Made by a program: the position numbers and the translations under genes
NCBI GenBank assembly: GCA_030679995.1
Contig: JAUXSK010000006.1
Span: forward strand, 10,328-74,327
Source of the DNA: Candidatus Moraniibacteriota bacterium
GTDB lineage: Bacteria > Patescibacteriota > Minisyncoccia > Moranbacterales > UBA2206
Length of the DNA stretch: 64,000 nt
Reading direction: 5' to 3'
Notes under the pieces: generated by a model
Database searches by the model: none
The model's input: only the letters and a program-made list of their open reading frames with translations
Told to the model about the DNA's origin: nothing
Part shown: piece by piece, positions 1 to 64,000 of the stretch
How the letters are laid out: each line of letters begins with the position of its first letter
Numbering within the stretch: position 1 is the first letter of the stretch

Positions 1-830
1 ATATCCTGCATGTTGCCGCCTGCCAGGTCCAGGCGAACGCCAAGATACTTTTGCCGCAAAACGACCAGGAGAAATGCGGTTTTCCGTTCACTGAAGATAA
101 TCTGGAAAAAATTACCAAGAAAGACGTGGGTCTGCTGGGATGGATCGCCTATGGCGCGGAATTACTTTTTGCCATAGCTTTTTCCGCTGTCGGCTACTAT
201 TTGATAACGCGCCGCGCTTTCCGGGAAAAAGATGGAAGAAAGCGGATTTTTTTCGCGGTCATATTCGCATATTGCGTTTCATTATTGCTCGTGTCTTTCC
301 CTTTCGGCAGGGAGATAAGCCTGCGCTACTTCATCCTGACGGCGTTCGTGCCGTATCTTTTTGTGGCATTGCTCGTGGAGTGGTCGATGGCAAAAACCAA
401 GCCTGCCGTCGTCTGGTCTTTCGTCGGAGCGGTTTTTTTCTATAACCTATATTTTTGCGCGCAGGTTTTCAGCACGTATGCCGGCAGTTCCGGGAATATG
501 ATCGACGGGAGTATGCCGCAAGCCAAGTCGATGGCGGAATATTTAATGGAAAGCTCGGCTCCGCACCGGAGTTTCCAAGTCGGCGGAAAAAACACCGACC
601 TAGGCAGGTTTGTCGACAGGGCTTCATATTTCGTCAATGGGGCAGGAATGTCGATTATCGAACTGGATGATCAAAAAAATGTGGATCCGGAGCTCCCGTT
701 TTTCGTGGCGGTCAGTGAAATGTCAAAAAAATGCCAGATAGCTTCACGTTACAAAGACTACGGGGAAATCGAGGCTTGCAAACAAATAGGGGAGGTGACC
801 ATTTTGAAAATCCGTACGGAGGAAAAATAG
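1..830 (+). CDS. GT-C fold membrane glycosyltransferase (ArnT/PMT-like), C-terminal part; 5' end lies outside the window
   Basis: Frame 3 is open from window position 3 with no stop, so the ORF continues upstream of the listed Met at 51. The sequence is multi-TM and hydrophobic with a soluble C-terminal domain. Its architecture and C-terminal region resemble the two downstream paralogs at 949 and 2820. Confidence 0.55.
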   Translation, partial: ILHVAACQVQANAKILLPQNDQEKCGFPFTEDNLEKITKKDVGLLGWIAYGAELLFAIAFSAVGYYLITRRAFREKDGRKRIFFAVIFAYCVSLLLVSFPFGREISLRYFILTAFVPYLFVALLVEWSMAKTKPAVVWSFVGAVFFYNLYFCAQVFSTYAGSSGNMIDGSMPQAKSMAEYLMESSAPHRSFQVGGKNTDLGRFVDRASYFVNGAGMSIIELDDQKNVDPELPFFVAVSEMSKKCQIASRYKDYGEIEACKQIGEVTILKIRTEEK

Positions 831-948
831 CCCCATCCTGCACGACGGAGGCGATAGCGCGGGTGTGTTTTCTAGCTTGTGCACTCTGCTTGTTTTGTGA
901 TATTGTCGGGTAGAAAGGGCTGTAAGCGGTTAATTAATTTATTTTTTT

Positions 949-2796
949 ATGGACAATCTTAAGGAAATCATCCGGAAACATCGGACCCTGATCGTACTAT
1001 CGGCCATCCTAGCCGTAGCGGTATTTCTTAGACTGTATAATTTAGGTGAATGGCTTTTTTTCCAAGCTGATCAGGCGCGTGACCTGAATCTGGTCGCCCG
1101 GGCGATCGATAGGGGGCCGGAATATTTGCCACTTCTCGGGCCGAAAGCGGGTGGAACGTTCTTGCGCCTGGGTCCGGTTTTCTATTATTTCGAATATCTG
1201 GCCGCTTTGATTTTCGGCTTGGGCAGTCCGGCCGTCACGGCATATCCTGACTTGTTTTTTTCGATATTATCCGTTCCGCTGTTATTTTTATTTTTGAAGG
1301 AATTTTTTTCAAAAAAATATTCCTTGCTTTTGACGGCCGGATATGCCGTGTGCTTTTTTGAGATCCAATACGCCCGCTTCGCCTGGAATCCTAATTCATT
1401 GCCGTTTTTCAATCTGCTCTTTTTCTATGCCGCATTTAAGATTTTTCAGACGGATGATCAAAAAGCTAAAACTTGGTGGGCGGTCCTGATCGGCGTCGCA
1501 TATGCGATAGTCAGCCAATTGCATTTTGTAAGCCTATTGAGTTTGCCGATCGCGTTAGTCGTTATTTTCTTGATCCGCAAGATTTTTTTCAAAAACAAAC
1601 GCGAAAAATGGTGGAAATATGCGGGCATAATAGTCCTGATTTGCATCGTGCTGTATATCCCGGCCATCTTGAGCGATATCCAGACTGATGGGAATAATGC
1701 GCTTAATTTCCTGAAGTCGCTCGCAGAGAAAGGTGATGGATCTTCCAATCTGGTTTCATTACTATCGAAGGACATATTCGTATTTTCAAAATACCTATTG
1801 GTCATACTTTCCGGCATCGTGGACGCTTCAAAATCGACGATAAACATTTTCAGCGGAACGCTTGTCCTATTTGCGATAGCCGGAATCGTCGCGTTTAAAA
1901 AAGAAACTGACAAGGAGCGCAGATTCTTCATCTCATTGGTGTTCATATGGTTCGTAGCCTATTTCATAACTTATGTTCCGCTTGGATCAAAGTTGCAGCC
2001 GAGGCATTTTTTGGTCATCCTTCCGTTAGCTTTTGTTTTTGTCGGCGCTTTGGCATATGCTTTGGAAAAAATAGCCAAATCCAGATATATGGCGCATATG
2101 GCGCTGGCCATATTACTTATGCCTATCATTGCTAATGCCTATAGCATGCAGGTTTGGTTCGCTGAAATTGCCGATTCCCAGAAGAAAATATCGACCTACC
2201 GGAAGTCGTCTTTATTGAAATCGGTCGGCGGCGAATCTTGGTGGCATCTGGAAAGAACCGCGGAATTTATGCGCGATGATTGTGATAAAAACAAAATGGT
2301 TATTATACTGCCCAAAGAAAGCTACCGGAGCTTGTATGATTACGCGATGGAATATGTGGGGGAAAAAAGGCCCTATAGCATACAATGGGGATCATTTGAC
2401 AGGAAAAATGACGCCTGTTTCTATGTGATCGGGTTTGCGAAAAACGATATATCCGACAGATTCGGAGGCGTGCTTCAAAAAATAAGATATGTCCATTTCG
2501 GGGATGTGGCGGTGACGCGTTTCGATATCGCCAATGATCCGGATATTAAAAATATCAAGAATCCGTTTAAAAAAAGCGGCGGCAAAGAAATCGAAGTCGG
2601 ATATTATAGCGATATGGCTGCGGCTGATCCCGGCTACATTTCTGAGGATGAAAGCAGCAGCAACGATAGCGCGGAGGATGTCGCCGGCACGGATGGCGAT
2701 GTTGATTCATCCGGAGATGCAAATTCATTCCTGGATAGTGTCGGACGGGAGGAGCGTCTTTTTTGGAAAGATCTGTTTGACGGCAAGACCGAATAA
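949..2796 (+). CDS. GT-C fold membrane glycosyltransferase (ArnT / protein-O-mannosyltransferase-like, GT39/GT83-like)
   Basis: 615 aa polytopic membrane protein. The N-terminal segment is 'LRLYNLGEWLFFQADQARD...LGPKAGGTFLRLGPVFYYF', i.e. an acidic first-loop motif after TM1 typical of GT-C enzymes, with 'WNPNSLPFF' also present. The soluble C-terminal domain ends in an acidic Ser/Asp-rich tail. It is clearly paralogous to the 2820 ORF ('LGPKAGGT', 'FAWNPNS', 'AYPDLFFS'). Confidence 0.65.
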   Translation: MDNLKEIIRKHRTLIVLSAILAVAVFLRLYNLGEWLFFQADQARDLNLVARAIDRGPEYLPLLGPKAGGTFLRLGPVFYYFEYLAALIFGLGSPAVTAYPDLFFSILSVPLLFLFLKEFFSKKYSLLLTAGYAVCFFEIQYARFAWNPNSLPFFNLLFFYAAFKIFQTDDQKAKTWWAVLIGVAYAIVSQLHFVSLLSLPIALVVIFLIRKIFFKNKREKWWKYAGIIVLICIVLYIPAILSDIQTDGNNALNFLKSLAEKGDGSSNLVSLLSKDIFVFSKYLLVILSGIVDASKSTINIFSGTLVLFAIAGIVAFKKETDKERRFFISLVFIWFVAYFITYVPLGSKLQPRHFLVILPLAFVFVGALAYALEKIAKSRYMAHMALAILLMPIIANAYSMQVWFAEIADSQKKISTYRKSSLLKSVGGESWWHLERTAEFMRDDCDKNKMVIILPKESYRSLYDYAMEYVGEKRPYSIQWGSFDRKNDACFYVIGFAKNDISDRFGGVLQKIRYVHFGDVAVTRFDIANDPDIKNIKNPFKKSGGKEIEVGYYSDMAAADPGYISEDESSSNDSAEDVAGTDGDVDSSGDANSFLDSVGREERLFWKDLFDGKTE

Positions 2797-2819
2797 TTTT
2801 TTTAAAAATAATCCTGCGT

Positions 2820-4445
2820 ATGTATAAATTTTGGCAAAATCTGACCCTAGGAAAAAAAACGATCCTAATTTTGGCCGTTATCATACTGGCCGGTTTTATT
2901 TTCCGCACGTATAATTTTTCCGAATGGCTGCGGTTCAATATGGACCAATCGCGCGATATCAGCGTGGTTGAAGATTCAATCATGGAAAATTCCTGGCCTT
3001 CCCTCGGACCGAAAGCGGGTGGCACCGATTTCAAGCTCGGGCCGGCTTTCTACTATTTCCAAATCATCTCGGCTAAGATATTCGGCGCCACTCCCGAAGC
3101 GGCCGCGTACCCGGACCTGTTTTTCTCCTTGCTTTCGATCCCGCTATTTTTCCTATTAGCCAGGATTTATTTCAACCGGCCTATCTCATTGTCGCTGGCT
3201 TGGCTGTTTTCAATCTCATATTTCGTCATAAAATATTCCCGCTTCGCTTGGAATCCGAATTCAACCCCGTTTTTTACGATGCTTTTCCTCTATGCCGTCT
3301 ATCGCATCGGCGACTCGCAAGGAAGTAGGAAGATCTGGTGGGCGGTTATAGCGGGTGTCGCGATGGGAATCGGCATCCAGCTCCACACCACGCTATTGAT
3401 AATTATGCCGATCGGCGCGCTGTTTTTCGCATATTACCTTTTCAAGGACGGATCACTTACGAAAGGTTGTGTTATCGCGGTTGTGGCCGGAGCATTGTTA
3501 GTCAACGCTCCCCAAATCGCCAGCGAGCTTCAAACGGGCGGAATGAATACGCGCATTTTCATCCTGAGCGTTACTGAGAAAAATGAGCGCAATACCAGTA
3601 TGTTGGATAATTTAGCTTTGGATGTGTCTTGTCATATCCGGGCCAATTATGGCATCCTAGCTGCCTATGGCAATGAAGAAGAATGCGGATATGGCGACCT
3701 TGTGAATCGGATGGAGAAGTTGGATAGTAAAAGGGTTCCGTTGGCTGACAAGGCCATCTTCGTAGTATACGTATTTGCAGCGGCAGTCTTTTCCATCGGA
3801 GGGTATTATCTCGCGTTCCGTGAGTTAAAAAAACAAGAAGACAAGGCGAAAAAACTTTTTGCCAAATTGGCGGCGACTTATACGATCCTGACTTTCCTAT
3901 TTTTCATAGTCTGGGCGACCGAATTGTCGATGCGTTTTTTCTTGATTTTGGAATTCGTCCCGTTCCTTCTTCTGGGATTCTGGCTGAAATTCTTGTGGGG
4001 AAAAGCGGATAGGCGCTGGTTAGCGATCGCGCTGGTCATCGTGGCTTCATTTTTCAATTTGCAAAAAAACTTTGCGGTTTTCCGCGATTTGCAGTTCGGC
4101 GGGCGCGAAATCAACGGTGATTTCGAATATATCACCTTGGGCGAGGTGGATTTCATAGTGGGATATATGCGGGACAATGTCGCCGGGGGTAAAACTGCGT
4201 ATGTTGACGCGCAGGCTGGGTATCTTTTTAAATCATTGAAATCTTTGCGTTTCGTCGCGAAAAAATCGGATTTGGAAGTGGTCGAATTGAGCGAGGACGT
4301 GAAATTGGCGGGCGGATCGCAATTGTTCTATTTGAGGAATGCCGAGGAGAAATGCGAATTGCCGTCCAAGGTTTCGAAAAAATATGAAATTAAAAACTGC
4401 TCAGTTTATCGGCAGTTTTCAGTCTTTGATTTGAGGGTGAAGTAG
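2820..4445 (+). CDS. GT-C fold membrane glycosyltransferase paralog (ArnT/PMT-like)
   Basis: 541 aa with 'FNMDQSRD', 'LGPKAGGTDFKLGPAFYYF', 'AAYPDLFFSLLSIPLFF' and 'RFAWNPNSTPFF' shared with the 949 ORF. This is a tandem paralog. Confidence 0.65.
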   Translation: MYKFWQNLTLGKKTILILAVIILAGFIFRTYNFSEWLRFNMDQSRDISVVEDSIMENSWPSLGPKAGGTDFKLGPAFYYFQIISAKIFGATPEAAAYPDLFFSLLSIPLFFLLARIYFNRPISLSLAWLFSISYFVIKYSRFAWNPNSTPFFTMLFLYAVYRIGDSQGSRKIWWAVIAGVAMGIGIQLHTTLLIIMPIGALFFAYYLFKDGSLTKGCVIAVVAGALLVNAPQIASELQTGGMNTRIFILSVTEKNERNTSMLDNLALDVSCHIRANYGILAAYGNEEECGYGDLVNRMEKLDSKRVPLADKAIFVVYVFAAAVFSIGGYYLAFRELKKQEDKAKKLFAKLAATYTILTFLFFIVWATELSMRFFLILEFVPFLLLGFWLKFLWGKADRRWLAIALVIVASFFNLQKNFAVFRDLQFGGREINGDFEYITLGEVDFIVGYMRDNVAGGKTAYVDAQAGYLFKSLKSLRFVAKKSDLEVVELSEDVKLAGGSQLFYLRNAEEKCELPSKVSKKYEIKNCSVYRQFSVFDLRVK

Positions 4446-4452
4446 GGAAGTA

Positions 4453-5973
4453 TCAAGCTCCGGGTTCGTTGCCGGAAAGTTCCTGTTCGATATCTTCTTT
4501 TTTGCGCTTCTTCACCAAAGACATAAAGTGGTTTATGTCTTTTTCGGTCAAGCCCTTCATCAGATAGAGAGTGAAGAGATAGACGGCGAAAATTATGGCC
4601 GCGGTCGCGATGAAAAAATACCGGCCGGATGGTAAAATAATGGTAAGTAGATAAGCGAACGCGCCGGTGAGCGCGACTTTGGAGGTTTCGCCGAGGCCGA
4701 GGCCGGCATCAAAATATTTTTTAGTCCAATAAAGCATCAGAAGCATAATAGCGAAAGAGGTGGCGGTCGTGGCGTAGGCGGAACCAAGGATGCCTAATTT
4801 ACGGATAAGCCAATAATTAGTCGCGATGTTCAGGGCCAGGCCGGCGAAGGAAATCCACATAGCCGTCTTGGTTTTTCCGGCGCCGTTCATTGCGAAACTG
4901 AGCACATAAAAAATCGTCAGGCAACCGACGCCGTAGACCAGGATCGCCATCGGCTCCGCACCAGCCAGATATTTCCGGCCATAGAGCAGTTGGAGGATTT
5001 CCTGGGAATAGGCGGACATCAGGACGATCATCGGCACCAGTAAAATCAGCATAATGCGCAAAGCGTTGTCGATGATGTTTTTGGCATTTTTGAAATTGCC
5101 ATTGACGCTAGCCTTGGAAACCATCGGCAACAAGAAAACAGTCATCGCGTAAAAAATATAATAGGGGATGCGTCCGACGGTAAGAGAGGCATTATATATG
5201 CCGGTCAGGGCGTCATCGCGCAAGATCGCTTGGACCATATATAAATCGATGCTGATCAACAGTTCGTAGGCCAGGAAAAAAACCACCACTTGCCAGCCGT
5301 AGTTGACCAGCTTGCGCCAATTGAAGTCGGTTTTGCCGGCCGTGGAAATCTGTTTCTGTTTTTCCAGTGCCGGGGAAACTTTGAATTTATCGATCAAGTA
5401 GGCGATCGCGAAAACTGAAAAAGGCGCGATGACATAGCCGGAAATCGAACCCTTGAGACCGAAAATGAAAGCCAATCCGACGACGAAGGCGATGCGGAAA
5501 ACGGACCGGATGGTTTTGAGGGTGGCCTGGGTATTGAACCGGTGCAGGCCGGTGTAGTAGGAAAAATAGAAAGAAGCGGCGGCGAAAGCTGGGATAATCA
5601 GGGTTGAGAAACGGAAGAGGGGAGCTAGAGTCGGATCGCCGAGTGCGGCGGCAATTAGGCCGGCGCTGGCATAGAAAACGACCGTGATGGTGCCGACGAT
5701 CAGGGTTTGCAGGATGATGGCCTGTTTTTTGATCCGCAAAACCAGGCGCGGGTCGGTTTCGAAAATTTCACTGATATATTTGGCCATAGCGGTCGGGATG
5801 CCGTTGCCGATAAGGACGATCACCATCGTAGTGAGGGTGATGACGAGGCCGTAGCGTCCGTAGTCTGCCGGGCCCAAAACGCGCCCCAGGATACTATGGA
5901 TGATGAAACCGGACAGATTGAAGATGATTTCGGAAAACGTGACCCAGAGAGCGGATTTTGCGATGCTTGACAT
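4453..5973 (-). CDS. MOP-superfamily oligosaccharide/polysaccharide flippase (Wzx/MurJ-like, 'polysaccharide biosynthesis protein')
   Basis: 506 aa with about 12-14 TM helices and a Gly/Ala-rich hydrophobic profile typical of Wzx-type flippases. It is embedded among glycosyltransferases. Confidence 0.65.
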   Translation of the reverse strand: MSSIAKSALWVTFSEIIFNLSGFIIHSILGRVLGPADYGRYGLVITLTTMVIVLIGNGIPTAMAKYISEIFETDPRLVLRIKKQAIILQTLIVGTITVVFYASAGLIAAALGDPTLAPLFRFSTLIIPAFAAASFYFSYYTGLHRFNTQATLKTIRSVFRIAFVVGLAFIFGLKGSISGYVIAPFSVFAIAYLIDKFKVSPALEKQKQISTAGKTDFNWRKLVNYGWQVVVFFLAYELLISIDLYMVQAILRDDALTGIYNASLTVGRIPYYIFYAMTVFLLPMVSKASVNGNFKNAKNIIDNALRIMLILLVPMIVLMSAYSQEILQLLYGRKYLAGAEPMAILVYGVGCLTIFYVLSFAMNGAGKTKTAMWISFAGLALNIATNYWLIRKLGILGSAYATTATSFAIMLLMLYWTKKYFDAGLGLGETSKVALTGAFAYLLTIILPSGRYFFIATAAIIFAVYLFTLYLMKGLTEKDINHFMSLVKKRKKEDIEQELSGNEPGA

Positions 5974-6007
5974 AATGTTGATTTAGGTGTATAATACAAT
6001 ATCGTGC

Positions 6008-6640
6008 CTAACTTTGAGCCTGTGCTATTTTTTCCTTTATTTCGGCAAAGACGGTTTCTGGGTAGCGGTTGCCATCGATTATCTCGGCACCGGTGAAATT
6101 TTGGAAATATTGATCATATAATCTTTTTTTATCAATGAGGTATTGCAGTCCTTGGTCCGGCTGGCGCCGGCGTCGCATTATCGCTTCCGGGTCAGTGTCG
6201 AGATAGAACGAAGTCGGATTCCCAATTTCCAATTTTGAAATTTTAAGAAATTCGCTTTTTTCCAGATAGCGGATATTGACGATATTGTCCCAAAAAAACC
6301 GGTCACTGAGGATATAGTCGTAATTTTCTTTGCGCAACCTGTCGCTTAACGAGCTGAATCGCCGCAGGTCGATCAGGAGCGCCAGTTTCCGGAGCTGGAT
6401 TCGGATCCAATCGGCTTTCGTGACACTTTTTTTGATATGTGGCTGAGCCTGGCATAATCCTTTTATTTTACAAATCAAGCAATATTTTTTCTTTAATTCC
6501 GCCAATTTGGTGGCGATGCCGAATTCGATGGCATGGAAATAAAAAACCCGCTTACCTTGCGATTCAAGATAAGTTTTGAGCATTTGGATTTGGGTGGATT
6601 TGCCCGATCCGTCCAATCCGGAGATAGTGATTATGTTCAT
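6008..6640 (-). CDS. tmk: thymidylate kinase-like P-loop kinase (dTMP kinase family)
   Basis: N-terminal 'IITISGLDGSGKSTQ' matches the GxDGxGKST Tmk P-loop. 'SDRFFWD' is a DRY-like motif and 'FYLDTDPEAIMRRRR' is Tmk LID-like. There is an unusual CxxC-containing insert ('YCLICKIKGLC'). Confidence 0.5.
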   Translation of the reverse strand: MNIITISGLDGSGKSTQIQMLKTYLESQGKRVFYFHAIEFGIATKLAELKKKYCLICKIKGLCQAQPHIKKSVTKADWIRIQLRKLALLIDLRRFSSLSDRLRKENYDYILSDRFFWDNIVNIRYLEKSEFLKISKLEIGNPTSFYLDTDPEAIMRRRRQPDQGLQYLIDKKRLYDQYFQNFTGAEIIDGNRYPETVFAEIKEKIAQAQS

Positions 6641-6865
6641 ATTTCGGTGGAATTATAGTAATATACGCGTGTGAGCCGGGTGTTTGCGATCGCATCAAAA
6701 TCATAACACAAATGGGCAACTAAGCCAATAAATTGGTGGGTGTGGATAGTGTTAAATGGGATAAATATGATTGCTTTATCCTCCGTATGATTTTTGTGGA
6801 ATAAAAAACGCCTCAACCTTGCGGTAATATTGGCGAAAATTGATGGTTTATCCATCCTTGTTTTA

Positions 6866-7066
6866 CTAATCTGGCATTGTTTCCCAGACCGATATGTCGT
6901 TCTTGAAACCGGCATCGGCATACATCTGATTCGCGAGTTTTTCAGACATCTTCGCAATTATGATCATTCCTTCCTTATCGCTATGCGTAATCGGCGCATC
7001 GTGTTTCAGTAAAAATACAAGGACTTTGTCATAGTCCTCAAAAGAACATACGGAAATATGCATCAT
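6866..7066 (-). CDS. hypothetical small protein (66 aa)
   Basis: The ORF is preceded on the - strand by a canonical Shine-Dalgarno AGGAGG 9 nt upstream of ATG (revcomp of 7067-7085 'gttcatatcctcctggc'). The protein has mixed hydrophilic composition. No recognisable family. Confidence 0.35.
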   Translation of the reverse strand: MMHISVCSFEDYDKVLVFLLKHDAPITHSDKEGMIIIAKMSEKLANQMYADAGFKNDISVWETMPD

Positions 7067-7118
7067 TGTTCATATCCTCCTGGCTTGGATTTTGTTTTAT
7101 GTCAGTGTCGTTTAATTT

Positions 7119-8612
7119 TCAATACATCAGCACCGCTACCGGTTCCATTTTGGCTACGGCTTTCACGATTTGGTTATCTTCCATCCCGGCGATGACTTCC
7201 TCCACGTCTTTATAATAGGAGCTGTCTTGCATTATGACGCCTGAAGATTTGGCGTTGAAAAGTTTGACATGGCTCTTCTTCATTTTTTTGAAAAGCGTTT
7301 CCTTATCGAGTGACGCATCGGCCAAGGGATTTTTCCGGCGACCGGTCCCATGGCTGGCTGAAAAGAAGCTGGATTGATTGGCATCGGTACCGGCGCAGAT
7401 ATAGGCCGGGGTGCTCATCGAAGATGGGATGAAAACCGGTTCCCCAGTCTGGGAGAAGAGCGGATGGTTCATCCGGGCCGGGCCGTTGGCGCGCACGGTG
7501 CCATTGCGATGCACCCAGACGTCCTTGCCGAAATGGTTTTTTTCACGATGGACGAAAACGTGGGGCATATCATAGAGCATATCAAGCTCAGGATTTTTGT
7601 CCAGAACCTTTTCAATCGCCATATCCAGCTGATGGGTAAGGATGGAGCGGTTGGCGTAGCCTTGGTTGGCGGCGGCGTTGTGGGAGGTTATGAATAGTTT
7701 GCCTTCCAGGCTTTGGTCGTCGTAGGAAAAATATTCTTTGGCATCCTTGAAAGATTCAATTTTTTTCCACAAGGCTTTGAATTCTTTCTTGTAGTCGGTT
7801 TGGAAAAGAAATTTGCCGATTTCCAAAATTATTTTCTGGCTCAGGTGTTCCTTTCGCTTGGGGGTGTAGAGGTAGGAAGCGTATTGTCCCAACAGTCCGG
7901 AACCGGTATGCAAGAGGAAGATGTATTGTCCTTCTTTCAAACCGAATTTTTCGGCGATTTCCGGATCGCGGATTTCGGTGACTTTCATCAGGTCCAGGAA
8001 ATGGTTGCCGGCGGCGCCCAAGATGCCCAATCGGTATTGGCCGATATGCAAGAATAATTTGGGAATCGCGTTGAGGATCTCTTTTTCGGTCGGAATTTCT
8101 GAGAAAAAATTGCCGCCGGCAAAAGTATTTTCAATTTCATTTTTGGTGCGCATTTTGAAAAAATCGCGGACCGGCTCCACGCCTTTGCGGCAGATATCCA
8201 TTATCAAAGAATAGGGGACCTTGGTGCCGACATAGGCTTTGGTGGGGATGACACGCACCAATTCCTGGAAAATCCGGTCGATATTCCCGGAAGTCAGATC
8301 GGCATCGGTAAGATTGGTTTTCAAAAAACGCATCCCGCAATTGGGCGCAGTGTCGTTGATTTGCGGCAAAAGATGGTGCTCGGAGGCGATGACGGTGCCG
8401 GTGGGATTTTTGCGTCCCTTCTTGCTGTGCACGTCGCTCATCGCGGCTACGTGATGGAAAATATGCGGATCGGAGGCGACGCCTTCAATTTCAGCCAGCG
8501 TAGCGTCGCTGGGCATCAGGTCGTCGGAAACATGCAGGATGGCCGGTATTTCCATCGCGTCGGTTTTAAATTCCTTTTTATGGGCGGAGAGGTTTTTGAT
8601 TTGATAAGACAT
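7119..8612 (-). CDS. rtcB: RtcB-family RNA-splicing ligase (3'-phosphate/5'-OH RNA ligase)
   Basis: 'AAMSDVHSKKGRKNPTGTV' matches the RtcB metal-binding 'AMPDVHxGyG' motif. 'NDTAPNCGMRF' matches 'NDI.CGxR', and 'SASHGTGRRK' matches the RtcB 'HGAGR' motif. Start set at the internal ATG (8612..8610, 'MSYQIKNL') because the longer ORF-track start (8774) overlaps the upstream GT4 gene and adds a Lys-rich low-complexity N-terminus. Confidence 0.8.
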   Translation of the reverse strand: MSYQIKNLSAHKKEFKTDAMEIPAILHVSDDLMPSDATLAEIEGVASDPHIFHHVAAMSDVHSKKGRKNPTGTVIASEHHLLPQINDTAPNCGMRFLKTNLTDADLTSGNIDRIFQELVRVIPTKAYVGTKVPYSLIMDICRKGVEPVRDFFKMRTKNEIENTFAGGNFFSEIPTEKEILNAIPKLFLHIGQYRLGILGAAGNHFLDLMKVTEIRDPEIAEKFGLKEGQYIFLLHTGSGLLGQYASYLYTPKRKEHLSQKIILEIGKFLFQTDYKKEFKALWKKIESFKDAKEYFSYDDQSLEGKLFITSHNAAANQGYANRSILTHQLDMAIEKVLDKNPELDMLYDMPHVFVHREKNHFGKDVWVHRNGTVRANGPARMNHPLFSQTGEPVFIPSSMSTPAYICAGTDANQSSFFSASHGTGRRKNPLADASLDKETLFKKMKKSHVKLFNAKSSGVIMQDSSYYKDVEEVIAGMEDNQIVKAVAKMEPVAVLMY

Positions 8613-8640
8613 AAATGGACCGTTAAGACGGATTAAATAC

Positions 8641-9762
8641 TTATAATTTTTCGTAAATTTTTTCGTAGACGGCGGCGACTTTCTTGATATCGAAATTTTC
8701 TTCGCAGAATTTCCGCCCTTCTTCACCGAGGATTTTTCTTTTTTCCGGGTGGTCTTGCAGGTTGAAAATTTCATCGGCTAATTCCCGGATATTTCCGGCA
8801 TGGACGGTGATGGAGTTTTTTTCATTAGCGAATTCTTTGAGGATCGGCAAATCGGAAACGATCACTGGTTTTTTGCAGGCCATCGGTTCTACGGCGGCCA
8901 GCGGGATGTCGAATTTTCCGTGCATATTCCGAACGGGGAAAATGACGATGTCGGAGAGGTTGTAGAGCTTGGCCATATCGGAGAAGATGTCAATAAAAAC
9001 CACGCGGTCCAATACCTTGTTTTCAGTGAATTTTTTGACCACCCATTCCTTTTTAGCTATCGCTGCGGGATCATTTTTCAGGCGGAAAGCTAAAATTATC
9101 TTTATATTCCTTTCCCTGAATTTTTCGGCTTGTCCGATCACCATTTCCACCATATCATCCGTAGCTCCCAGTCTGACATATTCACCCGCGAAGGTTACGA
9201 TAAAGTCTTCCTTGGTCAGTCCTAAATCATCCAAAATCCCGAGATCTTTCTCTTGGGGAGAATAATATTCCAGGTCGATTCCGGGATAGACCCGCTTGAC
9301 ATTTTTGAATCCCAGGCTGTTAAGTTTGTTTTTAGCATAGTCCGAATAAGTTATGATGAGATCGGCAAAAAGCATTTCTGCGTAATCCTTGTCTTGGAAC
9401 AAATCTTCGCGCAAAGTGGCGATGGTCTGGATGGTGCGGGCTTTTTTGTCCTTCACGAAAGTTTTGAAACCGAAAGCATTGAGTTTGTTGGGGGTGAGCA
9501 TAAAATGCATAATATCGAAATCTTTTCTGATGCGCATCAGCTTCAATAGACGGGCGCGTTGCAGCCAAGAAAGGTGGTTGGAGGTGTAAATCGGCCTTTG
9601 GCGCACGCTGGATGGCAGATCAGGCACGAGACCATTGGTTAAAAGATTAATTTCCACGCCGGAAATATTACGCGCCAGATAGTAAGCGAAATTTTTGGAA
9701 GCTTCGTCCCAAGGCGGGGCGATGGGCCGCGTGACCAGTAATATTTTTTTACGGATAGTCAT
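8641..9762 (-). CDS. GT4-family (GT-B fold) glycosyltransferase
   Basis: 373 aa with GT-B two-Rossmann-like organisation and a C-terminal EX7E-like region ('EPMACKKPVIVSDLPILKEF'). Lies in a glycosyltransferase context. Confidence 0.7.
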   Translation of the reverse strand: MTIRKKILLVTRPIAPPWDEASKNFAYYLARNISGVEINLLTNGLVPDLPSSVRQRPIYTSNHLSWLQRARLLKLMRIRKDFDIMHFMLTPNKLNAFGFKTFVKDKKARTIQTIATLREDLFQDKDYAEMLFADLIITYSDYAKNKLNSLGFKNVKRVYPGIDLEYYSPQEKDLGILDDLGLTKEDFIVTFAGEYVRLGATDDMVEMVIGQAEKFRERNIKIILAFRLKNDPAAIAKKEWVVKKFTENKVLDRVVFIDIFSDMAKLYNLSDIVIFPVRNMHGKFDIPLAAVEPMACKKPVIVSDLPILKEFANEKNSITVHAGNIRELADEIFNLQDHPEKRKILGEEGRKFCEENFDIKKVAAVYEKIYEKL

Positions 9763-9763
9763 A

Positions 9764-10138
9764 TTATTCTTGCATATTTTTATAAATTTCCTGCGTGTCC
9801 GTGCCGGTGGAAACCCGGATGGTCATTTTTTTATCGGATACGGTTACTAGGGGGCTCAATTCTTTTTTTTCTCCGGTTTGTATCCCGACATCGCCTTGGG
9901 AAATTTTTTCCGTATTGTCGGCCAGGATCTCCCAATGGAAATCTGTCTGGGAACTGAAATTTTCAATGACGAAATCCAACCGGTCAGATTTAGGATCGGC
10001 GAAAGATACGGCATACCAATCGGTGTTGTAGTCCGGGCTGTTATAGCGCGAATCGATGGCAAATAAATAGACGGAACTCGCCAGGAACAGCGCCAGGAAG
10101 AAATAAATAAAATTGTTATTTGGGTTCATTTTCAACAT
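9764..10138 (-). CDS. hypothetical signal-anchored/secreted small protein
   Basis: N-terminal hydrophobic segment 'FIYFFLALFLASSVYLFAI' followed by a hydrophilic domain. Translationally packed against the neighbouring membrane protein gene. Confidence 0.4.
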   Translation of the reverse strand: MLKMNPNNNFIYFFLALFLASSVYLFAIDSRYNSPDYNTDWYAVSFADPKSDRLDFVIENFSSQTDFHWEILADNTEKISQGDVGIQTGEKKELSPLVTVSDKKMTIRVSTGTDTQEIYKNMQE

Positions 10139-10139
10139 A

Positions 10140-12050
10140 TTAGTTGTTGCGATAATAAATATTGATACCGGGACTGGAATAGGTCTGGTCGAAATTTTTC
10201 AGTTTTCTGAATTGGGCGCTGTCGTAGCGCGGATTGACCATGATGAAATCGGTGCCGGTTTCAGCAAAGCAAGCCCGGGCTTCCGCGTTGTCTGGGCTGG
10301 CGATCATCTGCAGGGTGCACATTTCCCGCGGTTTGGTTTCATCTTCATAGCGTTTGAAATATCCGCGTGAAAGCGGGTACTTGTAGCCGCGCATCAGGAA
10401 GATCTTCATCCAGGAATCGGCGGTGATGTAGTTGTGGTCTTTCAGGATCATATCGTTTGATGAAGTTTTTTGGGCGAGGTAGCTTGAAGCGTCGAAGGTC
10501 TGTGCGACCGGAGCGAGATCGGTTTTGTCTTTGAAAGCCGAAGCTGAATCGGAAATCCCATCTACCAGGACGAAAGTCAAAACCACGATAAATCCGGCGC
10601 GGATAAGATTGCCGGACGATGCGAGTCGTTCGCTTGTCTTGGATCTTTTATCCGTTCCGAAGAGGGCATAGAGCGAATAGGCGCTGAGAATGGCGATGGG
10701 ATAGGATAGGTAATTACCGATGCGATTGCTAGGGAGATTGATAAATAGCAGATGGGGCTGGGTCGACATCAGAAAAATCATCACCGCCCAGGCGAGGATG
10801 ATAGAGTGGCCGAAATTCCTTTTCTTGAATCCGGCAATAAGGATTATGATGCCTAGAAGGCCCAAAGCGATCCGGGCTTCGCCGATGGAAGAGCGCAGAT
10901 TTTCCATCGTCAGTCCGACGCGCGTTTCTTTGCTAGGCGCTCCGACGGCGGTGTTGACGGCGCTATTTTTGACATAGTTCGGGGTGAAAATTAAAAAGAA
11001 AAAAACAAGTCCGGCAAAAAAGGTCGCCAGGACCTGAGGGGAAATGACCAGGCGTGACAAGGCCGGAAGAAGCTTTTTCCAATCCTTGAAATTGGCAGTA
11101 AAAAATACGGCGGCAATCATAGCAAAAATAAAGAGGAGGATAAAAGCGGTGAGATGATGGGTATAGAACAGTCCGAAAGTCGTGAAAATCGCGAGTGCGA
11201 GAAAAGCGCGAGAGCTTTTCTCTGCCGCAAAACCGGTTTCAAAAAATTCCATCGAACGGTAATAAAAATAAAAAGCAAGCGGCATCAGCAAATTTCCCAT
11301 GATATTGCCGACGACTCCGCCGCTGACAAACTTGGCTTGGGGTGAGGCTACGGCATAGAGGACGCCCAAAAAAAGCAAGACTAGGATTGCGATATTTTTC
11401 CGTTTAAAGATGCGCAGGGCCAAGATGAAAACCGTCAGTATGCCCAAAAGGTTCACAAGCAGAAGTGTTATGACGGGAAAGGCGGAAAAAACGCTGGCGC
11501 CGCTCAAAAGGCCGATTGTGCCGAACGGGATTTGCTCGCCAATGATAAAATCCGGCATCTGATCATAGTCCGGCAAACGATGGTTGTCGATCATCCATTG
11601 CGTCCAATACATATGGTGGCCCATATCGGTGGCAGTCGGGAAGACCGTGTCAGAAAGATAGGCTGTCTTAATGAAAATGGTCAGGAAAACCAGGAGGAAA
11701 ATCAGGACCGTTTGATGTCGGGAAAAATCGAACAATTTTTCTTCCGCCATTCCTGATTCCAGGCCGGCTTTTTTGGATCTGATTTTGTGGATGATCAGGC
11801 AGGCTGAAACAAGAAGCGCGATGCTGGCGGAAAGCGACAATCGGGTGATCGGCAAACCCAGTCCGGCCAGGGAAAAATTCAAAAAATCAACGCTGACAAT
11901 GCCAAGGCCGAATGACAAGATAAACCGTTCAAGCGCATTAAGCGCTTTGCTTTTTCCGAATATCGCCAATAGCAAAGCATAGCCCGGCAAAAAAAACGCG
12001 AAGGCCAGCGCGGCATAGAATAAAATTTGACTGGTTATGGCTTCAAGCAT
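10140..12050 (-). CDS. large polytopic membrane protein, putative GT-C-type glycosyltransferase (YfhO/PMT-like) with C-terminal extracytoplasmic domain
   Basis: 636 aa with more than 12 TM helices, a conserved acidic/His loop 'TDMGHHMYWTQWMIDNHRLPDYD', and a ~170-aa soluble C-terminal domain. Lies in the glycan locus. Confidence 0.4.
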   Translation of the reverse strand: MLEAITSQILFYAALAFAFFLPGYALLLAIFGKSKALNALERFILSFGLGIVSVDFLNFSLAGLGLPITRLSLSASIALLVSACLIIHKIRSKKAGLESGMAEEKLFDFSRHQTVLIFLLVFLTIFIKTAYLSDTVFPTATDMGHHMYWTQWMIDNHRLPDYDQMPDFIIGEQIPFGTIGLLSGASVFSAFPVITLLLVNLLGILTVFILALRIFKRKNIAILVLLFLGVLYAVASPQAKFVSGGVVGNIMGNLLMPLAFYFYYRSMEFFETGFAAEKSSRAFLALAIFTTFGLFYTHHLTAFILLFIFAMIAAVFFTANFKDWKKLLPALSRLVISPQVLATFFAGLVFFFLIFTPNYVKNSAVNTAVGAPSKETRVGLTMENLRSSIGEARIALGLLGIIILIAGFKKRNFGHSIILAWAVMIFLMSTQPHLLFINLPSNRIGNYLSYPIAILSAYSLYALFGTDKRSKTSERLASSGNLIRAGFIVVLTFVLVDGISDSASAFKDKTDLAPVAQTFDASSYLAQKTSSNDMILKDHNYITADSWMKIFLMRGYKYPLSRGYFKRYEDETKPREMCTLQMIASPDNAEARACFAETGTDFIMVNPRYDSAQFRKLKNFDQTYSSPGINIYYRNN

Positions 12051-12055
12051 AAGAT

Positions 12056-13177
12056 TTATTTTTTAGCGGTAACCTTTTCGATTTCTTCCAGGTATTTTTT
12101 GGAAATATTGTCCCAACTGAAATTATCAATGACATATTGCTTGGCTTTGGCGCCGAATCTTTCCCGGAAACCGTCATCAGACAGGAGTTCGTTGATTTTT
12201 TTGACATATGTGTCGGCATCGCCCGGTTCGACCAAGAATCCGTTTTCACCGTCCTTGATCGCGTCCTTGAGGCCTTCCAAGTTCGAGGTTAGGATGACTT
12301 TTCCGCAAGCTCCGCCCTCGATGGCGGTAATACCAAAGCCTTCCATCGATCCCGGCACTTTGATATTCGGGCCGACATGCATATCGGCGCAATTCATCAA
12401 TATCAATTTATCAGGTCTTTCGGGTATGTCGCCGATAAGTTTGGCTCGTTGTTGGAGGCCGAGTTCCCGAATGGCTTTTTCACAGACAGGGAAGTCGTTT
12501 TTATTCCCAGCCGAGTTATCGGAAACGACTCCGCCGACCGCGACGAAAAAATAATTATCCGGCAGTTTCGGCAGGACGTTGCGGATGAACCATTCGACGC
12601 CTTTGTGTGGGACGAATCTTCCGACTCTTAAAATGATTTTTTTGCCGGTGATGTCAATTCCTAAAACCTTTTCCATATCCTTCCGGGAACAAGGGATAGT
12701 CAATTCGTCCAGGAGAATGCCATTAGGTATGAAAACGCAATGTTCGCGTGAGATTCCGACTTTGACCGCTTCGTCGATAGTCTGGTTGCCGACCATGAAC
12801 AATTTATCCAATTTTTTCAAGGAAGGGATATTCACGGCCTTGTATATCCGGGAGAGCAGGCCTTTTTTATGGGCGAAAGTGATGTCCAGGCCGTGGACGA
12901 CGGAAAAGAATTTTTTCCCGGGATGGAAAAATTTCAGGGCGGCGCCGATCGGCGCCAGGACGCCGTTGCCGACCAAGCAGACATCGTAGTCGGACATCAA
13001 GAAAAGGGACCGCAAAAAGGTTACCGGCAAGAAAACAGGCAGCCACAGTTTGCCCTTGGTATTGGCGATCACTTTGACCGTAGCGTGTTTTTTCAAGCCT
13101 TCGGACAGGTAATAATTTTGCCTTTCGACTCCGCCGAAAATCGGCGGAAAAGAGTGGGAAATGAATAATATCCGCAT
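12056..13177 (-). CDS. GT4-family glycosyltransferase
   Basis: 'MRILFISHSFPPIFGGVE' is the typical GT4 N-terminus. The EX7E motif is 'EGFGITAIEGGACGKVILTSNLEGLKDAIKDGENGFL'. Confidence 0.8.
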   Translation of the reverse strand: MRILFISHSFPPIFGGVERQNYYLSEGLKKHATVKVIANTKGKLWLPVFLPVTFLRSLFLMSDYDVCLVGNGVLAPIGAALKFFHPGKKFFSVVHGLDITFAHKKGLLSRIYKAVNIPSLKKLDKLFMVGNQTIDEAVKVGISREHCVFIPNGILLDELTIPCSRKDMEKVLGIDITGKKIILRVGRFVPHKGVEWFIRNVLPKLPDNYFFVAVGGVVSDNSAGNKNDFPVCEKAIRELGLQQRAKLIGDIPERPDKLILMNCADMHVGPNIKVPGSMEGFGITAIEGGACGKVILTSNLEGLKDAIKDGENGFLVEPGDADTYVKKINELLSDDGFRERFGAKAKQYVIDNFSWDNISKKYLEEIEKVTAKK

Positions 13178-13427
13178 AATTTGCCTTAATATGTTACTTC
13201 AACATTCTACCTCAAAACAGGCCATCTTTCAAGGCCGGCAATCCCAGTGAATCAATGGTGTCGTATGGGCGGGATAATGTGTTTTTTAGCTACAATTTTC
13301 CAATCCCAGCACCTTCCATTACCACAATATTAATGTATAATGCAATTACGGCAAAAGCATGCGTAGTATTCGCAAAAACAACGATATTATTCATATTATG
13401 CGAAAATACTTCGCATAATAACCAGTT

Positions 13428-13895
13428 GTGGCGAAATCCGAATTCACTTGTCCCCTAATAAGTAAAAATATTTTTAATTCTATGATTATCACGATATGTG
13501 GAAGCTGTACCTTTGCTGAAGATATGGGCAAAGCGGCAGAACATTTGAAGAAAAAAGGCCATGAAGTTTATACGCCCGATCCATTGGTTACCGAAGAATG
13601 GTACCAAGAGAATCATGGTCGTGAGAATTTTCTTGATATGAAACCTGTCTGGACTAAAAATCACATGAAGAAAATAGAAGGTTCTGATGCCGTGCTGATT
13701 TTAAATAACGAGAAAAAAGGAATTAAAGGTTATTTTGGCTCCAACACTTTAATGGAATTGTCCGTGGCCTTTTTTCTTCAAAAGAAAATATTTTTACTAA
13801 ATCCGATAGATGAAGACCATCCGCATTACGAGGAGCTTATAGCAGTAGATTCAGTTGTTCTGCACGGAGATTTGGACAATTTTTCAAAGGAATAG
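13428..13895 (+). CDS. nucleoside 2-deoxyribosyltransferase-like (NDT/LOG-like Rossmannoid) protein
   Basis: 'MIITICGSCTF' and 'DAVLILNN...GSNTLMELSVAF' resemble the NDT family Gly-rich N-terminal strand and the 'DSGTAFEIG' catalytic-Glu motif. The true start may be the internal ATG at 13482. Located in the AT-rich islet. Confidence 0.4.
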   Translation: MAKSEFTCPLISKNIFNSMIITICGSCTFAEDMGKAAEHLKKKGHEVYTPDPLVTEEWYQENHGRENFLDMKPVWTKNHMKKIEGSDAVLILNNEKKGIKGYFGSNTLMELSVAFFLQKKIFLLNPIDEDHPHYEELIAVDSVVLHGDLDNFSKE

Positions 13896-14111
13896 AACAA
13901 GTGAATTCTGACATTGCACAACACCAAATATCTGGTTCAAAAATTTTTCACATTTATATAATCAGTAGCCAAAGCAGTATCGTTTTGTGTAAATAATTTG
14001 GGATGGAAACTGGAAGAATTAGCAACAAGTTCATCTCATCAATGGTTTGTTTTGTGAATCACAAAAGAGTTTATTAATCGGGAATATCCCCATTTTGTAG
14101 ATTTTTAAAAT

Positions 14112-15155
14112 ATGGAAAACTTTTCGAAAAAAATTAAAACACCGCAATCGCCATCGGAAATAACAACCGAATGGTTAGAGGGCATACTTAATAATACTTC
14201 AACCAACGAAATTGTCTCTATAGAATCAGATGATAGATTTAAGCCTGGCGGACACTTGGGAAAAATTGAAAAAGTTAAAATCACTTATGCTTCTCCTGAA
14301 TTTGAGCCGAAATCGGTAATTGTAAAATTTCAAAAATGTTCTGACCCAAAAAAAGAAGCGGAAATTTATCGACTCTTGGGGGAAGCGAAAATTTCATACA
14401 TCCCTCATTTATATGGGAAGTTTGGAGATGGGAACCTGGTCTTAGAAGATTTGTCCTCGACTCATTCAGTAATAAAAGATTTTGATATTAATCAAGTCCA
14501 AAAAGTAATCTCACTCCTTGCGGATGTTAATAGTAGATTCTGGGGCAATTCCGAGGTGCCGAAAGACAACCTGAGCCATTTCATTAATTCGATTAACATC
14601 AATTTTGAAAAAGGTTGGGAAAAATTTAAAAATCGATACGGAGAAAAACTCGGAAAGGAAATTGCCGATTTCGAATGGATATGGAAAAATCGTGAAATCG
14701 TTTCTGGTCATTACAATTCAAGCCCGACAACTTTATGCCATGGCGATGTAAACAGGTCTAATATTCTTTTCTCAAATGACAAAAGCAACAATCCAGTACT
14801 TATCGACTGGCAACTTTCCGGACAAAAAGTATTTCCTTTTGATATTTCTTATTTTCTGGTGAAAGCGCTAAGCGCAGAACAAAGACAAGAACATGAGAGT
14901 ACTTTGCTTAAAGAATATTATAAACTGCTGTCCGAAGAAATACGGTCAAATTATCCTTTCGATATTTTTATTTTAGATTATCGGGCATGCGCAACAAGGT
15001 CAATGCTTAGCGCAGTAACAAAATTTGGGCCGATATTCGAAAAGGATTTTAGTTATGACAAGGCCGATGAATTAGCAGAAAGAGTTATTGATGCCGTAAG
15101 AGACCTTAGACCTATAGAAGCCATTCAAGAATTACAAAATGTCAGGAGTTTTTAA
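14112..15155 (+). CDS. aminoglycoside-phosphotransferase/choline-kinase (APH/ChoK, Pkinase-like) family small-molecule kinase
   Basis: The Brenner catalytic motif is 'LCHGDVNRSNILF' (HGDxxxxN) and 'LIDWQ' matches the IDW/DFG-equivalent. Size 347 aa with a Lys-containing N-lobe. GC content is visibly lower than in flanking genes. Confidence 0.7.
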   Translation: MENFSKKIKTPQSPSEITTEWLEGILNNTSTNEIVSIESDDRFKPGGHLGKIEKVKITYASPEFEPKSVIVKFQKCSDPKKEAEIYRLLGEAKISYIPHLYGKFGDGNLVLEDLSSTHSVIKDFDINQVQKVISLLADVNSRFWGNSEVPKDNLSHFINSININFEKGWEKFKNRYGEKLGKEIADFEWIWKNREIVSGHYNSSPTTLCHGDVNRSNILFSNDKSNNPVLIDWQLSGQKVFPFDISYFLVKALSAEQRQEHESTLLKEYYKLLSEEIRSNYPFDIFILDYRACATRSMLSAVTKFGPIFEKDFSYDKADELAERVIDAVRDLRPIEAIQELQNVRSF

Positions 15156-15258
15156 TTTTGAGCATTCACCCCTGACCTCTCCCAAAATCCAAAACAAAAA
15201 AACTTTCAAACAAAAAAGACCTTCGGAAGGGGAAGGTCTTTGTAAAATAAACTTACGT

Positions 15259-15606
15259 TTAAAGATTAAGGATTTCCAGTGCCAATTCTGCGACTTTGTT
15301 TTTTTTCGCATCATGAGTTGCGCCTGCATTGAGCAACTCTTCCCTGTATTCGTACAGACCAGAACAAGCGATGATCGGTTTGGTGAAGCCGGCTTGGACA
15401 ATCTTCCTTACCAGTGACATTGAATTTGGACGGTCTCCGGGTACACACGCGTCCATAATGATCAAATCAATGTCGGTATTTCTGCGGAAAAGATCTTCCC
15501 CTTCCTCAAGAGTCGTCGCTCGCAAAACCTCAACTTTTCCATTAAGCTCCTCGTTGATTCTACGGAAATACCCATCATGATCTTCAATCACCAACACTTT
15601 TGACAT
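15259..15606 (-). CDS. single-domain response-regulator receiver (CheY-like REC) protein
   Basis: 'KVLVIEDHDGYF...DLIIMDACVPG...KPIIACSG' has acidic pocket residues, a phospho-acceptor Asp in 'IIMDA', and a conserved Lys near the C-terminus. SD 'AAGGAG' lies 8 nt upstream of ATG. Confidence 0.6.
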   Translation of the reverse strand: MSKVLVIEDHDGYFRRINEELNGKVEVLRATTLEEGEDLFRRNTDIDLIIMDACVPGDRPNSMSLVRKIVQAGFTKPIIACSGLYEYREELLNAGATHDAKKNKVAELALEILNL

Positions 15607-15803
15607 TATGCTGTCTCCTTTCTTTTTATCTAAAAGAACCCTTGAAATTCACCCAAATTCAACCCCTCAATCCAGTGAAACTTAGCAGATTTTTATTGTT
15701 TGGTCAAATATTTATGCTACGATTGAGATGTTCTACAAAAGCGGGCTTAAATTTCAGATACTCGGATATGTCAGCCGGAATATCTTAAGAAAATTTTTTT
15801 ACA

Positions 15804-16286
15804 TTGATGATGAAAAATATCAAAAATGCTTTTAAATGGATAATCGGCCTTCTGATGCAAAATAATATTCCTTTCCAAATTTCCGGAGGATTTGCTGCAA
15901 AACTATATGGCGCCAATCGTCCTCTGTTTGATATAGATATTGACATAAAAGGAAAGGATTTTGACAAGCTCTTGCCATTTGTAGAAGACTATATTTTATC
16001 TGGACCTAAGAGATACTTGGATGATTCATTTGATCTTCAACTTTTGACATTGGAATATCAAGGCCAACGCATTGACTTGAGTGTAAGTGAAAACTCTAAG
16101 ATATACAACGCCAAAACAAAGCAATGGCAAGAGTGTGAAACAAATTTTAATTCATTTAAAGAGTTTGAAGTTTATGGATTAAAAGTTCCTGTAATCACAT
16201 GGCAAGAACTTGTCGAATACAAGAAAATTATCAGAAGGCCGACTGATTTAGAAGACATTGCCGCTATAACCAAAAAATTTTCTTAA
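15804..16286 (+). CDS. ANT(2'')/AadB-like minimal nucleotidyltransferase family protein
   Basis: 'ISGGFAAKLYGANRPLFDIDIDI' is the Pol-beta-type NTase GS/GG..DxD motif. Size (160 aa) and layout resemble the aminoglycoside 2''-adenylyltransferase family ('GGWAIDARLG...DIDL'). Confidence 0.5.
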   Translation: MMMKNIKNAFKWIIGLLMQNNIPFQISGGFAAKLYGANRPLFDIDIDIKGKDFDKLLPFVEDYILSGPKRYLDDSFDLQLLTLEYQGQRIDLSVSENSKIYNAKTKQWQECETNFNSFKEFEVYGLKVPVITWQELVEYKKIIRRPTDLEDIAAITKKFS

Positions 16287-16339
16287 AATACATCCGATAA
16301 CGTGGCCTGTCCGGTTCAGGAATTTTTATAACGATTTTT

Positions 16340-17326
16340 TTATTTTCCAGTATCGTATTTGTCTTTTTTCCATTGGTACATCAGCTCTTCCGTCAGTTGC
16401 CGGGAAGATTTTATCATATCGGCGATCAAGGCGAATACGACGAATTGCAATCCGACCAGAAACAGCGCGATGCCGAAAATCAGATAGTTGCGGTATTGGG
16501 TTATCTTGAAATCAGGAAAATAATTAAAAAGGAAGGTGCCGAATGAGATGAGCGAAAGGAAAACCAGGAGTAATCCGGGTATCCCGAAGAACTTCATCGG
16601 CCGGATATCACGAATAGCCTTCAAAATGATTTTGGTGGAGTTATTGACGAATTTCCAGATGGATTTGGTAATTTTGGCTTCGCGGTTGTCGAAATAGGTG
16701 ACTTCGATCGGCACCCAGAAAAGCTTCAGGTTTTTGCCGATGGCATCGATAATCGTTTCCTGGGTATAGGTGAAATGGACATTGGTCAGGTTCAGGCGTA
16801 AAAGCGTTTCGCGGTTATGGGCGCGAAAACCGCAGGTCAGGTCGTTGGTTTTGTAATTGAGAAAAAAACCGATGACGCTGGCAGCGAACTTGTTCAAACT
16901 CTTCCTGACCCACGGAATGTTTCTAGCCTCGATTTCCCCGAACCGATTGGCGATGACCATATCGGCTTTTCCGTCCAAAATAGGCGTCAGTAACTTGGGA
17001 ATGTCATAGGGATTGAATTGGCCATCAGCATCAATATTGACCATTAGGTCCGCGTTATTCCTAAGTGAACTTTCGACCGCCTGCTTGAAGGAATAAGCCA
17101 GGCGCCGGTTGGGTTTATAGGAAATGATGATATCCGCTCCGGCCTCTTTGGCTTTGCGCGCCGTATCGTCAGTCGAACCGTCATCGATTACCTGGATGAT
17201 TTTTTCATCGATAATCGCGCCTTTCCCCATATAAAAATCAGCGGAAAAACTTTCTCTGATTTTTTTTATGGTCCCTCCGATAAGCGCTCCTTCATTATAG
17301 GCCGGTATGTTTACGATAAGCTTCAT
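16340..17326 (-). CDS. GT2-family polyprenyl-phosphate sugar transferase (DPM1/ArnC/GtrB-like)
   Basis: 'KLIVNIPAYNEGALIGGTI...VIDDGSTDDT...DADGQ' is the GT2 DXD region. Two C-terminal TM helices, typical of lipid-carrier glycosyltransferases. A logical donor-maker for the GT-C enzymes in the locus. Confidence 0.8.
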   Translation of the reverse strand: MKLIVNIPAYNEGALIGGTIKKIRESFSADFYMGKGAIIDEKIIQVIDDGSTDDTARKAKEAGADIIISYKPNRRLAYSFKQAVESSLRNNADLMVNIDADGQFNPYDIPKLLTPILDGKADMVIANRFGEIEARNIPWVRKSLNKFAASVIGFFLNYKTNDLTCGFRAHNRETLLRLNLTNVHFTYTQETIIDAIGKNLKLFWVPIEVTYFDNREAKITKSIWKFVNNSTKIILKAIRDIRPMKFFGIPGLLLVFLSLISFGTFLFNYFPDFKITQYRNYLIFGIALFLVGLQFVVFALIADMIKSSRQLTEELMYQWKKDKYDTGK

Positions 17327-17329
17327 CGT

Positions 17330-17560
17330 TTATTGCTTCTTAATGATTAATTGCGGATCAACGCAGTTGAAATCGCATTTGGCGTTTTTGGTTCCTTGCT
17401 GGATCAATTCTTTGGTACAATTACTCAGGTTTTCTTGGCATTTCGCCTTGCTTTCATTGAAATAATTCAGATTGATTTCATAGCCGAAATAGGGCAGGGC
17501 GAAGTAGGATACGACCGCCAAGCCTGCGATCCAGATGATTGTTTTTAATAGATCGAACAT
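17330..17560 (-). CDS. hypothetical small membrane protein (76 aa, Cys-containing)
   Basis: One N-terminal TM helix, then 'CQENLSNC...CDFNC' (four Cys). Four nt downstream of the GT2 gene (co-transcribed). Confidence 0.35.
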   Translation of the reverse strand: MFDLLKTIIWIAGLAVVSYFALPYFGYEINLNYFNESKAKCQENLSNCTKELIQQGTKNAKCDFNCVDPQLIIKKQ

Positions 17561-17683
17561 AGTTTATTGCTAAATTAGCACCATTATTTTTTTAGTATGG
17601 CAGAAAACGGCTCATTTAGCAAACCAAACCCCGATTTTTTTTCGGAGTTTGGCAAGAATGAATCCAACTGAAGTATGGATATT

Positions 17684-18964
17684 TCAGCGGCCAATGCCTT
17701 TATAGATGATGCCGAGTTTTTTGATCGCATCTTTGTCCAGACAGTTTTTTCCATCAATGATAACCTTAATTCCGTTCTGCTTAAATATTCTAGGGTCGAT
17801 TTCTTTGAATTCCTTATGGTCGGTAGCGATTATAAGCGCGTCGACTTTTTTAAGTAGGGCAGGGAGCGTTTTTATGGTCGATCTCTTCAAAATATGCGGA
17901 TCGTACGTATCGTATTTGACGCCGTGTTCTCCAAGTAGGGTCAGGATTTTAAAGGTCGGAGATTCCCGGGTGTCATCGACGTTGGCCTTGTAGGAAATTC
18001 CCAAAACGCCGATTTTGGTCCCTTTCATCGGCAAGCGCAGTTCATTCAAAGCGTCTTGTAGGATTTCGACGGTATATGAAGGCATCGAGTTGTTTATTTC
18101 CCGCGCGATCTTCAGGAATTTATGGTCGAAACCGGATTTTTTGGCGCGCTCGATGAGATAATAGGGATCAACCGGGATACAATGTCCGCCGACGCCGCAA
18201 GAAGGGAAATGGGGCATAAAAGCGAACGGCTTGGTCGAAGCGCCGAGGACTACGTCCTTGACGTCGATGCCGAGCTTGTCGAAAGATTTGGCGAGCTCGT
18301 TGACGAAGGCGATGTTGATGTCCCGGAAAGAATTTTCCACGATCTTCACGGCTTCGGCTTCACGGATCGATTTCATCGGGCGGATGGCTCCGTCCACGAT
18401 GCTTTCATAAAATTTTACGGCCGTTGCCAATCCTTGTTTATCGAATGAGCCGACTACCCGAGGAATGTTGGTGACGTTCCATTTCGGGTCGCCCGGATTG
18501 ATCCTTTCAGGGCAATGCGCGATGAAAACGTCCTTGCCGACCTTGAAACCGGCTTCTTCAAAAAGCGGCTTTACGATTTCCTCGCTCACTCCAGGATTGA
18601 CGGTCGATTCCAAAACGACCAGCGCGCCTTTTTTCAGGTTCCGCACGACCGCTTTCGTCGCACTGATAACCGGACTGAGATCCGGCATATACAGGTCGTC
18701 GACCGGAGTCGGCACGCAGATGAGGATAACATCGCTTTGTTCGATTATTTTTTCATCGGTGGTCGCTTTCGGCCTATGCGTAGGCAGATTATCCGCTAGG
18801 AATTTTTCTTCAATAGGGCTCTTGCCTTGATTGATAAGATCGACTTTATTTTTGTCCATATCGAGCCCGAAAGTTTCATAGCCCTTCTCGACGCAACGCA
18901 CCGCCAACGGCAAACCGACATAACCGAGACCGATTACGCAAACCTTAGCTTTTTTCTGTTCCAT
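17684..18964 (-). CDS. nucleotide-sugar dehydrogenase (UDP-glucose/GDP-mannose/UDP-ManNAc dehydrogenase family)
   Basis: 'KVCVIGLGYVGLPLAV' is the NAD-binding motif. The central catalytic region has 'GGHCIP' (catalytic Cys). Family-typical length of 426 aa. Confidence 0.85.
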   Translation of the reverse strand: MEQKKAKVCVIGLGYVGLPLAVRCVEKGYETFGLDMDKNKVDLINQGKSPIEEKFLADNLPTHRPKATTDEKIIEQSDVILICVPTPVDDLYMPDLSPVISATKAVVRNLKKGALVVLESTVNPGVSEEIVKPLFEEAGFKVGKDVFIAHCPERINPGDPKWNVTNIPRVVGSFDKQGLATAVKFYESIVDGAIRPMKSIREAEAVKIVENSFRDINIAFVNELAKSFDKLGIDVKDVVLGASTKPFAFMPHFPSCGVGGHCIPVDPYYLIERAKKSGFDHKFLKIAREINNSMPSYTVEILQDALNELRLPMKGTKIGVLGISYKANVDDTRESPTFKILTLLGEHGVKYDTYDPHILKRSTIKTLPALLKKVDALIIATDHKEFKEIDPRIFKQNGIKVIIDGKNCLDKDAIKKLGIIYKGIGR

Positions 18965-19137
18965 TTGATGTTTTTTTAGGGATTATTTCAACTTGGATTA
19001 TTATAAGTGGTTTTTAAAATAATGTAAAACCAGTTACGTGTTTTTTTATCCGGACCGAGGGCTTGCCGGCAAGGAATATCAGAAAACAAAAAAACGGCTC
19101 GTTGCCGGATTTTTATAAACATCGCTTTTTATTTTTC

Positions 19138-19389
19138 CTACGCGAATTTCTTTTCCAGTTTTTCCACGCGGTATGTCAGCGTATTGTGGTCGATTCTGTC
19201 GACCTTCTTGTGCAAATCGGCCTGGATGTTATCCACGGTCGTTTTTATCGCATCGACATCATTTTCGATTTTATGCAATCTTCCCTCCACGCTACCCAAT
19301 CTTCCTTCCACGCTCAAAAAACCGCTTTGGACGATCCTTGCCAGATCGTCGATCGTCATTCCGTTTTTTGCTGGATCATTTTTTTCCAT
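19138..19389 (-). CDS. hypothetical coiled-coil protein (84 aa) with tandem 'VEGRLGS/VEGRLHK' repeat
   Basis: Start chosen at the internal ATG (19389..19387, 'MEKNDPAKNG...') because a consensus promoter sits immediately upstream of it. Predicted alpha-helical, with no recognisable family. Confidence 0.4.
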   Translation of the reverse strand: MEKNDPAKNGMTIDDLARIVQSGFLSVEGRLGSVEGRLHKIENDVDAIKTTVDNIQADLHKKVDRIDHNTLTYRVEKLEKKFA

Positions 19390-19395
19390 AGTCTG

Positions 19396-19424
19396 ATTAT
19401 ATCGTCGGACTGTCCGGATGTCAA
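19396..19424 (-). promoter_or_regulatory. sigma70-type consensus promoter (TTGACA-17-TATAAT), leaderless transcript
   Basis: On the - strand, TTGACA (19424..19419) is followed by a 17-nt spacer, then TATAAT (19401..19396), then 6 nt, then ATG (19389). Read directly from the sequence. Confidence 0.5.
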
Positions 19425-19474
19425 TGCGGATTTTTTGTTTAAAATGGTTTTTTCGGGTATAATAATACCATGAA

Positions 19475-19595
19475 CCCCACACTAACTTTCGATGTTGAAT
19501 TTTTTAAAATAGTGTGGAGGAATTCATTAAATAATAAGCAATAAACTTCGGATATTATTAAGAATGTTTTAATAATATCAAAAGTTAGTGTGGGG
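19475..19595. repeat. perfect 15-bp inverted repeat pair (CCCCACACTAACTTT ... AAAGTTAGTGTGGGG) flanking a ~91-bp AT-rich spacer
   Basis: Arms at 19475-19489 and 19581-19595. The right arm ends at the GTG start of the GT4 gene at 19595. Lies in the divergent intergenic region. Confidence 0.6.
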
Positions 19596-20776
19596 TGAAA
19601 ATCGGAATCAACGCGTCATTCGCCAGAAAAGCTTCATCCGGCATCGGCCAGGTGACGACCAACTTTTTGAAAAAGTTGGCAGTTTCCAATTCCAAATTTC
19701 AAATTTCAAAAAATGAGAAATTGGAATTTGTTTTGTATTTGGAAGAAGATTTGCCGGAAGATATCAAATTGCCGGAAAATTTTGAGAAAAGGATTTTTTT
19801 GCCTTTCTGGAAGCGGGACGATCTGGTCCGCAAGATCTTGTGGGAAAAATATTATTTGCCGAAAAAGGCCAGGCGCGACGGTTGTGATGTTTTTTTCTCG
19901 CTTTACCAATGCCCGACTATCCTGCCGGCTGGAATCAAACACCTGATGCTGGTGCATGACATCGTGCCCAAGCTGTTTCCGGAATATTTGAACAATTCGC
20001 GCAAGAAGATTTATTGGTCTTTGACGGAAAAGGCGATCAAGCGCGCGGACAAGCTCCTGGCGGTTTCGGTCAGGACGGAAAAGGATCTGATCCGACATTT
20101 GGGAATTAAAGCTGAGGATGTCAGTGTGAATTATAATGATTGCGATAAGATATATAAATCAAAAATTTCCCAAGCCAAAAGCCGGGAAATTTTGCGGAAA
20201 TACAAATTGAAATCGGGTTATATATTGGCTGGCGGAGGTATGGAAGTCAGGAAAAACGTGGAGGGCGTCATCCGCGCGTATAAATATCTAGTGGAATTGA
20301 ATAAAAAAGCGCGCTTCATCAAGGAAATGCCCGTATTGGCGATATATGGAAAGCTGCTGCCCCAATTGGCGCCACTGGCGCTGGATGCTGAAAAATTGGT
20401 GCGCGAACTCAACTTGACCAGGCGGGTAAAATTATTAGACAGGACGCCTCAGGCGGATATGCCGGCCTTGTTCGCAAACGCGCTTTTTTTCGCATACCCG
20501 TCGCGCTATGAAGGTTTTGGCATTCCGGTTTTAGAGGCGATGAGTATCGGTATGCCGGTCGTAACTTCAAAGACGACATCTTTGCCGGAAGTCGGCCTGG
20601 ATAGTATCTTATATTGCGATCCGGACGATATCGACGATATCGCGATGGTGATGAAAAACATCCTGGTTAATCCGGAATTGCGCGCCGTGTTGGCGCGCCG
20701 CAGCAAAGAGCGTTCAGGTTATTTTTCTTGGGACAGATTTGTCGATAAGACACTTAACGTAATCAAAAATTTGTAG
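19595..20776 (+). CDS. GT4-family glycosyltransferase
   Basis: EX7E region 'EGFGIPVLEAMSIGMPVVTSKTTSLPEVGLDS'. GTG start. Contains an imperfect heptanucleotide repeat tract near the 5' end. Confidence 0.8.
   Translation: MKIGINASFARKASSGIGQVTTNFLKKLAVSNSKFQISKNEKLEFVLYLEEDLPEDIKLPENFEKRIFLPFWKRDDLVRKILWEKYYLPKKARRDGCDVFFSLYQCPTILPAGIKHLMLVHDIVPKLFPEYLNNSRKKIYWSLTEKAIKRADKLLAVSVRTEKDLIRHLGIKAEDVSVNYNDCDKIYKSKISQAKSREILRKYKLKSGYILAGGGMEVRKNVEGVIRAYKYLVELNKKARFIKEMPVLAIYGKLLPQLAPLALDAEKLVRELNLTRRVKLLDRTPQADMPALFANALFFAYPSRYEGFGIPVLEAMSIGMPVVTSKTTSLPEVGLDSILYCDPDDIDDIAMVMKNILVNPELRAVLARRSKERSGYFSWDRFVDKTLNVIKNL
19684..19711 (+). repeat. imperfect heptanucleotide tandem repeat (TTCCAAT TCCAAAT TTCAAAT TTCAAAA) inside the GT4 CDS
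   Basis: Seen in sequence. Related to the perfect (TTCAAAT)4 tract at 21518-21545. Confidence 0.5.
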
Positions 20777-20790
20777 CGGTACAGAGAAAT

Positions 20791-22386
20791 ATGTTTGGAA
20801 AGAATCAGAATAGAATATTTTTATTAGGTGCCAATGTGTCATTGGTTCTGTTTTTGATTATATTATCCAATCTGGAAATCTTGCCGATGGGGATGGGCGA
20901 TTTTGTATTTTTCGCGATTTTGACCCTAGCCCTAGCCCTGTACCGTCCTGGCTGGGTTTTCTTGTTTTTCGCAAGCACGATTATGTTGGAAAATATAAAT
21001 TTGGCGCCGATAGAACTGGGAATCGCCATCCGTCCGTATCAGTTTTTCGGGGGAATGACGATCCTGGCTATGCTCATCAGGTTATTAGCCAAGCGGCTTG
21101 ATTTCAAACTTGCAAGGTTGGTCTGGCCGGACTATCTGGTTATTGTTTTGGCGCTGGCCGGCTTTTTGAGCGCCATAGGTTCGCCAGCCAGGGGTGTCAG
21201 CCTGAAACAATCGATCGTATTAGCTTCGTTTGCGGCCTTGTATTTTTTAACGCGGAATTTTTTGCAAACAAGCGGGGATATTAAAAAAACCATTCCGTTT
21301 TTTTTAAGCTCGTCGGCAACGATGGTCGGTTACGGTATCTGGCAGAATGCGCGCTTCGCGCATAACCTGCCAAGTTTCGAAGTGATGCCGGGGCGGTCCA
21401 ACGCCACATTCGCGGAAGCGGATTGGCTAGGGATATATCTTTCATTGTTGCTGGCTGTCATTTACAGCTTGATATTTTATCTCAGCAGGAAAAAAGAGGC
21501 GAGTCTGGCCGGCGATGTTCAAATTTCAAATTTCAAATTTCAAATTTTTCAAACCACCCTATACTCGATGTTGATTGCCACATACGCATTGCTGATTTTG
21601 ACCGTTTCGCGCAGTGCGTGGCTGGGGGCGCTAGGCGTGACTTTTATTTTTTTGTTTGTGGTATTCACGCGTCTGAAATTCCGGCCGGGTGACTGGCGAT
21701 GGAAAGACGTAATCGGGTTTAAAATCAGGATTATCGGCGCCTTGGCAATCAGCGTCGCAGCAGTCTATTTTTTCAATCTGACGGATTTCCAATTAGGCAA
21801 TCGGTTGCAAAGCACCGGAACGGGATTGCAGAAAATCACTATTAGCTGTCAAAATGAGGAGCTAAGTCCCAATGAAGGCGACTTAGTCCCCGTTGAGGAA
21901 TTGGAGAATATAGGTTGTCGCCATATTGACTTGGAAGAGATCGCTAATGAAAAAGCCAGGGGCAATTTCGTAACCGAAGTGTATCGCGATGATCCGAATG
22001 TCAGCATCAGAAGCGCGATTTATGGGAAATCATGGGGATTGATCAAAGCGCATCCTTTTTGGGGAATCGGCTGGGGGAGCATCAGTGTTTATTTGGGACA
22101 GGATGAGCGCGGAGCGGGACTCAACGCGAGCAATATATTTCTAGAAGTTTGGCTGGGGTCAGGCCTCATAGGTTTGGTAGCCTTTATTTTGCTCTGGATG
22201 GTCGTCCTAGCCAGGGCTCTTGTTGATTTTTTGCAGGATGATCCAGAAATGGAAAACGTCGGGATTTTCTTGCTGCTTGGTTTTTTTGCCATTCTCATTC
22301 CGAACCTGTTCAATTCCGGAATTATGCTGGGATATCTGTGGCTGTTCCTAGGTGCGTCTTTTATCGATAATAAAGTAAAAAAATAA
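20791..22386 (+). CDS. O-antigen ligase/polymerase-like (Wzy/WaaL family) polytopic membrane protein
   Basis: 531 aa with about 10-12 TM helices and a large extracytoplasmic loop between late helices. This architecture and the glycan-locus context fit Wzy_C-type proteins. Confidence 0.5.
   Translation: MFGKNQNRIFLLGANVSLVLFLIILSNLEILPMGMGDFVFFAILTLALALYRPGWVFLFFASTIMLENINLAPIELGIAIRPYQFFGGMTILAMLIRLLAKRLDFKLARLVWPDYLVIVLALAGFLSAIGSPARGVSLKQSIVLASFAALYFLTRNFLQTSGDIKKTIPFFLSSSATMVGYGIWQNARFAHNLPSFEVMPGRSNATFAEADWLGIYLSLLLAVIYSLIFYLSRKKEASLAGDVQISNFKFQIFQTTLYSMLIATYALLILTVSRSAWLGALGVTFIFLFVVFTRLKFRPGDWRWKDVIGFKIRIIGALAISVAAVYFFNLTDFQLGNRLQSTGTGLQKITISCQNEELSPNEGDLVPVEELENIGCRHIDLEEIANEKARGNFVTEVYRDDPNVSIRSAIYGKSWGLIKAHPFWGIGWGSISVYLGQDERGAGLNASNIFLEVWLGSGLIGLVAFILLWMVVLARALVDFLQDDPEMENVGIFLLLGFFAILIPNLFNSGIMLGYLWLFLGASFIDNKVKK
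21518..21553 (+). repeat. (TTCAAAT)4 perfect heptanucleotide tandem repeat plus partial fifth unit, inside the CDS
   Basis: Units at 21518-21524, 21525-21531, 21532-21538 and 21539-21545, followed by TTTTCAAA. Encodes 'VQISNFKFQIFQ'. Confidence 0.7.
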
Positions 22387-22387
22387 T

Positions 22388-23545
22388 ATGCGAATTGCGA
22401 TCGACATCCGGAATATCGGCAAAAAAAGGACCGGTGATGAGGTCGTGTTTTTCAATTTGGTGAAAAATCTTTCCGTCATCGACAGGGAAAACGATTATTG
22501 CCTATTGACTGATCGGAATCCTTCCCAGGATTCAGATTTGCAGGCAGCCCTGGAATCTTTGCGGTTGGCGCCTAATTTCAAGGTCGTCAACTTGTGTGAA
22601 AACGGAGCTGGAAAGATTTTGTGGAACGTTTGGATTTTGCCGGAATATTTGCGCCGTAATCCGGTAGATATCCTGCAAGTGCAATATATCACACCGTTTT
22701 TCGTTTCCCACAAAATCAAAATCGTAACCATCATCCATGACGTATCTTTCAGGGTTTTCCCAAAGCTGATAAAAAAGATGGATTTGTTTTTTTTGAGCAC
22801 TCTGATTCCCTTGAGCCTGAGACGCGCCGATAAGATAATCGGGGTCTCACGGTTCACCGCCCAAGAAATCATCAAATATTATGGAGTCGCTCCGGAAAAA
22901 GTCGACTGGATCTATAACGCGGTAGCGGACAGTTTCCGGGAAAGCTATACGAAAGAGCAGGCGGAGGCGGTCAGGCGGAAATATGATCTTCCGCGGAATT
23001 TCATCCTCTATATCGGGACACTTCAACCAAGAAAGAATCTGCCGGCGCTGATTGAAGCCTATGTCAGGATTCCGACGGAAAAACGCGGCTATTGCAAATT
23101 GGTTTTGGCAGGCGGGCGTGGGCATAACTTTGATCGAATGATTGATGAGTTTATCGAGGATTATTCTTTGCAGGAATATGTGATTTTGCCGGGCTTCATC
23201 GACGAGGTCGACAAACCTCTTCTGATGGGATTGGCGCAGGTTTTTTGTTTCCCCTCCTTGTATGAGGGTTTCGGCATCCCGATTTTGGAAGCGATGACGC
23301 TTGGAGTGCCAGTGATAGCCTCAAACATCCCGCCGCATAGTGAAATAACGGAAGGCGCGGCGCTATTGTTTGATGCGGATGATGCGGATGATTTCGCTGA
23401 CAAGCTTACTCAAATCGTGATAAATGACTCATTAAGGCTTACTTTGAGCCAAAAAGGACTATCCCAAGCCGCAAAGTTCTCATGGTTGAAAACCGCGGAA
23501 AGGACGCTAGATATTTATCGAAAATTATGCAACATATCCAATTGA
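22388..23545 (+). CDS. GT4-family glycosyltransferase
   Basis: 'EGFGIPILEAMTLGVPVIASNIPPHSEITEGAALLF' is the EX7E motif. The start is 2 nt after the previous gene. Confidence 0.8.
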   Translation: MRIAIDIRNIGKKRTGDEVVFFNLVKNLSVIDRENDYCLLTDRNPSQDSDLQAALESLRLAPNFKVVNLCENGAGKILWNVWILPEYLRRNPVDILQVQYITPFFVSHKIKIVTIIHDVSFRVFPKLIKKMDLFFLSTLIPLSLRRADKIIGVSRFTAQEIIKYYGVAPEKVDWIYNAVADSFRESYTKEQAEAVRRKYDLPRNFILYIGTLQPRKNLPALIEAYVRIPTEKRGYCKLVLAGGRGHNFDRMIDEFIEDYSLQEYVILPGFIDEVDKPLLMGLAQVFCFPSLYEGFGIPILEAMTLGVPVIASNIPPHSEITEGAALLFDADDADDFADKLTQIVINDSLRLTLSQKGLSQAAKFSWLKTAERTLDIYRKLCNISN

Positions 23546-23636
23546 TTGACAATACGTGGATTCAAAGTAAAATATACATTAATGCCTGTTCCAACGGATA
23601 GGGATTGGATTTATTTATTAATTAAAGGAAAAAGTA

Positions 23637-24851
23637 ATGTCTTACATTGAAAAAAACAACCCGCAACTGAGCGCTTCACGTTTTGGGTTTATGAAAAAAA
23701 CATGGTTCAAGATCGCAGCTGCGATCGCGGTCGTTTTGATTGCCGTCGTGGGCGTATTTGCCTGGAAGACGGATAATGTCTTAAAGAAAATTTCCGATGG
23801 CGGATTATTGGAAAGCTTATCGCGTTCAATTCCCGGAGTCAATAATGACGTCAAGGGAGAATCGGAAGGCCGGATAAATATTCTGCTTTTGGGGATGCGC
23901 GGAGTTGATCTGCCGGGTGGCGGAAATCTGGCGGATACCATAATGTTGGCGAGTATCCTGCCGAAAGAGAATAAGGTGGCGATGATTTCCATCCCGCGCG
24001 ATTTGTATGTGACGGTTCCCGGAACTGGAGACAGACAGAAAATCAACGCGGTGCACGCTTACGGAGAACAAAAGGGCGAAGGACAGGGAATGGAGGATAT
24101 GAAGACAGCCGTTTCCGAAGTGACCGGTTTGCCGATCCATTATGCGGTACGCACCAATTTTGCCGGATTCAAACAATTGATTGACGCGGTCGGTGGAATC
24201 GAAGTGACCTTGAGTCAGCCATTTGATGAATCGCTGCAATTCAACCAGGAACACGTCTGCGATTCATTCTTCAATATTCCGACAGGAAATGTTGAAAATA
24301 AGACAGTGAAATATTTCAGTAAGACTTTACAGGCCTACAAGACCAGGATCGTAGCTACCTATCCGCTATGCAATGCTCCGCAAGACACCTTGGAGTGCGG
24401 CGGAAACTTCAAATTGCCAGCCGGAAAACAAACATTAAACGGAGATCAAGCGCTTTGTTTCGCTAGGTCGAGATATGCCACGAGTGATTTTGAGCGGGCC
24501 AAAAGGCAGCAGGAAATCATCCAATTGGTCAAGGATAGGTTGATGAGCGCCGGAACACTGACTGATTTCAGCAAAGTGAATGGCATTCTGGACAGCTTGG
24601 GAGATAACGTGAAGACGGATATGAAATCTTGGGAGATGAAAAAAATGTATGAGATCTATAGCGGAATGGTTAATCCGCAAATCTATCGCCGGGTATTAGA
24701 GAATTCCGAAGAGGGCTTATTGTACAATCCGCCGCAGGGTGATGCGGGATATATATTGCTTCCGATCGGGGATAATTATGACAAGATCCGCGATATGGCG
24801 AAAAACATCTTTACGATGCCGGCGCAAACCGATATCAAGCCTAAAATATAA
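23637..24851 (+). CDS. LytR-CpsA-Psr (LCP) family glycopolymer-to-peptidoglycan ligase
   Basis: N-terminal TM anchor, then 'INILLLGMRGVD...ADTIMLASI...MISIPRDLYV...NAVHAYGE', the LCP core motifs. Confidence 0.8.
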   Translation: MSYIEKNNPQLSASRFGFMKKTWFKIAAAIAVVLIAVVGVFAWKTDNVLKKISDGGLLESLSRSIPGVNNDVKGESEGRINILLLGMRGVDLPGGGNLADTIMLASILPKENKVAMISIPRDLYVTVPGTGDRQKINAVHAYGEQKGEGQGMEDMKTAVSEVTGLPIHYAVRTNFAGFKQLIDAVGGIEVTLSQPFDESLQFNQEHVCDSFFNIPTGNVENKTVKYFSKTLQAYKTRIVATYPLCNAPQDTLECGGNFKLPAGKQTLNGDQALCFARSRYATSDFERAKRQQEIIQLVKDRLMSAGTLTDFSKVNGILDSLGDNVKTDMKSWEMKKMYEIYSGMVNPQIYRRVLENSEEGLLYNPPQGDAGYILLPIGDNYDKIRDMAKNIFTMPAQTDIKPKI

Positions 24852-24958
24852 GGTGAAAAACCGCATTCCGGCTATGGGAATAGAGTCATCGAGATTATCT
24901 TAGGATTGGATTTTTCATTCCCAGTCGGCCCGATGCCGGAATATAATTAAAAATAGAT

Positions 24959-26239
24959 ATGCAAGAAGAACAATCGGTACATCCGGCAGTGTATGAAGAG
25001 GAGAAGAATCATCGGCTTTTCAAACGGTATTTCTTGTTTTTCATCGTGCTGTTCCTGGTGGTCGGAAGTTTTTGGATCGGCTATACAAATGGCCAGAAAT
25101 CGACGGAATCGGCAAATCAAAGTTATCCTATCGATTCGACCGTTGTCACGAATAAATTCCTGACAGGAGAAAGGGAAGTGGACTTTGATCTTTTTTGGAA
25201 AGTTTGGGATTTGCTCAAGGAAAAGTATGTCAATCATGATTCTCTGGACGCGCAGGAGTTGGTCTATGGCGCGATCAAAGGAATGTTGGCGGCGACGAAG
25301 GATCCCTATACGACTTTTTTCGATCCCAAGGAAACCCAGGAATTCGACCAGGATATCAGCGGGAGCTTTGAGGGAATCGGAGCGGAACTCGGAGTGAAGG
25401 ATGGGATACTGACGGTCATCGCTCCACTGGACGGTTCGCCGTCGCAAAAGGCCGGGCTTCTGGCTGGAGATAAAATTTTGCAAATCGACGGCAAATCGAC
25501 GACGGATGTGTCGATCGATCAAGCAGTCGATCTCATACGCGGCAAGAAAGGTTCGCAAGTGAAATTGGTAATTTTACATAAAGGCGATCAGGAGACTACG
25601 GAGATTTCGATAACCCGCGAAATGATCAAGGTCAAGAGTGTTAAAATCGAATTCAAGGAAAATAATATCGCATATTTGAAAATAAACCAATTTGGCGAAA
25701 AAACTTCCGATGAGTTCGATGCGGCGATGAATCAGATAATCTCCCGCGGTTCGAAAGGGGTTGTCTTAGATTTGCGCAATAATCCCGGAGGCTTTCTGAC
25801 TTCATCGGTTGAAATCGCCAGCCGCTTGATTCCTCGGGGAAAAGTGGTCGTGACCGAAGAAGATGGAGCCGGCAAGAAAGATAGTTTATATACCGGCGGC
25901 GGCGATAAACTTAGCGGAATTCCGACGGTAGTCTTGATAAATGAAGGCAGCGCCAGCGCCTCGGAGATTTTGGCGGGCGCTTTGCGGGATAATCGGAACA
26001 TCCAACTGATCGGGAAAAAATCATTCGGCAAAGGTTCGGTGCAGGAGTTGATCAGTCTGCCGAACAAATCTAGCGTCAAGATAACCGTGGCTAAATGGCT
26101 GACGCCCAACGGTGATTATATAATGGAAAAGGGCATCAGTCCGGATATCGATGTGGACTTGACCGTGGATGATTTCAAAAACGACCGGGATCCGCAACTT
26201 GACCGGGCAATGGAAAAGATCAAGGAAATAATGAAATAA
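24959..26239 (+). CDS. ctpA: C-terminal processing peptidase, S41 family (CtpA/Prc-like) with PDZ domain
   Basis: PDZ region 'GLLAGDKILQIDGKSTTDV'. Catalytic region 'VVLDLRNNPGGFL' and 'GSASASEILAGAL' (Ser/Lys dyad context). Confidence 0.85.
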   Translation: MQEEQSVHPAVYEEEKNHRLFKRYFLFFIVLFLVVGSFWIGYTNGQKSTESANQSYPIDSTVVTNKFLTGEREVDFDLFWKVWDLLKEKYVNHDSLDAQELVYGAIKGMLAATKDPYTTFFDPKETQEFDQDISGSFEGIGAELGVKDGILTVIAPLDGSPSQKAGLLAGDKILQIDGKSTTDVSIDQAVDLIRGKKGSQVKLVILHKGDQETTEISITREMIKVKSVKIEFKENNIAYLKINQFGEKTSDEFDAAMNQIISRGSKGVVLDLRNNPGGFLTSSVEIASRLIPRGKVVVTEEDGAGKKDSLYTGGGDKLSGIPTVVLINEGSASASEILAGALRDNRNIQLIGKKSFGKGSVQELISLPNKSSVKITVAKWLTPNGDYIMEKGISPDIDVDLTVDDFKNDRDPQLDRAMEKIKEIMK

Positions 26240-26291
26240 AATTTTGTTCCTAAGGCTGAATGTTAGATACACTAATAATTAAGCAAACAAA

Positions 26292-27236
26292 ATGGAATTA
26301 TTGAGGACTTTCCGGAACTTGGGTAAAGGCGATGCTGGCTTGGCAGGAGGCAAAGGCGCTTCATTGGGCGAAATGACACAATCCGGCATTCCGGTGCCAC
26401 CCGGTTTTGTGGTTTTGGCCGGGACTTTCGAGAAATTTCTGGAAGAAACTGATTTGGGCGTCGAGGTTGATGCGATTCTGCATACAGTGGATCACAATGC
26501 GATGCATACGGTCGAAGAAGCTTCGGAAAAAATCCAGACTTTGATTAAGAACGCCCAGATGCCAGGAGATATCGCCAAGGAGATAGAAAGGGAATTTAAA
26601 AAACTCGGCGCTGAATTTGTGGCAGTGCGATCGAGTGCGACAGCGGAAGACGGAGCGGAAAACGCCTGGGCAGGACAGTTGGATTCTTATCTCAATACGA
26701 CCGAGAAAGACTTACTAGAAAAAGTCCAACATTGTTGGGCTTCACTTTTTACTCCCAGAGCCATTTTTTATCGGTTTGAAAAAAATCTTCACAAGCAAAA
26801 AATTTCGGTGGCGGTGGTAGTGCAAAAAATGGTGGAGAGCGAATTTTCCGGCATCGCTTTTTCGGTGCATCCGGTGACAGAGGACTACAATCAGCTCATC
26901 ATCGAAGCCGGTTTCGGCTTGGGCGAAGCGATCGTATCCGGACAAATCACCCCAGACAGTTATGTGGTGGAAAAAAATCCGAGGAATATTTTGGATATCA
27001 ACGTTTCTACGCAGGAACGCGGAATTTATCGGGCGAAAAACGGCGGCAACGAGTGGCGGGATATTCCCGAGCCGCAAGCGTCCGCGCAAGTCCTGACGGA
27101 AAAACAAATTTTGGAATTGTCGGAAATAATCCTTGGCATCGAAAAACATTACGGTTTTCCTTGCGATATCGAATGGGCGTTCGAGGGCGGCAAATTCTAC
27201 ATCGTCCAAAGCCGGCCGATTACGACTTTAAATTAA
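26292..27236 (+). CDS. stand-alone PEP-synthase/PPDK N-terminal ATP-grasp nucleotide-binding domain protein (PPDK_N)
   Basis: 'GGKGASLGEM' and 'VAVRSSATAEDGAENAWAGQ' are signature PpsA/PPDK_N motifs. The terminal 'DIEWAFEGGKFYIVQSRPITT' is the final ATP-grasp motif. The protein stops there (314 aa) with no phosphohistidine or TIM-barrel domain. Confidence 0.8.
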   Translation: MELLRTFRNLGKGDAGLAGGKGASLGEMTQSGIPVPPGFVVLAGTFEKFLEETDLGVEVDAILHTVDHNAMHTVEEASEKIQTLIKNAQMPGDIAKEIEREFKKLGAEFVAVRSSATAEDGAENAWAGQLDSYLNTTEKDLLEKVQHCWASLFTPRAIFYRFEKNLHKQKISVAVVVQKMVESEFSGIAFSVHPVTEDYNQLIIEAGFGLGEAIVSGQITPDSYVVEKNPRNILDINVSTQERGIYRAKNGGNEWRDIPEPQASAQVLTEKQILELSEIILGIEKHYGFPCDIEWAFEGGKFYIVQSRPITTLN

Positions 27237-27345
27237 GAAGTCTTGGTGGATTATCCCAATATTGTAGCTGGCTGGATAAAGGTTATTCGATGCCGGCTGA
27301 ATTCAGCGGAGGTGGGCGCGAAGCGGGGGCTGGGATAATAATTAG

Positions 27346-28197
27346 TTGTATATGAATATGACTGGAAAAAAACTTCCCTGGAACAAGCAATTGGCAAAAG
27401 ATTGGAAAAATTATCCCGCGCCCGTCAGACCGGGACTGGAAATGGCTATATACGAAAAAATCATCAAAAGGGTTCTTGCAGGCAATAAGAATCCGAGGAT
27501 TTTAATTTTGGGGTCGACGCCGGAATTCCGCGATTTGCTTTTGAAGCATAAAATAACGCCGATTTGTTGCGATGTGAATCCGGAGGTATATAAGGCGTTG
27601 AAGATTTTAATGGAAAGGAATGGAAAAGAATTATTCGTTGAATCTGACTGGCTTGATCTGGACGATGCGCATAGATTCGACTTGATAATGGGCCATAACG
27701 TTATCAATATGATCCCGATAAATAAACAAGGCCTTTTTATAAAAAATATTGCCGACAATTTGAAGCCGGATGGGATATTCGCGACTACCGTAGTAATACG
27801 TCCGGTACGCAAAGACGTAAATCCGGCTGATGGGTTTGAAAGATACAGGAAGCTGCGAATCAAGACGGGCAAAAAAATGCTTTTTATGATATCTTACCCG
27901 GACCTGGTGTTTTCAATAGGGCAGAAAAAAGGATATTATACGCCGTCCGGAATATTATCGAAGTTGCGCGATATGCGTAGAAAACGGATTATTGATGATC
28001 CGGAATTTAAGACGATGCTTGAATTTATTAAGCCGAGCAGCCTGAAAATCAGATTGCCGCTAAGGGACAAGTTGGAAAATACTTTTAATAAATATTATCT
28101 GATTGAAGATGTCAAAAGCATAACCGATAAATATTTCGATCCCAGCTATTGGCCCATTTATATTTTAAGAAAAAATGGATATTCCCAAAAATTATAA
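27346..28197 (+). CDS. class-I SAM-dependent methyltransferase-like protein, LCM/TcmP-like (carboxyl/O-methyltransferase) family; paralog of the 50171-55509 array
   Basis: 'ILILGSTPEFRDLL' aligns with the LCM/TcmP motif I 'vvxLGAGlDTRayRL'. It is followed by 'CDVNPE' (acidic post-I), 'SDWLDL' and 'FDLIMG'. The N-terminal 'W..x..RPG' motif is shared with the six paralogs. Confidence 0.45.
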   Translation: MYMNMTGKKLPWNKQLAKDWKNYPAPVRPGLEMAIYEKIIKRVLAGNKNPRILILGSTPEFRDLLLKHKITPICCDVNPEVYKALKILMERNGKELFVESDWLDLDDAHRFDLIMGHNVINMIPINKQGLFIKNIADNLKPDGIFATTVVIRPVRKDVNPADGFERYRKLRIKTGKKMLFMISYPDLVFSIGQKKGYYTPSGILSKLRDMRRKRIIDDPEFKTMLEFIKPSSLKIRLPLRDKLENTFNKYYLIEDVKSITDKYFDPSYWPIYILRKNGYSQKL

Positions 28198-29695
28198 AGA
28201 AATAATTGAAAAATCTATCCAGGGCGAATGGCACTTGTTGGGCAATCGGAATGCCCCGCCATTTTTGCTTTGGCTTAAGATGCTAGCTTTGAATAGTGAT
28301 GAAATGAGAAGGATATATGGTACGACCGTAACGGGAGCTGTTATCTACAAGGATTCATTTATCAAATTTTATTTTTTGAGCGATACATTTAAAGAAGTTA
28401 TTAAGTCAGCCACTGAGATATTATTTTCTGAGAATAAGGCGAAAGGTCAATTGGATCAAGTATTGATTTTGCAAGATTATGCCAGAAAGAAAGCGGCTTT
28501 TTTTCTGGAGGAAGATTTAAGAAATTTGAGCGACGGGGAATTATGGAAAAAATATGAAGAAGCCGCCGCTTGCTATGTCAGGCCCCTTCTTTACGGATTT
28601 CTGACTTGGTGCGTTCCGGTTTTCACTGATTATGCCAAATCGATATTAAGGAAACACTTTGATAAGATAGTCGGATTCGATGTGGATGAAAAAACCGCTT
28701 TTGGAATATTGATCACTCCGCATGAGAGATCCCCATATTCCGAAAAAAACGAAGCTCTCGATCGATTGGCGATAAAATATAAAAAACAAATTGGAGAAAT
28801 AAATGGAGATATGGAGGATAAGATAAAGGAAGAATGTCCCGAGTTGGATGCTGATATTTTGGAGTTTTTGGCCAAGTATAAATGGATCGGGTATGATTAC
28901 AGCGGTCCAGCCATTGATTATGGCGAAGTTTTGAAAGATATCAAGGAAAGAAGCCTTGGGATAAACATTGGAAAACAACGGAAAATAAGCAGGGATGGCA
29001 TCATTGAAAAGTGCGGCTTCAGCCCTTCCGAGAAAAACGTATTCGATATTTTTTCCCAACTTACTTACGTCAAGGATGCGCGGAACAGCGGGGATGATTT
29101 CATCCATTTTTGTTTGATAGAATATTTTTTCACTGAGGTCGGCAGAAGATTCGGTTTGACCAAGGAAGCGGTTCAGTTTTTATCTCCCGGGGAATTGGAA
29201 AAAATGTTAAAAGAAAATAAAGTTTACAGCGAGGAATATATAAACGAAAAAAAGAGGTGCTATGTCGCTACCACTATCGACAAAGAAGGAATCAAGAAAT
29301 ATTACGCAGGAAATGAGGCTGAGAAATTTCTAAACAAAATAGAAAAAAAGATAGACCATAGTGAAACAAGAGAATTCAGAGGAACCGTGGCTTGTATCGG
29401 AAAAGTTACGGCAAGAGTTAAAATAGTAAATACTTTTGAAGAATTGTATAAAATAAAAGAAGGAGATGTTTTGGTAACGCATATGACAAGCCCCAGATTC
29501 ATGTCTGCGATTAAAAAGGCGGGCGCGATAATCACCAATGAGGGAGGAGTGACTTGCCACGCCGCTATCATCTCCCGCGAATTTAAAATCCCTTGCATCG
29601 TCGGCACTAAAATCGCCACGCAAGTCTTGAAAGATGGGGATTTGGTGGAGGTGGATGCGGATAAGGGGATCGTGAGAATATTGAATAAATCGTGA
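28175..29695 (+). CDS. PEP-utilizing-enzyme phosphohistidine (swivel) domain protein with divergent N-terminal putative substrate-binding domain (rifampin-phosphotransferase/PEP-synthase-like), paralog 1
   Basis: The C-terminal ~100 aa 'GTVACIGKVTARVKIV...[49 protein letters not shown]' is the PEP-utilizers mobile domain with the catalytic His. The N-terminal ~380 aa is helical and unassigned. Confidence 0.75.
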   Translation: MDIPKNYKEIIEKSIQGEWHLLGNRNAPPFLLWLKMLALNSDEMRRIYGTTVTGAVIYKDSFIKFYFLSDTFKEVIKSATEILFSENKAKGQLDQVLILQDYARKKAAFFLEEDLRNLSDGELWKKYEEAAACYVRPLLYGFLTWCVPVFTDYAKSILRKHFDKIVGFDVDEKTAFGILITPHERSPYSEKNEALDRLAIKYKKQIGEINGDMEDKIKEECPELDADILEFLAKYKWIGYDYSGPAIDYGEVLKDIKERSLGINIGKQRKISRDGIIEKCGFSPSEKNVFDIFSQLTYVKDARNSGDDFIHFCLIEYFFTEVGRRFGLTKEAVQFLSPGELEKMLKENKVYSEEYINEKKRCYVATTIDKEGIKKYYAGNEAEKFLNKIEKKIDHSETREFRGTVACIGKVTARVKIVNTFEELYKIKEGDVLVTHMTSPRFMSAIKKAGAIITNEGGVTCHAAIISREFKIPCIVGTKIATQVLKDGDLVEVDADKGIVRILNKS

Positions 29696-29729
29696 TATAA
29701 TAAAAACATAAATATTTAAGAATAAATTT

Positions 29730-30677
29730 ATGGGTTTCGAAGAAGGCGACCCTAAAGAAATAACACTTGAAAAAGAACCCAAATATGTCTTTATGATCAC
29801 AAGGCATGCGGAAAGGCTGGCCTCGGGTGAGCTTTCTCCCGAGGGCGTTGAAAACGCAAGTGGGAAAGGCGGGCAGATCGGAGAAATGGCCGAGGTACTG
29901 AAGGCCTATGCCAGTGATGAAAAAAGTGACCGGGCTTTTGTCACGGGCGATCTCATTTCTGAAAAAAGCGGAATCAAATCGGAATTAACCGGGAAACAGT
30001 ATGTTACGCGCAAAGTCGAGGATATACAATATGGGATATTAAATCCGGATTTGAAAAAACAATTAGGTAAAGCTTCTGATTTGATCAATGAAGAAACTCT
30101 GCGGGAATTAGGTGAATCAACTGAAAGAGACGAAAATGGAAAATTGAAAGTCGATCTTACGAAATTGCCTGATCAAGAAAAAATCGCACCGATCCGGGCC
30201 AAAAACCAAGTAGTCGGATTCAGATATATCCTAAGGGAAGAAAACGATGAGGCAGTAACTCGAATGGCTATGGGGCTGGCACAACAATTGAATCACGAAT
30301 TTGAAATAGCCGGAAGATATAATGATAGATATAGGAGCGGAGAGGATGCTAACTTTAAAAAAGATGCTGTCTTAAATACCGTTACCCACGGTATGTTTAT
30401 GGAATCTTTGTTGAAAAAAACTGGCATTATGATAGGAAAGGATGAGCAGGAAATGCCAATTTCCGATTTTGAAAGCGAGGGCTTCGGCGGTTTCATCGAT
30501 ACTAACGAATCGATCTATTTGGATATCAAGAATCCAAACGATCTGCCGGATAAAATACCGGTCAGGTTCGAGGGCGGCAATAGGCCGGCGGAAGGCAAGG
30601 TTTTTATCGACAAAAAGAAATTGCTGGCATTGGTGGACAAATATAAAGAATGGAAGGCGTCAAGAGAATCAGAATAA
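29730..30677 (+). CDS. histidine-phosphatase-superfamily (PGM-branch)-like protein
   Basis: 'FMITRHAERL' matches the RHG catalytic His motif and the later 'NTVTHGMFMESLL' matches the second His motif. Weak; family assignment by motif only. Confidence 0.4.
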   Translation: MGFEEGDPKEITLEKEPKYVFMITRHAERLASGELSPEGVENASGKGGQIGEMAEVLKAYASDEKSDRAFVTGDLISEKSGIKSELTGKQYVTRKVEDIQYGILNPDLKKQLGKASDLINEETLRELGESTERDENGKLKVDLTKLPDQEKIAPIRAKNQVVGFRYILREENDEAVTRMAMGLAQQLNHEFEIAGRYNDRYRSGEDANFKKDAVLNTVTHGMFMESLLKKTGIMIGKDEQEMPISDFESEGFGGFIDTNESIYLDIKNPNDLPDKIPVRFEGGNRPAEGKVFIDKKKLLALVDKYKEWKASRESE

Positions 30678-30695
30678 TCTTTTAATTACAACTAT

Positions 30696-32195
30696 ATGTC
30701 ATCAGCGGTCATGCATTCGGGGAAATGGAGAATCAAGCCTTCAGGCAAGCTTCCGATTTTCTTGCGTTTTATGATAAACTCTGCTTTTAACAAGGAGGAT
30801 ACTGGCAAAGTCGAAATTAAAACCGTGCTTTGCAACCGTACATTCTTGAACCATATGATGTATTGGGAAGCCTCGGAATATAACAGCTTCGAAAAAGAAG
30901 TGATTGACCATCTCAAGGCTAATGATGGCTGGTTTGAACGATATTGCCAGCGTGAATTGGAAGAATGCGAGAATCTGTATAAAAAAGGATTGGAACTTAA
31001 AAAAATCAATTGGAAAGAAAAAGACAATTCTGAGTTGAAGGAATCCTTGGCTGATATATTGAATAAATATAGGAGTCTGGTCGGCGCATGGTATGCGCAA
31101 TATCCGCTGGATGAATATTTTGAGAACGCGATTGAGAAAAATTTGGCGGAATATATCCCTTCTAGCGATTCTGTATTCAGGAACCTAGTGCTGACATTTA
31201 CCGATCCGGAAAAAGCGACCGAAGTGAGCCAGGAAAGGATAGCTCTATTGGAGATTGCGAAGGATTTTTTTGAAAAAATGGAGGATCTGGATGGATTATC
31301 GGCTGAGGCTAGGAATATTATTGATGATCATTTGGATAAATACGCCTATATAAACAGGGGATTGGCTACTAGCCGGCCCTATTCTTTTGAGGACATAATC
31401 AACCGTTTGAAAGAAATAAAAAAACAGGTGGATGCAGGAGAAAGGCTTGAAGATATGGCTTATAGCGCTTCCGAAGATAAAGTGGAGGCGGATTATAAAA
31501 CGGCACTGGATAAGATAAAACCTAAGCCTGACTTTCTGGAAATAATCAGAAAGGCCAAGCATCATTCATATTTGCGCAATAGGCGCGTAGAGGCCTTTTT
31601 CAACGCTGATTTCGGGGCAAGTTTCCTTTATTCCGAAATCGCTCGAAGGTCGGATTTCAACCCTGATGAAATCATGGAAATCACGGATGAAGAAATGTTC
31701 GGTGCACTGGAAGGGAAATCATTGCCTGATGCGGAAGAAATGGCTCGGAGGCATTCCAATTATGCCATGATCGTCCGTAATTCAAAGACGCAGCTTATTA
31801 CCGACCCGGAAGAAATAAAAAAAATGGAAAAAGATTATTTCGTCGATGTCGTTAAATCCGAGGAACTAAAAGGCAAAGTGGCATGTTCGGGAGGGGTCAT
31901 TCGCGGAAGGGCGAAAATTTGCCTGGATAAAAAGGATATCCCGAAAGTAAACAAAGGCGATATATTGGTCGCCCAATTCACTACCCCGGATTTCGTGGTG
32001 GCGATGGAAAAAGCGGCGGCTATTATAGCCGATCAGGGCGGATTGTCTTCGCATGCGGCGATCGTATCGAGGGAATTAGGCGTTCCTTGCGTGATGGATA
32101 CGAAAAACGGCACGAGGATAATCCATGATAATGATCTGGTGGAAGTGGATGCCAAAACCGGCGTGATAAAAATCATTGAACGGGCTACAAGTTAA
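30696..32195 (+). CDS. PEP-utilizing phosphohistidine-domain protein, paralog 2
   Basis: C-terminus 'GKVACSGGVIRGRAKIC...[49 protein letters not shown]'. N-terminal domain divergent, but shares the 'KY.(W/Y)I' motif with the paralogs. Confidence 0.75.
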   Translation: MSSAVMHSGKWRIKPSGKLPIFLRFMINSAFNKEDTGKVEIKTVLCNRTFLNHMMYWEASEYNSFEKEVIDHLKANDGWFERYCQRELEECENLYKKGLELKKINWKEKDNSELKESLADILNKYRSLVGAWYAQYPLDEYFENAIEKNLAEYIPSSDSVFRNLVLTFTDPEKATEVSQERIALLEIAKDFFEKMEDLDGLSAEARNIIDDHLDKYAYINRGLATSRPYSFEDIINRLKEIKKQVDAGERLEDMAYSASEDKVEADYKTALDKIKPKPDFLEIIRKAKHHSYLRNRRVEAFFNADFGASFLYSEIARRSDFNPDEIMEITDEEMFGALEGKSLPDAEEMARRHSNYAMIVRNSKTQLITDPEEIKKMEKDYFVDVVKSEELKGKVACSGGVIRGRAKICLDKKDIPKVNKGDILVAQFTTPDFVVAMEKAAAIIADQGGLSSHAAIVSRELGVPCVMDTKNGTRIIHDNDLVEVDAKTGVIKIIERATS

Positions 32196-32201
32196 AACCA
32201 T

Positions 32202-32792
32202 ATGATAAAAGCGATTTTTTTTGATTTGGGAAATGTCTTGGTAAAAGAGGGATTCGCCTCCGGAATCAGGGAATATGAAAAGGATAATTCCTTGGCGCCA
32301 GGCAGTCTTTACGCGGCAATGCGGGATTTTCCATACTGGAAGGATTTTACGCTGGGTAAAATTTCCGAAAAAGAATATTTCGATGAGGTGAATAGGGGTT
32401 TCAACGGCGGACTGGACGTAAATCGGTTAAGGGAGGTCGTGCTTGGGGGCTTCGTTCAAAATACCGAGCTTGTGGATCATATCAGGGCCTTGAAGAAAAA
32501 ATATAAAATCGGCGTCATTTCCAATAACCCCAAGGAGTGGTTTGGATATTTTTCCGATAACTTCGGATGGAACGGCATTTTCGATATCATCGCGGTGTCG
32601 GGTGATCTGCATATCCGCAAGCCGGCAAAAGAAATTTTTGACTATGCCCTCGCCCAAGCCGGGATATCGGGAGAGGAGGCTATCTATGTCGATGATCGTC
32701 CAGATCGAGTGGAGGGTGCCGTATTGGCGAGGATGAAAGTGGTAATTTTTAAGGATATAAAAAATTTAATTAGAGAAATAGATGAAAAATAA
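32202..32792 (+). CDS. HAD-superfamily hydrolase (subfamily IA, YihX-like sugar-phosphatase type)
   Basis: Motif I 'IFFDLGNVLV' (DxGNV variant as in YihX), motif II/III Ser/Lys, and motif IV 'IYVDDRPDRVEGA'. Confidence 0.65.
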   Translation: MIKAIFFDLGNVLVKEGFASGIREYEKDNSLAPGSLYAAMRDFPYWKDFTLGKISEKEYFDEVNRGFNGGLDVNRLREVVLGGFVQNTELVDHIRALKKKYKIGVISNNPKEWFGYFSDNFGWNGIFDIIAVSGDLHIRKPAKEIFDYALAQAGISGEEAIYVDDRPDRVEGAVLARMKVVIFKDIKNLIREIDEK

Positions 32793-33420
32793 TAAAACAT
32801 TGTATCTTTGGGATCTGGCCGGAACGATTTTCAGGGAGGAGTGGGATGCGGAGAAGACGGGATTTGCCGGATATTATGATTGGCTGGAAACCAGGCTTGG
32901 GAAAAAAATGAGCGAAATCACCCCAAGGGAGGAAGAGGAGATGTATAAGATCCCGTATGGCGAGGGGTGGTATTTCAAGTTGGATTTGATGCCGGGCGCC
33001 AAAGAATCTTTGGGATGGGCGGAGTACAGCGAAGTTTTCACCCAAGGCAATCCGGAGCAGATTGATTGGCGGGCGGAATATCTCACGCCAAGAATCGGAT
33101 TCGATGTGCGGAAATTTTTCAAGAAAATAAATTCGACTTTCGATTATGCGGAAACGAACGTGAAAACCAAAGAGATGCTTTTGGATTATTTGCGGAAAAA
33201 ATATGACGAAGGATTCAAAAGCGTAATTTATACTGATGACAAACTCAAAAATTGCGAAAATTTCGCAGAGGCTGCCAAGGAAATAAAAAAGGAATTCAGT
33301 GATTTTGACTATCGCTTGTACCACGTCTTAAATGATGGAAAGGGCCTGCGGGAAAAGGATAATTATTCAGAAATTGGAAGTTTGAATGACTTGATCGAAG
33401 CGGAGAGTAGGATCGTTTAG
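32782..33420 (+). CDS. hypothetical protein, possible divergent HAD-like hydrolase
   Basis: 'LYLWDLAGTIF' (DxxxT motif-I-like) and 'VIYTDDKL' (motif-IV-like DD). Low confidence. Confidence 0.3.
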   Translation: MKNNKTLYLWDLAGTIFREEWDAEKTGFAGYYDWLETRLGKKMSEITPREEEEMYKIPYGEGWYFKLDLMPGAKESLGWAEYSEVFTQGNPEQIDWRAEYLTPRIGFDVRKFFKKINSTFDYAETNVKTKEMLLDYLRKKYDEGFKSVIYTDDKLKNCENFAEAAKEIKKEFSDFDYRLYHVLNDGKGLREKDNYSEIGSLNDLIEAESRIV

Positions 33421-33437
33421 TTTTAACAAGAGAACAT

Positions 33438-34859
33438 ATGAACCGAACAGACTTAGAAGCAGTGTTTAAGAAGGATTGGTATATCCAAGGATTCAACGGC
33501 GTGCCGATTTTTTTGAACTCTTGCGCCGCAAGCATGGTGCCGATGAAAAAATATTTAGGATACGGGTATACCGGTTTCATCTGCATCTATCAGGATGATT
33601 ATTGCGAATATGGATATTTACACAGCGACCTGGCTGATGTTTGGAGGCAGGCAAAAAAGAAAATAGAAGAGAATAAGAATTATTTGGTAAAAATAAAAAA
33701 ACACTACGAAGAAGTTTTCAAAAAGCATCAAGCGATGTTCGATAATACGGGAATTGGTGAAATTGGCCGGATGGATGACGAGGAGCTTTTGGAATATTTC
33801 AAAAAAAGCTTGTCGGCTATGGCTGACTCCGTAGGTATCGCGCATGTCTTGGAGGGAATCGGTATGGAACTTGAAAAAGAATTGAAGGAGAAATTTTTTG
33901 AATTTTTAGAGGACAAGAAGGATTTCAACAAACATTTCGCCGTTATAACGGCTCCGACAAGGATTTCTTTTATAACCAGGGAAGAAAATGATCTTAAAAA
34001 AATCATGCGATTGGACGGAGAGGCGTTTGAAACAGCGCTTGAGATGCATTTAAAAAAATATTTTTGGATCCAAAACAGTTATGTCGGTCCGAAGAAAATC
34101 AGTGTCGAAATGCTTAAAGAAAGAATGGGAAGTATGGGTGTGGAAGCGGGAGGTGTCTCCGGACAGGAGGGTATTAAAAATATCAAATTAAGCCAGGAAT
34201 TGAAAGGGATGGTTGGAATAATCGATTTCTGCACGATTTGGCAGGATGAAAGGAAGGAAAATATATTGAGATCTATCAGTAATTTGGGTTTTGTCATAGA
34301 AGAATTGTCGTTGAGAACGGAAGTGTCCGCCCATACGCTATCATATTTGGGGGTGGATGATGTCATGGGCATGGAAACGATCGGGGAAGTGAAAGATATG
34401 GAAGGCGTATTGGCAGAAAGGATCCGAGGGGTTTTATTTTTGGTGGACGACAAGGGTGAACGCGATTTCACCGGCAATGCTTATTTGGAATATTCAAAAA
34501 AGAAGAAAGGAAGCGAAGCGGAGAAGCAAAATTTCGAAATGGATTTGCATGGCACGACAGCCAACGGCGGAACCGCTATCGGGCATGTGATCGTTTGCAA
34601 GGATATTGAAACCATAGAAAAGGTGAAAGAAGGCGATATTTTGGTCGCCTCTATGACTCGTCCCGAATTCATACCGGCCTTGAGAAAAGCGGCGGCTATC
34701 GTGACGGACGAAGGAGGCATTACTTGCCACGCGGCGATCGTGGCTCGGGAACTTGGCATCCCAGCCGTCATCGGCACGAAAATCGCGACTAAAATTTTGA
34801 AAGACGGCATGTTGGTCGAAGTCAAAGCTAATCATGGGTTGGTTAAAATAATAAAATAA
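33438..34859 (+). CDS. PEP-utilizing phosphohistidine-domain protein, paralog 3
   Basis: C-terminus 'GTTANGGTAIGHVIVC...GDILVASMTRPEFIPALRKAAAIVTDEGGITCHAAIVARELGIPAVIGT'. Confidence 0.75.
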   Translation: MNRTDLEAVFKKDWYIQGFNGVPIFLNSCAASMVPMKKYLGYGYTGFICIYQDDYCEYGYLHSDLADVWRQAKKKIEENKNYLVKIKKHYEEVFKKHQAMFDNTGIGEIGRMDDEELLEYFKKSLSAMADSVGIAHVLEGIGMELEKELKEKFFEFLEDKKDFNKHFAVITAPTRISFITREENDLKKIMRLDGEAFETALEMHLKKYFWIQNSYVGPKKISVEMLKERMGSMGVEAGGVSGQEGIKNIKLSQELKGMVGIIDFCTIWQDERKENILRSISNLGFVIEELSLRTEVSAHTLSYLGVDDVMGMETIGEVKDMEGVLAERIRGVLFLVDDKGERDFTGNAYLEYSKKKKGSEAEKQNFEMDLHGTTANGGTAIGHVIVCKDIETIEKVKEGDILVASMTRPEFIPALRKAAAIVTDEGGITCHAAIVARELGIPAVIGTKIATKILKDGMLVEVKANHGLVKIIK

Positions 34860-34860
34860 T

Positions 34861-36402
34861 ATGGACGCGCAAGAATTGAAAAAATATTTGGCGGAAAATG
34901 AAATCGACGTGCAAAGCGCCCGGGCGGCGTTCGGGGCGGCGGATTGGGTTTTCCGGGCCTATTCGGAATCGGCGCAGATTACCAGAGTCGGTCATAATCA
35001 CGTCCATTGCTATTTCGGTCCCGGAGAGGATGTCTTCTACCAATTGATTTCGCGGGATGATATCAAAAAAGTTTCCAAAAAGTTCTACGAAGATTATTTG
35101 GAAAACCCTGAGAGTATGCGAAACAAAATCCACGCCCAGCAAGAATTGGCTTTGGAAATCGATCGCTTGGGGTTGGAATATTTGGAAAAGTCAGGAAGTG
35201 GAGTTTCAGATGCGGAGTTTGCCAAATATTTTAGAAATATAATCGAGTTGGCTTATGAATGGTGGAAATATGCCGCTATCGGAGAAGACAAAGCGGAGGT
35301 GGTCAATTGGGAAGTCGTGCCTCGGTTCCAAAAACGTCATGGCATCAGTCGCGAAGAAGCGCGTGAAGCGGTGAGTGTGTTGGCGCATCCGGATGAGATG
35401 GCGGTTTTCAATCAGGAACGAAAGGATTTTTTTGAGATATGTTCGGCGGTTAACCGGCAAATCGATAGTTCTGGAAATGATGATTTCACTAAAGCATGGG
35501 AAGATAAAAATATTCAAAGCTTGGTCAACGAATATATCCGGAATTTTTTCTGGATCAAAACGAATCTTTATGAGGCGACGCGCGTAGATGGGTATTCATT
35601 GAAGGATGAAGTTAAAAATGAATTAAAAATGAAAAATGAAGCCGACCTGGAAAATGAACTGGCTAAAATAGAAGATAATTTCTCAAATATCCATGCTAGT
35701 AAAAATGAAATTAAAAAGCGCCATGCTCTAAGTGAGGCTGATTTGATGGATATTGAATTTTCCCAAAAGGCAATTTTGTGGTTTGATCAAAGGAAATCGG
35801 GAATGATGAAGCAATTCTATTACATCTATTCCATGCTGCGGGAAATCTCAGCGCGCAAACGAATGGATTACCATACCTGTACGTTATATTTTATGGAAGA
35901 GTTGTTTGATTTACTGAAAAGGAATGCGCAAGTCAATCCCACAGTTATCGCAGAAAGGGAAGGCGGGATATTCTTGGCTTTTGAACGAGGCAAGCGCAAT
36001 ATTTTTCTAGGCGATGAAGCCAAGGATTTATTCGGATTGGCCAGTAAAGTCGAACGCGCGGATGTTTTAAGGGGCGTGGTAGCTAGCCGGGGCGGCCAAG
36101 AAAAAGTCAGAGGAATCGTCAGTATCATCATCCGTCCGGATAAGAATGATTTTGAGGAAGGGAAAATTTTGGTGACCAGTATGACGCGGATCGAGTTCGT
36201 GCCGCTCATGAAAAAAGCGTTGGCGATCATCACCAATGAAGGCGGATTGGCCTGCCACGCAGCCATCGTTTCCCGGGAGCTCGGTTTGCCGGCGATTATC
36301 AGCACCAAGAATGCCACCCAAGTCTTGCAAGACGGGGATGAGATCGAGATGGATATGAAGACCGGGGAAATCAAGGTTATCGTGGCGATGTCTGCGGCCT
36401 AA
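34861..36402 (+). CDS. PEP-utilizing phosphohistidine-domain protein, paralog 4
   Basis: C-terminus '[49 protein letters not shown]'. Starts 2 nt after paralog 3. Confidence 0.75.
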
Positions 36403-36411
36403 TTATCCGGA

Positions 36412-36440
36412 TTTGCTATCCTCCCAATTTTTGCTATAAT
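36412..36440 (+). promoter_or_regulatory. putative promoter (TTGCTA-16-TATAAT) driving a leaderless rplI transcript
   Basis: TATAAT at 36435-36440 sits 6 nt before the rplI ATG (36447). The -35-like TTGCTA lies 16 nt upstream. Confidence 0.35.
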
Positions 36441-36446
36441 AGCTAT

Positions 36447-36887
36447 ATGAAAATCATCCTTCTACAAGATGTGAAAGGTCTCGGGAAAAAAGGCGCCATC
36501 AAAGAGGTAGCGGAGGGTTATGCGCGCAATTTTTTATTCGTGAAAAAATTAGCTGAAATCGCCACCGGATCAGGCTTGAAGAAGGCGGAGGCTATCCAGA
36601 AAAAGCAGGTGGAAAATGACCAGTTAGATTTGGAAAAGACACAGGAACTGGCCGACCGCTTGGAAGGCAGAGCGATCACGCTTATCGTCAAAGCCAAAGA
36701 TGGGAAGCTTTTTGGGTCGGTAGGGACCAAGGATATCGCAAAGGAATTGAAAAAGGAAAATATAATCGTGCCGGAAAAATCGATCGCACTCGAAAATCCG
36801 ATCAGGGAACTGGGAGAATATGAAGTGAAAATCGAACTGGACCACAAGATTGAAGCGATGATCATGGTGCTGGTTGAAAGCGCTTGA
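36447..36887 (+). CDS. rplI: 50S ribosomal protein L9
   Basis: '[31 protein letters not shown]' is the canonical L9 N-terminus. Confidence 0.85.
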
Positions 36888-36996
36888 TAAACACCTGTCT
36901 GCAAATGGATATACAATCATTTTTTTAAAAACCAGATATGAAGTCGCAAGGGGAGGCGGCTTTTTCGTTTGTAAAAAATAATTTTTTAATAACATT

Positions 36997-38634
36997 ATGA
37001 AAAACCGAAAATACATTTTTGTCGTCGGGGGGGTGATGAGCGGGGTGGGGAAGGGAGTTACGACTTCGGCGGTCGGAGCGATCCTCAAGGCGCGCGGGTT
37101 CCATGTGACGGCTTTGAAAATCGATCCCTATATCAATGTCGACGCCGGCACGATGAATCCGACCGAGCACGGCGAGGTTTTCGTATTGGATTCCGGATTG
37201 GAAACCGACCAGGATATGGGAAATTATGAAAGATTCCTGAATGTGACTTTGCCATCGGAAAATTATATGACGACCGGCAGCGTATATGAATCGGTCATCC
37301 ATAAAGAAAGGGATTTGAAATACAAGGGCAAATGCGTGGAAGTCGTGCCACACATCCCATTGGAAGTCATCGAGCGGATCGAAAAAGCTTCCGAAAAAGC
37401 CAAAGCGGATATCTCGATCATCGAAATCGGAGGCACGGTAGGCGAATATCAAAATATCTTGTTTTTGGAAGCAGCGCGAATGATGCGGATAAAACATCCG
37501 GATGACGTGCTGATCATTATGGTCAGTTATCTGCCGATCCCTTCCAAGATAGGCGAGATGAAAACCAAGCCAACGCAATACGCGGTGCGGACCTTGAACG
37601 GAGCCGGCATCCAGCCGGATTTCATCATCGCCCGCAGTGAAACATTCCTGGATCAAAGAAGAAAGGAGAAAATCGCGATGTTTTGCAATATTCCAGAGCG
37701 CGATGTGATTTCAGCTCCTGATATCGATAGTATCTATGAAGTACCGATTAATTTTGAACGGGATGATTTGAGTCGCTTAATATTAAAGAAGCTCGGTTTG
37801 AAATATGATAAGACCGATCTTTCAGGCTGGTATGACCTGGTGGAAAAAATCAAACATCCGAAAGGGACAGCCAGAATCGGAATCGTAGGCAAATATTTCG
37901 GCACGGGCGATTTTGTCTTGTCAGATGCCTACATCAGCGTGATCGAGGCGGTCAAACACGCGGCGTACCACAACCACGTCAAGCCGAAAATCGATTGGAT
38001 CAGCAGCGAAACCTATGAAAAGAATCCGGAAAAATTGGAAGAATTGAGGGGCTATGACGGCATCGTCATTCCGGGCGGATTCGGCTCACGTGGCATCGAA
38101 GGCAAAATACTGGCAATCGAATTTTTACGCAAAAATAAAATACCGTTTTTGGGACTTTGCTACGGGATGCAATTAGCCGTAATCGAATACGCGCGCAACG
38201 TCTTGGATCTCAAGGATGCCAATACGACCGAAGTCGACCGCAAAACGGGAAACCCGGTCATAGATATCATGCCTGAACAGAAAAAGAATTTGGAAGACGG
38301 AAATTATGGAGCTACGATGAGATTGGGAGCCTATTCAGCCGTCTTGCAAAAAGGCAGCATCGCCAACAAGGCCTATCGGGCCACTAAGATTTCCGAGCGC
38401 CATCGGCACCGTTGGGAAGTCAATCCGGAATATATCCAGCGCCTGGAAAAAGCGGGTCTTGTGTTTTCAGGAAAATCACCGGACGGCAAACTGATGGAAA
38501 TCACCGAATTGCCAACTTCGATCCATCCATTCTTCGTTTCAACCCAATTCCATCCGGAATTAAAGACCAATCCGCTCAAGGGACATCCTCTTTTCAACGA
38601 ATTTATCAAAGCCGGACAGAAATTGAAGAAATAA
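36997..38634 (+). CDS. pyrG: CTP synthase
   Basis: 'KYIFVVGGVMSGVGKGVTTSAVGAIL', 'IDPYINVDAGTMNP', and the GATase 'GLCYGMQ' with catalytic Cys. Typical length of 545 aa. Confidence 0.95.
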   Translation: MKNRKYIFVVGGVMSGVGKGVTTSAVGAILKARGFHVTALKIDPYINVDAGTMNPTEHGEVFVLDSGLETDQDMGNYERFLNVTLPSENYMTTGSVYESVIHKERDLKYKGKCVEVVPHIPLEVIERIEKASEKAKADISIIEIGGTVGEYQNILFLEAARMMRIKHPDDVLIIMVSYLPIPSKIGEMKTKPTQYAVRTLNGAGIQPDFIIARSETFLDQRRKEKIAMFCNIPERDVISAPDIDSIYEVPINFERDDLSRLILKKLGLKYDKTDLSGWYDLVEKIKHPKGTARIGIVGKYFGTGDFVLSDAYISVIEAVKHAAYHNHVKPKIDWISSETYEKNPEKLEELRGYDGIVIPGGFGSRGIEGKILAIEFLRKNKIPFLGLCYGMQLAVIEYARNVLDLKDANTTEVDRKTGNPVIDIMPEQKKNLEDGNYGATMRLGAYSAVLQKGSIANKAYRATKISERHRHRWEVNPEYIQRLEKAGLVFSGKSPDGKLMEITELPTSIHPFFVSTQFHPELKTNPLKGHPLFNEFIKAGQKLKK

Positions 38635-38663
38635 ACCGCGATAGATTAAAATGACACGCAAAT

Positions 38664-38698
38664 ATAAAAAATCCTCCTTGAACCGGAGGATTTTTTAT
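38664..38698. terminator. bidirectional rho-independent terminator (AATCCTCC-loop-GGAGGATT, A-tract upstream, T-tract downstream)
   Basis: Stem 38670-38677 / 38685-38692, flanked by AAAAAA and TTTTTT. Lies between convergent pyrG and rpmA. Confidence 0.6.
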
Positions 38699-38711
38699 AT
38701 TTGCGTAAAGA

Positions 38712-39050
38712 TTATTTTTTACTAGCAGGTTTAGCGGTTCTTTTGACAGCCTTGGCTTTCACAGCCACGACTGCTTCTGCGACGACTGAGACGAATCTTT
38801 TATTTTCCAGGTTTCCGGTGAAAGTCCGTACCTTTTTCCTGGCAAATTTTACGATGCCGTCAATCATAGAATAGAGAGTATCGTCCTCGCCTTGCTTCAC
38901 ATTGGCGCCGGGTCTCCATTTTGATCCGCGCTGCCGGATAATTATGTTTCCAGCCTGGACCTTCTGGTCCCCGAAAATTTTTACGCCGAGCCGTTTCGAT
39001 ATCGAATCACGGCCCAGCTGGGTAGATCCACCAGCTTTACGATGTGCCAT
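38712..39050 (-). CDS. rpmA: 50S ribosomal protein L27 with ~27-aa Lys/Ala-rich C-terminal extension
   Basis: '[45 protein letters not shown]' is the canonical L27. It carries an extra basic tail '[22 protein letters not shown]'. Confidence 0.85.
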
Positions 39051-39154
39051 ATTTGTCTATTTAAGTATTATATTTCCTAAAAAAGTCATTCCATCAGGGC
39101 ATTTGTCCATCACCACAATGTCCCAAGGGATAACGAGATTTATTATAGCAAAAT

Positions 39155-39625
39155 ATGCTACAATGTCAATATCGGAGCAACTCTGCTCCGCAGCTAACAG
39201 TCTGCAACCGAATGGTTATGCTAAATTTAAGCGAATTCTGGGTAAAATATGAATATAAGTTTGTTTTAGCCATAGGCTTTATATTGATTGCGGCTATTTC
39301 TTTTGAATTTGGCTATACGCAGGGGAAAAACTTGAAATCCAGCCCGATAGTTATTGAAAAGCCGGCTGTAGGCTCAGAAAATGGCCCTGGATGCCCAGTT
39401 TCCGCCAAACCGGTATCAGATACCGATATCACCAAGAAAGCGCCTGTCGAGGCTGATTTGGCGTCATTGAAAAAATGCGCTTATGTCGGCAGTAAGAATT
39501 CCGATAAATTCTATCCGCCCAGTTGCTCGTATGCCAAAAGGATCAAGCCTGAAAACCTCGTTTGTTTCACCACCGCCCAGGAAGCGCTGGCCCAAGGACG
39601 GACTGAAAGTACCGGATGTAAATAG
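39155..39625 (+). CDS. membrane-anchored protein with Ada-Zn-binding-like C-terminal domain
   Basis: TM helix 'FVLAIGFILIAAISF'. The C-terminal 'YVGSKNSDKFYPPSCSYAKRIKPENLVCFTTAQEALAQG' resembles the Ada N-terminal metal-binding domain ('...CRPSC...ENV.FF.T..EA..AGFRPC'). Start uncertain (alternative ATG at 39212). Confidence 0.4.
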   Translation: MLQCQYRSNSAPQLTVCNRMVMLNLSEFWVKYEYKFVLAIGFILIAAISFEFGYTQGKNLKSSPIVIEKPAVGSENGPGCPVSAKPVSDTDITKKAPVEADLASLKKCAYVGSKNSDKFYPPSCSYAKRIKPENLVCFTTAQEALAQGRTESTGCK

Positions 39626-39740
39626 ATTGGATTTAATATTCCCCAGTCCATGACGATATCCCTATTTGCCACAAAAAGCGATTGCGATTATCATAATATT
39701 TACGGGTGTCTATATTTAAATAACTAAATCCACAACTACT

Positions 39741-40433
39741 ATGGATAAAAAAACCATCATCATTTCGTTAGGAGGATCGCTGATCGTACCGGAAGAAATC
39801 GACTGGAAATTCGTGAAAAAATTCAAGGCGCTTATCGAAGAACAGATTGAAAACGGCTTCAAATTCATTTTGATTACCGGCGGGGGGAAAACTGCGCGCA
39901 AATATATCGATGCATCAGCTAAAATCGACGACATCAACAATGAAGACAAAGATTGGATCGGCATACACGCCACGCGGATGAACGCCCATTTCATCCGCAC
40001 GATTTTCCGCAAACATGCCCATCCGAGAATCAATAAAAATCCCCATGATTTGGAAGATTTTTATAACTTCAAGGAAAGCATCCTGGTGGCGGCCGGTTGG
40101 CGGCCAGGCTTTTCAACAGACTTCGATGCCGTGCTTCTGGCTAAATATCTGGGCATCAAAACCGTCATCAACCTTTCCAATATCGACTATGTCTGTGACA
40201 AGGATCCGCGCAAATTTCCAGATGCGAAAAAAATTGAAGAAATTTCTTGGGCGGAATTCCGCAAGATGGTGGGGGACAAATGGGATCCGGGAATGAACGC
40301 GCCATTCGATCCGATCGCTTCCAAGGAGGCGCAGGAAATCGGCTTGGAAGTCGCCATTATGAACGGCCAAAACCTAGCCAATCTTAAAAAATATTTGGAG
40401 GGTAAAAAAGCCAAGGGGACGATTATAAAATAA
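39741..40433 (+). CDS. pyrH: amino-acid-kinase-family protein, probable uridylate (UMP) kinase, archaeal/short type
   Basis: 'TIIISLGGSLI...FILITGGGKTAR' are the Gly-rich AAK motifs. 230 aa, next to the pyrG region. Confidence 0.55.
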   Translation: MDKKTIIISLGGSLIVPEEIDWKFVKKFKALIEEQIENGFKFILITGGGKTARKYIDASAKIDDINNEDKDWIGIHATRMNAHFIRTIFRKHAHPRINKNPHDLEDFYNFKESILVAAGWRPGFSTDFDAVLLAKYLGIKTVINLSNIDYVCDKDPRKFPDAKKIEEISWAEFRKMVGDKWDPGMNAPFDPIASKEAQEIGLEVAIMNGQNLANLKKYLEGKKAKGTIIK

Positions 40434-40436
40434 TTT

Positions 40437-40745
40437 ATGGGTACCAATAACCATCGCAGCGGCGGAAAAATCGGTGGCCGGCATACGACAGTGATCGACG
40501 CGGCCCGGCCGGTCGTTGATTTCCTCCTAAAAAACCCTGCTGTGGCGAGCATCGCGGTGGGACACATCAAGATGGGAATCGGAACCGGTCCGCAGAGGAT
40601 GAAAATAAAGGAGGAAACCGGCTGCCTGCTGGTTAAAATCCGTGGTAGCGCCAGCATCCAGGAAATCCGCGTTTTTGCAAAAAACTTAAAAGGGATTAAA
40701 AAAGATTTAGAGGAAAAATTCAAAAACCTAGCATTTACCCCCTAG
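40437..40745 (+). CDS. hypothetical small protein (102 aa)
   Basis: Starts 4 nt after the pyrH-like gene. Gly-rich, no recognisable motif. Confidence 0.3.
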   Translation: MGTNNHRSGGKIGGRHTTVIDAARPVVDFLLKNPAVASIAVGHIKMGIGTGPQRMKIKEETGCLLVKIRGSASIQEIRVFAKNLKGIKKDLEEKFKNLAFTP

Positions 40746-40920
40746 AAGCCCGGCAAAACGAAATTTTTTCAAACAGCCCTTGTAATATTCAGCACCCAAA
40801 GGCCGGGGGAATGCCAGATATCAAATTTTTTGGTTATGAGGGTGATATTATCGGAAAATTCGTCGTCTGCTAATCCATCCGGCCGACTAAAATCAACCTT
40901 ATTTCAATACCCAGACACTA

Positions 40921-40950
40921 AAAAAAGCCCCGTGAAAACGGGGCTTTTAT
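40921..40950. terminator. bidirectional rho-independent terminator (AGCCCCG-TGAAAA-CGGGGCT)
   Basis: Stem 40926-40932 / 40939-40945 with A7 upstream and TTTTAT downstream. Immediately 3' of the - strand nuclease gene stop (40961). Confidence 0.6.
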
Positions 40951-40960
40951 GTTTGGCAAG

Positions 40961-42085
40961 CTATTTCTTTTTTACGGCTAGGGTTTTAGTTTCCTTGTCT
41001 ACCACCTTGGCTTTTTCGATTTCCGTCTTAGCTTCAAAAGGCAGGATGCCCAGGATTTGCTTGAGGGCGATGCCATCAACTTTTAGTATCGACTCCCATT
41101 TATCGAGCGGTTCAAGGATTTCACGGATCTTTTTTTCATCGTATTTATAGGTTTTGCGCAAAGACCGGGCGATGATGCCTTGCGAGCCGAAAACCCGTTC
41201 GACGCCTTCCTGATCCATGTATTGCAGGATTTTCTCTTGGATTTCCGCCAAACGGTCTTTGGTGATGGAGATGGCTGATTTAAGTTCGACATATTCATTG
41301 ATGGCGGAATCGACTTCTTCCGTATCTATTTTCCGCAATTCCTTGAATTTATGCCGCCACATCGGACAGATATTCTGGTAGCCACACCAATCGCAAAGCG
41401 GAGTGATGTTGGGCTCGAACCTGCCTTCTTCGATCAACTTGATGACATCCAGAAAAAGCTGTTCGCTTTTTTTAAGCTGCTCCACAGTGCGGGTAGCGGA
41501 AAGTTTCACGCCATGCTTGAGATAGTAGAGGCTGACTTTCAATTTATCGATGTTTTCGATTTCCTTGGGATAGCGCGAGAGGAAAGCCTGCAGATAAACG
41601 GAAAGCTGCAAATCGTTATTGACCTTTTCTTGGGAAGGCATTTTCTTGGTGGTTTTGTAATCGATGATTTCATAGCCGTCATCGGTCTTGTCGATGCGGT
41701 CGATGATACCGGAAATTATATGTTTATTATCAGCGGTCCCGATCTCAATTTGAAAACGCGATTCCAAATCGACGATATTGAAATTGGCCGGATTATTTTT
41801 TTGATAGTAATCCTGGATGATCCGCACGCCCTGCGAGAAAGCAGCACGCTCTTCGTCCGCACTGTCAAAAACCGCCGGGTTCCAGGAATTAGAAAAATGT
41901 TCCATCGCCTGGTCAAGGGTAGGGGAGAGGATACCGGGCGTATGGATGAATTTCATCGTTTCATGGACCGTTGAACCGAAAACCGCCTCCTTGGATTTGG
42001 GAGTTTTGATGTGGTCGATGTTTTGGAATTTATATTTCAGCGAACAATTTTGGTAAGTATCGAACGCCGAGTAGGATATTCTCAT
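40961..42085 (-). CDS. PD-(D/E)xK nuclease superfamily protein (RecB/AddB/Cas4-like) with C-terminal Cys cluster
   Basis: 'IIDRIDKTDDGYEIIDYKTTKK' is a D...E.IDYK PD-(D/E)xK core. The C-terminal 'CDWCGYQNICPMW' resembles the Fe-S/Zn cluster of the Cas4/AddB nuclease domain. Confidence 0.65.
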   Translation of the reverse strand: MRISYSAFDTYQNCSLKYKFQNIDHIKTPKSKEAVFGSTVHETMKFIHTPGILSPTLDQAMEHFSNSWNPAVFDSADEERAAFSQGVRIIQDYYQKNNPANFNIVDLESRFQIEIGTADNKHIISGIIDRIDKTDDGYEIIDYKTTKKMPSQEKVNNDLQLSVYLQAFLSRYPKEIENIDKLKVSLYYLKHGVKLSATRTVEQLKKSEQLFLDVIKLIEEGRFEPNITPLCDWCGYQNICPMWRHKFKELRKIDTEEVDSAINEYVELKSAISITKDRLAEIQEKILQYMDQEGVERVFGSQGIIARSLRKTYKYDEKKIREILEPLDKWESILKVDGIALKQILGILPFEAKTEIEKAKVVDKETKTLAVKKK

Positions 42086-42142
42086 AGATTATAACTTAAT
42101 TGTAATCCAGGGCGGCGGAGCGGTCAAACCGGAAAAAACCGG

Positions 42143-42185
42143 CGCAAAAAAATAAGCGCCTGGACAACAAGTGTCCAAGGCGCTT
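42143..42185 (-). terminator. rho-independent terminator for the 69-aa membrane protein gene
   Basis: Long GC-rich hairpin AAGCGCCTGGACA / TGTCCAAGGCGCTT (one bulge). On the - strand it is followed by a T7 tract (revcomp of 42143-42150). Confidence 0.45.
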
Positions 42186-42205
42186 TCTCCGGAATGGGAA
42201 TAGCT

Positions 42206-42415
42206 TCATTCCCTATTAGGCCTCCGGAGGAAATCGTGCAGGAGCTTCAGTACTTGGCCGAGCGCCAAAGCTCCTACCGTGACCGGCAAATAGAATTTGT
42301 CGACTACGGCAATGATTGTTCCGGCGATTATAATGATAATCGCCAAAACAACTAGCCAATTTTCCCGGAGTCCCTGTAAGAACAGGGCCCCGGTCATTCT
42401 TTTCTGTTTCTTCAT
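42206..42415 (-). CDS. hypothetical small membrane protein (69 aa)
   Basis: Basic N-terminus, then two hydrophobic helices. Own terminator downstream. Confidence 0.35.
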   Translation of the reverse strand: MKKQKRMTGALFLQGLRENWLVVLAIIIIIAGTIIAVVDKFYLPVTVGALALGQVLKLLHDFLRRPNRE

Positions 42416-42752
42416 TTTTCCCCGCCTCCCCGGGTTTATTTTTTTTGAATTTTCATTTGGTGGTACGTTTTGTTATATCAGATAAATCTGGAAAAGTCAA
42501 GAAATCCCTCCCGATAAGCCCTGTTTTACGCCCAAGATGACAAAATCCTTGTTTATGGTAAAATAAAGGTATATTAAAAATAACAAAAAAAACGATGTTC
42601 AAAGACGTAAAAAATCCGAAATCCGATGAAGCGCTCAAATTCGCCTTTACGATCATCGCCTCGGTATTTTTGATAATCACTATCGCCATTTCCTACGAAA
42701 TAACGCAGTGGATATAGGAATGATCCGGAATCCGAGCAAAAAAACAAAAGAC

Positions 42753-42801
42753 TTGACGCGGTTCAAGTTTTTTTGTAATATTAAAGCATACTAAATTAGT
42801 A
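42753..42801 (+). promoter_or_regulatory. putative iscR promoter (TTGACG-17-TAATAT) with 13-bp palindrome TACTAAATTAGTA overlapping the predicted transcription start
   Basis: -35 at 42753-42758, -10 at 42776-42781, palindrome at 42789-42801, Rrf2 ATG at 42814. Confidence 0.4.
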
Positions 42802-42813
42802 GGATATCGGATT

Positions 42814-43203
42814 ATGAAATTTTCCAGCAAAGCCGAATACGGCCTCAAAGCTATGGTCAATCTGGCCAAAGATGAAACCCGGACCAAAAATATCAAACTG
42901 ATCGCCAAGGAAGAAACGATTTCCATCAAATATTTGGAACGGCTTTTGAACGATTTGCGCAAGTGCGACCTAGTTGAAAGCTTCAAGGGCGTCAATGGGG
43001 GATATGCATTGAAAAGACCCGCCAAAAAAATCAGCGTGGCCGATGTTGTCATCGCCTTGGAGGGACCGATCGCGCCGATGAAATGCGTCGGCAAAACCTG
43101 CCGGATGGAACACCAATGTTCCTCGAAAATCGTCTGGCAGATCCTCGGCACGCAGATTGAAAAAACATTGTCCCACATAAAATTAAGCGATCTAAATAAA
43201 TAA
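42814..43203 (+). CDS. iscR: Rrf2-family transcriptional regulator (IscR-like)
   Basis: 'MKFSSKAEYGLKAMVNLA...ISIKYLERLLNDLRKCDLVESFKGVNGGYAL' is the Rrf2 wHTH. Cys residues 'CVGKTC' are candidate cluster ligands. Confidence 0.85.
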   Translation: MKFSSKAEYGLKAMVNLAKDETRTKNIKLIAKEETISIKYLERLLNDLRKCDLVESFKGVNGGYALKRPAKKISVADVVIALEGPIAPMKCVGKTCRMEHQCSSKIVWQILGTQIEKTLSHIKLSDLNK

Positions 43204-43212
43204 AATAAAATT

Positions 43213-44445
43213 ATGCCGAACAAAAAAATATATCTAGACTATGCGGCTACTACGCCCGTCGATAAGGAAGTTCTAGGAGAGATGTTGCCGTATTTTTCGG
43301 AAAAATTCGGCAACGCGATGTCGATCCATTCTTTCGGGCAAGAGGCCTTGCAAGCCGTCGACTCGGCCCGCGGAAAAATCGCCGATTTCTTCGGATGCGC
43401 GCCGACTGAAATAGTCTTCACTAGTGGCGCGACCGAATCGAACAACCTGACGGTCAAGGGCGTCTTGAAATCATATTATTCCAAAGCGGAAAACCGCGGC
43501 AAGAAACCCCACATCATCACATCCGAATTTGAACATCATTGCATCCTGGATTCGTGCAAGGCGGTGGAAAAAGACGGACTGGCCGACGTGTCCTATATCA
43601 AACCCGGTAAAGACGGTGTGGTGAAGGTTTCCGAGATCGCAAAAGCTATCCGGCCGAACACGGTTTTGATTTCCATAATGTATGTCAACAACGAAATCGG
43701 CACGGTGCAACCGATCGGAAAAATCGCCAAACTAGTCAAGAAAACCAACAAAAACAAGATGGAAAATGAATTCAAAACCGTTTTCCACACCGATGCGACG
43801 CAAGCCGTCAATTATTTCGACTGCGACGTGGAAAGATTGGGCGTGGATTTGCTTTCGATGTCGGCGCATAAGGTTTACGGACCGAAAGGTATTGGGATGT
43901 TGTATGTCAGGAAGGGGACCGCGATCCGGAAGATCCAAGACGGAGGCGACCAAGAATACAAGATGCGCGCCGGCACGCATAATGTCACCGGCATCGTCGG
44001 CTTCGGAAAAGCGATCGAGATTTTGAAAAAAAATATGCCGGATAATACAAAGAAGATCCAGGACTTGCGCGATTACCTGATCGGCAAGGTCTTGGGTGAA
44101 ATCCCGAACGCCAGACTTAATGGATCAAAAATACGGCGCTCTCCCAACAATGCCAATTTTTCATTCAGAGATATCGAAGGGGAGGGATTACTGCTGTCGC
44201 TGGATATGGAAGGCATCGCTTGCTCGACCGGTTCCGCTTGTTCATCCGGCGCGCTTTCACCTTCGCACGTCCTCCTGTCGATCGGTTTGAAGGCCGAACA
44301 GGCGCACGGATCATTGCGGATGACATTGGGAAAATATACGACTAAAAATGAGATTGATCTAGCGGTAAAAAAATTGAAGATCGTCGCCGAAAGATTGCGG
44401 AAAATTTCCGGATCAGTCCTGGCGGATTACTATTCTAAAAAATAA
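43213..44445 (+). CDS. iscS: cysteine desulfurase (class V aminotransferase, NifS/IscS type)
   Basis: 'IYLDYAATTPVD', PLP-Lys in 'SAHKVYGPKGIG', active Cys in 'STGSACSSG'. Confidence 0.9.
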   Translation: MPNKKIYLDYAATTPVDKEVLGEMLPYFSEKFGNAMSIHSFGQEALQAVDSARGKIADFFGCAPTEIVFTSGATESNNLTVKGVLKSYYSKAENRGKKPHIITSEFEHHCILDSCKAVEKDGLADVSYIKPGKDGVVKVSEIAKAIRPNTVLISIMYVNNEIGTVQPIGKIAKLVKKTNKNKMENEFKTVFHTDATQAVNYFDCDVERLGVDLLSMSAHKVYGPKGIGMLYVRKGTAIRKIQDGGDQEYKMRAGTHNVTGIVGFGKAIEILKKNMPDNTKKIQDLRDYLIGKVLGEIPNARLNGSKIRRSPNNANFSFRDIEGEGLLLSLDMEGIACSTGSACSSGALSPSHVLLSIGLKAEQAHGSLRMTLGKYTTKNEIDLAVKKLKIVAERLRKISGSVLADYYSKK

Positions 44446-44529
44446 TTTAACTAAATGATATGTGTAACGCGATATCATCGGTTCGTAGATTCGAATCATA
44501 TTCGTAGTTTCGCATCGGTATAAAAAAAT

Positions 44530-44916
44530 ATGCAATATTCAAAAAAAGTTTTAGAACATTTTACGCGGCCGCACAACCAAGGCTTGATTAAGAATGCTTC
44601 TGGCGTCGGTATGGTCGGCAATCCGGTTTGCGGAGACTTGATGAAAATATATATAAAAGTCAAAAAAGATAAGCAGCGGGGAGAGGTGATCAACAAAATC
44701 AGCTTTGAAACGCTGGGTTGCGCCTCAGCTATCGCGACTTCTTCGATGATAACCGACCTAGCCAAAGACAAAACGCTTGAGGAAGCGATGAAAATAACCC
44801 GGCAAGACGTGGCTGACGCGCTGGAAGGCCTTCCGCCGATCAAAATGCATTGTTCGAATCTGGCCGATGAAGCCTTGCATGAAGCCATCAAAGATTATCA
44901 AAATAAGCGTAAATAA
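44530..44916 (+). CDS. iscU: Fe-S cluster assembly scaffold protein IscU/NifU-like
   Basis: 'VLEHFTRPHNQG...GNPVCGDLMKIY...LGCASAIATSS...MHCSNLA' carries the three conserved Cys of IscU. Confidence 0.9.
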   Translation: MQYSKKVLEHFTRPHNQGLIKNASGVGMVGNPVCGDLMKIYIKVKKDKQRGEVINKISFETLGCASAIATSSMITDLAKDKTLEEAMKITRQDVADALEGLPPIKMHCSNLADEALHEAIKDYQNKRK

Positions 44917-44974
44917 CAATCCGGCTCGGGGATTTGGCGGAAGTCAAAACCCAGCGCCGAAAAAAACTACGACT

Positions 44975-45532
44975 ATGGCGTATCGGATCACACCTAATTT
45001 GATTTTCCCAATCGGAAATTTCAAAAACATCTCTTCGGGATTCGGAGAGATGAATGTGTATGATAAGACATTATGGGGCAAGCATCTAGGTATCGACATA
45101 TCCGCTCCGCATGATACTAGGGTTTTTTCGGCTGGACGAGGCGTAGTCGTATATTCAAGGCTGCATCCAGGAGAATTCTCCGAAGATGGCCGGGTTGAAA
45201 AAAGGAATTGGGGCGGAATCGTGATTATCGCCCATAAAAAACCGGCATCTAAAGCAATTTTCTACTCATTGTATGGCCATCTGGGCAAACGCTACGTCAA
45301 AAGAGGCGATACGATCGAGATGGGTGGAATAATCGGTACGATCGGAAAGGCTATGAGTGAGTCAAATGGAGCCTGGGAGGAAGAACATTTGCATTTTGGA
45401 ATATATACCGGGCCATACTATGGGAAGGTATTGCCAGGTTATTATAAGGAGAATGGCTTGACGGAGGCGGAGTATTGGAAAGAGCCGGTCAGTTTTATTA
45501 AAAATTATAATGCCAAAAATGCCCTTATTTAA
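44975..45532 (+). CDS. M23-family metallopeptidase (LytM-like)
   Basis: 'HLGIDISAPHDTRVFSAGRGVV...LYGHL...GDTIEMGGIIGTIGK...EEHLHFGIY' are the HxxxD and HxH motifs. Start moved to the internal ATG at 44975 to avoid overlap with iscU. Confidence 0.65.
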   Translation: MAYRITPNLIFPIGNFKNISSGFGEMNVYDKTLWGKHLGIDISAPHDTRVFSAGRGVVVYSRLHPGEFSEDGRVEKRNWGGIVIIAHKKPASKAIFYSLYGHLGKRYVKRGDTIEMGGIIGTIGKAMSESNGAWEEEHLHFGIYTGPYYGKVLPGYYKENGLTEAEYWKEPVSFIKNYNAKNALI

Positions 45533-45875
45533 AGAGGAAAGAGCGCTATTTTGGAATATGGACAGTGTCGCACATCATTTCTTTTGCGACATTGCATTGA
45601 TTTTAAAACATCTTTAATCTATCCGCATAGTATCATCAGATACAAATAAACAATCTCTATACCTCCTCTTAGCTGACAGTATTGCTGATTGATAAATCGA
45701 TATTTTTAAAAATAAATTTTTCACATAAATCATTTCACCTCAATCAATCAATCACTTGTTTGTAATAGATCCTTGACCGTGGCCTGATTAACTGGCTATG
45801 CATGGATACATCTATGTATGCCGGATCGCCCAAAAACCGTTTCAATTCGCACCTTCTGGACCTCTCCCCTTGCGA

Positions 45876-45912
45876 ATCAAAAAAAACGACCTATTGATGG
45901 TCGTTTTTATAT
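45876..45912. terminator. bidirectional rho-independent terminator (AAAACGACC-TATTGAT-GGTCGTTTT)
   Basis: Stem 45883-45891 / 45899-45907, flanked by A-tract and T-tract. Directly 3' of the - strand M23 gene stop (45930). Confidence 0.55.
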
Positions 45913-45929
45913 TTATACGCAAAAAAATA

Positions 45930-47159
45930 TTATAAATATTTTTTTGGATTAACCGGAGCACCGGTCGGAATCATCAACCCATTAACATAGGAAGACTCGA
46001 CGGTCTTAAAAGTTTCCGACGCGAAAACTGAAAAATGTAGATGCGGACCGGTTGAATTTCCGGTATTTCCGCTTACACCAATTTCTTCTCCTTCTTTGAC
46101 CTTCTCACCCCTGGAAACATTTTTTTTACTCAAATGTCCATATAAAGTCACTAGGCCATCCCCATGATCAATCGCAAGCCATCTGCCATACGCATATTTG
46201 CCATTATCACCAGAACCGACTACCCTGCCGCTTCTAGCAGCAAAAACATTACTATATTTGATTCCGAAATCTACGCCGTTGTGGAAATTATTCTTGTATA
46301 TTCCGGATGTCTTAGCGAAGCTTGTCTTGCCATAGCCTTGGGTGAATATATGCGGATTGACCGGCCAAGTGAAATAGCCGTCTTTGTCGGGTGGCAGATT
46401 GGCCATATTTACCGAGCTTGAAAGCCCCTCCTCCAAGTCATTGATTTCATCTTCGATATTCGCCAGGAGCTCTTTATACTTGGATATTTCGGCCTGTGTC
46501 TGCCCAAGTAAATTTTGCTTTTGGTTTTCGCTGTATTGTAAATTTAAATTTTTATCCTCCAATTCGCTTTTCAAATCTTCGCTTTCCCGCTTCTTAATAT
46601 TCAGGTCGTCATATTCGCCCTGCAGGGAATCTTTCGTTTCACGGATAGTTTTCAGAACCTCACTTACGCGGCTACTGGATTGCTCAATGTGGTCTGATTG
46701 GCTGAAAATATCAGAAAAATCCTGATTGATCAGGACGATATTCAAAAGCCCGCCTTGATTGTATTCATAATATGATTGGATCAGCTTGCTCAAAACCACT
46801 TGTTGATATTTCAATAAGTCTTCCTTGTCCTTGATTTCCCGTTCCAAATCAGCCACTTGTTGCGCAAGACTCTGCGCCTTTTCCTTGGTTTTTAGCAATT
46901 CGGCTTGATTTTTTTGTTGCTGTGCATCGATAAATGACAGTTGACTTTGAATCGTCAACTGGGTCTTATTCTTAATATCGATTAATTTTTGAGTATCCTT
47001 GCGCTCCTTTTCTAAACATTCGACCCTATCATTCGCCGAGTCACAACTAGTGGCGCCATAAATTTTATCAATGGACAAAAAAAGCGATGCGCTGAAGATT
47101 GCTATCAACGCAGTGATCTTTTTGGATATATTTTTTTTTACATTCTGTTTTTTTAGCAT
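45930..47159 (-). CDS. M23-family metallopeptidase with N-terminal signal anchor and long coiled-coil (EnvC-like)
   Basis: N-terminal TM, ~230 aa of heptad-rich Q/E/K/L sequence, then 'HNGVDFGIKYSNVFAARSGRVV...LYGHL...GEEIGVSGNTGNSTGPHLHFSVF'. Confidence 0.8.
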   Translation of the reverse strand: MLKKQNVKKNISKKITALIAIFSASLFLSIDKIYGATSCDSANDRVECLEKERKDTQKLIDIKNKTQLTIQSQLSFIDAQQQKNQAELLKTKEKAQSLAQQVADLEREIKDKEDLLKYQQVVLSKLIQSYYEYNQGGLLNIVLINQDFSDIFSQSDHIEQSSSRVSEVLKTIRETKDSLQGEYDDLNIKKRESEDLKSELEDKNLNLQYSENQKQNLLGQTQAEISKYKELLANIEDEINDLEEGLSSSVNMANLPPDKDGYFTWPVNPHIFTQGYGKTSFAKTSGIYKNNFHNGVDFGIKYSNVFAARSGRVVGSGDNGKYAYGRWLAIDHGDGLVTLYGHLSKKNVSRGEKVKEGEEIGVSGNTGNSTGPHLHFSVFASETFKTVESSYVNGLMIPTGAPVNPKKYL

Positions 47160-47233
47160 GGAACACGCATTATTCTAATATTTCCAACCTGATAAGCATA
47201 CCGCATTATAACATAAAAACGCTTATATTTGAA

Positions 47234-48727
47234 TCAAATCCTATCTATGGCGCCTCTTAGCCTATTCAGGCTTTCTTGCTTGCCCAAAACCCAAGCTAGC
47301 TCCATCGGCGAAGGGGATTTCTGCGCGCCGGAAAGCGCTACGCGAAGCGGCCAAAGCAAATCGCCTTTTTTATCTCCCGCCGCCGCGAAAAGTTTTTCTT
47401 CGATATTCTTCGTTTCCCAACCGTCTGCGCCTATTCCGGACAACACTGCTATCGATTTTTCCAAAGATTCCTTCAAAGCTTCGTCGGACATATCCTTCCA
47501 GCGCAACATATCCTTTCCGTATTCGATATCAGTGAAAAAGAATTTGTTATTCTCCCCCACTTCGGACAATTTCACCAGCCGTTCCTGTTCCACGGTCAAA
47601 ACTTTTTTTAAGTATTCTTCAGTTTTCATATTTTCCGGCGCGTTCAAATAAAAATCCTTCTGCGCTAAAAATTCCAGGGATTTTCCATATAACTCATCTG
47701 CGGATAATTTCTTGATGTATTGCGCATTGATCCAATCCAGCCTTTTCAGATCGAACACGGCTCCGGCCTTGTGCACGCGCTTCAGATCGAAAACCTGTTC
47801 CAATTCCCGCAAAGAGAAAATCTCCTGCGTACTGCCCTCCCCCATATTCCAGCCCAAAAGCACGACGAAATTGATGATCGCCTCCTTGAGATAACCGTTT
47901 TTGATATAATCTTCCACGGCCACGTCACCCTGCCGCTTAGAAAGTTTGGTTTTGTCCGGATTGAGCAGGAGCGGCAAATGCGCGAATTCCGGCGCGTTCC
48001 AACCGAAATTTTGATATAGCTGGATATACTTGGGCGTGCTGGAAATGAATTCCTCCCCGCGAAGGATATGTGATATTCCCATCAGATGGTCGTCGACCAC
48101 GTTGGCGAAATTATACGTCGGATAGCCGTCCGACTTCATCAGGATCTGGTCATCCAAGAGTTCGTTTTTGAATTCGATTTCCCCGCGGATCAAATCTTTG
48201 TATTTCGTGATTCCTGCAGTGTTTATTTTCTGACGGATAACATATTTTTCACCCTTGGCGATTTTTTCCTGGATTTCTTCCGGAGCCAATTTCAAGCAGG
48301 TCCGATCATACATCGGAGCCTGTTTGTTCGCGGTTTGTTCTTGCCGCTTTTTCTCCAATGTCTCTTCATCGCAAAAACAATAGTAAGCCGTCCCGCTTTC
48401 AACCAATTGCTGGGCGCATTTCCCGTATATTTCCAACCTTTCCGATTGGATATATGGTCCGTAATCCCCTTTCTGGAAAAACTTCCCGTCACCATCCATA
48501 TAAACCCCTTCGACATAATCGAGCCCGGCCCAATTGATAATTTTGATGAGTTTCTCCAAGGCATCCGGAACATAACGTTTCTTGTCCGTGTCTTCGATGC
48601 GCAACAGAAAATCCCCGCCATTTCTCTTAGCGAAAAGATAGGCGTACAGGGCGGTCCGGAAATTTCCCACATGCATATATCCGGTCGGCGACGGTGCGAA
48701 TCTGGTTCTGATCTTATTTTCTAGCAT
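47234..48727 (-). CDS. gltX: glutamyl-tRNA synthetase
   Basis: 'RFAPSPTGYMHVGNFRTALYAYL' (HIGH class I motif) and 'KLSKRQGD' (KMSKS). Confidence 0.9.
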   Translation of the reverse strand: MLENKIRTRFAPSPTGYMHVGNFRTALYAYLFAKRNGGDFLLRIEDTDKKRYVPDALEKLIKIINWAGLDYVEGVYMDGDGKFFQKGDYGPYIQSERLEIYGKCAQQLVESGTAYYCFCDEETLEKKRQEQTANKQAPMYDRTCLKLAPEEIQEKIAKGEKYVIRQKINTAGITKYKDLIRGEIEFKNELLDDQILMKSDGYPTYNFANVVDDHLMGISHILRGEEFISSTPKYIQLYQNFGWNAPEFAHLPLLLNPDKTKLSKRQGDVAVEDYIKNGYLKEAIINFVVLLGWNMGEGSTQEIFSLRELEQVFDLKRVHKAGAVFDLKRLDWINAQYIKKLSADELYGKSLEFLAQKDFYLNAPENMKTEEYLKKVLTVEQERLVKLSEVGENNKFFFTDIEYGKDMLRWKDMSDEALKESLEKSIAVLSGIGADGWETKNIEEKLFAAAGDKKGDLLWPLRVALSGAQKSPSPMELAWVLGKQESLNRLRGAIDRI

Positions 48728-48733
48728 AATATT

Positions 48734-49201
48734 TTATTTCACTTGATTATTTATCATCTCCAAAACGGCTTGGGCCGCTTCGGCGCCTTTATTGTGCCGG
48801 CCGCTGGAACGTTCCTGGGCTTGTTTCAAATTGACGGTCGTGATTATGCCTAATCCGATCGGCAAATCGGTTTTAAGCATCACGTCCATCACCCCATGGA
48901 TCGATCCATCGGATACGTAATGATAATGATCCGTGTCGCCCTTGATAACACAACCAAGCGCGACCAGGCCGTCATATTTTTTCGTCTGGGCCAGCCTCTG
49001 ACAAGCCAATGGGATTTCAAACGCTCCCGGAACCCAAACGGTCTGGATGTTTTTTTCCAGAACGCCGTTTTTTCGCAAAGTCTCAACCGCGCCCACAAAC
49101 ATTTTTCCGGTAATATCCGGATTGAATTTTGAAACTACGATCGCGATTTTTAATTTTTTACCATCGATTATACCCGCTATCGCGTTTTGTTTCCTGTCCA
49201 T
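48734..49201 (-). CDS. ribH: 6,7-dimethyl-8-ribityllumazine synthase
   Basis: 'KIAIVVSKFNPDITGKMFVGAVETL...GAFEIP...ALGCVIKGDTDHY' is the lumazine synthase signature. Confidence 0.9.
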   Translation of the reverse strand: MDRKQNAIAGIIDGKKLKIAIVVSKFNPDITGKMFVGAVETLRKNGVLEKNIQTVWVPGAFEIPLACQRLAQTKKYDGLVALGCVIKGDTDHYHYVSDGSIHGVMDVMLKTDLPIGLGIITTVNLKQAQERSSGRHNKGAEAAQAVLEMINNQVK

Positions 49202-49202
49202 A

Positions 49203-49787
49203 TTATTTTCTTAACAATTTATCGATATATTTCGCTAAAACATCCGTTTCGACGTTAGTCCTATCCCCCACCTTGAGCATCCCGAGATTGGTATTGTCCA
49301 AAGTATAACCGACCAATGACACGCTGAACCAATCTTTGCCGGTAGACACGACCGTAAGACTCGTGCCATTTACCGTCACCGATCCCTTGTCCGCGACCAA
49401 GCGCATAAATTTGGCTGGGATTTTTATTTTTATAACTTTTGATTCTTGAACTTTTTTGATTTCCATGATTTTTCCGGTCGTGTCCACGTGGCCTTGGACC
49501 AGATGCCCGTCCAGCATATCATTGAGCTTTAAGCTTTTTTCCAAATTCACCGGGACCTCTTCGGTGAAATTTCCGACAGTGGTCTTTTTGATCGTTTCGG
49601 GCATATATTCCACCACGAAATTATTTTTAAAAATATCCTTGACCGTAGAGCAGATGCCATCGATCGCGATACTCTCCCCTTTCTGAATTTTCCAGCCAGC
49701 CGGGATTTTTACGGATACGAAAAGACTGCCATTTTTTTGAGAGACCTTTTCGATAACGGATAATTTTTTTATGATGCCAGTGAACAT
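49203..49787 (-). CDS. ribE: riboflavin synthase alpha subunit
   Basis: 'MFTGIIKKLSVI...GESIAIDGICSTV' repeated in two homologous half-domains ('GSVTVNGTSLTV'). Confidence 0.9.
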   Translation of the reverse strand: MFTGIIKKLSVIEKVSQKNGSLFVSVKIPAGWKIQKGESIAIDGICSTVKDIFKNNFVVEYMPETIKKTTVGNFTEEVPVNLEKSLKLNDMLDGHLVQGHVDTTGKIMEIKKVQESKVIKIKIPAKFMRLVADKGSVTVNGTSLTVVSTGKDWFSVSLVGYTLDNTNLGMLKVGDRTNVETDVLAKYIDKLLRK

Positions 49788-49798
49788 ATCTTTTGAAA

Positions 49799-50140
49799 TT
49801 AAGGTTTAGCTTTTCTGATTAGGAACAGGTCCTTCAGGACTTGATCAATGAGTTGTTTTTCGCTTTCGAAACGGACCACCTCGCGGATTTTTTGGCCGAC
49901 TTCGACGCCGATTTCTTTCCCGTACAAATCGCCGTCAAAATCCAACAGGTGCGCCTCCAGAACGTCGCGTTTTTCCGGCACGAAAATGGCGGCGACATAT
50001 TCTCCGCCGTCAAAACGGGCTTTGCCGACATAAACGCCGCTTCCGATCGCCGGGTCATCCAAAACAAGATTAGCGGTCGGAAATCCCAATGTCCGCCCTT
50101 TTTGTTTGCCCTTGATAATGACGCCTGAAATTTTACACAT
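49799..50140 (-). CDS. stand-alone riboflavin kinase domain protein (RibF C-terminal-domain type)
   Basis: 'KQKGRTLGFPTANL' is the flavokinase 'GRxLGFPTAN' motif. 113 aa, no FAD-synthetase domain. Confidence 0.7.
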   Translation of the reverse strand: MCKISGVIIKGKQKGRTLGFPTANLVLDDPAIGSGVYVGKARFDGGEYVAAIFVPEKRDVLEAHLLDFDGDLYGKEIGVEVGQKIREVVRFESEKQLIDQVLKDLFLIRKAKP

Positions 50141-50170
50141 AGCGCCGGTCTTTTTAAAAAAATTAATACC

Positions 50171-51028
50171 TTATGCTTTTTTCAATATCGCGGTCCATTT
50201 CAATCTCATTGCGGGATGGGTCTTGTCGCGAAATTCAGAAATCAATGTGAATTTTTTGCTTAGCATATTCTTAAATTCTTCCTCGCTTAACATAGGTTGC
50301 TGATAATCAACGCCGATGGTTAATTTCCCAACAGCTTCCGCGGGAAGCAATCCTTTATCGGCCAGCTCCTTGATTTTCAGTTCTATTTTGTGAAAATCAA
50401 AAAGCCTGTTTTCTTCGTTATAAAATTCTTCGTTATATGCTAACCGGATAATCTGCAATAAAAAATATCTGAAGTCATTGAATTTTCCAGGATTGTTTTT
50501 GTATGAATCCACATATTCCTTGAAGCTTATCACATCATCCCGGTGGACATTTATCGCTCCGAAAAACCACTCTCCTCCCGGTTTCAAAACCCGTGCTATT
50601 TTTTCAAAAAAAGCTTCAAATTCTGAAAATTTAATATTGTCCTGCGCCGAATCACTCATGACAAAGTCAAAAGTACCGTCTTTGATGGGCATATTCAGCC
50701 AGTCTGAAATTACGACCTTTTCCTTTTCATTTTTTAGTGCCATAAGGGACGTCATAGCCCGCACTGAATCAGGATTGATGTCCACAATAGTCGTATTTAT
50801 GCCGTATTTAGCCAATAAATCCCTAAATTCAGGGGTTGATCCTAATATAAGGGCACAAGGCGTCTTATTGTTTTCCAGCTTATTTTTTATTTCTTGCTCA
50901 AAAAAAGCGATTTCACCGACTGATGGCTTTCCGGGCGGCATGAACTTCGCCCAAGCTTTTGCTAACTCTTTCCAATTTTCCCGCATCCTAGTCCTCTGAA
51001 TACTGGCCATAGTGTGACAAATTAACAT
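50171..51028 (-). CDS. LCM/TcmP-like SAM-methyltransferase-like protein, tandem paralog 1 of 6
   Basis: 'ALILGSTPEFRDLLAKYGINTTIVDINPD...SDWLNM...FDFVMSD', and N-terminal 'W..F.PPGKPS'. Confidence 0.45.
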   Translation of the reverse strand: MLICHTMASIQRTRMRENWKELAKAWAKFMPPGKPSVGEIAFFEQEIKNKLENNKTPCALILGSTPEFRDLLAKYGINTTIVDINPDSVRAMTSLMALKNEKEKVVISDWLNMPIKDGTFDFVMSDSAQDNIKFSEFEAFFEKIARVLKPGGEWFFGAINVHRDDVISFKEYVDSYKNNPGKFNDFRYFLLQIIRLAYNEEFYNEENRLFDFHKIELKIKELADKGLLPAEAVGKLTIGVDYQQPMLSEEEFKNMLSKKFTLISEFRDKTHPAMRLKWTAILKKA

Positions 51029-51109
51029 TTATATTTCTGGTTATCTTTATCGGCATCGCTGTCAATCATATGCCATATTTACATTTTTTCATATTATACA
51101 ATATGGGCA

Positions 51110-51982
51110 TTACTTTTTTACCTGACCGAAATAAATTTTATAACATGTCAAGGCCCTATTTGCCGCGCTGTTTCTGATTGATTTGATAATAAAACTTCTG
51201 CTGATGATATCATCAACGACTTCCTTCGGTGGAAATGTAGCCCTGAATCCATGCCAAAAAGTCTTTAGAAAATCAAATTGTTTTTTTGTGATAATTCCAC
51301 CTTTTATGAACTTCTCCAGTTGATCATCGAAGTCTTGAAAATTTTTAAGGTGTTGTTTGCCTTCAAAATCCTTCATCCCGATAATGCATGACCAGTAATA
51401 ATAATTTTTGTCATCCCGGGTGAAAATATTATTTTTGAAAGCGGCTATCATATCATCCACGTCAAGAGTCTCGTTTTTTTCAACCGTAACGACGTTCTTT
51501 ATCAAGTGGCCGTCTTTTTTCAAAAGCCTTGCCTGCTCAGCGAAAAACGCTCCCCACTTTTCAAATGGGATATGGCACACCCCGTGGTCGCAAAGAATGA
51601 CATCGAATGAGTCCGATCTCAGTGGAATTTCAAGCCAATTTGAAACCACTACCTTTTCCTTCCCGTCCGAATATTCCAAGAGCTGATCCATGGCATTAAT
51701 CATGTCTGAGTTTATATCGACGATGGTGACATCAACATCATATTTAGCCAATAAATCCCTAAGCTCCGGTGTCGCACCTAAAATCAACGCCTGGATCTTC
51801 TTCTTGGATTTATTGACTATCTTTTGGATATAATCCTCATATATCTCAATTTCATATCGGGAGGGACGATCAGGTGACATAACCCTGCCCCATTCTTCTG
51901 AAATGCTGGTCCATCCTTTCTTGTTTAATACTGGTTTTTTTGACATATTTTTAACTTTTAGTGATTTCGCTTTTTCCATCAA
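51110..51982 (-). CDS. LCM/TcmP-like SAM-methyltransferase-like protein, tandem paralog 2
   Basis: 'ALILGATPELRDLLAKYDVDVTIVDINSD...SNWLEI...FDVILCD'. Confidence 0.45.
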   Translation of the reverse strand: MMEKAKSLKVKNMSKKPVLNKKGWTSISEEWGRVMSPDRPSRYEIEIYEDYIQKIVNKSKKKIQALILGATPELRDLLAKYDVDVTIVDINSDMINAMDQLLEYSDGKEKVVVSNWLEIPLRSDSFDVILCDHGVCHIPFEKWGAFFAEQARLLKKDGHLIKNVVTVEKNETLDVDDMIAAFKNNIFTRDDKNYYYWSCIIGMKDFEGKQHLKNFQDFDDQLEKFIKGGIITKKQFDFLKTFWHGFRATFPPKEVVDDIISRSFIIKSIRNSAANRALTCYKIYFGQVKK

Positions 51983-51997
51983 TCCCCTTATTATATA

Positions 51998-52855
51998 CTA
52001 TTTTTTGGCTTTACAAAACCAAAAGGGTGAAGTTTCCGGATATAGATAATCATGCGAAATGCTTTCTTCAATAACTTCAAAAAATGGCGCGATAAGCTTC
52101 CTCAATTCCTTTGGGTATGCGGTTTGCCATGTCTTAGACGATGTATCACCCCAAAATGAGAACAGATTATGGATTAATCTTGTTGTTTTAGGCATAATTT
52201 TTCCCGCAACGATAATTTTATTATTTTTCCAAAAAGGCGCGATATTTCTCTTAACTTCATCCAGGGAAATAGTATGATTTTTTGAATCATATGTGTCAGT
52301 CAAAAGATGGAAAAACAACTCCATATGACGCTGTTTGGTATAAGATAATTTCTCATATTGCTCCAATGTTTTTTCAATCGGTTGAATTTTCCAATTCTCA
52401 GGCATGGTCGTGACCCGATGGATATAATAGCCACCCGGTTTCAGGATCCGCTTGATATTCCTGTGGAATTTAACCCATTGATCGCGCGGTACATTTCCCC
52501 AGGTCAGATCGCCCAGGACGATGTCAAAAAAATTGTCTGCCAATGGGTTTTCCGCCCAATCGCCCTTCACCAGGATATCTCTATCGCTTTCCGGAACGAA
52601 TTTATTCATCGTCAAAATCATTTCCAGATTCACATCTATGCAAGTCACTTCCAGCGGAAATTTATGTAGGACGTTCCTGACTTCCGGGGTAGCGCCCAAA
52701 ACCAATGCCCGACCGGACTTCTTTCCCGAAGCCTTTTTTACATACATAGCATATTTTGTACAATCCTCCTCGGATGGCCTTCCGGGTGGAGTATAATACT
52801 TCTCCCAATTCTCAGCTACTTTTTTCCACGGTGCGGCGAATGAATCTTTTTTCAT
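51998..52855 (-). CDS. LCM/TcmP-like SAM-methyltransferase-like protein, tandem paralog 3
   Basis: 'ALVLGATPEVRNVLHKFPLEVTCIDVN...GDWAEN...FDIVLGD'. Confidence 0.45.
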   Translation of the reverse strand: MKKDSFAAPWKKVAENWEKYYTPPGRPSEEDCTKYAMYVKKASGKKSGRALVLGATPEVRNVLHKFPLEVTCIDVNLEMILTMNKFVPESDRDILVKGDWAENPLADNFFDIVLGDLTWGNVPRDQWVKFHRNIKRILKPGGYYIHRVTTMPENWKIQPIEKTLEQYEKLSYTKQRHMELFFHLLTDTYDSKNHTISLDEVKRNIAPFWKNNKIIVAGKIMPKTTRLIHNLFSFWGDTSSKTWQTAYPKELRKLIAPFFEVIEESISHDYLYPETSPFWFCKAKK

Positions 52856-52887
52856 ATTTTATTTCGGTAAATTTACCCGTTAAAAAT

Positions 52888-53745
52888 TTATTTCTTTTTT
52901 AGGACATAATCCCTTCTGAAAGCCATAATCGGATGGGATCTATCGGTGTATATTTCCTTGATTGTATAAAACTGCCTCAGAAAATTATCATTCTCCCTAA
53001 TGTTATCAAAGGCAATTTCAACGTAAGAGCTCATGTCCTCATCTTTCATCCATTGAAGTTTTCCAAAATCTATCTTGTTAATAACACCCTTCCTTATAAG
53101 TTCTTCCAACCCCTTGGTGATTCCTTTGAAATAAAACTCTTTCTTTTTTCGATTATACAGGCCTGGCTCTTGATAGAGGCGATGTAACGACCAAATCCTA
53201 TTCTTAAAATCCTTGAAATAGGCCGGGTCTTTCTTATATTTAGCTATCAAGTCCCCGAATCTCCAAGGATTTCTAATTTGATACACCCAGGCCGCTAAAT
53301 AAAACAACCCTTCTTTTTTAAGCGATCCGTTTATGTTATTGATAAATTTCACCCATGTATTAAGGGCTATGTTGCATAATGGTCCGTCAGAGAAAACCAA
53401 ATCAAAATATTCTTCTGGCAACTTCACGCTCAACCAGTTATCAATTGTTAATTTTTCCTTAGGATTTTTACGCTTCATTAACTTATCCATCGCTTTTTTC
53501 ATCGTAGGATTGACATCAACCACCGTGGTCTCTATTTCATATTTCGCCAGCAGATCCCGTATTTCCGGAGTCGAACCGAATATCAAAGCTTTCGGGCTCT
53601 TTTCTTTTTTGAGAATATCCTTGATCATTTTCTCACAAAAAGCGATATCATTCTTATTTGGCCGCCACGGCGACTCCGTCTTGCCCCACATATCGTAATA
53701 GCCGGCCCAGGCTTGGTTATAAACTTTTGGTTTTTTTGGCGTCAT
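52888..53745 (-). CDS. LCM/TcmP-like SAM-methyltransferase-like protein, tandem paralog 4
   Basis: 'ALIFGSTPEIRDLLAKYEIETTVVDVNP...DNWLSV...FDLVFSD'. Confidence 0.45.
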   Translation of the reverse strand: MTPKKPKVYNQAWAGYYDMWGKTESPWRPNKNDIAFCEKMIKDILKKEKSPKALIFGSTPEIRDLLAKYEIETTVVDVNPTMKKAMDKLMKRKNPKEKLTIDNWLSVKLPEEYFDLVFSDGPLCNIALNTWVKFINNINGSLKKEGLFYLAAWVYQIRNPWRFGDLIAKYKKDPAYFKDFKNRIWSLHRLYQEPGLYNRKKKEFYFKGITKGLEELIRKGVINKIDFGKLQWMKDEDMSSYVEIAFDNIRENDNFLRQFYTIKEIYTDRSHPIMAFRRDYVLKKK

Positions 53746-53750
53746 AAGGG

Positions 53751-54650
53751 TTATTTTTTGCCTAACAAATACATCGGTGACGCTTTCGTGATGATTTTTC
53801 CGTAGTCGTCGGCAAAAAGCGTTTTTTTGATTATGAAATACTCTTCCAGCATCCGTTTATTTTCTTCGAAGGTGTTGAATGTCCAATATTTCGATTTGTA
53901 CGGTGCCCAAGCCTTCATCATCCGTTGGCACATCATCTTGAGCAGGATATCGTCCTCGCTCCGGGCCGGATCCAATTTCTTTCCGAATTTTTCGAGTTCC
54001 GGCCAAAAATACGAAAGCGACGCTTTCTTCTCGTCATTCAATGACCGGCTTGCCCAGATAAGCGTGTTTGCCGCCATATTGGCCGCTTTTTTCATCGAGT
54101 ATTCCTCATCGCGCGCCTGATCCAAGAAAGACTTGAACGCTTGTTTGACACTTCCTATCTTGCATTCGTCGATAAATACGCAATCGCGGGTGATGAATGA
54201 GCCGTCCTCTTTCAAGAGCGATTCCAAATTGGAAAAATAAGCGTGTTTATGCCTGTCCCCGATATTGCCGTTTACGAAATCCCCGATTATGACATCGAAT
54301 TTTTTATCAAACCGCATATCGACCCAGTTCGCGGATACGAATTTTTCCTGGGCGTTTTTAAAGTCGGTAAGCGCCGACATAGCGTCGAACATTTCACGCG
54401 TCATATCTGCGCAGATCACTTTCGCGCCGTGGGTCATGGAAAATCTAAAAAGCACGTCGCGGATTTCCGGCGTGGATCCGAGCAATAGGATATCGGGGTT
54501 TTTCCGGTTTTTCAGGGCCGCCCTAAGCAAAAAATTGTAATTGGCGATATCCCCTCTGCTTGGCCGGCTTGGCTCGGTAAAATTCTCCCAATGCTTGGAA
54601 ATCCTGGCCCATTTTTTCTGATGATTTTTAAATTTTTCCGTGATTTTCAT
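53751..54650 (-). CDS. LCM/TcmP-like SAM-methyltransferase-like protein, tandem paralog 5
   Basis: 'ILLLGSTPEIRDVLFRF...VICADMT...ANWVDM...FDVIIGD'. Start trimmed to the internal ATG at 54650 ('MKITEKFKNHQKKW...'), since the ORF-track start overlaps paralog 6 by 200 nt. Confidence 0.45.
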   Translation of the reverse strand: MKITEKFKNHQKKWARISKHWENFTEPSRPSRGDIANYNFLLRAALKNRKNPDILLLGSTPEIRDVLFRFSMTHGAKVICADMTREMFDAMSALTDFKNAQEKFVSANWVDMRFDKKFDVIIGDFVNGNIGDRHKHAYFSNLESLLKEDGSFITRDCVFIDECKIGSVKQAFKSFLDQARDEEYSMKKAANMAANTLIWASRSLNDEKKASLSYFWPELEKFGKKLDPARSEDDILLKMMCQRMMKAWAPYKSKYWTFNTFEENKRMLEEYFIIKKTLFADDYGKIITKASPMYLLGKK

Positions 54651-54651
54651 C

Positions 54652-55509
54652 CTATTTTTTGATTGATTTGTAAAAAATAAAATTTTTAACAAATGATCCG
54701 GAAGGCATTTTATCGATAATTTTAAAATCTTTGCTGAATATGATGTCCTGTTCATTTTCCGTAACCGCGCGCCACATCTTAGGCGGATTATCCGGAAAGA
54801 GTTTGTTGAATTTCTGATATAGCGCATCGATGAACTTATCCCCGTAAACACCTTTGAATCTCGAGATGTTTATTTTATTGTTGATATTTATTACGATTTT
54901 TGTTTCATCATCATAACTTAGATCCAGCAATAATATTTGAAGTATGGATAAATCTCGTTTGTTGATCGTTCCCTTGGCAGATATCCGTTTAAAAAGCTTA
55001 TCGATCAGAACCTCGACATTTTTATTATCAATATGGACGTACGCTCTTTCGATGAAAACCCCGCTTTTTTTTAGCAATGTAGCCATATGCGCCATCCATA
55101 ATTTCGACTTTTCCCAGGGCATATTGCTGCTGACCGCATCACCCAATATCGCATCGAAATAATTTCCAGCCAACGGGACGGCGTCCCACCCGCTTTTTAT
55201 CCAAATTTCTTTTTCGATATTGCTTTTATGCTCCATCAATTCCGACATCGCTATCATCATTTCAATGTTAATATCGACGATGGTAACTTCAGCATCATAT
55301 TTGTGGGCCAAGTCGCGCATTTCAGGGGTTGATCCCAATACTAAAATTTTTGGCTTTTTTATACCCCCTAGGGAAGTTCTGAGGAGTTTATCATAAATTT
55401 CCAAATCATCCCTTGACGGCCTCACTGGATCGGTTATCCCTTTCCATTTTATCGCTAATTTAGGCCACCAATCCGTATCATTCTTGATGGGATAGTTTTT
55501 GACAGGCAT
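54652..55509 (-). CDS. LCM/TcmP-like SAM-methyltransferase-like protein, tandem paralog 6
   Basis: 'ILVLGSTPEMRDLAHKYDAEVTIVDINIE...SGWDAV...FDAILGD'. Confidence 0.45.
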   Translation of the reverse strand: MPVKNYPIKNDTDWWPKLAIKWKGITDPVRPSRDDLEIYDKLLRTSLGGIKKPKILVLGSTPEMRDLAHKYDAEVTIVDINIEMMIAMSELMEHKSNIEKEIWIKSGWDAVPLAGNYFDAILGDAVSSNMPWEKSKLWMAHMATLLKKSGVFIERAYVHIDNKNVEVLIDKLFKRISAKGTINKRDLSILQILLLDLSYDDETKIVININNKINISRFKGVYGDKFIDALYQKFNKLFPDNPPKMWRAVTENEQDIIFSKDFKIIDKMPSGSFVKNFIFYKSIKK

Positions 55510-55530
55510 ATTTTTTTATTACGGATCAAT

Positions 55531-56979
55531 TTATGTTTCGTATGTTTCCAGGGCTTTTTTGAAAATATCCAAAATTTCCTTGAACTCTTCTTCCGTTTCG
55601 CTGCCGGCGGCTATCCGGATCCTTTCCGGCCAATATTCCCCCAGGCTCAAAACCCAAGTCTTCGGATGTCCGAAACTTCCTCCCAGACCTATCTTGTCAC
55701 CAGCGATCTCTTTCAATGTTTTTACGAATTGGGGGGCATCGGCTATCTTGATATTGAAGAGCGTGACAAGGCCTTCCGGCGCGATTTCTTTGGCTAATTC
55801 GCTCTGGGCATGCTCAGGCAGGTTTGGATGTTCGACCTCGCCCACTTTCCCGCTTCCGCTCAGCATTTTCGCCAACTCAAGGGCGTTTTCAGCATGGCGT
55901 TTCATAATTTCCGGCATAATTCCCATCAAGTCCTTGGGTATCTCTTTTTCCGCGATCGGCTGCAAATAGCTTCCGATCATAGCCCGGAATTTTTTTATTT
56001 CCTTTATTTTCTCCGCGTTATCGGAGTACGCGACGCCCATAGTGATTTTGTCTCGGCCTGCCTGATAGTGCTTTGTCGCGCTTTCCACGACGACCAATTC
56101 GACAGGGCTGCCTTTTACATCTTCCAATGGATTGTACAGGACCGGCGACGGCAAAGTATTGTCGATAATAACGGATAATTTTTCCCTGCTATTTTTTCGG
56201 ACGTATCGCACCGCCTTGGAAATTTCCCTGATCGATTCTTCCCTACCACAACCTGTTTGCCGTTCAAATTCCCGCAAAGCCTTGCGGAAAACGAACGGGT
56301 TTTTGCCCTCTTCGAATTCACTGATTTCTTCGGACAACATTTTCTTTAAATTTCCTAGTTCGGATCCTGCCTTGGAATTAGGGACTTTTTCAGCCGAAGG
56401 GTCTTGCGGACCGCTTGCAGGCGTCACAAGCGGATAATTCTTGATTGAAAAATATTTTTCAATCAATTTTTCCGAAGTGAGATTTTCCCGGTAATCCCGG
56501 TTGGCGCTCTCGGCGATAGACATTAACCGCTTTATGTCGCAAACCTGCATATCCTGGGAATTCGCGACGCTTTCAAGGAAAATCAACCTGGGTTTTTTCG
56601 TTTCTATGACTTCCGCGATTTCCTCCATATTTCCCGGATCCACGGCAATCACCTCGACCCCTCTGTTTTTCATCGTATCCACTATCGCGTTGGATTGTTC
56701 ATACATCTCTTTGGCGCATATGACCACGTCTCCGATTTTCAATCCCTCGGCTTCGATCGCGGTATCGATCGCGGCCATACCGTCATTAAACAAGGCGCAG
56801 TCCGCCGATCCCATCATCTCGGAAAATTCCTTCTCGCGCTCCGCCAGTTTCGAATAGCCATAACGGGCGTAAAAATCGAATTCCTCGCCCTTCGCATACT
56901 TTTCCACTTCGACAGCCTGCTTGTCGAGCGATTTGAAGTCCCTGCTGATAGTCCCCTCGAACACATTTTTTTCCGGCAT
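55531..56979 (-). CDS. Cys/Met-metabolism PLP-dependent enzyme family protein (cystathionine gamma-synthase/beta-lyase/methionine gamma-lyase-like), with insertions
   Basis: 'ALFNDGMAAIDTAI' matches 'aFsSGMAAI'. 'VESATKHYQAG' matches the 'SxTKYlxGH' PLP-Lys motif. 482 aa (about 90 aa longer than typical). Confidence 0.6.
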   Translation of the reverse strand: MPEKNVFEGTISRDFKSLDKQAVEVEKYAKGEEFDFYARYGYSKLAEREKEFSEMMGSADCALFNDGMAAIDTAIEAEGLKIGDVVICAKEMYEQSNAIVDTMKNRGVEVIAVDPGNMEEIAEVIETKKPRLIFLESVANSQDMQVCDIKRLMSIAESANRDYRENLTSEKLIEKYFSIKNYPLVTPASGPQDPSAEKVPNSKAGSELGNLKKMLSEEISEFEEGKNPFVFRKALREFERQTGCGREESIREISKAVRYVRKNSREKLSVIIDNTLPSPVLYNPLEDVKGSPVELVVVESATKHYQAGRDKITMGVAYSDNAEKIKEIKKFRAMIGSYLQPIAEKEIPKDLMGIMPEIMKRHAENALELAKMLSGSGKVGEVEHPNLPEHAQSELAKEIAPEGLVTLFNIKIADAPQFVKTLKEIAGDKIGLGGSFGHPKTWVLSLGEYWPERIRIAAGSETEEEFKEILDIFKKALETYET

Positions 56980-57088
56980 AGTTTTTATTTATTCCCCATT
57001 ATTACTAAAAATTATCCAAGCGCTGACGATGATAAAAACAAATATCGCGGCAATGATCAATATCATATTCATATTTATATTTCCAATT

Positions 57089-57493
57089 TTATTTCTCGGA
57101 CTTTTCCTTTTTGATTATCCTCCAATGCACCAGCAAAATCGGCAAGGCTATGACGATCATAGTCAAGGCATCCACCACGTTCGATTGGCGTTGCGCGCTA
57201 TAACATTCTTCGCCGGTATTGGCGGCTTTCCATTGGTCGTAGTCGCGTAGGAGATTTTCCAGTTGGATTTTTTGATCCGCCGTAGCTACTCCGGCAAAGC
57301 TGTTTTTGTCCAAGGCATAAACCGGCGGCTGTTGGTTGCATTGGTTATATCCGCCTTTCTCCGCTTTCGGGAAAAGATAATATTTCAACCCGGTATTCAA
57401 CAGCGTCCCGGTGCCGATGCCGGTGAAAATCAGGCTCACCGCCACGGCCAGATACAAATAAATGGTGCGGATCAACTTCACTTTGTCGGTCAT
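57089..57493 (-). CDS. hypothetical membrane protein (134 aa, two TM)
   Basis: N- and C-terminal hydrophobic helices flank a periplasmic-type hydrophilic segment. No motif. Confidence 0.35.
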   Translation of the reverse strand: MTDKVKLIRTIYLYLAVAVSLIFTGIGTGTLLNTGLKYYLFPKAEKGGYNQCNQQPPVYALDKNSFAGVATADQKIQLENLLRDYDQWKAANTGEECYSAQRQSNVVDALTMIVIALPILLVHWRIIKKEKSEK

Positions 57494-57511
57494 ATTTTTG
57501 TTATTAAAAAA

Positions 57512-58222
57512 TTATTTATTGAACAAAACTTTGACTGGAAAGATTATGACCGCCCGGAAAATCCTTTTCGCCCGATATTTCGGCTCCTGCAAAAAACGCC
57601 ATAGCCACTCGAAACCCGCTTTTCTAATACACTCCGGCGCCCTTTTTATTTTACCGGTCAAGAAATCAAAGCTTCCGCCCACGCCCATCGCTAACCGTAT
57701 TTTACTATTTTCTTGGTTTTTTAGCGAGTGGATGAATTTTTCCTGGTAGGGCGCGCCGAAGTTGCAGAAAACTATCTCGTAACCCGTAATCCGTGATCCG
57801 TGATCCGGATCATTGATGTCTGCTACCGCCCCGTCAACCTGTAAGCTTGGATGTTTTTTTAAAATCGCGCTTTTCATTTCTTCCCAGCTGCTTAGGGCGC
57901 CCCCGTAACTCGCCAAAAATACCGATAACTTTTCCCTATCAGCAAGTCCCAGGATTTCCGACATCAAATCGATCCCCGTCATCCGGCTTTTCAAATATTT
58001 GTCGAAACGCAAGAATGCGAACCGGATGCCGACACCGTCAGCGACATTTAAATCGCACCCGTTCAAAATATTTTTAAACTCCCTGTCTTCCTGCGCCTGC
58101 AGGATGAACTCCGGATTGACGGTGGCCACTTGGTGGAATTTTTCTTCTTGTAAAAAAAATTTTATTTTATCCGAAATTTCCCTCCGGTCGAGATTGTCGA
58201 TTTTAATTCCTAATATATCCAT
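57512..58222 (-). CDS. WecB/TagA/CpsF-family glycosyltransferase (GT26; N-acetylmannosaminyl/glucosyltransferase type)
   Basis: 'VATVNPEF', 'GVGIRF', 'FCNFGAPYQEKF' and 'LAMGVGGSFDFLTGKIKRAPECIRKAGFEWLWRFLQEPKYRAKR' are the classic GT26 signature motifs. Confidence 0.85.
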   Translation of the reverse strand: MDILGIKIDNLDRREISDKIKFFLQEEKFHQVATVNPEFILQAQEDREFKNILNGCDLNVADGVGIRFAFLRFDKYLKSRMTGIDLMSEILGLADREKLSVFLASYGGALSSWEEMKSAILKKHPSLQVDGAVADINDPDHGSRITGYEIVFCNFGAPYQEKFIHSLKNQENSKIRLAMGVGGSFDFLTGKIKRAPECIRKAGFEWLWRFLQEPKYRAKRIFRAVIIFPVKVLFNK

Positions 58223-58232
58223 GGCACGGATA

Positions 58233-58775
58233 TTAATTTAATTCGCAACTCTCAATGATCGCATATTCCATCCCATCCCCTTCGAAATTGCTCGCCATCA
58301 CGTCCACGCTTTCCGCCGTGACCAGTAATGGGAATTCTTTCCTGATAGACGGCCTTTCCGGTAATTCATCCCATTTGTTTTTGCGAATTTTCCCCAAAGT
58401 GATGTGTGGACGGAATTCTTTTTTGGAACTGGTGAAAATGCCCAGCTCCTTTTCGATTTTTTCAACCAGGTTCTTGAGCGCTTCGCTGGCCTGGCCCGCG
58501 ACCCAAACCATCCGCGGATCTTCCGCTGTCGGTCCCAATCCGATCGAGTCGAATTCGATATCGAAAATCTCGCTATTTTCGGTTACCCTGGCGACTTTCT
58601 CGCACACCGCATAGGTCGAATCATCGTCCACAAAACCCAAAAAAAGCAAGGTTATGTGCAGATTCTCCTCTTTGCTCCACTTCACCGGCAACTCCTGCCA
58701 GCTTTCCGTGGCTTTGACAAGGCGTTTTTTCGTCCGGCTGGGCAGGTTTATGCTGATGAAAATTTTTCTCTTCAT
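58233..58775 (-). CDS. thpR: RNA 2',3'-cyclic phosphodiesterase (2H phosphoesterase, LigT/ThpR)
   Basis: Two H-x-T-x motifs: 'LHITLLFLG' and 'PHITLGK'. 180 aa. Confidence 0.8.
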   Translation of the reverse strand: MKRKIFISINLPSRTKKRLVKATESWQELPVKWSKEENLHITLLFLGFVDDDSTYAVCEKVARVTENSEIFDIEFDSIGLGPTAEDPRMVWVAGQASEALKNLVEKIEKELGIFTSSKKEFRPHITLGKIRKNKWDELPERPSIRKEFPLLVTAESVDVMASNFEGDGMEYAIIESCELN

Positions 58776-58910
58776 TCTTGGATTCTAGCCTATTTGAAGC
58801 CTAGAAGCAAGTTCAGTCTGGAGATTTCTATCTGAAAAGGTTAATAAGAGCTATTCTCGTATATAAAATACTCCGTACTACCATCTCAGTTAAATTTTTA
58901 AAAATATCGC

Positions 58911-59369
58911 TTAATGTTTGTCAGGATTGTATATCTTTACAAACTCCGCGACATTCGGAAAAAGTTTTTCTTGCAAGGCTTCTTCTTTAGTAAAAAATCT
59001 CAGCTCCACACATTCGTCAGATGGTTTGAAATCCAAATTTTTTACTTTAGCTTCGTAAATAACATTAGCAGTCCACCACTGGCCGCTTCTGACCGGAGCC
59101 GTCAAAAAATATGCCGGCTGTTCTTTGACAGAAACCACCTCAAGCCCCATTTCCTCTCTTATTTCCCGCGCCAGGCATTCCAACGGCTTTTCACCGAAAT
59201 CCAATCCCCCGCCGGGAAGTTCCCACAATCCCTTGTCTTCAAGCACGAGCAAAAATCTCTTTTCATCATCAAGAATCAAAGCCTTGGCGCTTATCCGATA
59301 AAAGCAATCCGGAATTTTTGTAATTTCATTTTGCATAACATTATTGTTTATTTTTCTTACACCAACCAA
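58911..59369 (-). CDS. NUDIX hydrolase
   Basis: Nudix box 'GGGLDFGEKPLECLAREIREEMGLEV'. Confidence 0.85.
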   Translation of the reverse strand: MVGVRKINNNVMQNEITKIPDCFYRISAKALILDDEKRFLLVLEDKGLWELPGGGLDFGEKPLECLAREIREEMGLEVVSVKEQPAYFLTAPVRSGQWWTANVIYEAKVKNLDFKPSDECVELRFFTKEEALQEKLFPNVAEFVKIYNPDKH

Positions 59370-59706
59370 TTATAAACAGAATGCCTATCAAAAAAGCTAT
59401 TCCCGAAATTTGCATGGCCCAAACTACCAAATACCACTCGAACGGATTTCCCATCAACAACGCGATGTAGAGCAATCCAGCCAGAATAAACGCCACGCCT
59501 CCGACAATTTCATATTTCCAGGAAATTATGAGCACGCCCAGCAAAACAAGCATCGGGATATTATGCATGAAAAACGCCAAGACGGTTTGCCAAAAACTAA
59601 GCCCGTTGCCAAAAACATCCAAAGACATCAATGCCAAGAAGCAAATAAATATGATTGATAGGATTCTGGGTGTCCAATACAAGCCCTTGCTGAGGGTACT
59701 TTTCAT
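59341..59706 (-). CDS. hypothetical integral membrane protein (121 aa, four TM)
   Basis: Four hydrophobic helices. Overlaps the Nudix gene start by ~29 nt. Confidence 0.35.
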   Translation of the reverse strand: MKSTLSKGLYWTPRILSIIFICFLALMSLDVFGNGLSFWQTVLAFFMHNIPMLVLLGVLIISWKYEIVGGVAFILAGLLYIALLMGNPFEWYLVVWAMQISGIAFLIGILFIIGWCKKNKQ

Positions 59707-59707
59707 A

Positions 59708-60937
59708 TTATAAAATTTTAATTATTCCATTATCCGCGTCTACTTCAACATATTCACCCGTCTTTAATATTTTCGTAGCATCTTTGACTCCAATAATACA
59801 AGGTATTTTAAATTCTCTGGAAACAATAGCGGCATGAGAGGTGATACCACCTGTTTCGGTTATGATTGCACTGGCCTTCCGCATAGCAGGTAAATATTCT
59901 ACTCCCGTATAAGGAACGATCAATATATCTCCACTTGCTATCATTTCTATGGCGCCAGCACTGTCTTGTGCAACTATTGCTCGTCCACTTGCCTTGCCTA
60001 ATGATGCGGTTTGTCCTCTTAATTCTTTAGTTTTTATTGCTGTTCCAATTTCTTTAAAATTACCTTTTTCTAAAAAATGTTTTGCTTCCGAACCTGAAAA
60101 AATATTTAATTTGTTATCTGGATAAAATAGTACTGTTAGAACATGCCTCTCGTCGATGATTTTTTTAATTTCTATTTTTTTATTAAGAGCTTCTTTGATT
60201 TCATTGATTTGCAAATATTCAATATCGTCAACTTCGCACCGCAGTCGATTTGCCAGTGACGCAAATAGATTTAGCAATTTTCGTTTTCGAGAGTCTAGCA
60301 GTTCCGAAACATCATCTTTTATGAAAGTTCCAACGCGCAGGATAGTGCTGAAATTTTTGTCCCGATCTGATAATTTTATTTTATCCTGCAAATCTGGCGA
60401 AGATATTTTTGCAAAACGACTTTCATGGATTGGCTGGGTGTAAAAAATAAAATTAGCGTTTATCTCACCAATATCATTGGAATACTTATGCAAATTAGTC
60501 AGAAAATCAGATCCTATTAAAGAACTAAATAGGTGCAGCAAGTTGCTCATAGCATCTAAAGTTGCTGCTTGTTTACGAACTACTTCCAAATCATCTATTA
60601 TCTCGGCATCGCTTATTTTTTTATATTCCTTCCGTTCCAGCGCAGATAGAGTGTCTCTTAGCTTAATTGAAGAACTTTCATATTGGGCCAGAATTTGATT
60701 TATCCATTTATCATTAGCAATCTTTTTTAATAAATTTTGCTTGAGTATTTCTAAATCATCTATTTTGCCGAATTTTTGTTGCCAGCCATTTTTTATGATG
60801 GACAAAATCCTATATCTGGAACCGCAAAGCTCTTCAAAATTTTGAAAAAACAACTCGTCAGCATAATTAAGCGCCGTCAGCGGCGGAAGCTGGTTGCTAA
60901 AAAGTAATTCGTATTTGCTATTTTGAAATGAAATCAT
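59708..60937 (-). CDS. PEP-utilizing phosphohistidine-domain protein, paralog 5 (unlinked copy)
   Basis: C-terminus 'GQTASLGKASGRAIVAQ...[49 protein letters not shown]'. Divergent N-terminal ~300 aa. Confidence 0.7.
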   Translation of the reverse strand: MISFQNSKYELLFSNQLPPLTALNYADELFFQNFEELCGSRYRILSIIKNGWQQKFGKIDDLEILKQNLLKKIANDKWINQILAQYESSSIKLRDTLSALERKEYKKISDAEIIDDLEVVRKQAATLDAMSNLLHLFSSLIGSDFLTNLHKYSNDIGEINANFIFYTQPIHESRFAKISSPDLQDKIKLSDRDKNFSTILRVGTFIKDDVSELLDSRKRKLLNLFASLANRLRCEVDDIEYLQINEIKEALNKKIEIKKIIDERHVLTVLFYPDNKLNIFSGSEAKHFLEKGNFKEIGTAIKTKELRGQTASLGKASGRAIVAQDSAGAIEMIASGDILIVPYTGVEYLPAMRKASAIITETGGITSHAAIVSREFKIPCIIGVKDATKILKTGEYVEVDADNGIIKIL

Positions 60938-60957
60938 AGCTTTTTTAATTCCAATCT

Positions 60958-61224
60958 TTATCTATGATATTTTTCCACCCACCACTTTTTCACCACCGGC
61001 AACGACAGTGTTGAAAGGATATAGCCGGCCACTGGCACGACGGCCTTGAGGTATGGGATGGTTTCATGGATGAGCATCATCCAAGAAAGCGCGACCACAT
61101 AGGTCACCGCCACGATAAAAATCCGGCGCGTCCAGCTGGTTTCCCAGGCTTTGTCCGACTCGACGCGTTCGTTTCTTTCTTTGATTATTTCGATTTCTTT
61201 TTCGATGTCCATACTATGGTTCAA
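60958..61224 (-). CDS. hypothetical small membrane protein (88 aa)
   Basis: Charged N-terminal helix followed by two TM segments. Confidence 0.35.
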   Translation of the reverse strand: MNHSMDIEKEIEIIKERNERVESDKAWETSWTRRIFIVAVTYVVALSWMMLIHETIPYLKAVVPVAGYILSTLSLPVVKKWWVEKYHR

Positions 61225-61344
61225 AAATACTTATTTATATCCCTATTCTATCCCATTCCCACCCAAAATTCAACGGTCAAATCACCGATTTAGCCGTTGA
61301 AGCGGCGATTGGCGGACAGTTCGCAAACTTGATAGAATAAGACT

Positions 61345-63360
61345 ATGGAAAAGCCTGTCAAAATCATCATTGATATCGTGCCGATCGCCCGGATTCCGCT
61401 GTCGCGGAACCAGTCTTTTTCGTATTTGTCGGACGCTGAAATCCCGACCGGTTCCTTGGTTTCCGTGCCGCTTTTCCGCCGGGTGACGGAAGGTATCGTG
61501 ACCGGCTATCGTCCGGATTTTGAACGGTTAGGCAACATTGAATTGAAAAAAGTCTCCGAAATCTTGGAAGAAAATTTCTTGGATGGAAAACAGATCGAGC
61601 TAGCGCAATTTATAAGCGACTATTACTTCTCTCCTCTAGGCATAGTCCTTAAATCTTTCATTCCGAAAAGAGTCAAGGCGCGGATCAAAAGGTCCGGCCT
61701 TAAAACCATTATGGCAATCTCCAAGGCCGGATCTTTGAGCGGTGCTCAGAAAATCATCCTTACTCCGGAACAAAAAAACGCTATCAAAAAAATAACTTCC
61801 GCTAATTTAAAATTCTTACTATATGGTCCGGCCGGCTCCGGAAAAACCGAAGTCTATATCGAATCGATCAAAAAACTTCCTAAAAACGGACAGGCCTTGA
61901 TCCTGTTACCGGAGCTCACGCTCACGCCGCAAGCTATCGAAAGATATGGCGAGCATTTCGGGGCTGACAACATCGCCGTGTTGACCAGTAAGATTTCCAA
62001 AGGCGAATATTATCGCCAATGGCAAAAAATCAAATCCGGCGAAACCAAGATAATCATCGGCACGCGTATGGCCGTTTTCGCGCCTTTCAAAAAACTCGGC
62101 TTGATCGTGGTCGATGAAGAACAAGATATGTCATACAAACAATGGGATATGAATCCGCGTTATGATGCGCGTACGGTAGCGGGAAAACTGGCAGAACTAC
62201 ACAAGAGTAAAATAATTTTCGGTTCCGCCACGCCCAGCGTCGAAACCTACCAGCAAACTCTCGGGCAAGAATTTGCGCTGGTCGAAATCCCCCACCTGAA
62301 AATTCCCGGCGCGCCGGAAAAGGATTATGACGGACCAGAGATCCTGATCGTGGATTTGAAAAAAGAGAAATGGGAAAAGAACCATTCCCCTATTTCGCGG
62401 AAACTACGCTCCGAAATCGCCTATGCTTTAAAAAATAAATTGCAGGTCATTTTATTCATCAACCGCCAAGGTATGAGCAGTTTTTCCATTTGCGCCGGTT
62501 GTAAGACGGTTTTGAAATGCCCTAGATGCGAAAAAGCCTTGATCTATGACAACAGCGGCGCCTACAAATGCACCAGTTGCACATACCGGACATCCATCAC
62601 CCCGGAATGCTCCAAATGCCGCGGCATCGCCTTCCAAAACATCGGTTTGGGTACGCAAAAAATCGAACGAGAAATTTCTGGGATGTTCGCCAGCGCACGA
62701 ATAGCCCGTATGGATAACCAAACGATGAAGGTTCCCAGCGCCCAAGAAAAAATTTACTACGATTTCGCGGAAGGCAAGATCGACATCCTAATCGGCACCC
62801 AGATGCTGACCAAAGGCTGGGACTTGCCGAATGTGGCTTTGATTGGTATAATTGACGCGGATAATATGTTGGCAATTCCCGATTTTTCCGTGAATTCCCG
62901 GGCTTTCCAGAACATCGTCCAGGTGGCCGGACGATCCAATCGGCCGCATGCCAGATTCCGCGGAATGGTCATCATCCAAACATTCAATCCCCTCCAGGAA
63001 CTTTTCCGTTTCGCGGCTGAGCGCGATTTCAAGCGATTTTTTGAAAAGGAAATCAAAGAAAGGGGTGATTTATCTCTGCCGCCGTTCGGCAAACTGATCA
63101 AATTGGTTTTCCAAGATTACGACAAAAAGAAGGTTTTCCGAGAGGCTGATCGGGTATACGGAATCTTAGCGGAAATCGATGACATGGCCGTTTCCATTTC
63201 CGAACCGCAAGATTCTTTCGTTGCCAATGTGCGCGGCCGCTACAGAAAACAGATTATCATCAAATTAAAAAATAAGACCGTCACCGAAAGAATCAGAGCT
63301 ATATTATCAAATTTACCTGCTGGCTGGATCATTGATGTCGATCCGATCAGCATAATATAA
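61345..63360 (+). CDS. priA: primosomal protein N' (replication restart helicase PriA)
   Basis: Walker A 'LLYGPAGSGKTEVY', 'VVDEEQD' DEAH-type box, and Cys-rich zinc-binding insert 'CAGCKTVLKCPRCEKAL...CTSCTY...CSKCRG'. Confidence 0.9.
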   Translation: MEKPVKIIIDIVPIARIPLSRNQSFSYLSDAEIPTGSLVSVPLFRRVTEGIVTGYRPDFERLGNIELKKVSEILEENFLDGKQIELAQFISDYYFSPLGIVLKSFIPKRVKARIKRSGLKTIMAISKAGSLSGAQKIILTPEQKNAIKKITSANLKFLLYGPAGSGKTEVYIESIKKLPKNGQALILLPELTLTPQAIERYGEHFGADNIAVLTSKISKGEYYRQWQKIKSGETKIIIGTRMAVFAPFKKLGLIVVDEEQDMSYKQWDMNPRYDARTVAGKLAELHKSKIIFGSATPSVETYQQTLGQEFALVEIPHLKIPGAPEKDYDGPEILIVDLKKEKWEKNHSPISRKLRSEIAYALKNKLQVILFINRQGMSSFSICAGCKTVLKCPRCEKALIYDNSGAYKCTSCTYRTSITPECSKCRGIAFQNIGLGTQKIEREISGMFASARIARMDNQTMKVPSAQEKIYYDFAEGKIDILIGTQMLTKGWDLPNVALIGIIDADNMLAIPDFSVNSRAFQNIVQVAGRSNRPHARFRGMVIIQTFNPLQELFRFAAERDFKRFFEKEIKERGDLSLPPFGKLIKLVFQDYDKKKVFREADRVYGILAEIDDMAVSISEPQDSFVANVRGRYRKQIIIKLKNKTVTERIRAILSNLPAGWIIDVDPISII

Positions 63361-63364
63361 AACT

Positions 63365-63841
63365 ATGCCTGAATTGAAAATAGTCAAATATCCGGACCCC
63401 ATCCTCTTAAAAAAAACCGAGCCAGTTAAAGATGCGAAAAAAACCTCCATCCAGAAACTCCTCGCCGATATGCTGGAAACTATGGAAAAAAACAACGGTG
63501 TCGGACTGGCCGCTCCGCAAGTCGGAAAATCCATACGCTTGTGCGTCATCCGCATCGATGATAAAATCTACAACCTGATAAATCCGCGCATCACCTTCAA
63601 ATCATATTTGAAAGAAGTTTGCGAAGAAGGCTGTCTTTCCTTCCCTGGCAAATTCATTCCAGTCAAACGGCACAAGAAAGTCCGCGTCAAAGCGCTCGAT
63701 GAAAACGGCGAAGAAGTGGCTATCAAAGCCGATGGTCTTCTATCACGCGCATTACAACATGAAATCGACCATTTGGACGGGAAATTATATATCGAGAAGG
63801 AAGTCAAGCTTCGAAAAAAATCCAAGCCGGTTAAAAAATAA
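63365..63841 (+). CDS. def: peptide deformylase
   Basis: '[10 protein letters not shown]', 'EGCLSFPG' and 'HEIDHLDG' are the three Def motifs. Confidence 0.9.
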
Positions 63842-63848
63842 TCCTTTT

Positions 63849-64000
63849 ATGTCAGAAAACAAAAAAAATCTACGCGTGGTTTTTATGGGCACTCCGGAAT
63901 TTTCCGCGACTATCCTGGCTTCCATCCGCGCTAACGGTTACAATGTCATCGGAGTTTTCACTCAACCGGACAAAAAAGTCGGCCGCAAACAAATTTTGGA
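63849..64000 (+). CDS. fmt: methionyl-tRNA formyltransferase, N-terminal fragment (3' end beyond window)
   Basis: '[16 protein letters not shown]' is the canonical Fmt N-terminus, in the conserved def-fmt arrangement. ATG at 63849. Confidence 0.8.

Follow-up and report, generated by a model that had tools for sequence, protein, structure and literature searches.

P5, an unlinked swivel-domain protein of Candidatus Moraniibacteriota, as the predicted acceptor half of a split RPH-like dikinase with a proposed shared ATP-grasp donor

The window analysed in this study is a 64-kb stretch (64,000 nucleotides) of a 92-kb contig from a Candidatus Moraniibacteriota bacterium, and its relevant features are listed in Table 1. 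A tblastn search over the window detected exactly five copies of the swivel (PEP-utilizers mobile) domain and one copy of the PPDK_N domain, the latter residing in a stand-alone ATP-grasp gene (26292–27236). Four of the swivel genes (P1–P4) are encoded beside the ATP-grasp gene in a cluster that also contains, interspersed among them, two HAD-type (phosphatase-like) genes, a methyltransferase-like gene, and an unannotated gene of 315 aa. Homologs of the methyltransferase-like gene recur in two other arrays (L013 and L029), and both HAD-type genes recur in the L026 and L063 arrays at 47–54% identity. The remaining swivel gene, P5, was found on the opposite strand, 23.3 kb away from the last cluster paralog (which ends at position 36402) and 32.5 kb away from the ATP-grasp gene (which ends at position 27236).

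Table 1. Genes and domains of the main cluster and of the P5 region (positions refer to the 64-kb window).
Feature	Position	Strand	Description
Stand-alone ATP-grasp (PPDK_N-only)	26292..27236	plus	314 aa; proposed shared phosphoryl donor
Methyltransferase-like accessory gene	27346..28197	plus	weak Pfam methyltransferase matches
P1, predicted acceptor component	28175..29695	plus	506 aa; PF00391 E = 8e-26
P2, predicted acceptor component	30696..32195	plus	499 aa; PF00391 E = 1.8e-24
Two HAD-type (phosphatase-like) accessory genes	32202..32792 and 32782..33420	plus	PF00702 E = 1.9e-15 (first gene)
P3, predicted acceptor component	33438..34859	plus	473 aa; PF00391 E = 7e-26
P4, predicted acceptor component	34861..36402	plus	513 aa; PF00391 E = 2.4e-23
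Nudix protein	58911..59369	minus	downstream of P5
DUF7670 membrane protein	59341..59706	minus	PF24709 E = 2e-28; downstream of P5
P5	59708..60937	minus	409 aa, ATG-to-stop ORF; predicted acceptor component of a split RPH-like dikinase
P5 swivel (PEP-utilizers mobile) domain	59711..60037	minus	aa ~301–409
P5 N-domain	60038..60937	minus	aa 1–300; presumed substrate-binding
88-aa membrane protein	60958..61224	minus	upstream of P5
priA	61345..63360	divergent from P5	upstream, beyond the 88-aa protein gene

The only Pfam domain detected in P5 was PF00391, which matched residues 335–404 (E = 1.8e-25; score of 88.8 bits, cut-off 23.1); neither a PPDK_N domain nor the PEP-binding TIM-barrel domain (PEP-utilizers_C) was found by Pfam. 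The catalytic histidine, His368 (codon at 59834–59836), lies 41 residues from the C-terminus within the sequence TETGGITSHAA, whose GGITSHAA portion fits the catalytic-His motif GGxT[SC]HAA. The five swivel domains of P1–P5 share 43–58% pairwise identity. A database entry identical to the P5 protein carries the name 'PEP-utilizing enzyme [Candidatus Moranbacteria bacterium]'.

The product of the ATP-grasp gene matched PF01326 with an E value of 1.4e-98 over profile positions 3–312 of 328 and contained no other domain. Its PDB matches included the N-terminus of PEP synthase (8a8e; E = 9e-74) and RPH-Lm's ATP-grasp domain (E = 7e-67). More than 120 clusters of orthologs, approximately 315 aa in length and 72–93% identical, identify the stand-alone ATP-grasp protein as an abundant and highly conserved protein of Patescibacteria. 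The JGI name for its homologs, 'pyruvate, water dikinase', is misleading.

On the minus strand, the gene order around P5 is the 88-aa membrane protein, P5, the DUF7670 membrane protein, and the Nudix protein. The junction sequence places the start codon of the DUF7670 gene 1 nt past the P5 stop codon, and co-transcription of the two genes is thus probable. When neighbourhoods were compared, none of the three genes (DUF7670, Nudix, and 88-aa protein) accompanied P5 orthologs in other genomes; the neighbourhood was therefore dropped as a clue to the substrate, as no conserved gene neighbourhood was present among the P5 ortholog contexts. The original prediction, made from the sequence of the window, had described P5 as a copy carrying the same C-terminal swivel-His domain, lying on the opposite strand about 23 kb off the main cluster, between a Nudix/membrane-protein pair and priA. 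The gene map and the measured distance agreed with this description, as did the PF00391 match, the presence of the quoted 22-residue peptide in P5, and the position of His368.

The same prediction held that the N-terminal region of P5 is unrelated to those of the other four proteins, and this was contradicted by profile comparison. Pairwise identities between the N-domain of P5 and those of P1–P4 are only approximately 16–22%, so the relationship is invisible by eye. BLAST of the swivel-less pieces gave only weak, colinear matches between P5 and the paralogs, while with full-length proteins, P5 aligned with P1 at 32% identity over 306 aa and with P3 at 36% over 226 aa (P1 and P3 aligned with each other at 27% over 508 aa). 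We then compared swivel-less N-domain alignments by hhalign, one for each of P1–P5, which were derived from 406 single-module proteins such that each sequence was present in one family only. The P5 and P1 N-domains matched with a probability of 99.6% and an E value of 4e-24 (P5 residues 8–293 on P1 residues 18–390), and the corresponding E values against P2, P3, and P4 were 2e-22, 2e-22, and 8e-18, respectively. Across the four comparisons, the probabilities ranged from 99.0 to 99.6%, and residues ~8–293 of P5 were covered. The P1–P4 N-domains matched one another at E values of 4e-59 to 9e-78 (P2–P3 and P2–P4 excepted, at 3e-47 and 6e-52, respectively), values obtained on overlapping-set alignments, unlike the disjoint sets used for P5. 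Because the matches of P5 were obtained on disjoint, swivel-less alignments, the N-domains of P5 and P1–P4 are homologous, and by these profiles the P5 N-domain is a shortened homolog of the other four. It begins with a beta-hairpin region, which long helices follow, and compared with the cluster paralogs it lacks approximately 85 aa after residue 179, where the structural model shows coil. The invariant residues of the N-domain are clustered at positions 9–61.

Approximately 50 full-length orthologs of P5 were retrieved, with lengths of ~410 aa and identities of 44–59%. An alignment of 41 of them showed a mean column identity of 60% and 32 invariant positions, including His368, and the AlphaFold2 (AF2) model of P5 reached a pLDDT of 93.5 and a pTM of 0.90. 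A search of 1.84 billion representative proteins with the N-domain profile yielded 16 representatives with E values of 1e-30 or better and 214 weaker relatives. Against all ORFs of the collected loci, P5 orthologs scored 300–466 bits with this profile and everything else scored 50 bits or less; by these scores, the P5 family is a discrete, maintained, and sharply delimited family. The P5-family swivels from nine genomes formed one clade with its own TETGGITSHAA signature, and the identity of the P5 swivel is 62% with the swivels of its orthologs versus 43–54% with the P1–P4 swivels of its own genome. The swivel and the N-domain therefore appear to have evolved together, and module shuffling between them, for which a comparison had been proposed together with the original prediction, was rejected on the basis of this clade and these identities. 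Concerted evolution of swivels within a genome was also considered and is weak at most, since most swivels group by ortholog class; the swivel paralogs of one array (L007) average 61% identity against a background of 50%.

Regarding the origin of P5, the gene has a GC content of 0.346 and a third-position GC content (GC3) of 0.278, the lowest GC3 among the 57 ORFs of the window. With a window mean of 0.514 and a standard deviation of 0.077, this corresponds to z = −3.0 and makes P5 the strongest compositional outlier. Its immediate neighbours are normal in this respect (GC3 of 0.53 and 0.63), and the values for P1–P4 lie between 0.42 and 0.51. In most other genomes, the composition of the P5 ortholog matches that of its host. 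Members of the family were found in many CPR genomes and on one archaeal-looking contig, where an ortholog with 50% identity accompanies archaeal marker domains (Ribosomal_L15e and Cdc6 lid). The lowest GC3 in the window, together with the existence of a discrete family across CPR genomes, makes horizontal acquisition the probable origin, rather than local duplication. P5 is thus better seen as a member of an old subfamily, probably gained by horizontal transfer, than as a local duplicate. Its earlier designation as a fifth paralog holds for the number of swivel genes in the window, and is doubtful in the sense of a local duplicate given its outlying GC3.

To our knowledge, split RPH-like dikinases have been recognised only recently, and so far solely as 1:1 gene pairs with phenolic compounds as substrates. 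The division of domains between P5 and the ATP-grasp gene is the same as that in HpeHI of Rhodococcus, the phenylphosphate synthase PpsAB of Thauera, and CreHI of Corynebacterium. In each of these systems, an ATP-grasp protein is accompanied by a separate protein composed of a binding domain plus a swivel (PMC12167813). HpeH and HpeI form no stable complex, the complex in these systems being transient, and a mutant of HpeH in the catalytic histidine is inactive (PMC12167813). By the architectural criterion of that study, P5 fits the acceptor component of a two-component dikinase, as a binding domain other than ATP-grasp is followed by a swivel (PMC12167813), and the separate ATP-grasp-only protein is encoded in the same genome at 26292–27236. 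The known acceptor proteins and P5 also share the C-terminal position of the swivel, a histidine ~40–50 residues from the C-terminus, and the motif GGxT[SC]HAA, and the His-pyrophosphoryl/phosphoryl mechanism proposed for the known pairs is the same as that proposed here for P5. By analogy, P5 would be the counterpart of PpsA, CreH, and HpeH. The setting differs in several respects. The known systems are 1:1 pairs in the aromatic-catabolism operons of free-living bacteria, whereas the present genes belong to CPR/DPANN symbionts; one ATP-grasp gene is found here with five acceptor genes and elsewhere with up to 10–11; and P5 and the ATP-grasp gene lie far apart on opposite strands, unlike the adjacent genes of PpsAB, CreHI, and HpeHI. 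P5 also scored below the cut-offs of the PpsA-like NCBIfam models (PRK08296 group), the best being NF006153 with 77.4 bits versus a cut-off of 578, and this match was confined to the swivel (residues 302–409).

Among single-chain enzymes, RPH-Lm provided the best PDB matches to the full-length P5 model (5FBS, 5FBT, 5FBU, and 5HV1; E values of 8e-13 to 9e-12 over 430–540 aligned columns), ranking above PEP synthase, PPDK, and enzyme I, which matched the swivel only. RPH and P5 have the same domain order, with the binding domain preceding the swivel. The family profile aligned P5 residues 235–409 to residues 699–866 of RPH-Lm, which comprise the end of the RIF-binding domain (P5 residues 235–300 on RPH-Lm residues 699–766) and the swivel, and RPH-like NCBIfam models aligned from P5 residue 218 onward. 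RPH is, however, one chain of ~865 aa that includes the ATP-grasp domain, which P5 lacks, and the N-domain of P5 spans ~300 aa versus ~430 aa for the corresponding part of RPH. When the N-domain alone was searched against the PDB with Foldseek, no significant match was obtained, and RPH (5hv2) ranked eighth with an E value of 1.4 and a TM score of 0.37. The RPH models gave P5 69.5 bits versus a cut-off of 999 (NF041857) and 47.1 bits versus 1700 (NF000283), and P5 is thus not a member of that family.

PEP synthase and PPDK possess a swivel homologous to that of P5 (E = 4e-35 to 8a8e with the family profile), and the ATP-grasp domain of PEP synthase is homologous to the 26292 protein, as noted above. 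Their PEP/pyruvate-binding TIM-barrel is absent from P5, whose acceptor domain is unrelated, and P5 scored 90.6 bits against the PEP synthase model TIGR01418 (cut-off 739.75), with matches in the swivel only. The prodiginine-condensing enzymes PigC, RedH, and HapC have an RPH-like three-domain architecture, and P5 aligned to the last ~110–175 residues of the corresponding NCBIfam models with E values of 5e-20 and 2e-23. These enzymes are single chains of ~880 aa that belong to secondary metabolism, and the scores of P5 (71 and 82 bits) were far from the cut-offs (1300 and 1350, respectively).

The combination of one ATP-grasp gene with several swivel genes was not restricted to the present window. 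The JGI contig of locus L007 carries a P5 ortholog (P0036, 52% identical) within an array that comprises at least 11 PF00391 genes and, at its end, a single PPDK_N-only gene located 3 kb from the ortholog. Stand-alone ATP-grasp genes on two other contigs, of 618 and 428 kb, are embedded among 9–10 swivel genes, and these arrays also carry His_Phos_1 and LMWPc phosphatases. We further took a census of 79 loci from GTDB species representatives of CPR bacteria and DPANN archaea; the underlying GTDB scan used the P5 family alignment, was dominated by swivel patterns, and gave paralog-family loci and not true P5 orthologs. Swivel modules numbered 274 in these loci, and ATP-grasp genes 31. The latter never occurred more than once per locus (~20 kb), although a locus could have as many as 11 swivel modules, and 27 of the 31 ATP-grasp-containing loci had at least two swivels. 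Fusions were also observed, in which PPDK_N is joined to four modules in a 1994-aa bacterial protein and to eight modules in a 3761-aa Woesearchaeota protein; fusions with one to three modules occurred among more distant matches. A true P5-family module was absent from all ATP-grasp fusions found (50 bits or less with the N-domain profile), and no P5 ortholog was fused to PPDK_N. Regarding the genomic contexts of other P5 orthologs, 7 of 10 had no ATP-grasp gene within 10 kb and only one had a stand-alone ATP-grasp gene within that distance. In one locus (L005), a divergent fused CTP_transf–PPDK_N–PEP-utilizers protein is encoded 4.6 kb from the P5 ortholog.

On balance, we favour, with moderate confidence, the reading in which P5 functions as one half, the acceptor, of a split, ATP-dependent RPH-like small-molecule dikinase and the ATP-grasp protein encoded at 26292 serves as its shared donor in trans. 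This service in trans had already been part of the original prediction; the single PPDK_N copy in the window, the lack of PPDK_N fusions among P5 orthologs, the ortholog inside an array, the fusions of other modules, and the 79-locus census point in the same direction, all of them being evidence drawn from sequence comparison, and the two-component dikinases provide a biochemical precedent. Speaking against it are the 7 of 10 ortholog contexts that lack a nearby ATP-grasp gene, the absence of true P5-family modules from the fusions, and the lack of a significant fold match between the N-domain alone and the RIF-binding domain. By homology with the characterised enzymes, ATP would be bound by the stand-alone ATP-grasp protein, on which the P5 swivel would dock transiently. 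His368 would then attack the beta-phosphate, with the gamma-phosphate released as Pi and AMP leaving. The swivel would subsequently swing back to the N-domain of P5, where a bound small molecule would receive the phosphoryl group. In this way, all five acceptor proteins would share the ATP-grasp protein as their hub; four of them are encoded beside it. As the P5 subfamily is discrete and conserved and has a shortened binding domain, P5 likely has a substrate of its own that is conserved across genomes.

P5 could instead be the acceptor half of a dikinase whose donor is another ATP-grasp protein, encoded beyond the window. We regard this as rather unlikely, although the PPDK_N count covers 64 kb of the 92-kb contig only and a gene that looks horizontally acquired could have come with, or could need, another partner; the fused protein near the L005 ortholog would be one such candidate. 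More than one ATP-grasp gene was found in none of the 79 loci, and tblastn detected no second PPDK_N gene in the window and nothing PPDK_N-like adjoining P5. The normal composition of the P5 flanks suggests that the gene was inserted singly, with no partner transferred alongside it, and the ortholog in the L007 array shares the only ATP-grasp gene of that array.

A second alternative, to which we assign a similarly low probability, is that P5 has no ATP-grasp partner and acts as a phosphotransferase, moving a phosphoryl group via His368 between two small molecules or from a donor other than ATP. HpeH alone is capable of such a transfer from 4-phosphoacetophenone to acetovanillone (PMC12167813), and P5 orthologs mostly stand alone, lacking a PPDK_N gene within 10 kb; the 7 of 10 contexts without a nearby ATP-grasp gene mean that the family could work without such a partner. 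Against this, net phosphorylation by all characterised relatives of the same architecture employs an ATP-grasp domain or subunit, one ortholog occurs within an array that has an ATP-grasp gene, and the P5 swivel is as conserved as the swivels of in-array paralogs. The PEP-binding TIM-barrel domain was likewise not seen in P5.

It is very unlikely that P5 is a phospho-carrier or a regulator, for example one that targets a protein or senses a metabolite, and not a small-molecule kinase. Swivels do occur in PTS enzyme I and in the C-terminal regulatory domains of pyruvate kinase, and the N-domain alone had no significant structural match in the PDB, but among full-length structural matches the antibiotic kinase RPH is the closest, and homologs of the N-domain are found in arrays alongside methyltransferases and phosphatases of the HAD and His_Phos_1 types, which is a small-molecule context. 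Least credible of all is that P5 is a decaying or non-functional duplicate, a possibility named together with the original prediction and rejected here: at 409 aa, it is shorter than the four cluster paralogs (473–513 aa), isolated from them, and aberrant in composition, but the short length is a family trait across the ~50 full-length orthologs, in which the catalytic histidine is invariant, the ORF is intact and free of frameshifts, the model has a pLDDT of 93.5, and the gap in profile scores (300–466 versus 50 bits or less) marks a discrete, maintained family.

Returning to the shared-donor model, what is new relative to the known 1:1 pairs is that one ATP-grasp gene is found with many acceptor genes, some of which are unlinked and apparently exchanged horizontally. 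This one-to-many pattern recurs across CPR bacteria and DPANN archaea and includes the fusions to four or eight modules. No descriptions of one-to-many arrays or polyproteins in Patescibacteria or DPANN were found in the literature searched, an absence that is no proof of their being undescribed. More tentatively, the pattern may reflect a 'hub-and-spoke' mode of phosphorylation in CPR/DPANN genomes, in which one ATP-grasp charging subunit would serve interchangeable acceptor modules and P5 would be a recently imported one. With both hub and swivel conserved among CPR lineages, acceptor modules would be exchangeable between genomes, and the transfer of P5 would be workable. The modules would occur as dispersed genes, as arrays, or as polyproteins of up to eight modules, and each would phosphorylate a different small molecule, for example in trapping or detoxifying host-derived compounds.

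If the shared-donor model is true, these minimal-genome symbionts would spend a notable share of their genes on ATP-driven phosphorylation of a panel of small molecules, and common annotations such as 'pyruvate, water dikinase' and 'PEP-utilizing enzyme' would be wrong in metabolic reconstructions. The system would also represent a natural case of modular, plug-and-play kinase specificity with potential use in biocatalysis. As the P5 family is conserved and sharply delimited, it is a good first target for substrate discovery. Overall, if the hub-and-spoke arrangement is true, it would constitute a new organisation of the PEP-utilising dikinase superfamily and a major mis-annotated capacity of ultra-small symbionts.

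In a Candidatus Woesearchaeota MAG (L038), one ORF encodes a ‘poly-dikinase’ polyprotein, in which a lone PPDK_N ATP-grasp domain precedes eight PEP-utilizers (PF00391) swivel modules. A similar fusion was present in L015, and long ATP-grasp ORFs likened to the L038 polyprotein were also seen in L057 (~1996 aa), L079 (~1233 aa) and L050 (~1157 aa). PPDK_N, PEP-utilizers and CTP_transf_like domains were joined in an L005 protein, encoded 4.6 kb from an ortholog of P5, the unlinked acceptor gene of the window, in a neighbourhood of cell-wall glycopolymer type (Glyphos_transf and NTP_transferase). This protein, missed by tblastn with the ATP-grasp protein of the window as the query, is a separate, divergent fused architecture.

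In the window array, the first 23 nt of the swivel gene P1 lie within the end of the methyltransferase-like gene, and the swivel genes P3 and P4 are separated by only 1 nt, which together indicate tight translational coupling inside the array. Phosphatase-type genes were regularly interspersed among the kinase modules of arrays (HAD-type in the window; His_Phos_1 and LMWPc in other genomes), suggesting a kinase/phosphatase pairing. One unannotated gene of the window array had no Pfam match, and no homolog of it was detectable in other arrays.

The P5-family ortholog in L008, a 40-kb contig, was 50% identical to P5, and the same contig carried the archaeal marker domains Ribosomal_L15e, Cdc6_lid and UPF0113. 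The wider module family is frequent in both DPANN archaea and CPR bacteria, which suggests inter-domain exchange. Two tandem copies of a three-gene unit containing a P5 ortholog were found in L092, followed by another swivel paralog (427 aa). Both small genes were 100% identical between the copies and the P5 orthologs 99.5% identical, one of the latter being truncated to 379 aa; a very recent duplication would account for the repeat, and so would an artefact of assembly. Within the window, three ORFs had GC3 values of 0.31–0.36 (window mean, 0.51), a deviation reached by no other gene except P5; this second low-GC island may thus be another horizontally acquired segment.

Features discussed, with their coordinates
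Locus	Coordinates	Feature	Source
L038	3317-14602	Poly-dikinase polyprotein, 3761 aa	JAFGGS010000004.1
L015	5675-11659	ATP-grasp + 4 modules, 1994 aa	
L005	15854-18835	Three-domain fusion, 993 aa	GCA_964502785.1
L092	8953-13638	Tandem units (169-aa gene, 120-aa gene, P5 ortholog)	GCA_964572175.1, contig CAZNEH010000010.1
L008	10001-11230	P5-family ortholog	Logan ERR14373514
L007	2191-3006	Phosphatase-type, in array	
L010	17049-18564	Phosphatase-type, in array	
L011	6106-6978; 8491-9819	Phosphatase-type, in array	
Window	29730-30677	Array gene, unannotated, 315 aa	
Window	26292-27236 (+)	Stand-alone ATP-grasp	
Window	27346-28197	Methyltransferase-like	
Window	28175-29695	P1	
Window	13428-13895; 14112-15155; 15804-16286	Low-GC3 ORFs	

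Homologs of the stand-alone ATP-grasp protein of the window are named ‘pyruvate, water dikinase’ by JGI, and the proteins so named have neither a swivel nor a PEP-binding domain; metabolic reconstructions of CPR bacteria may therefore falsely count PEP synthase as present.
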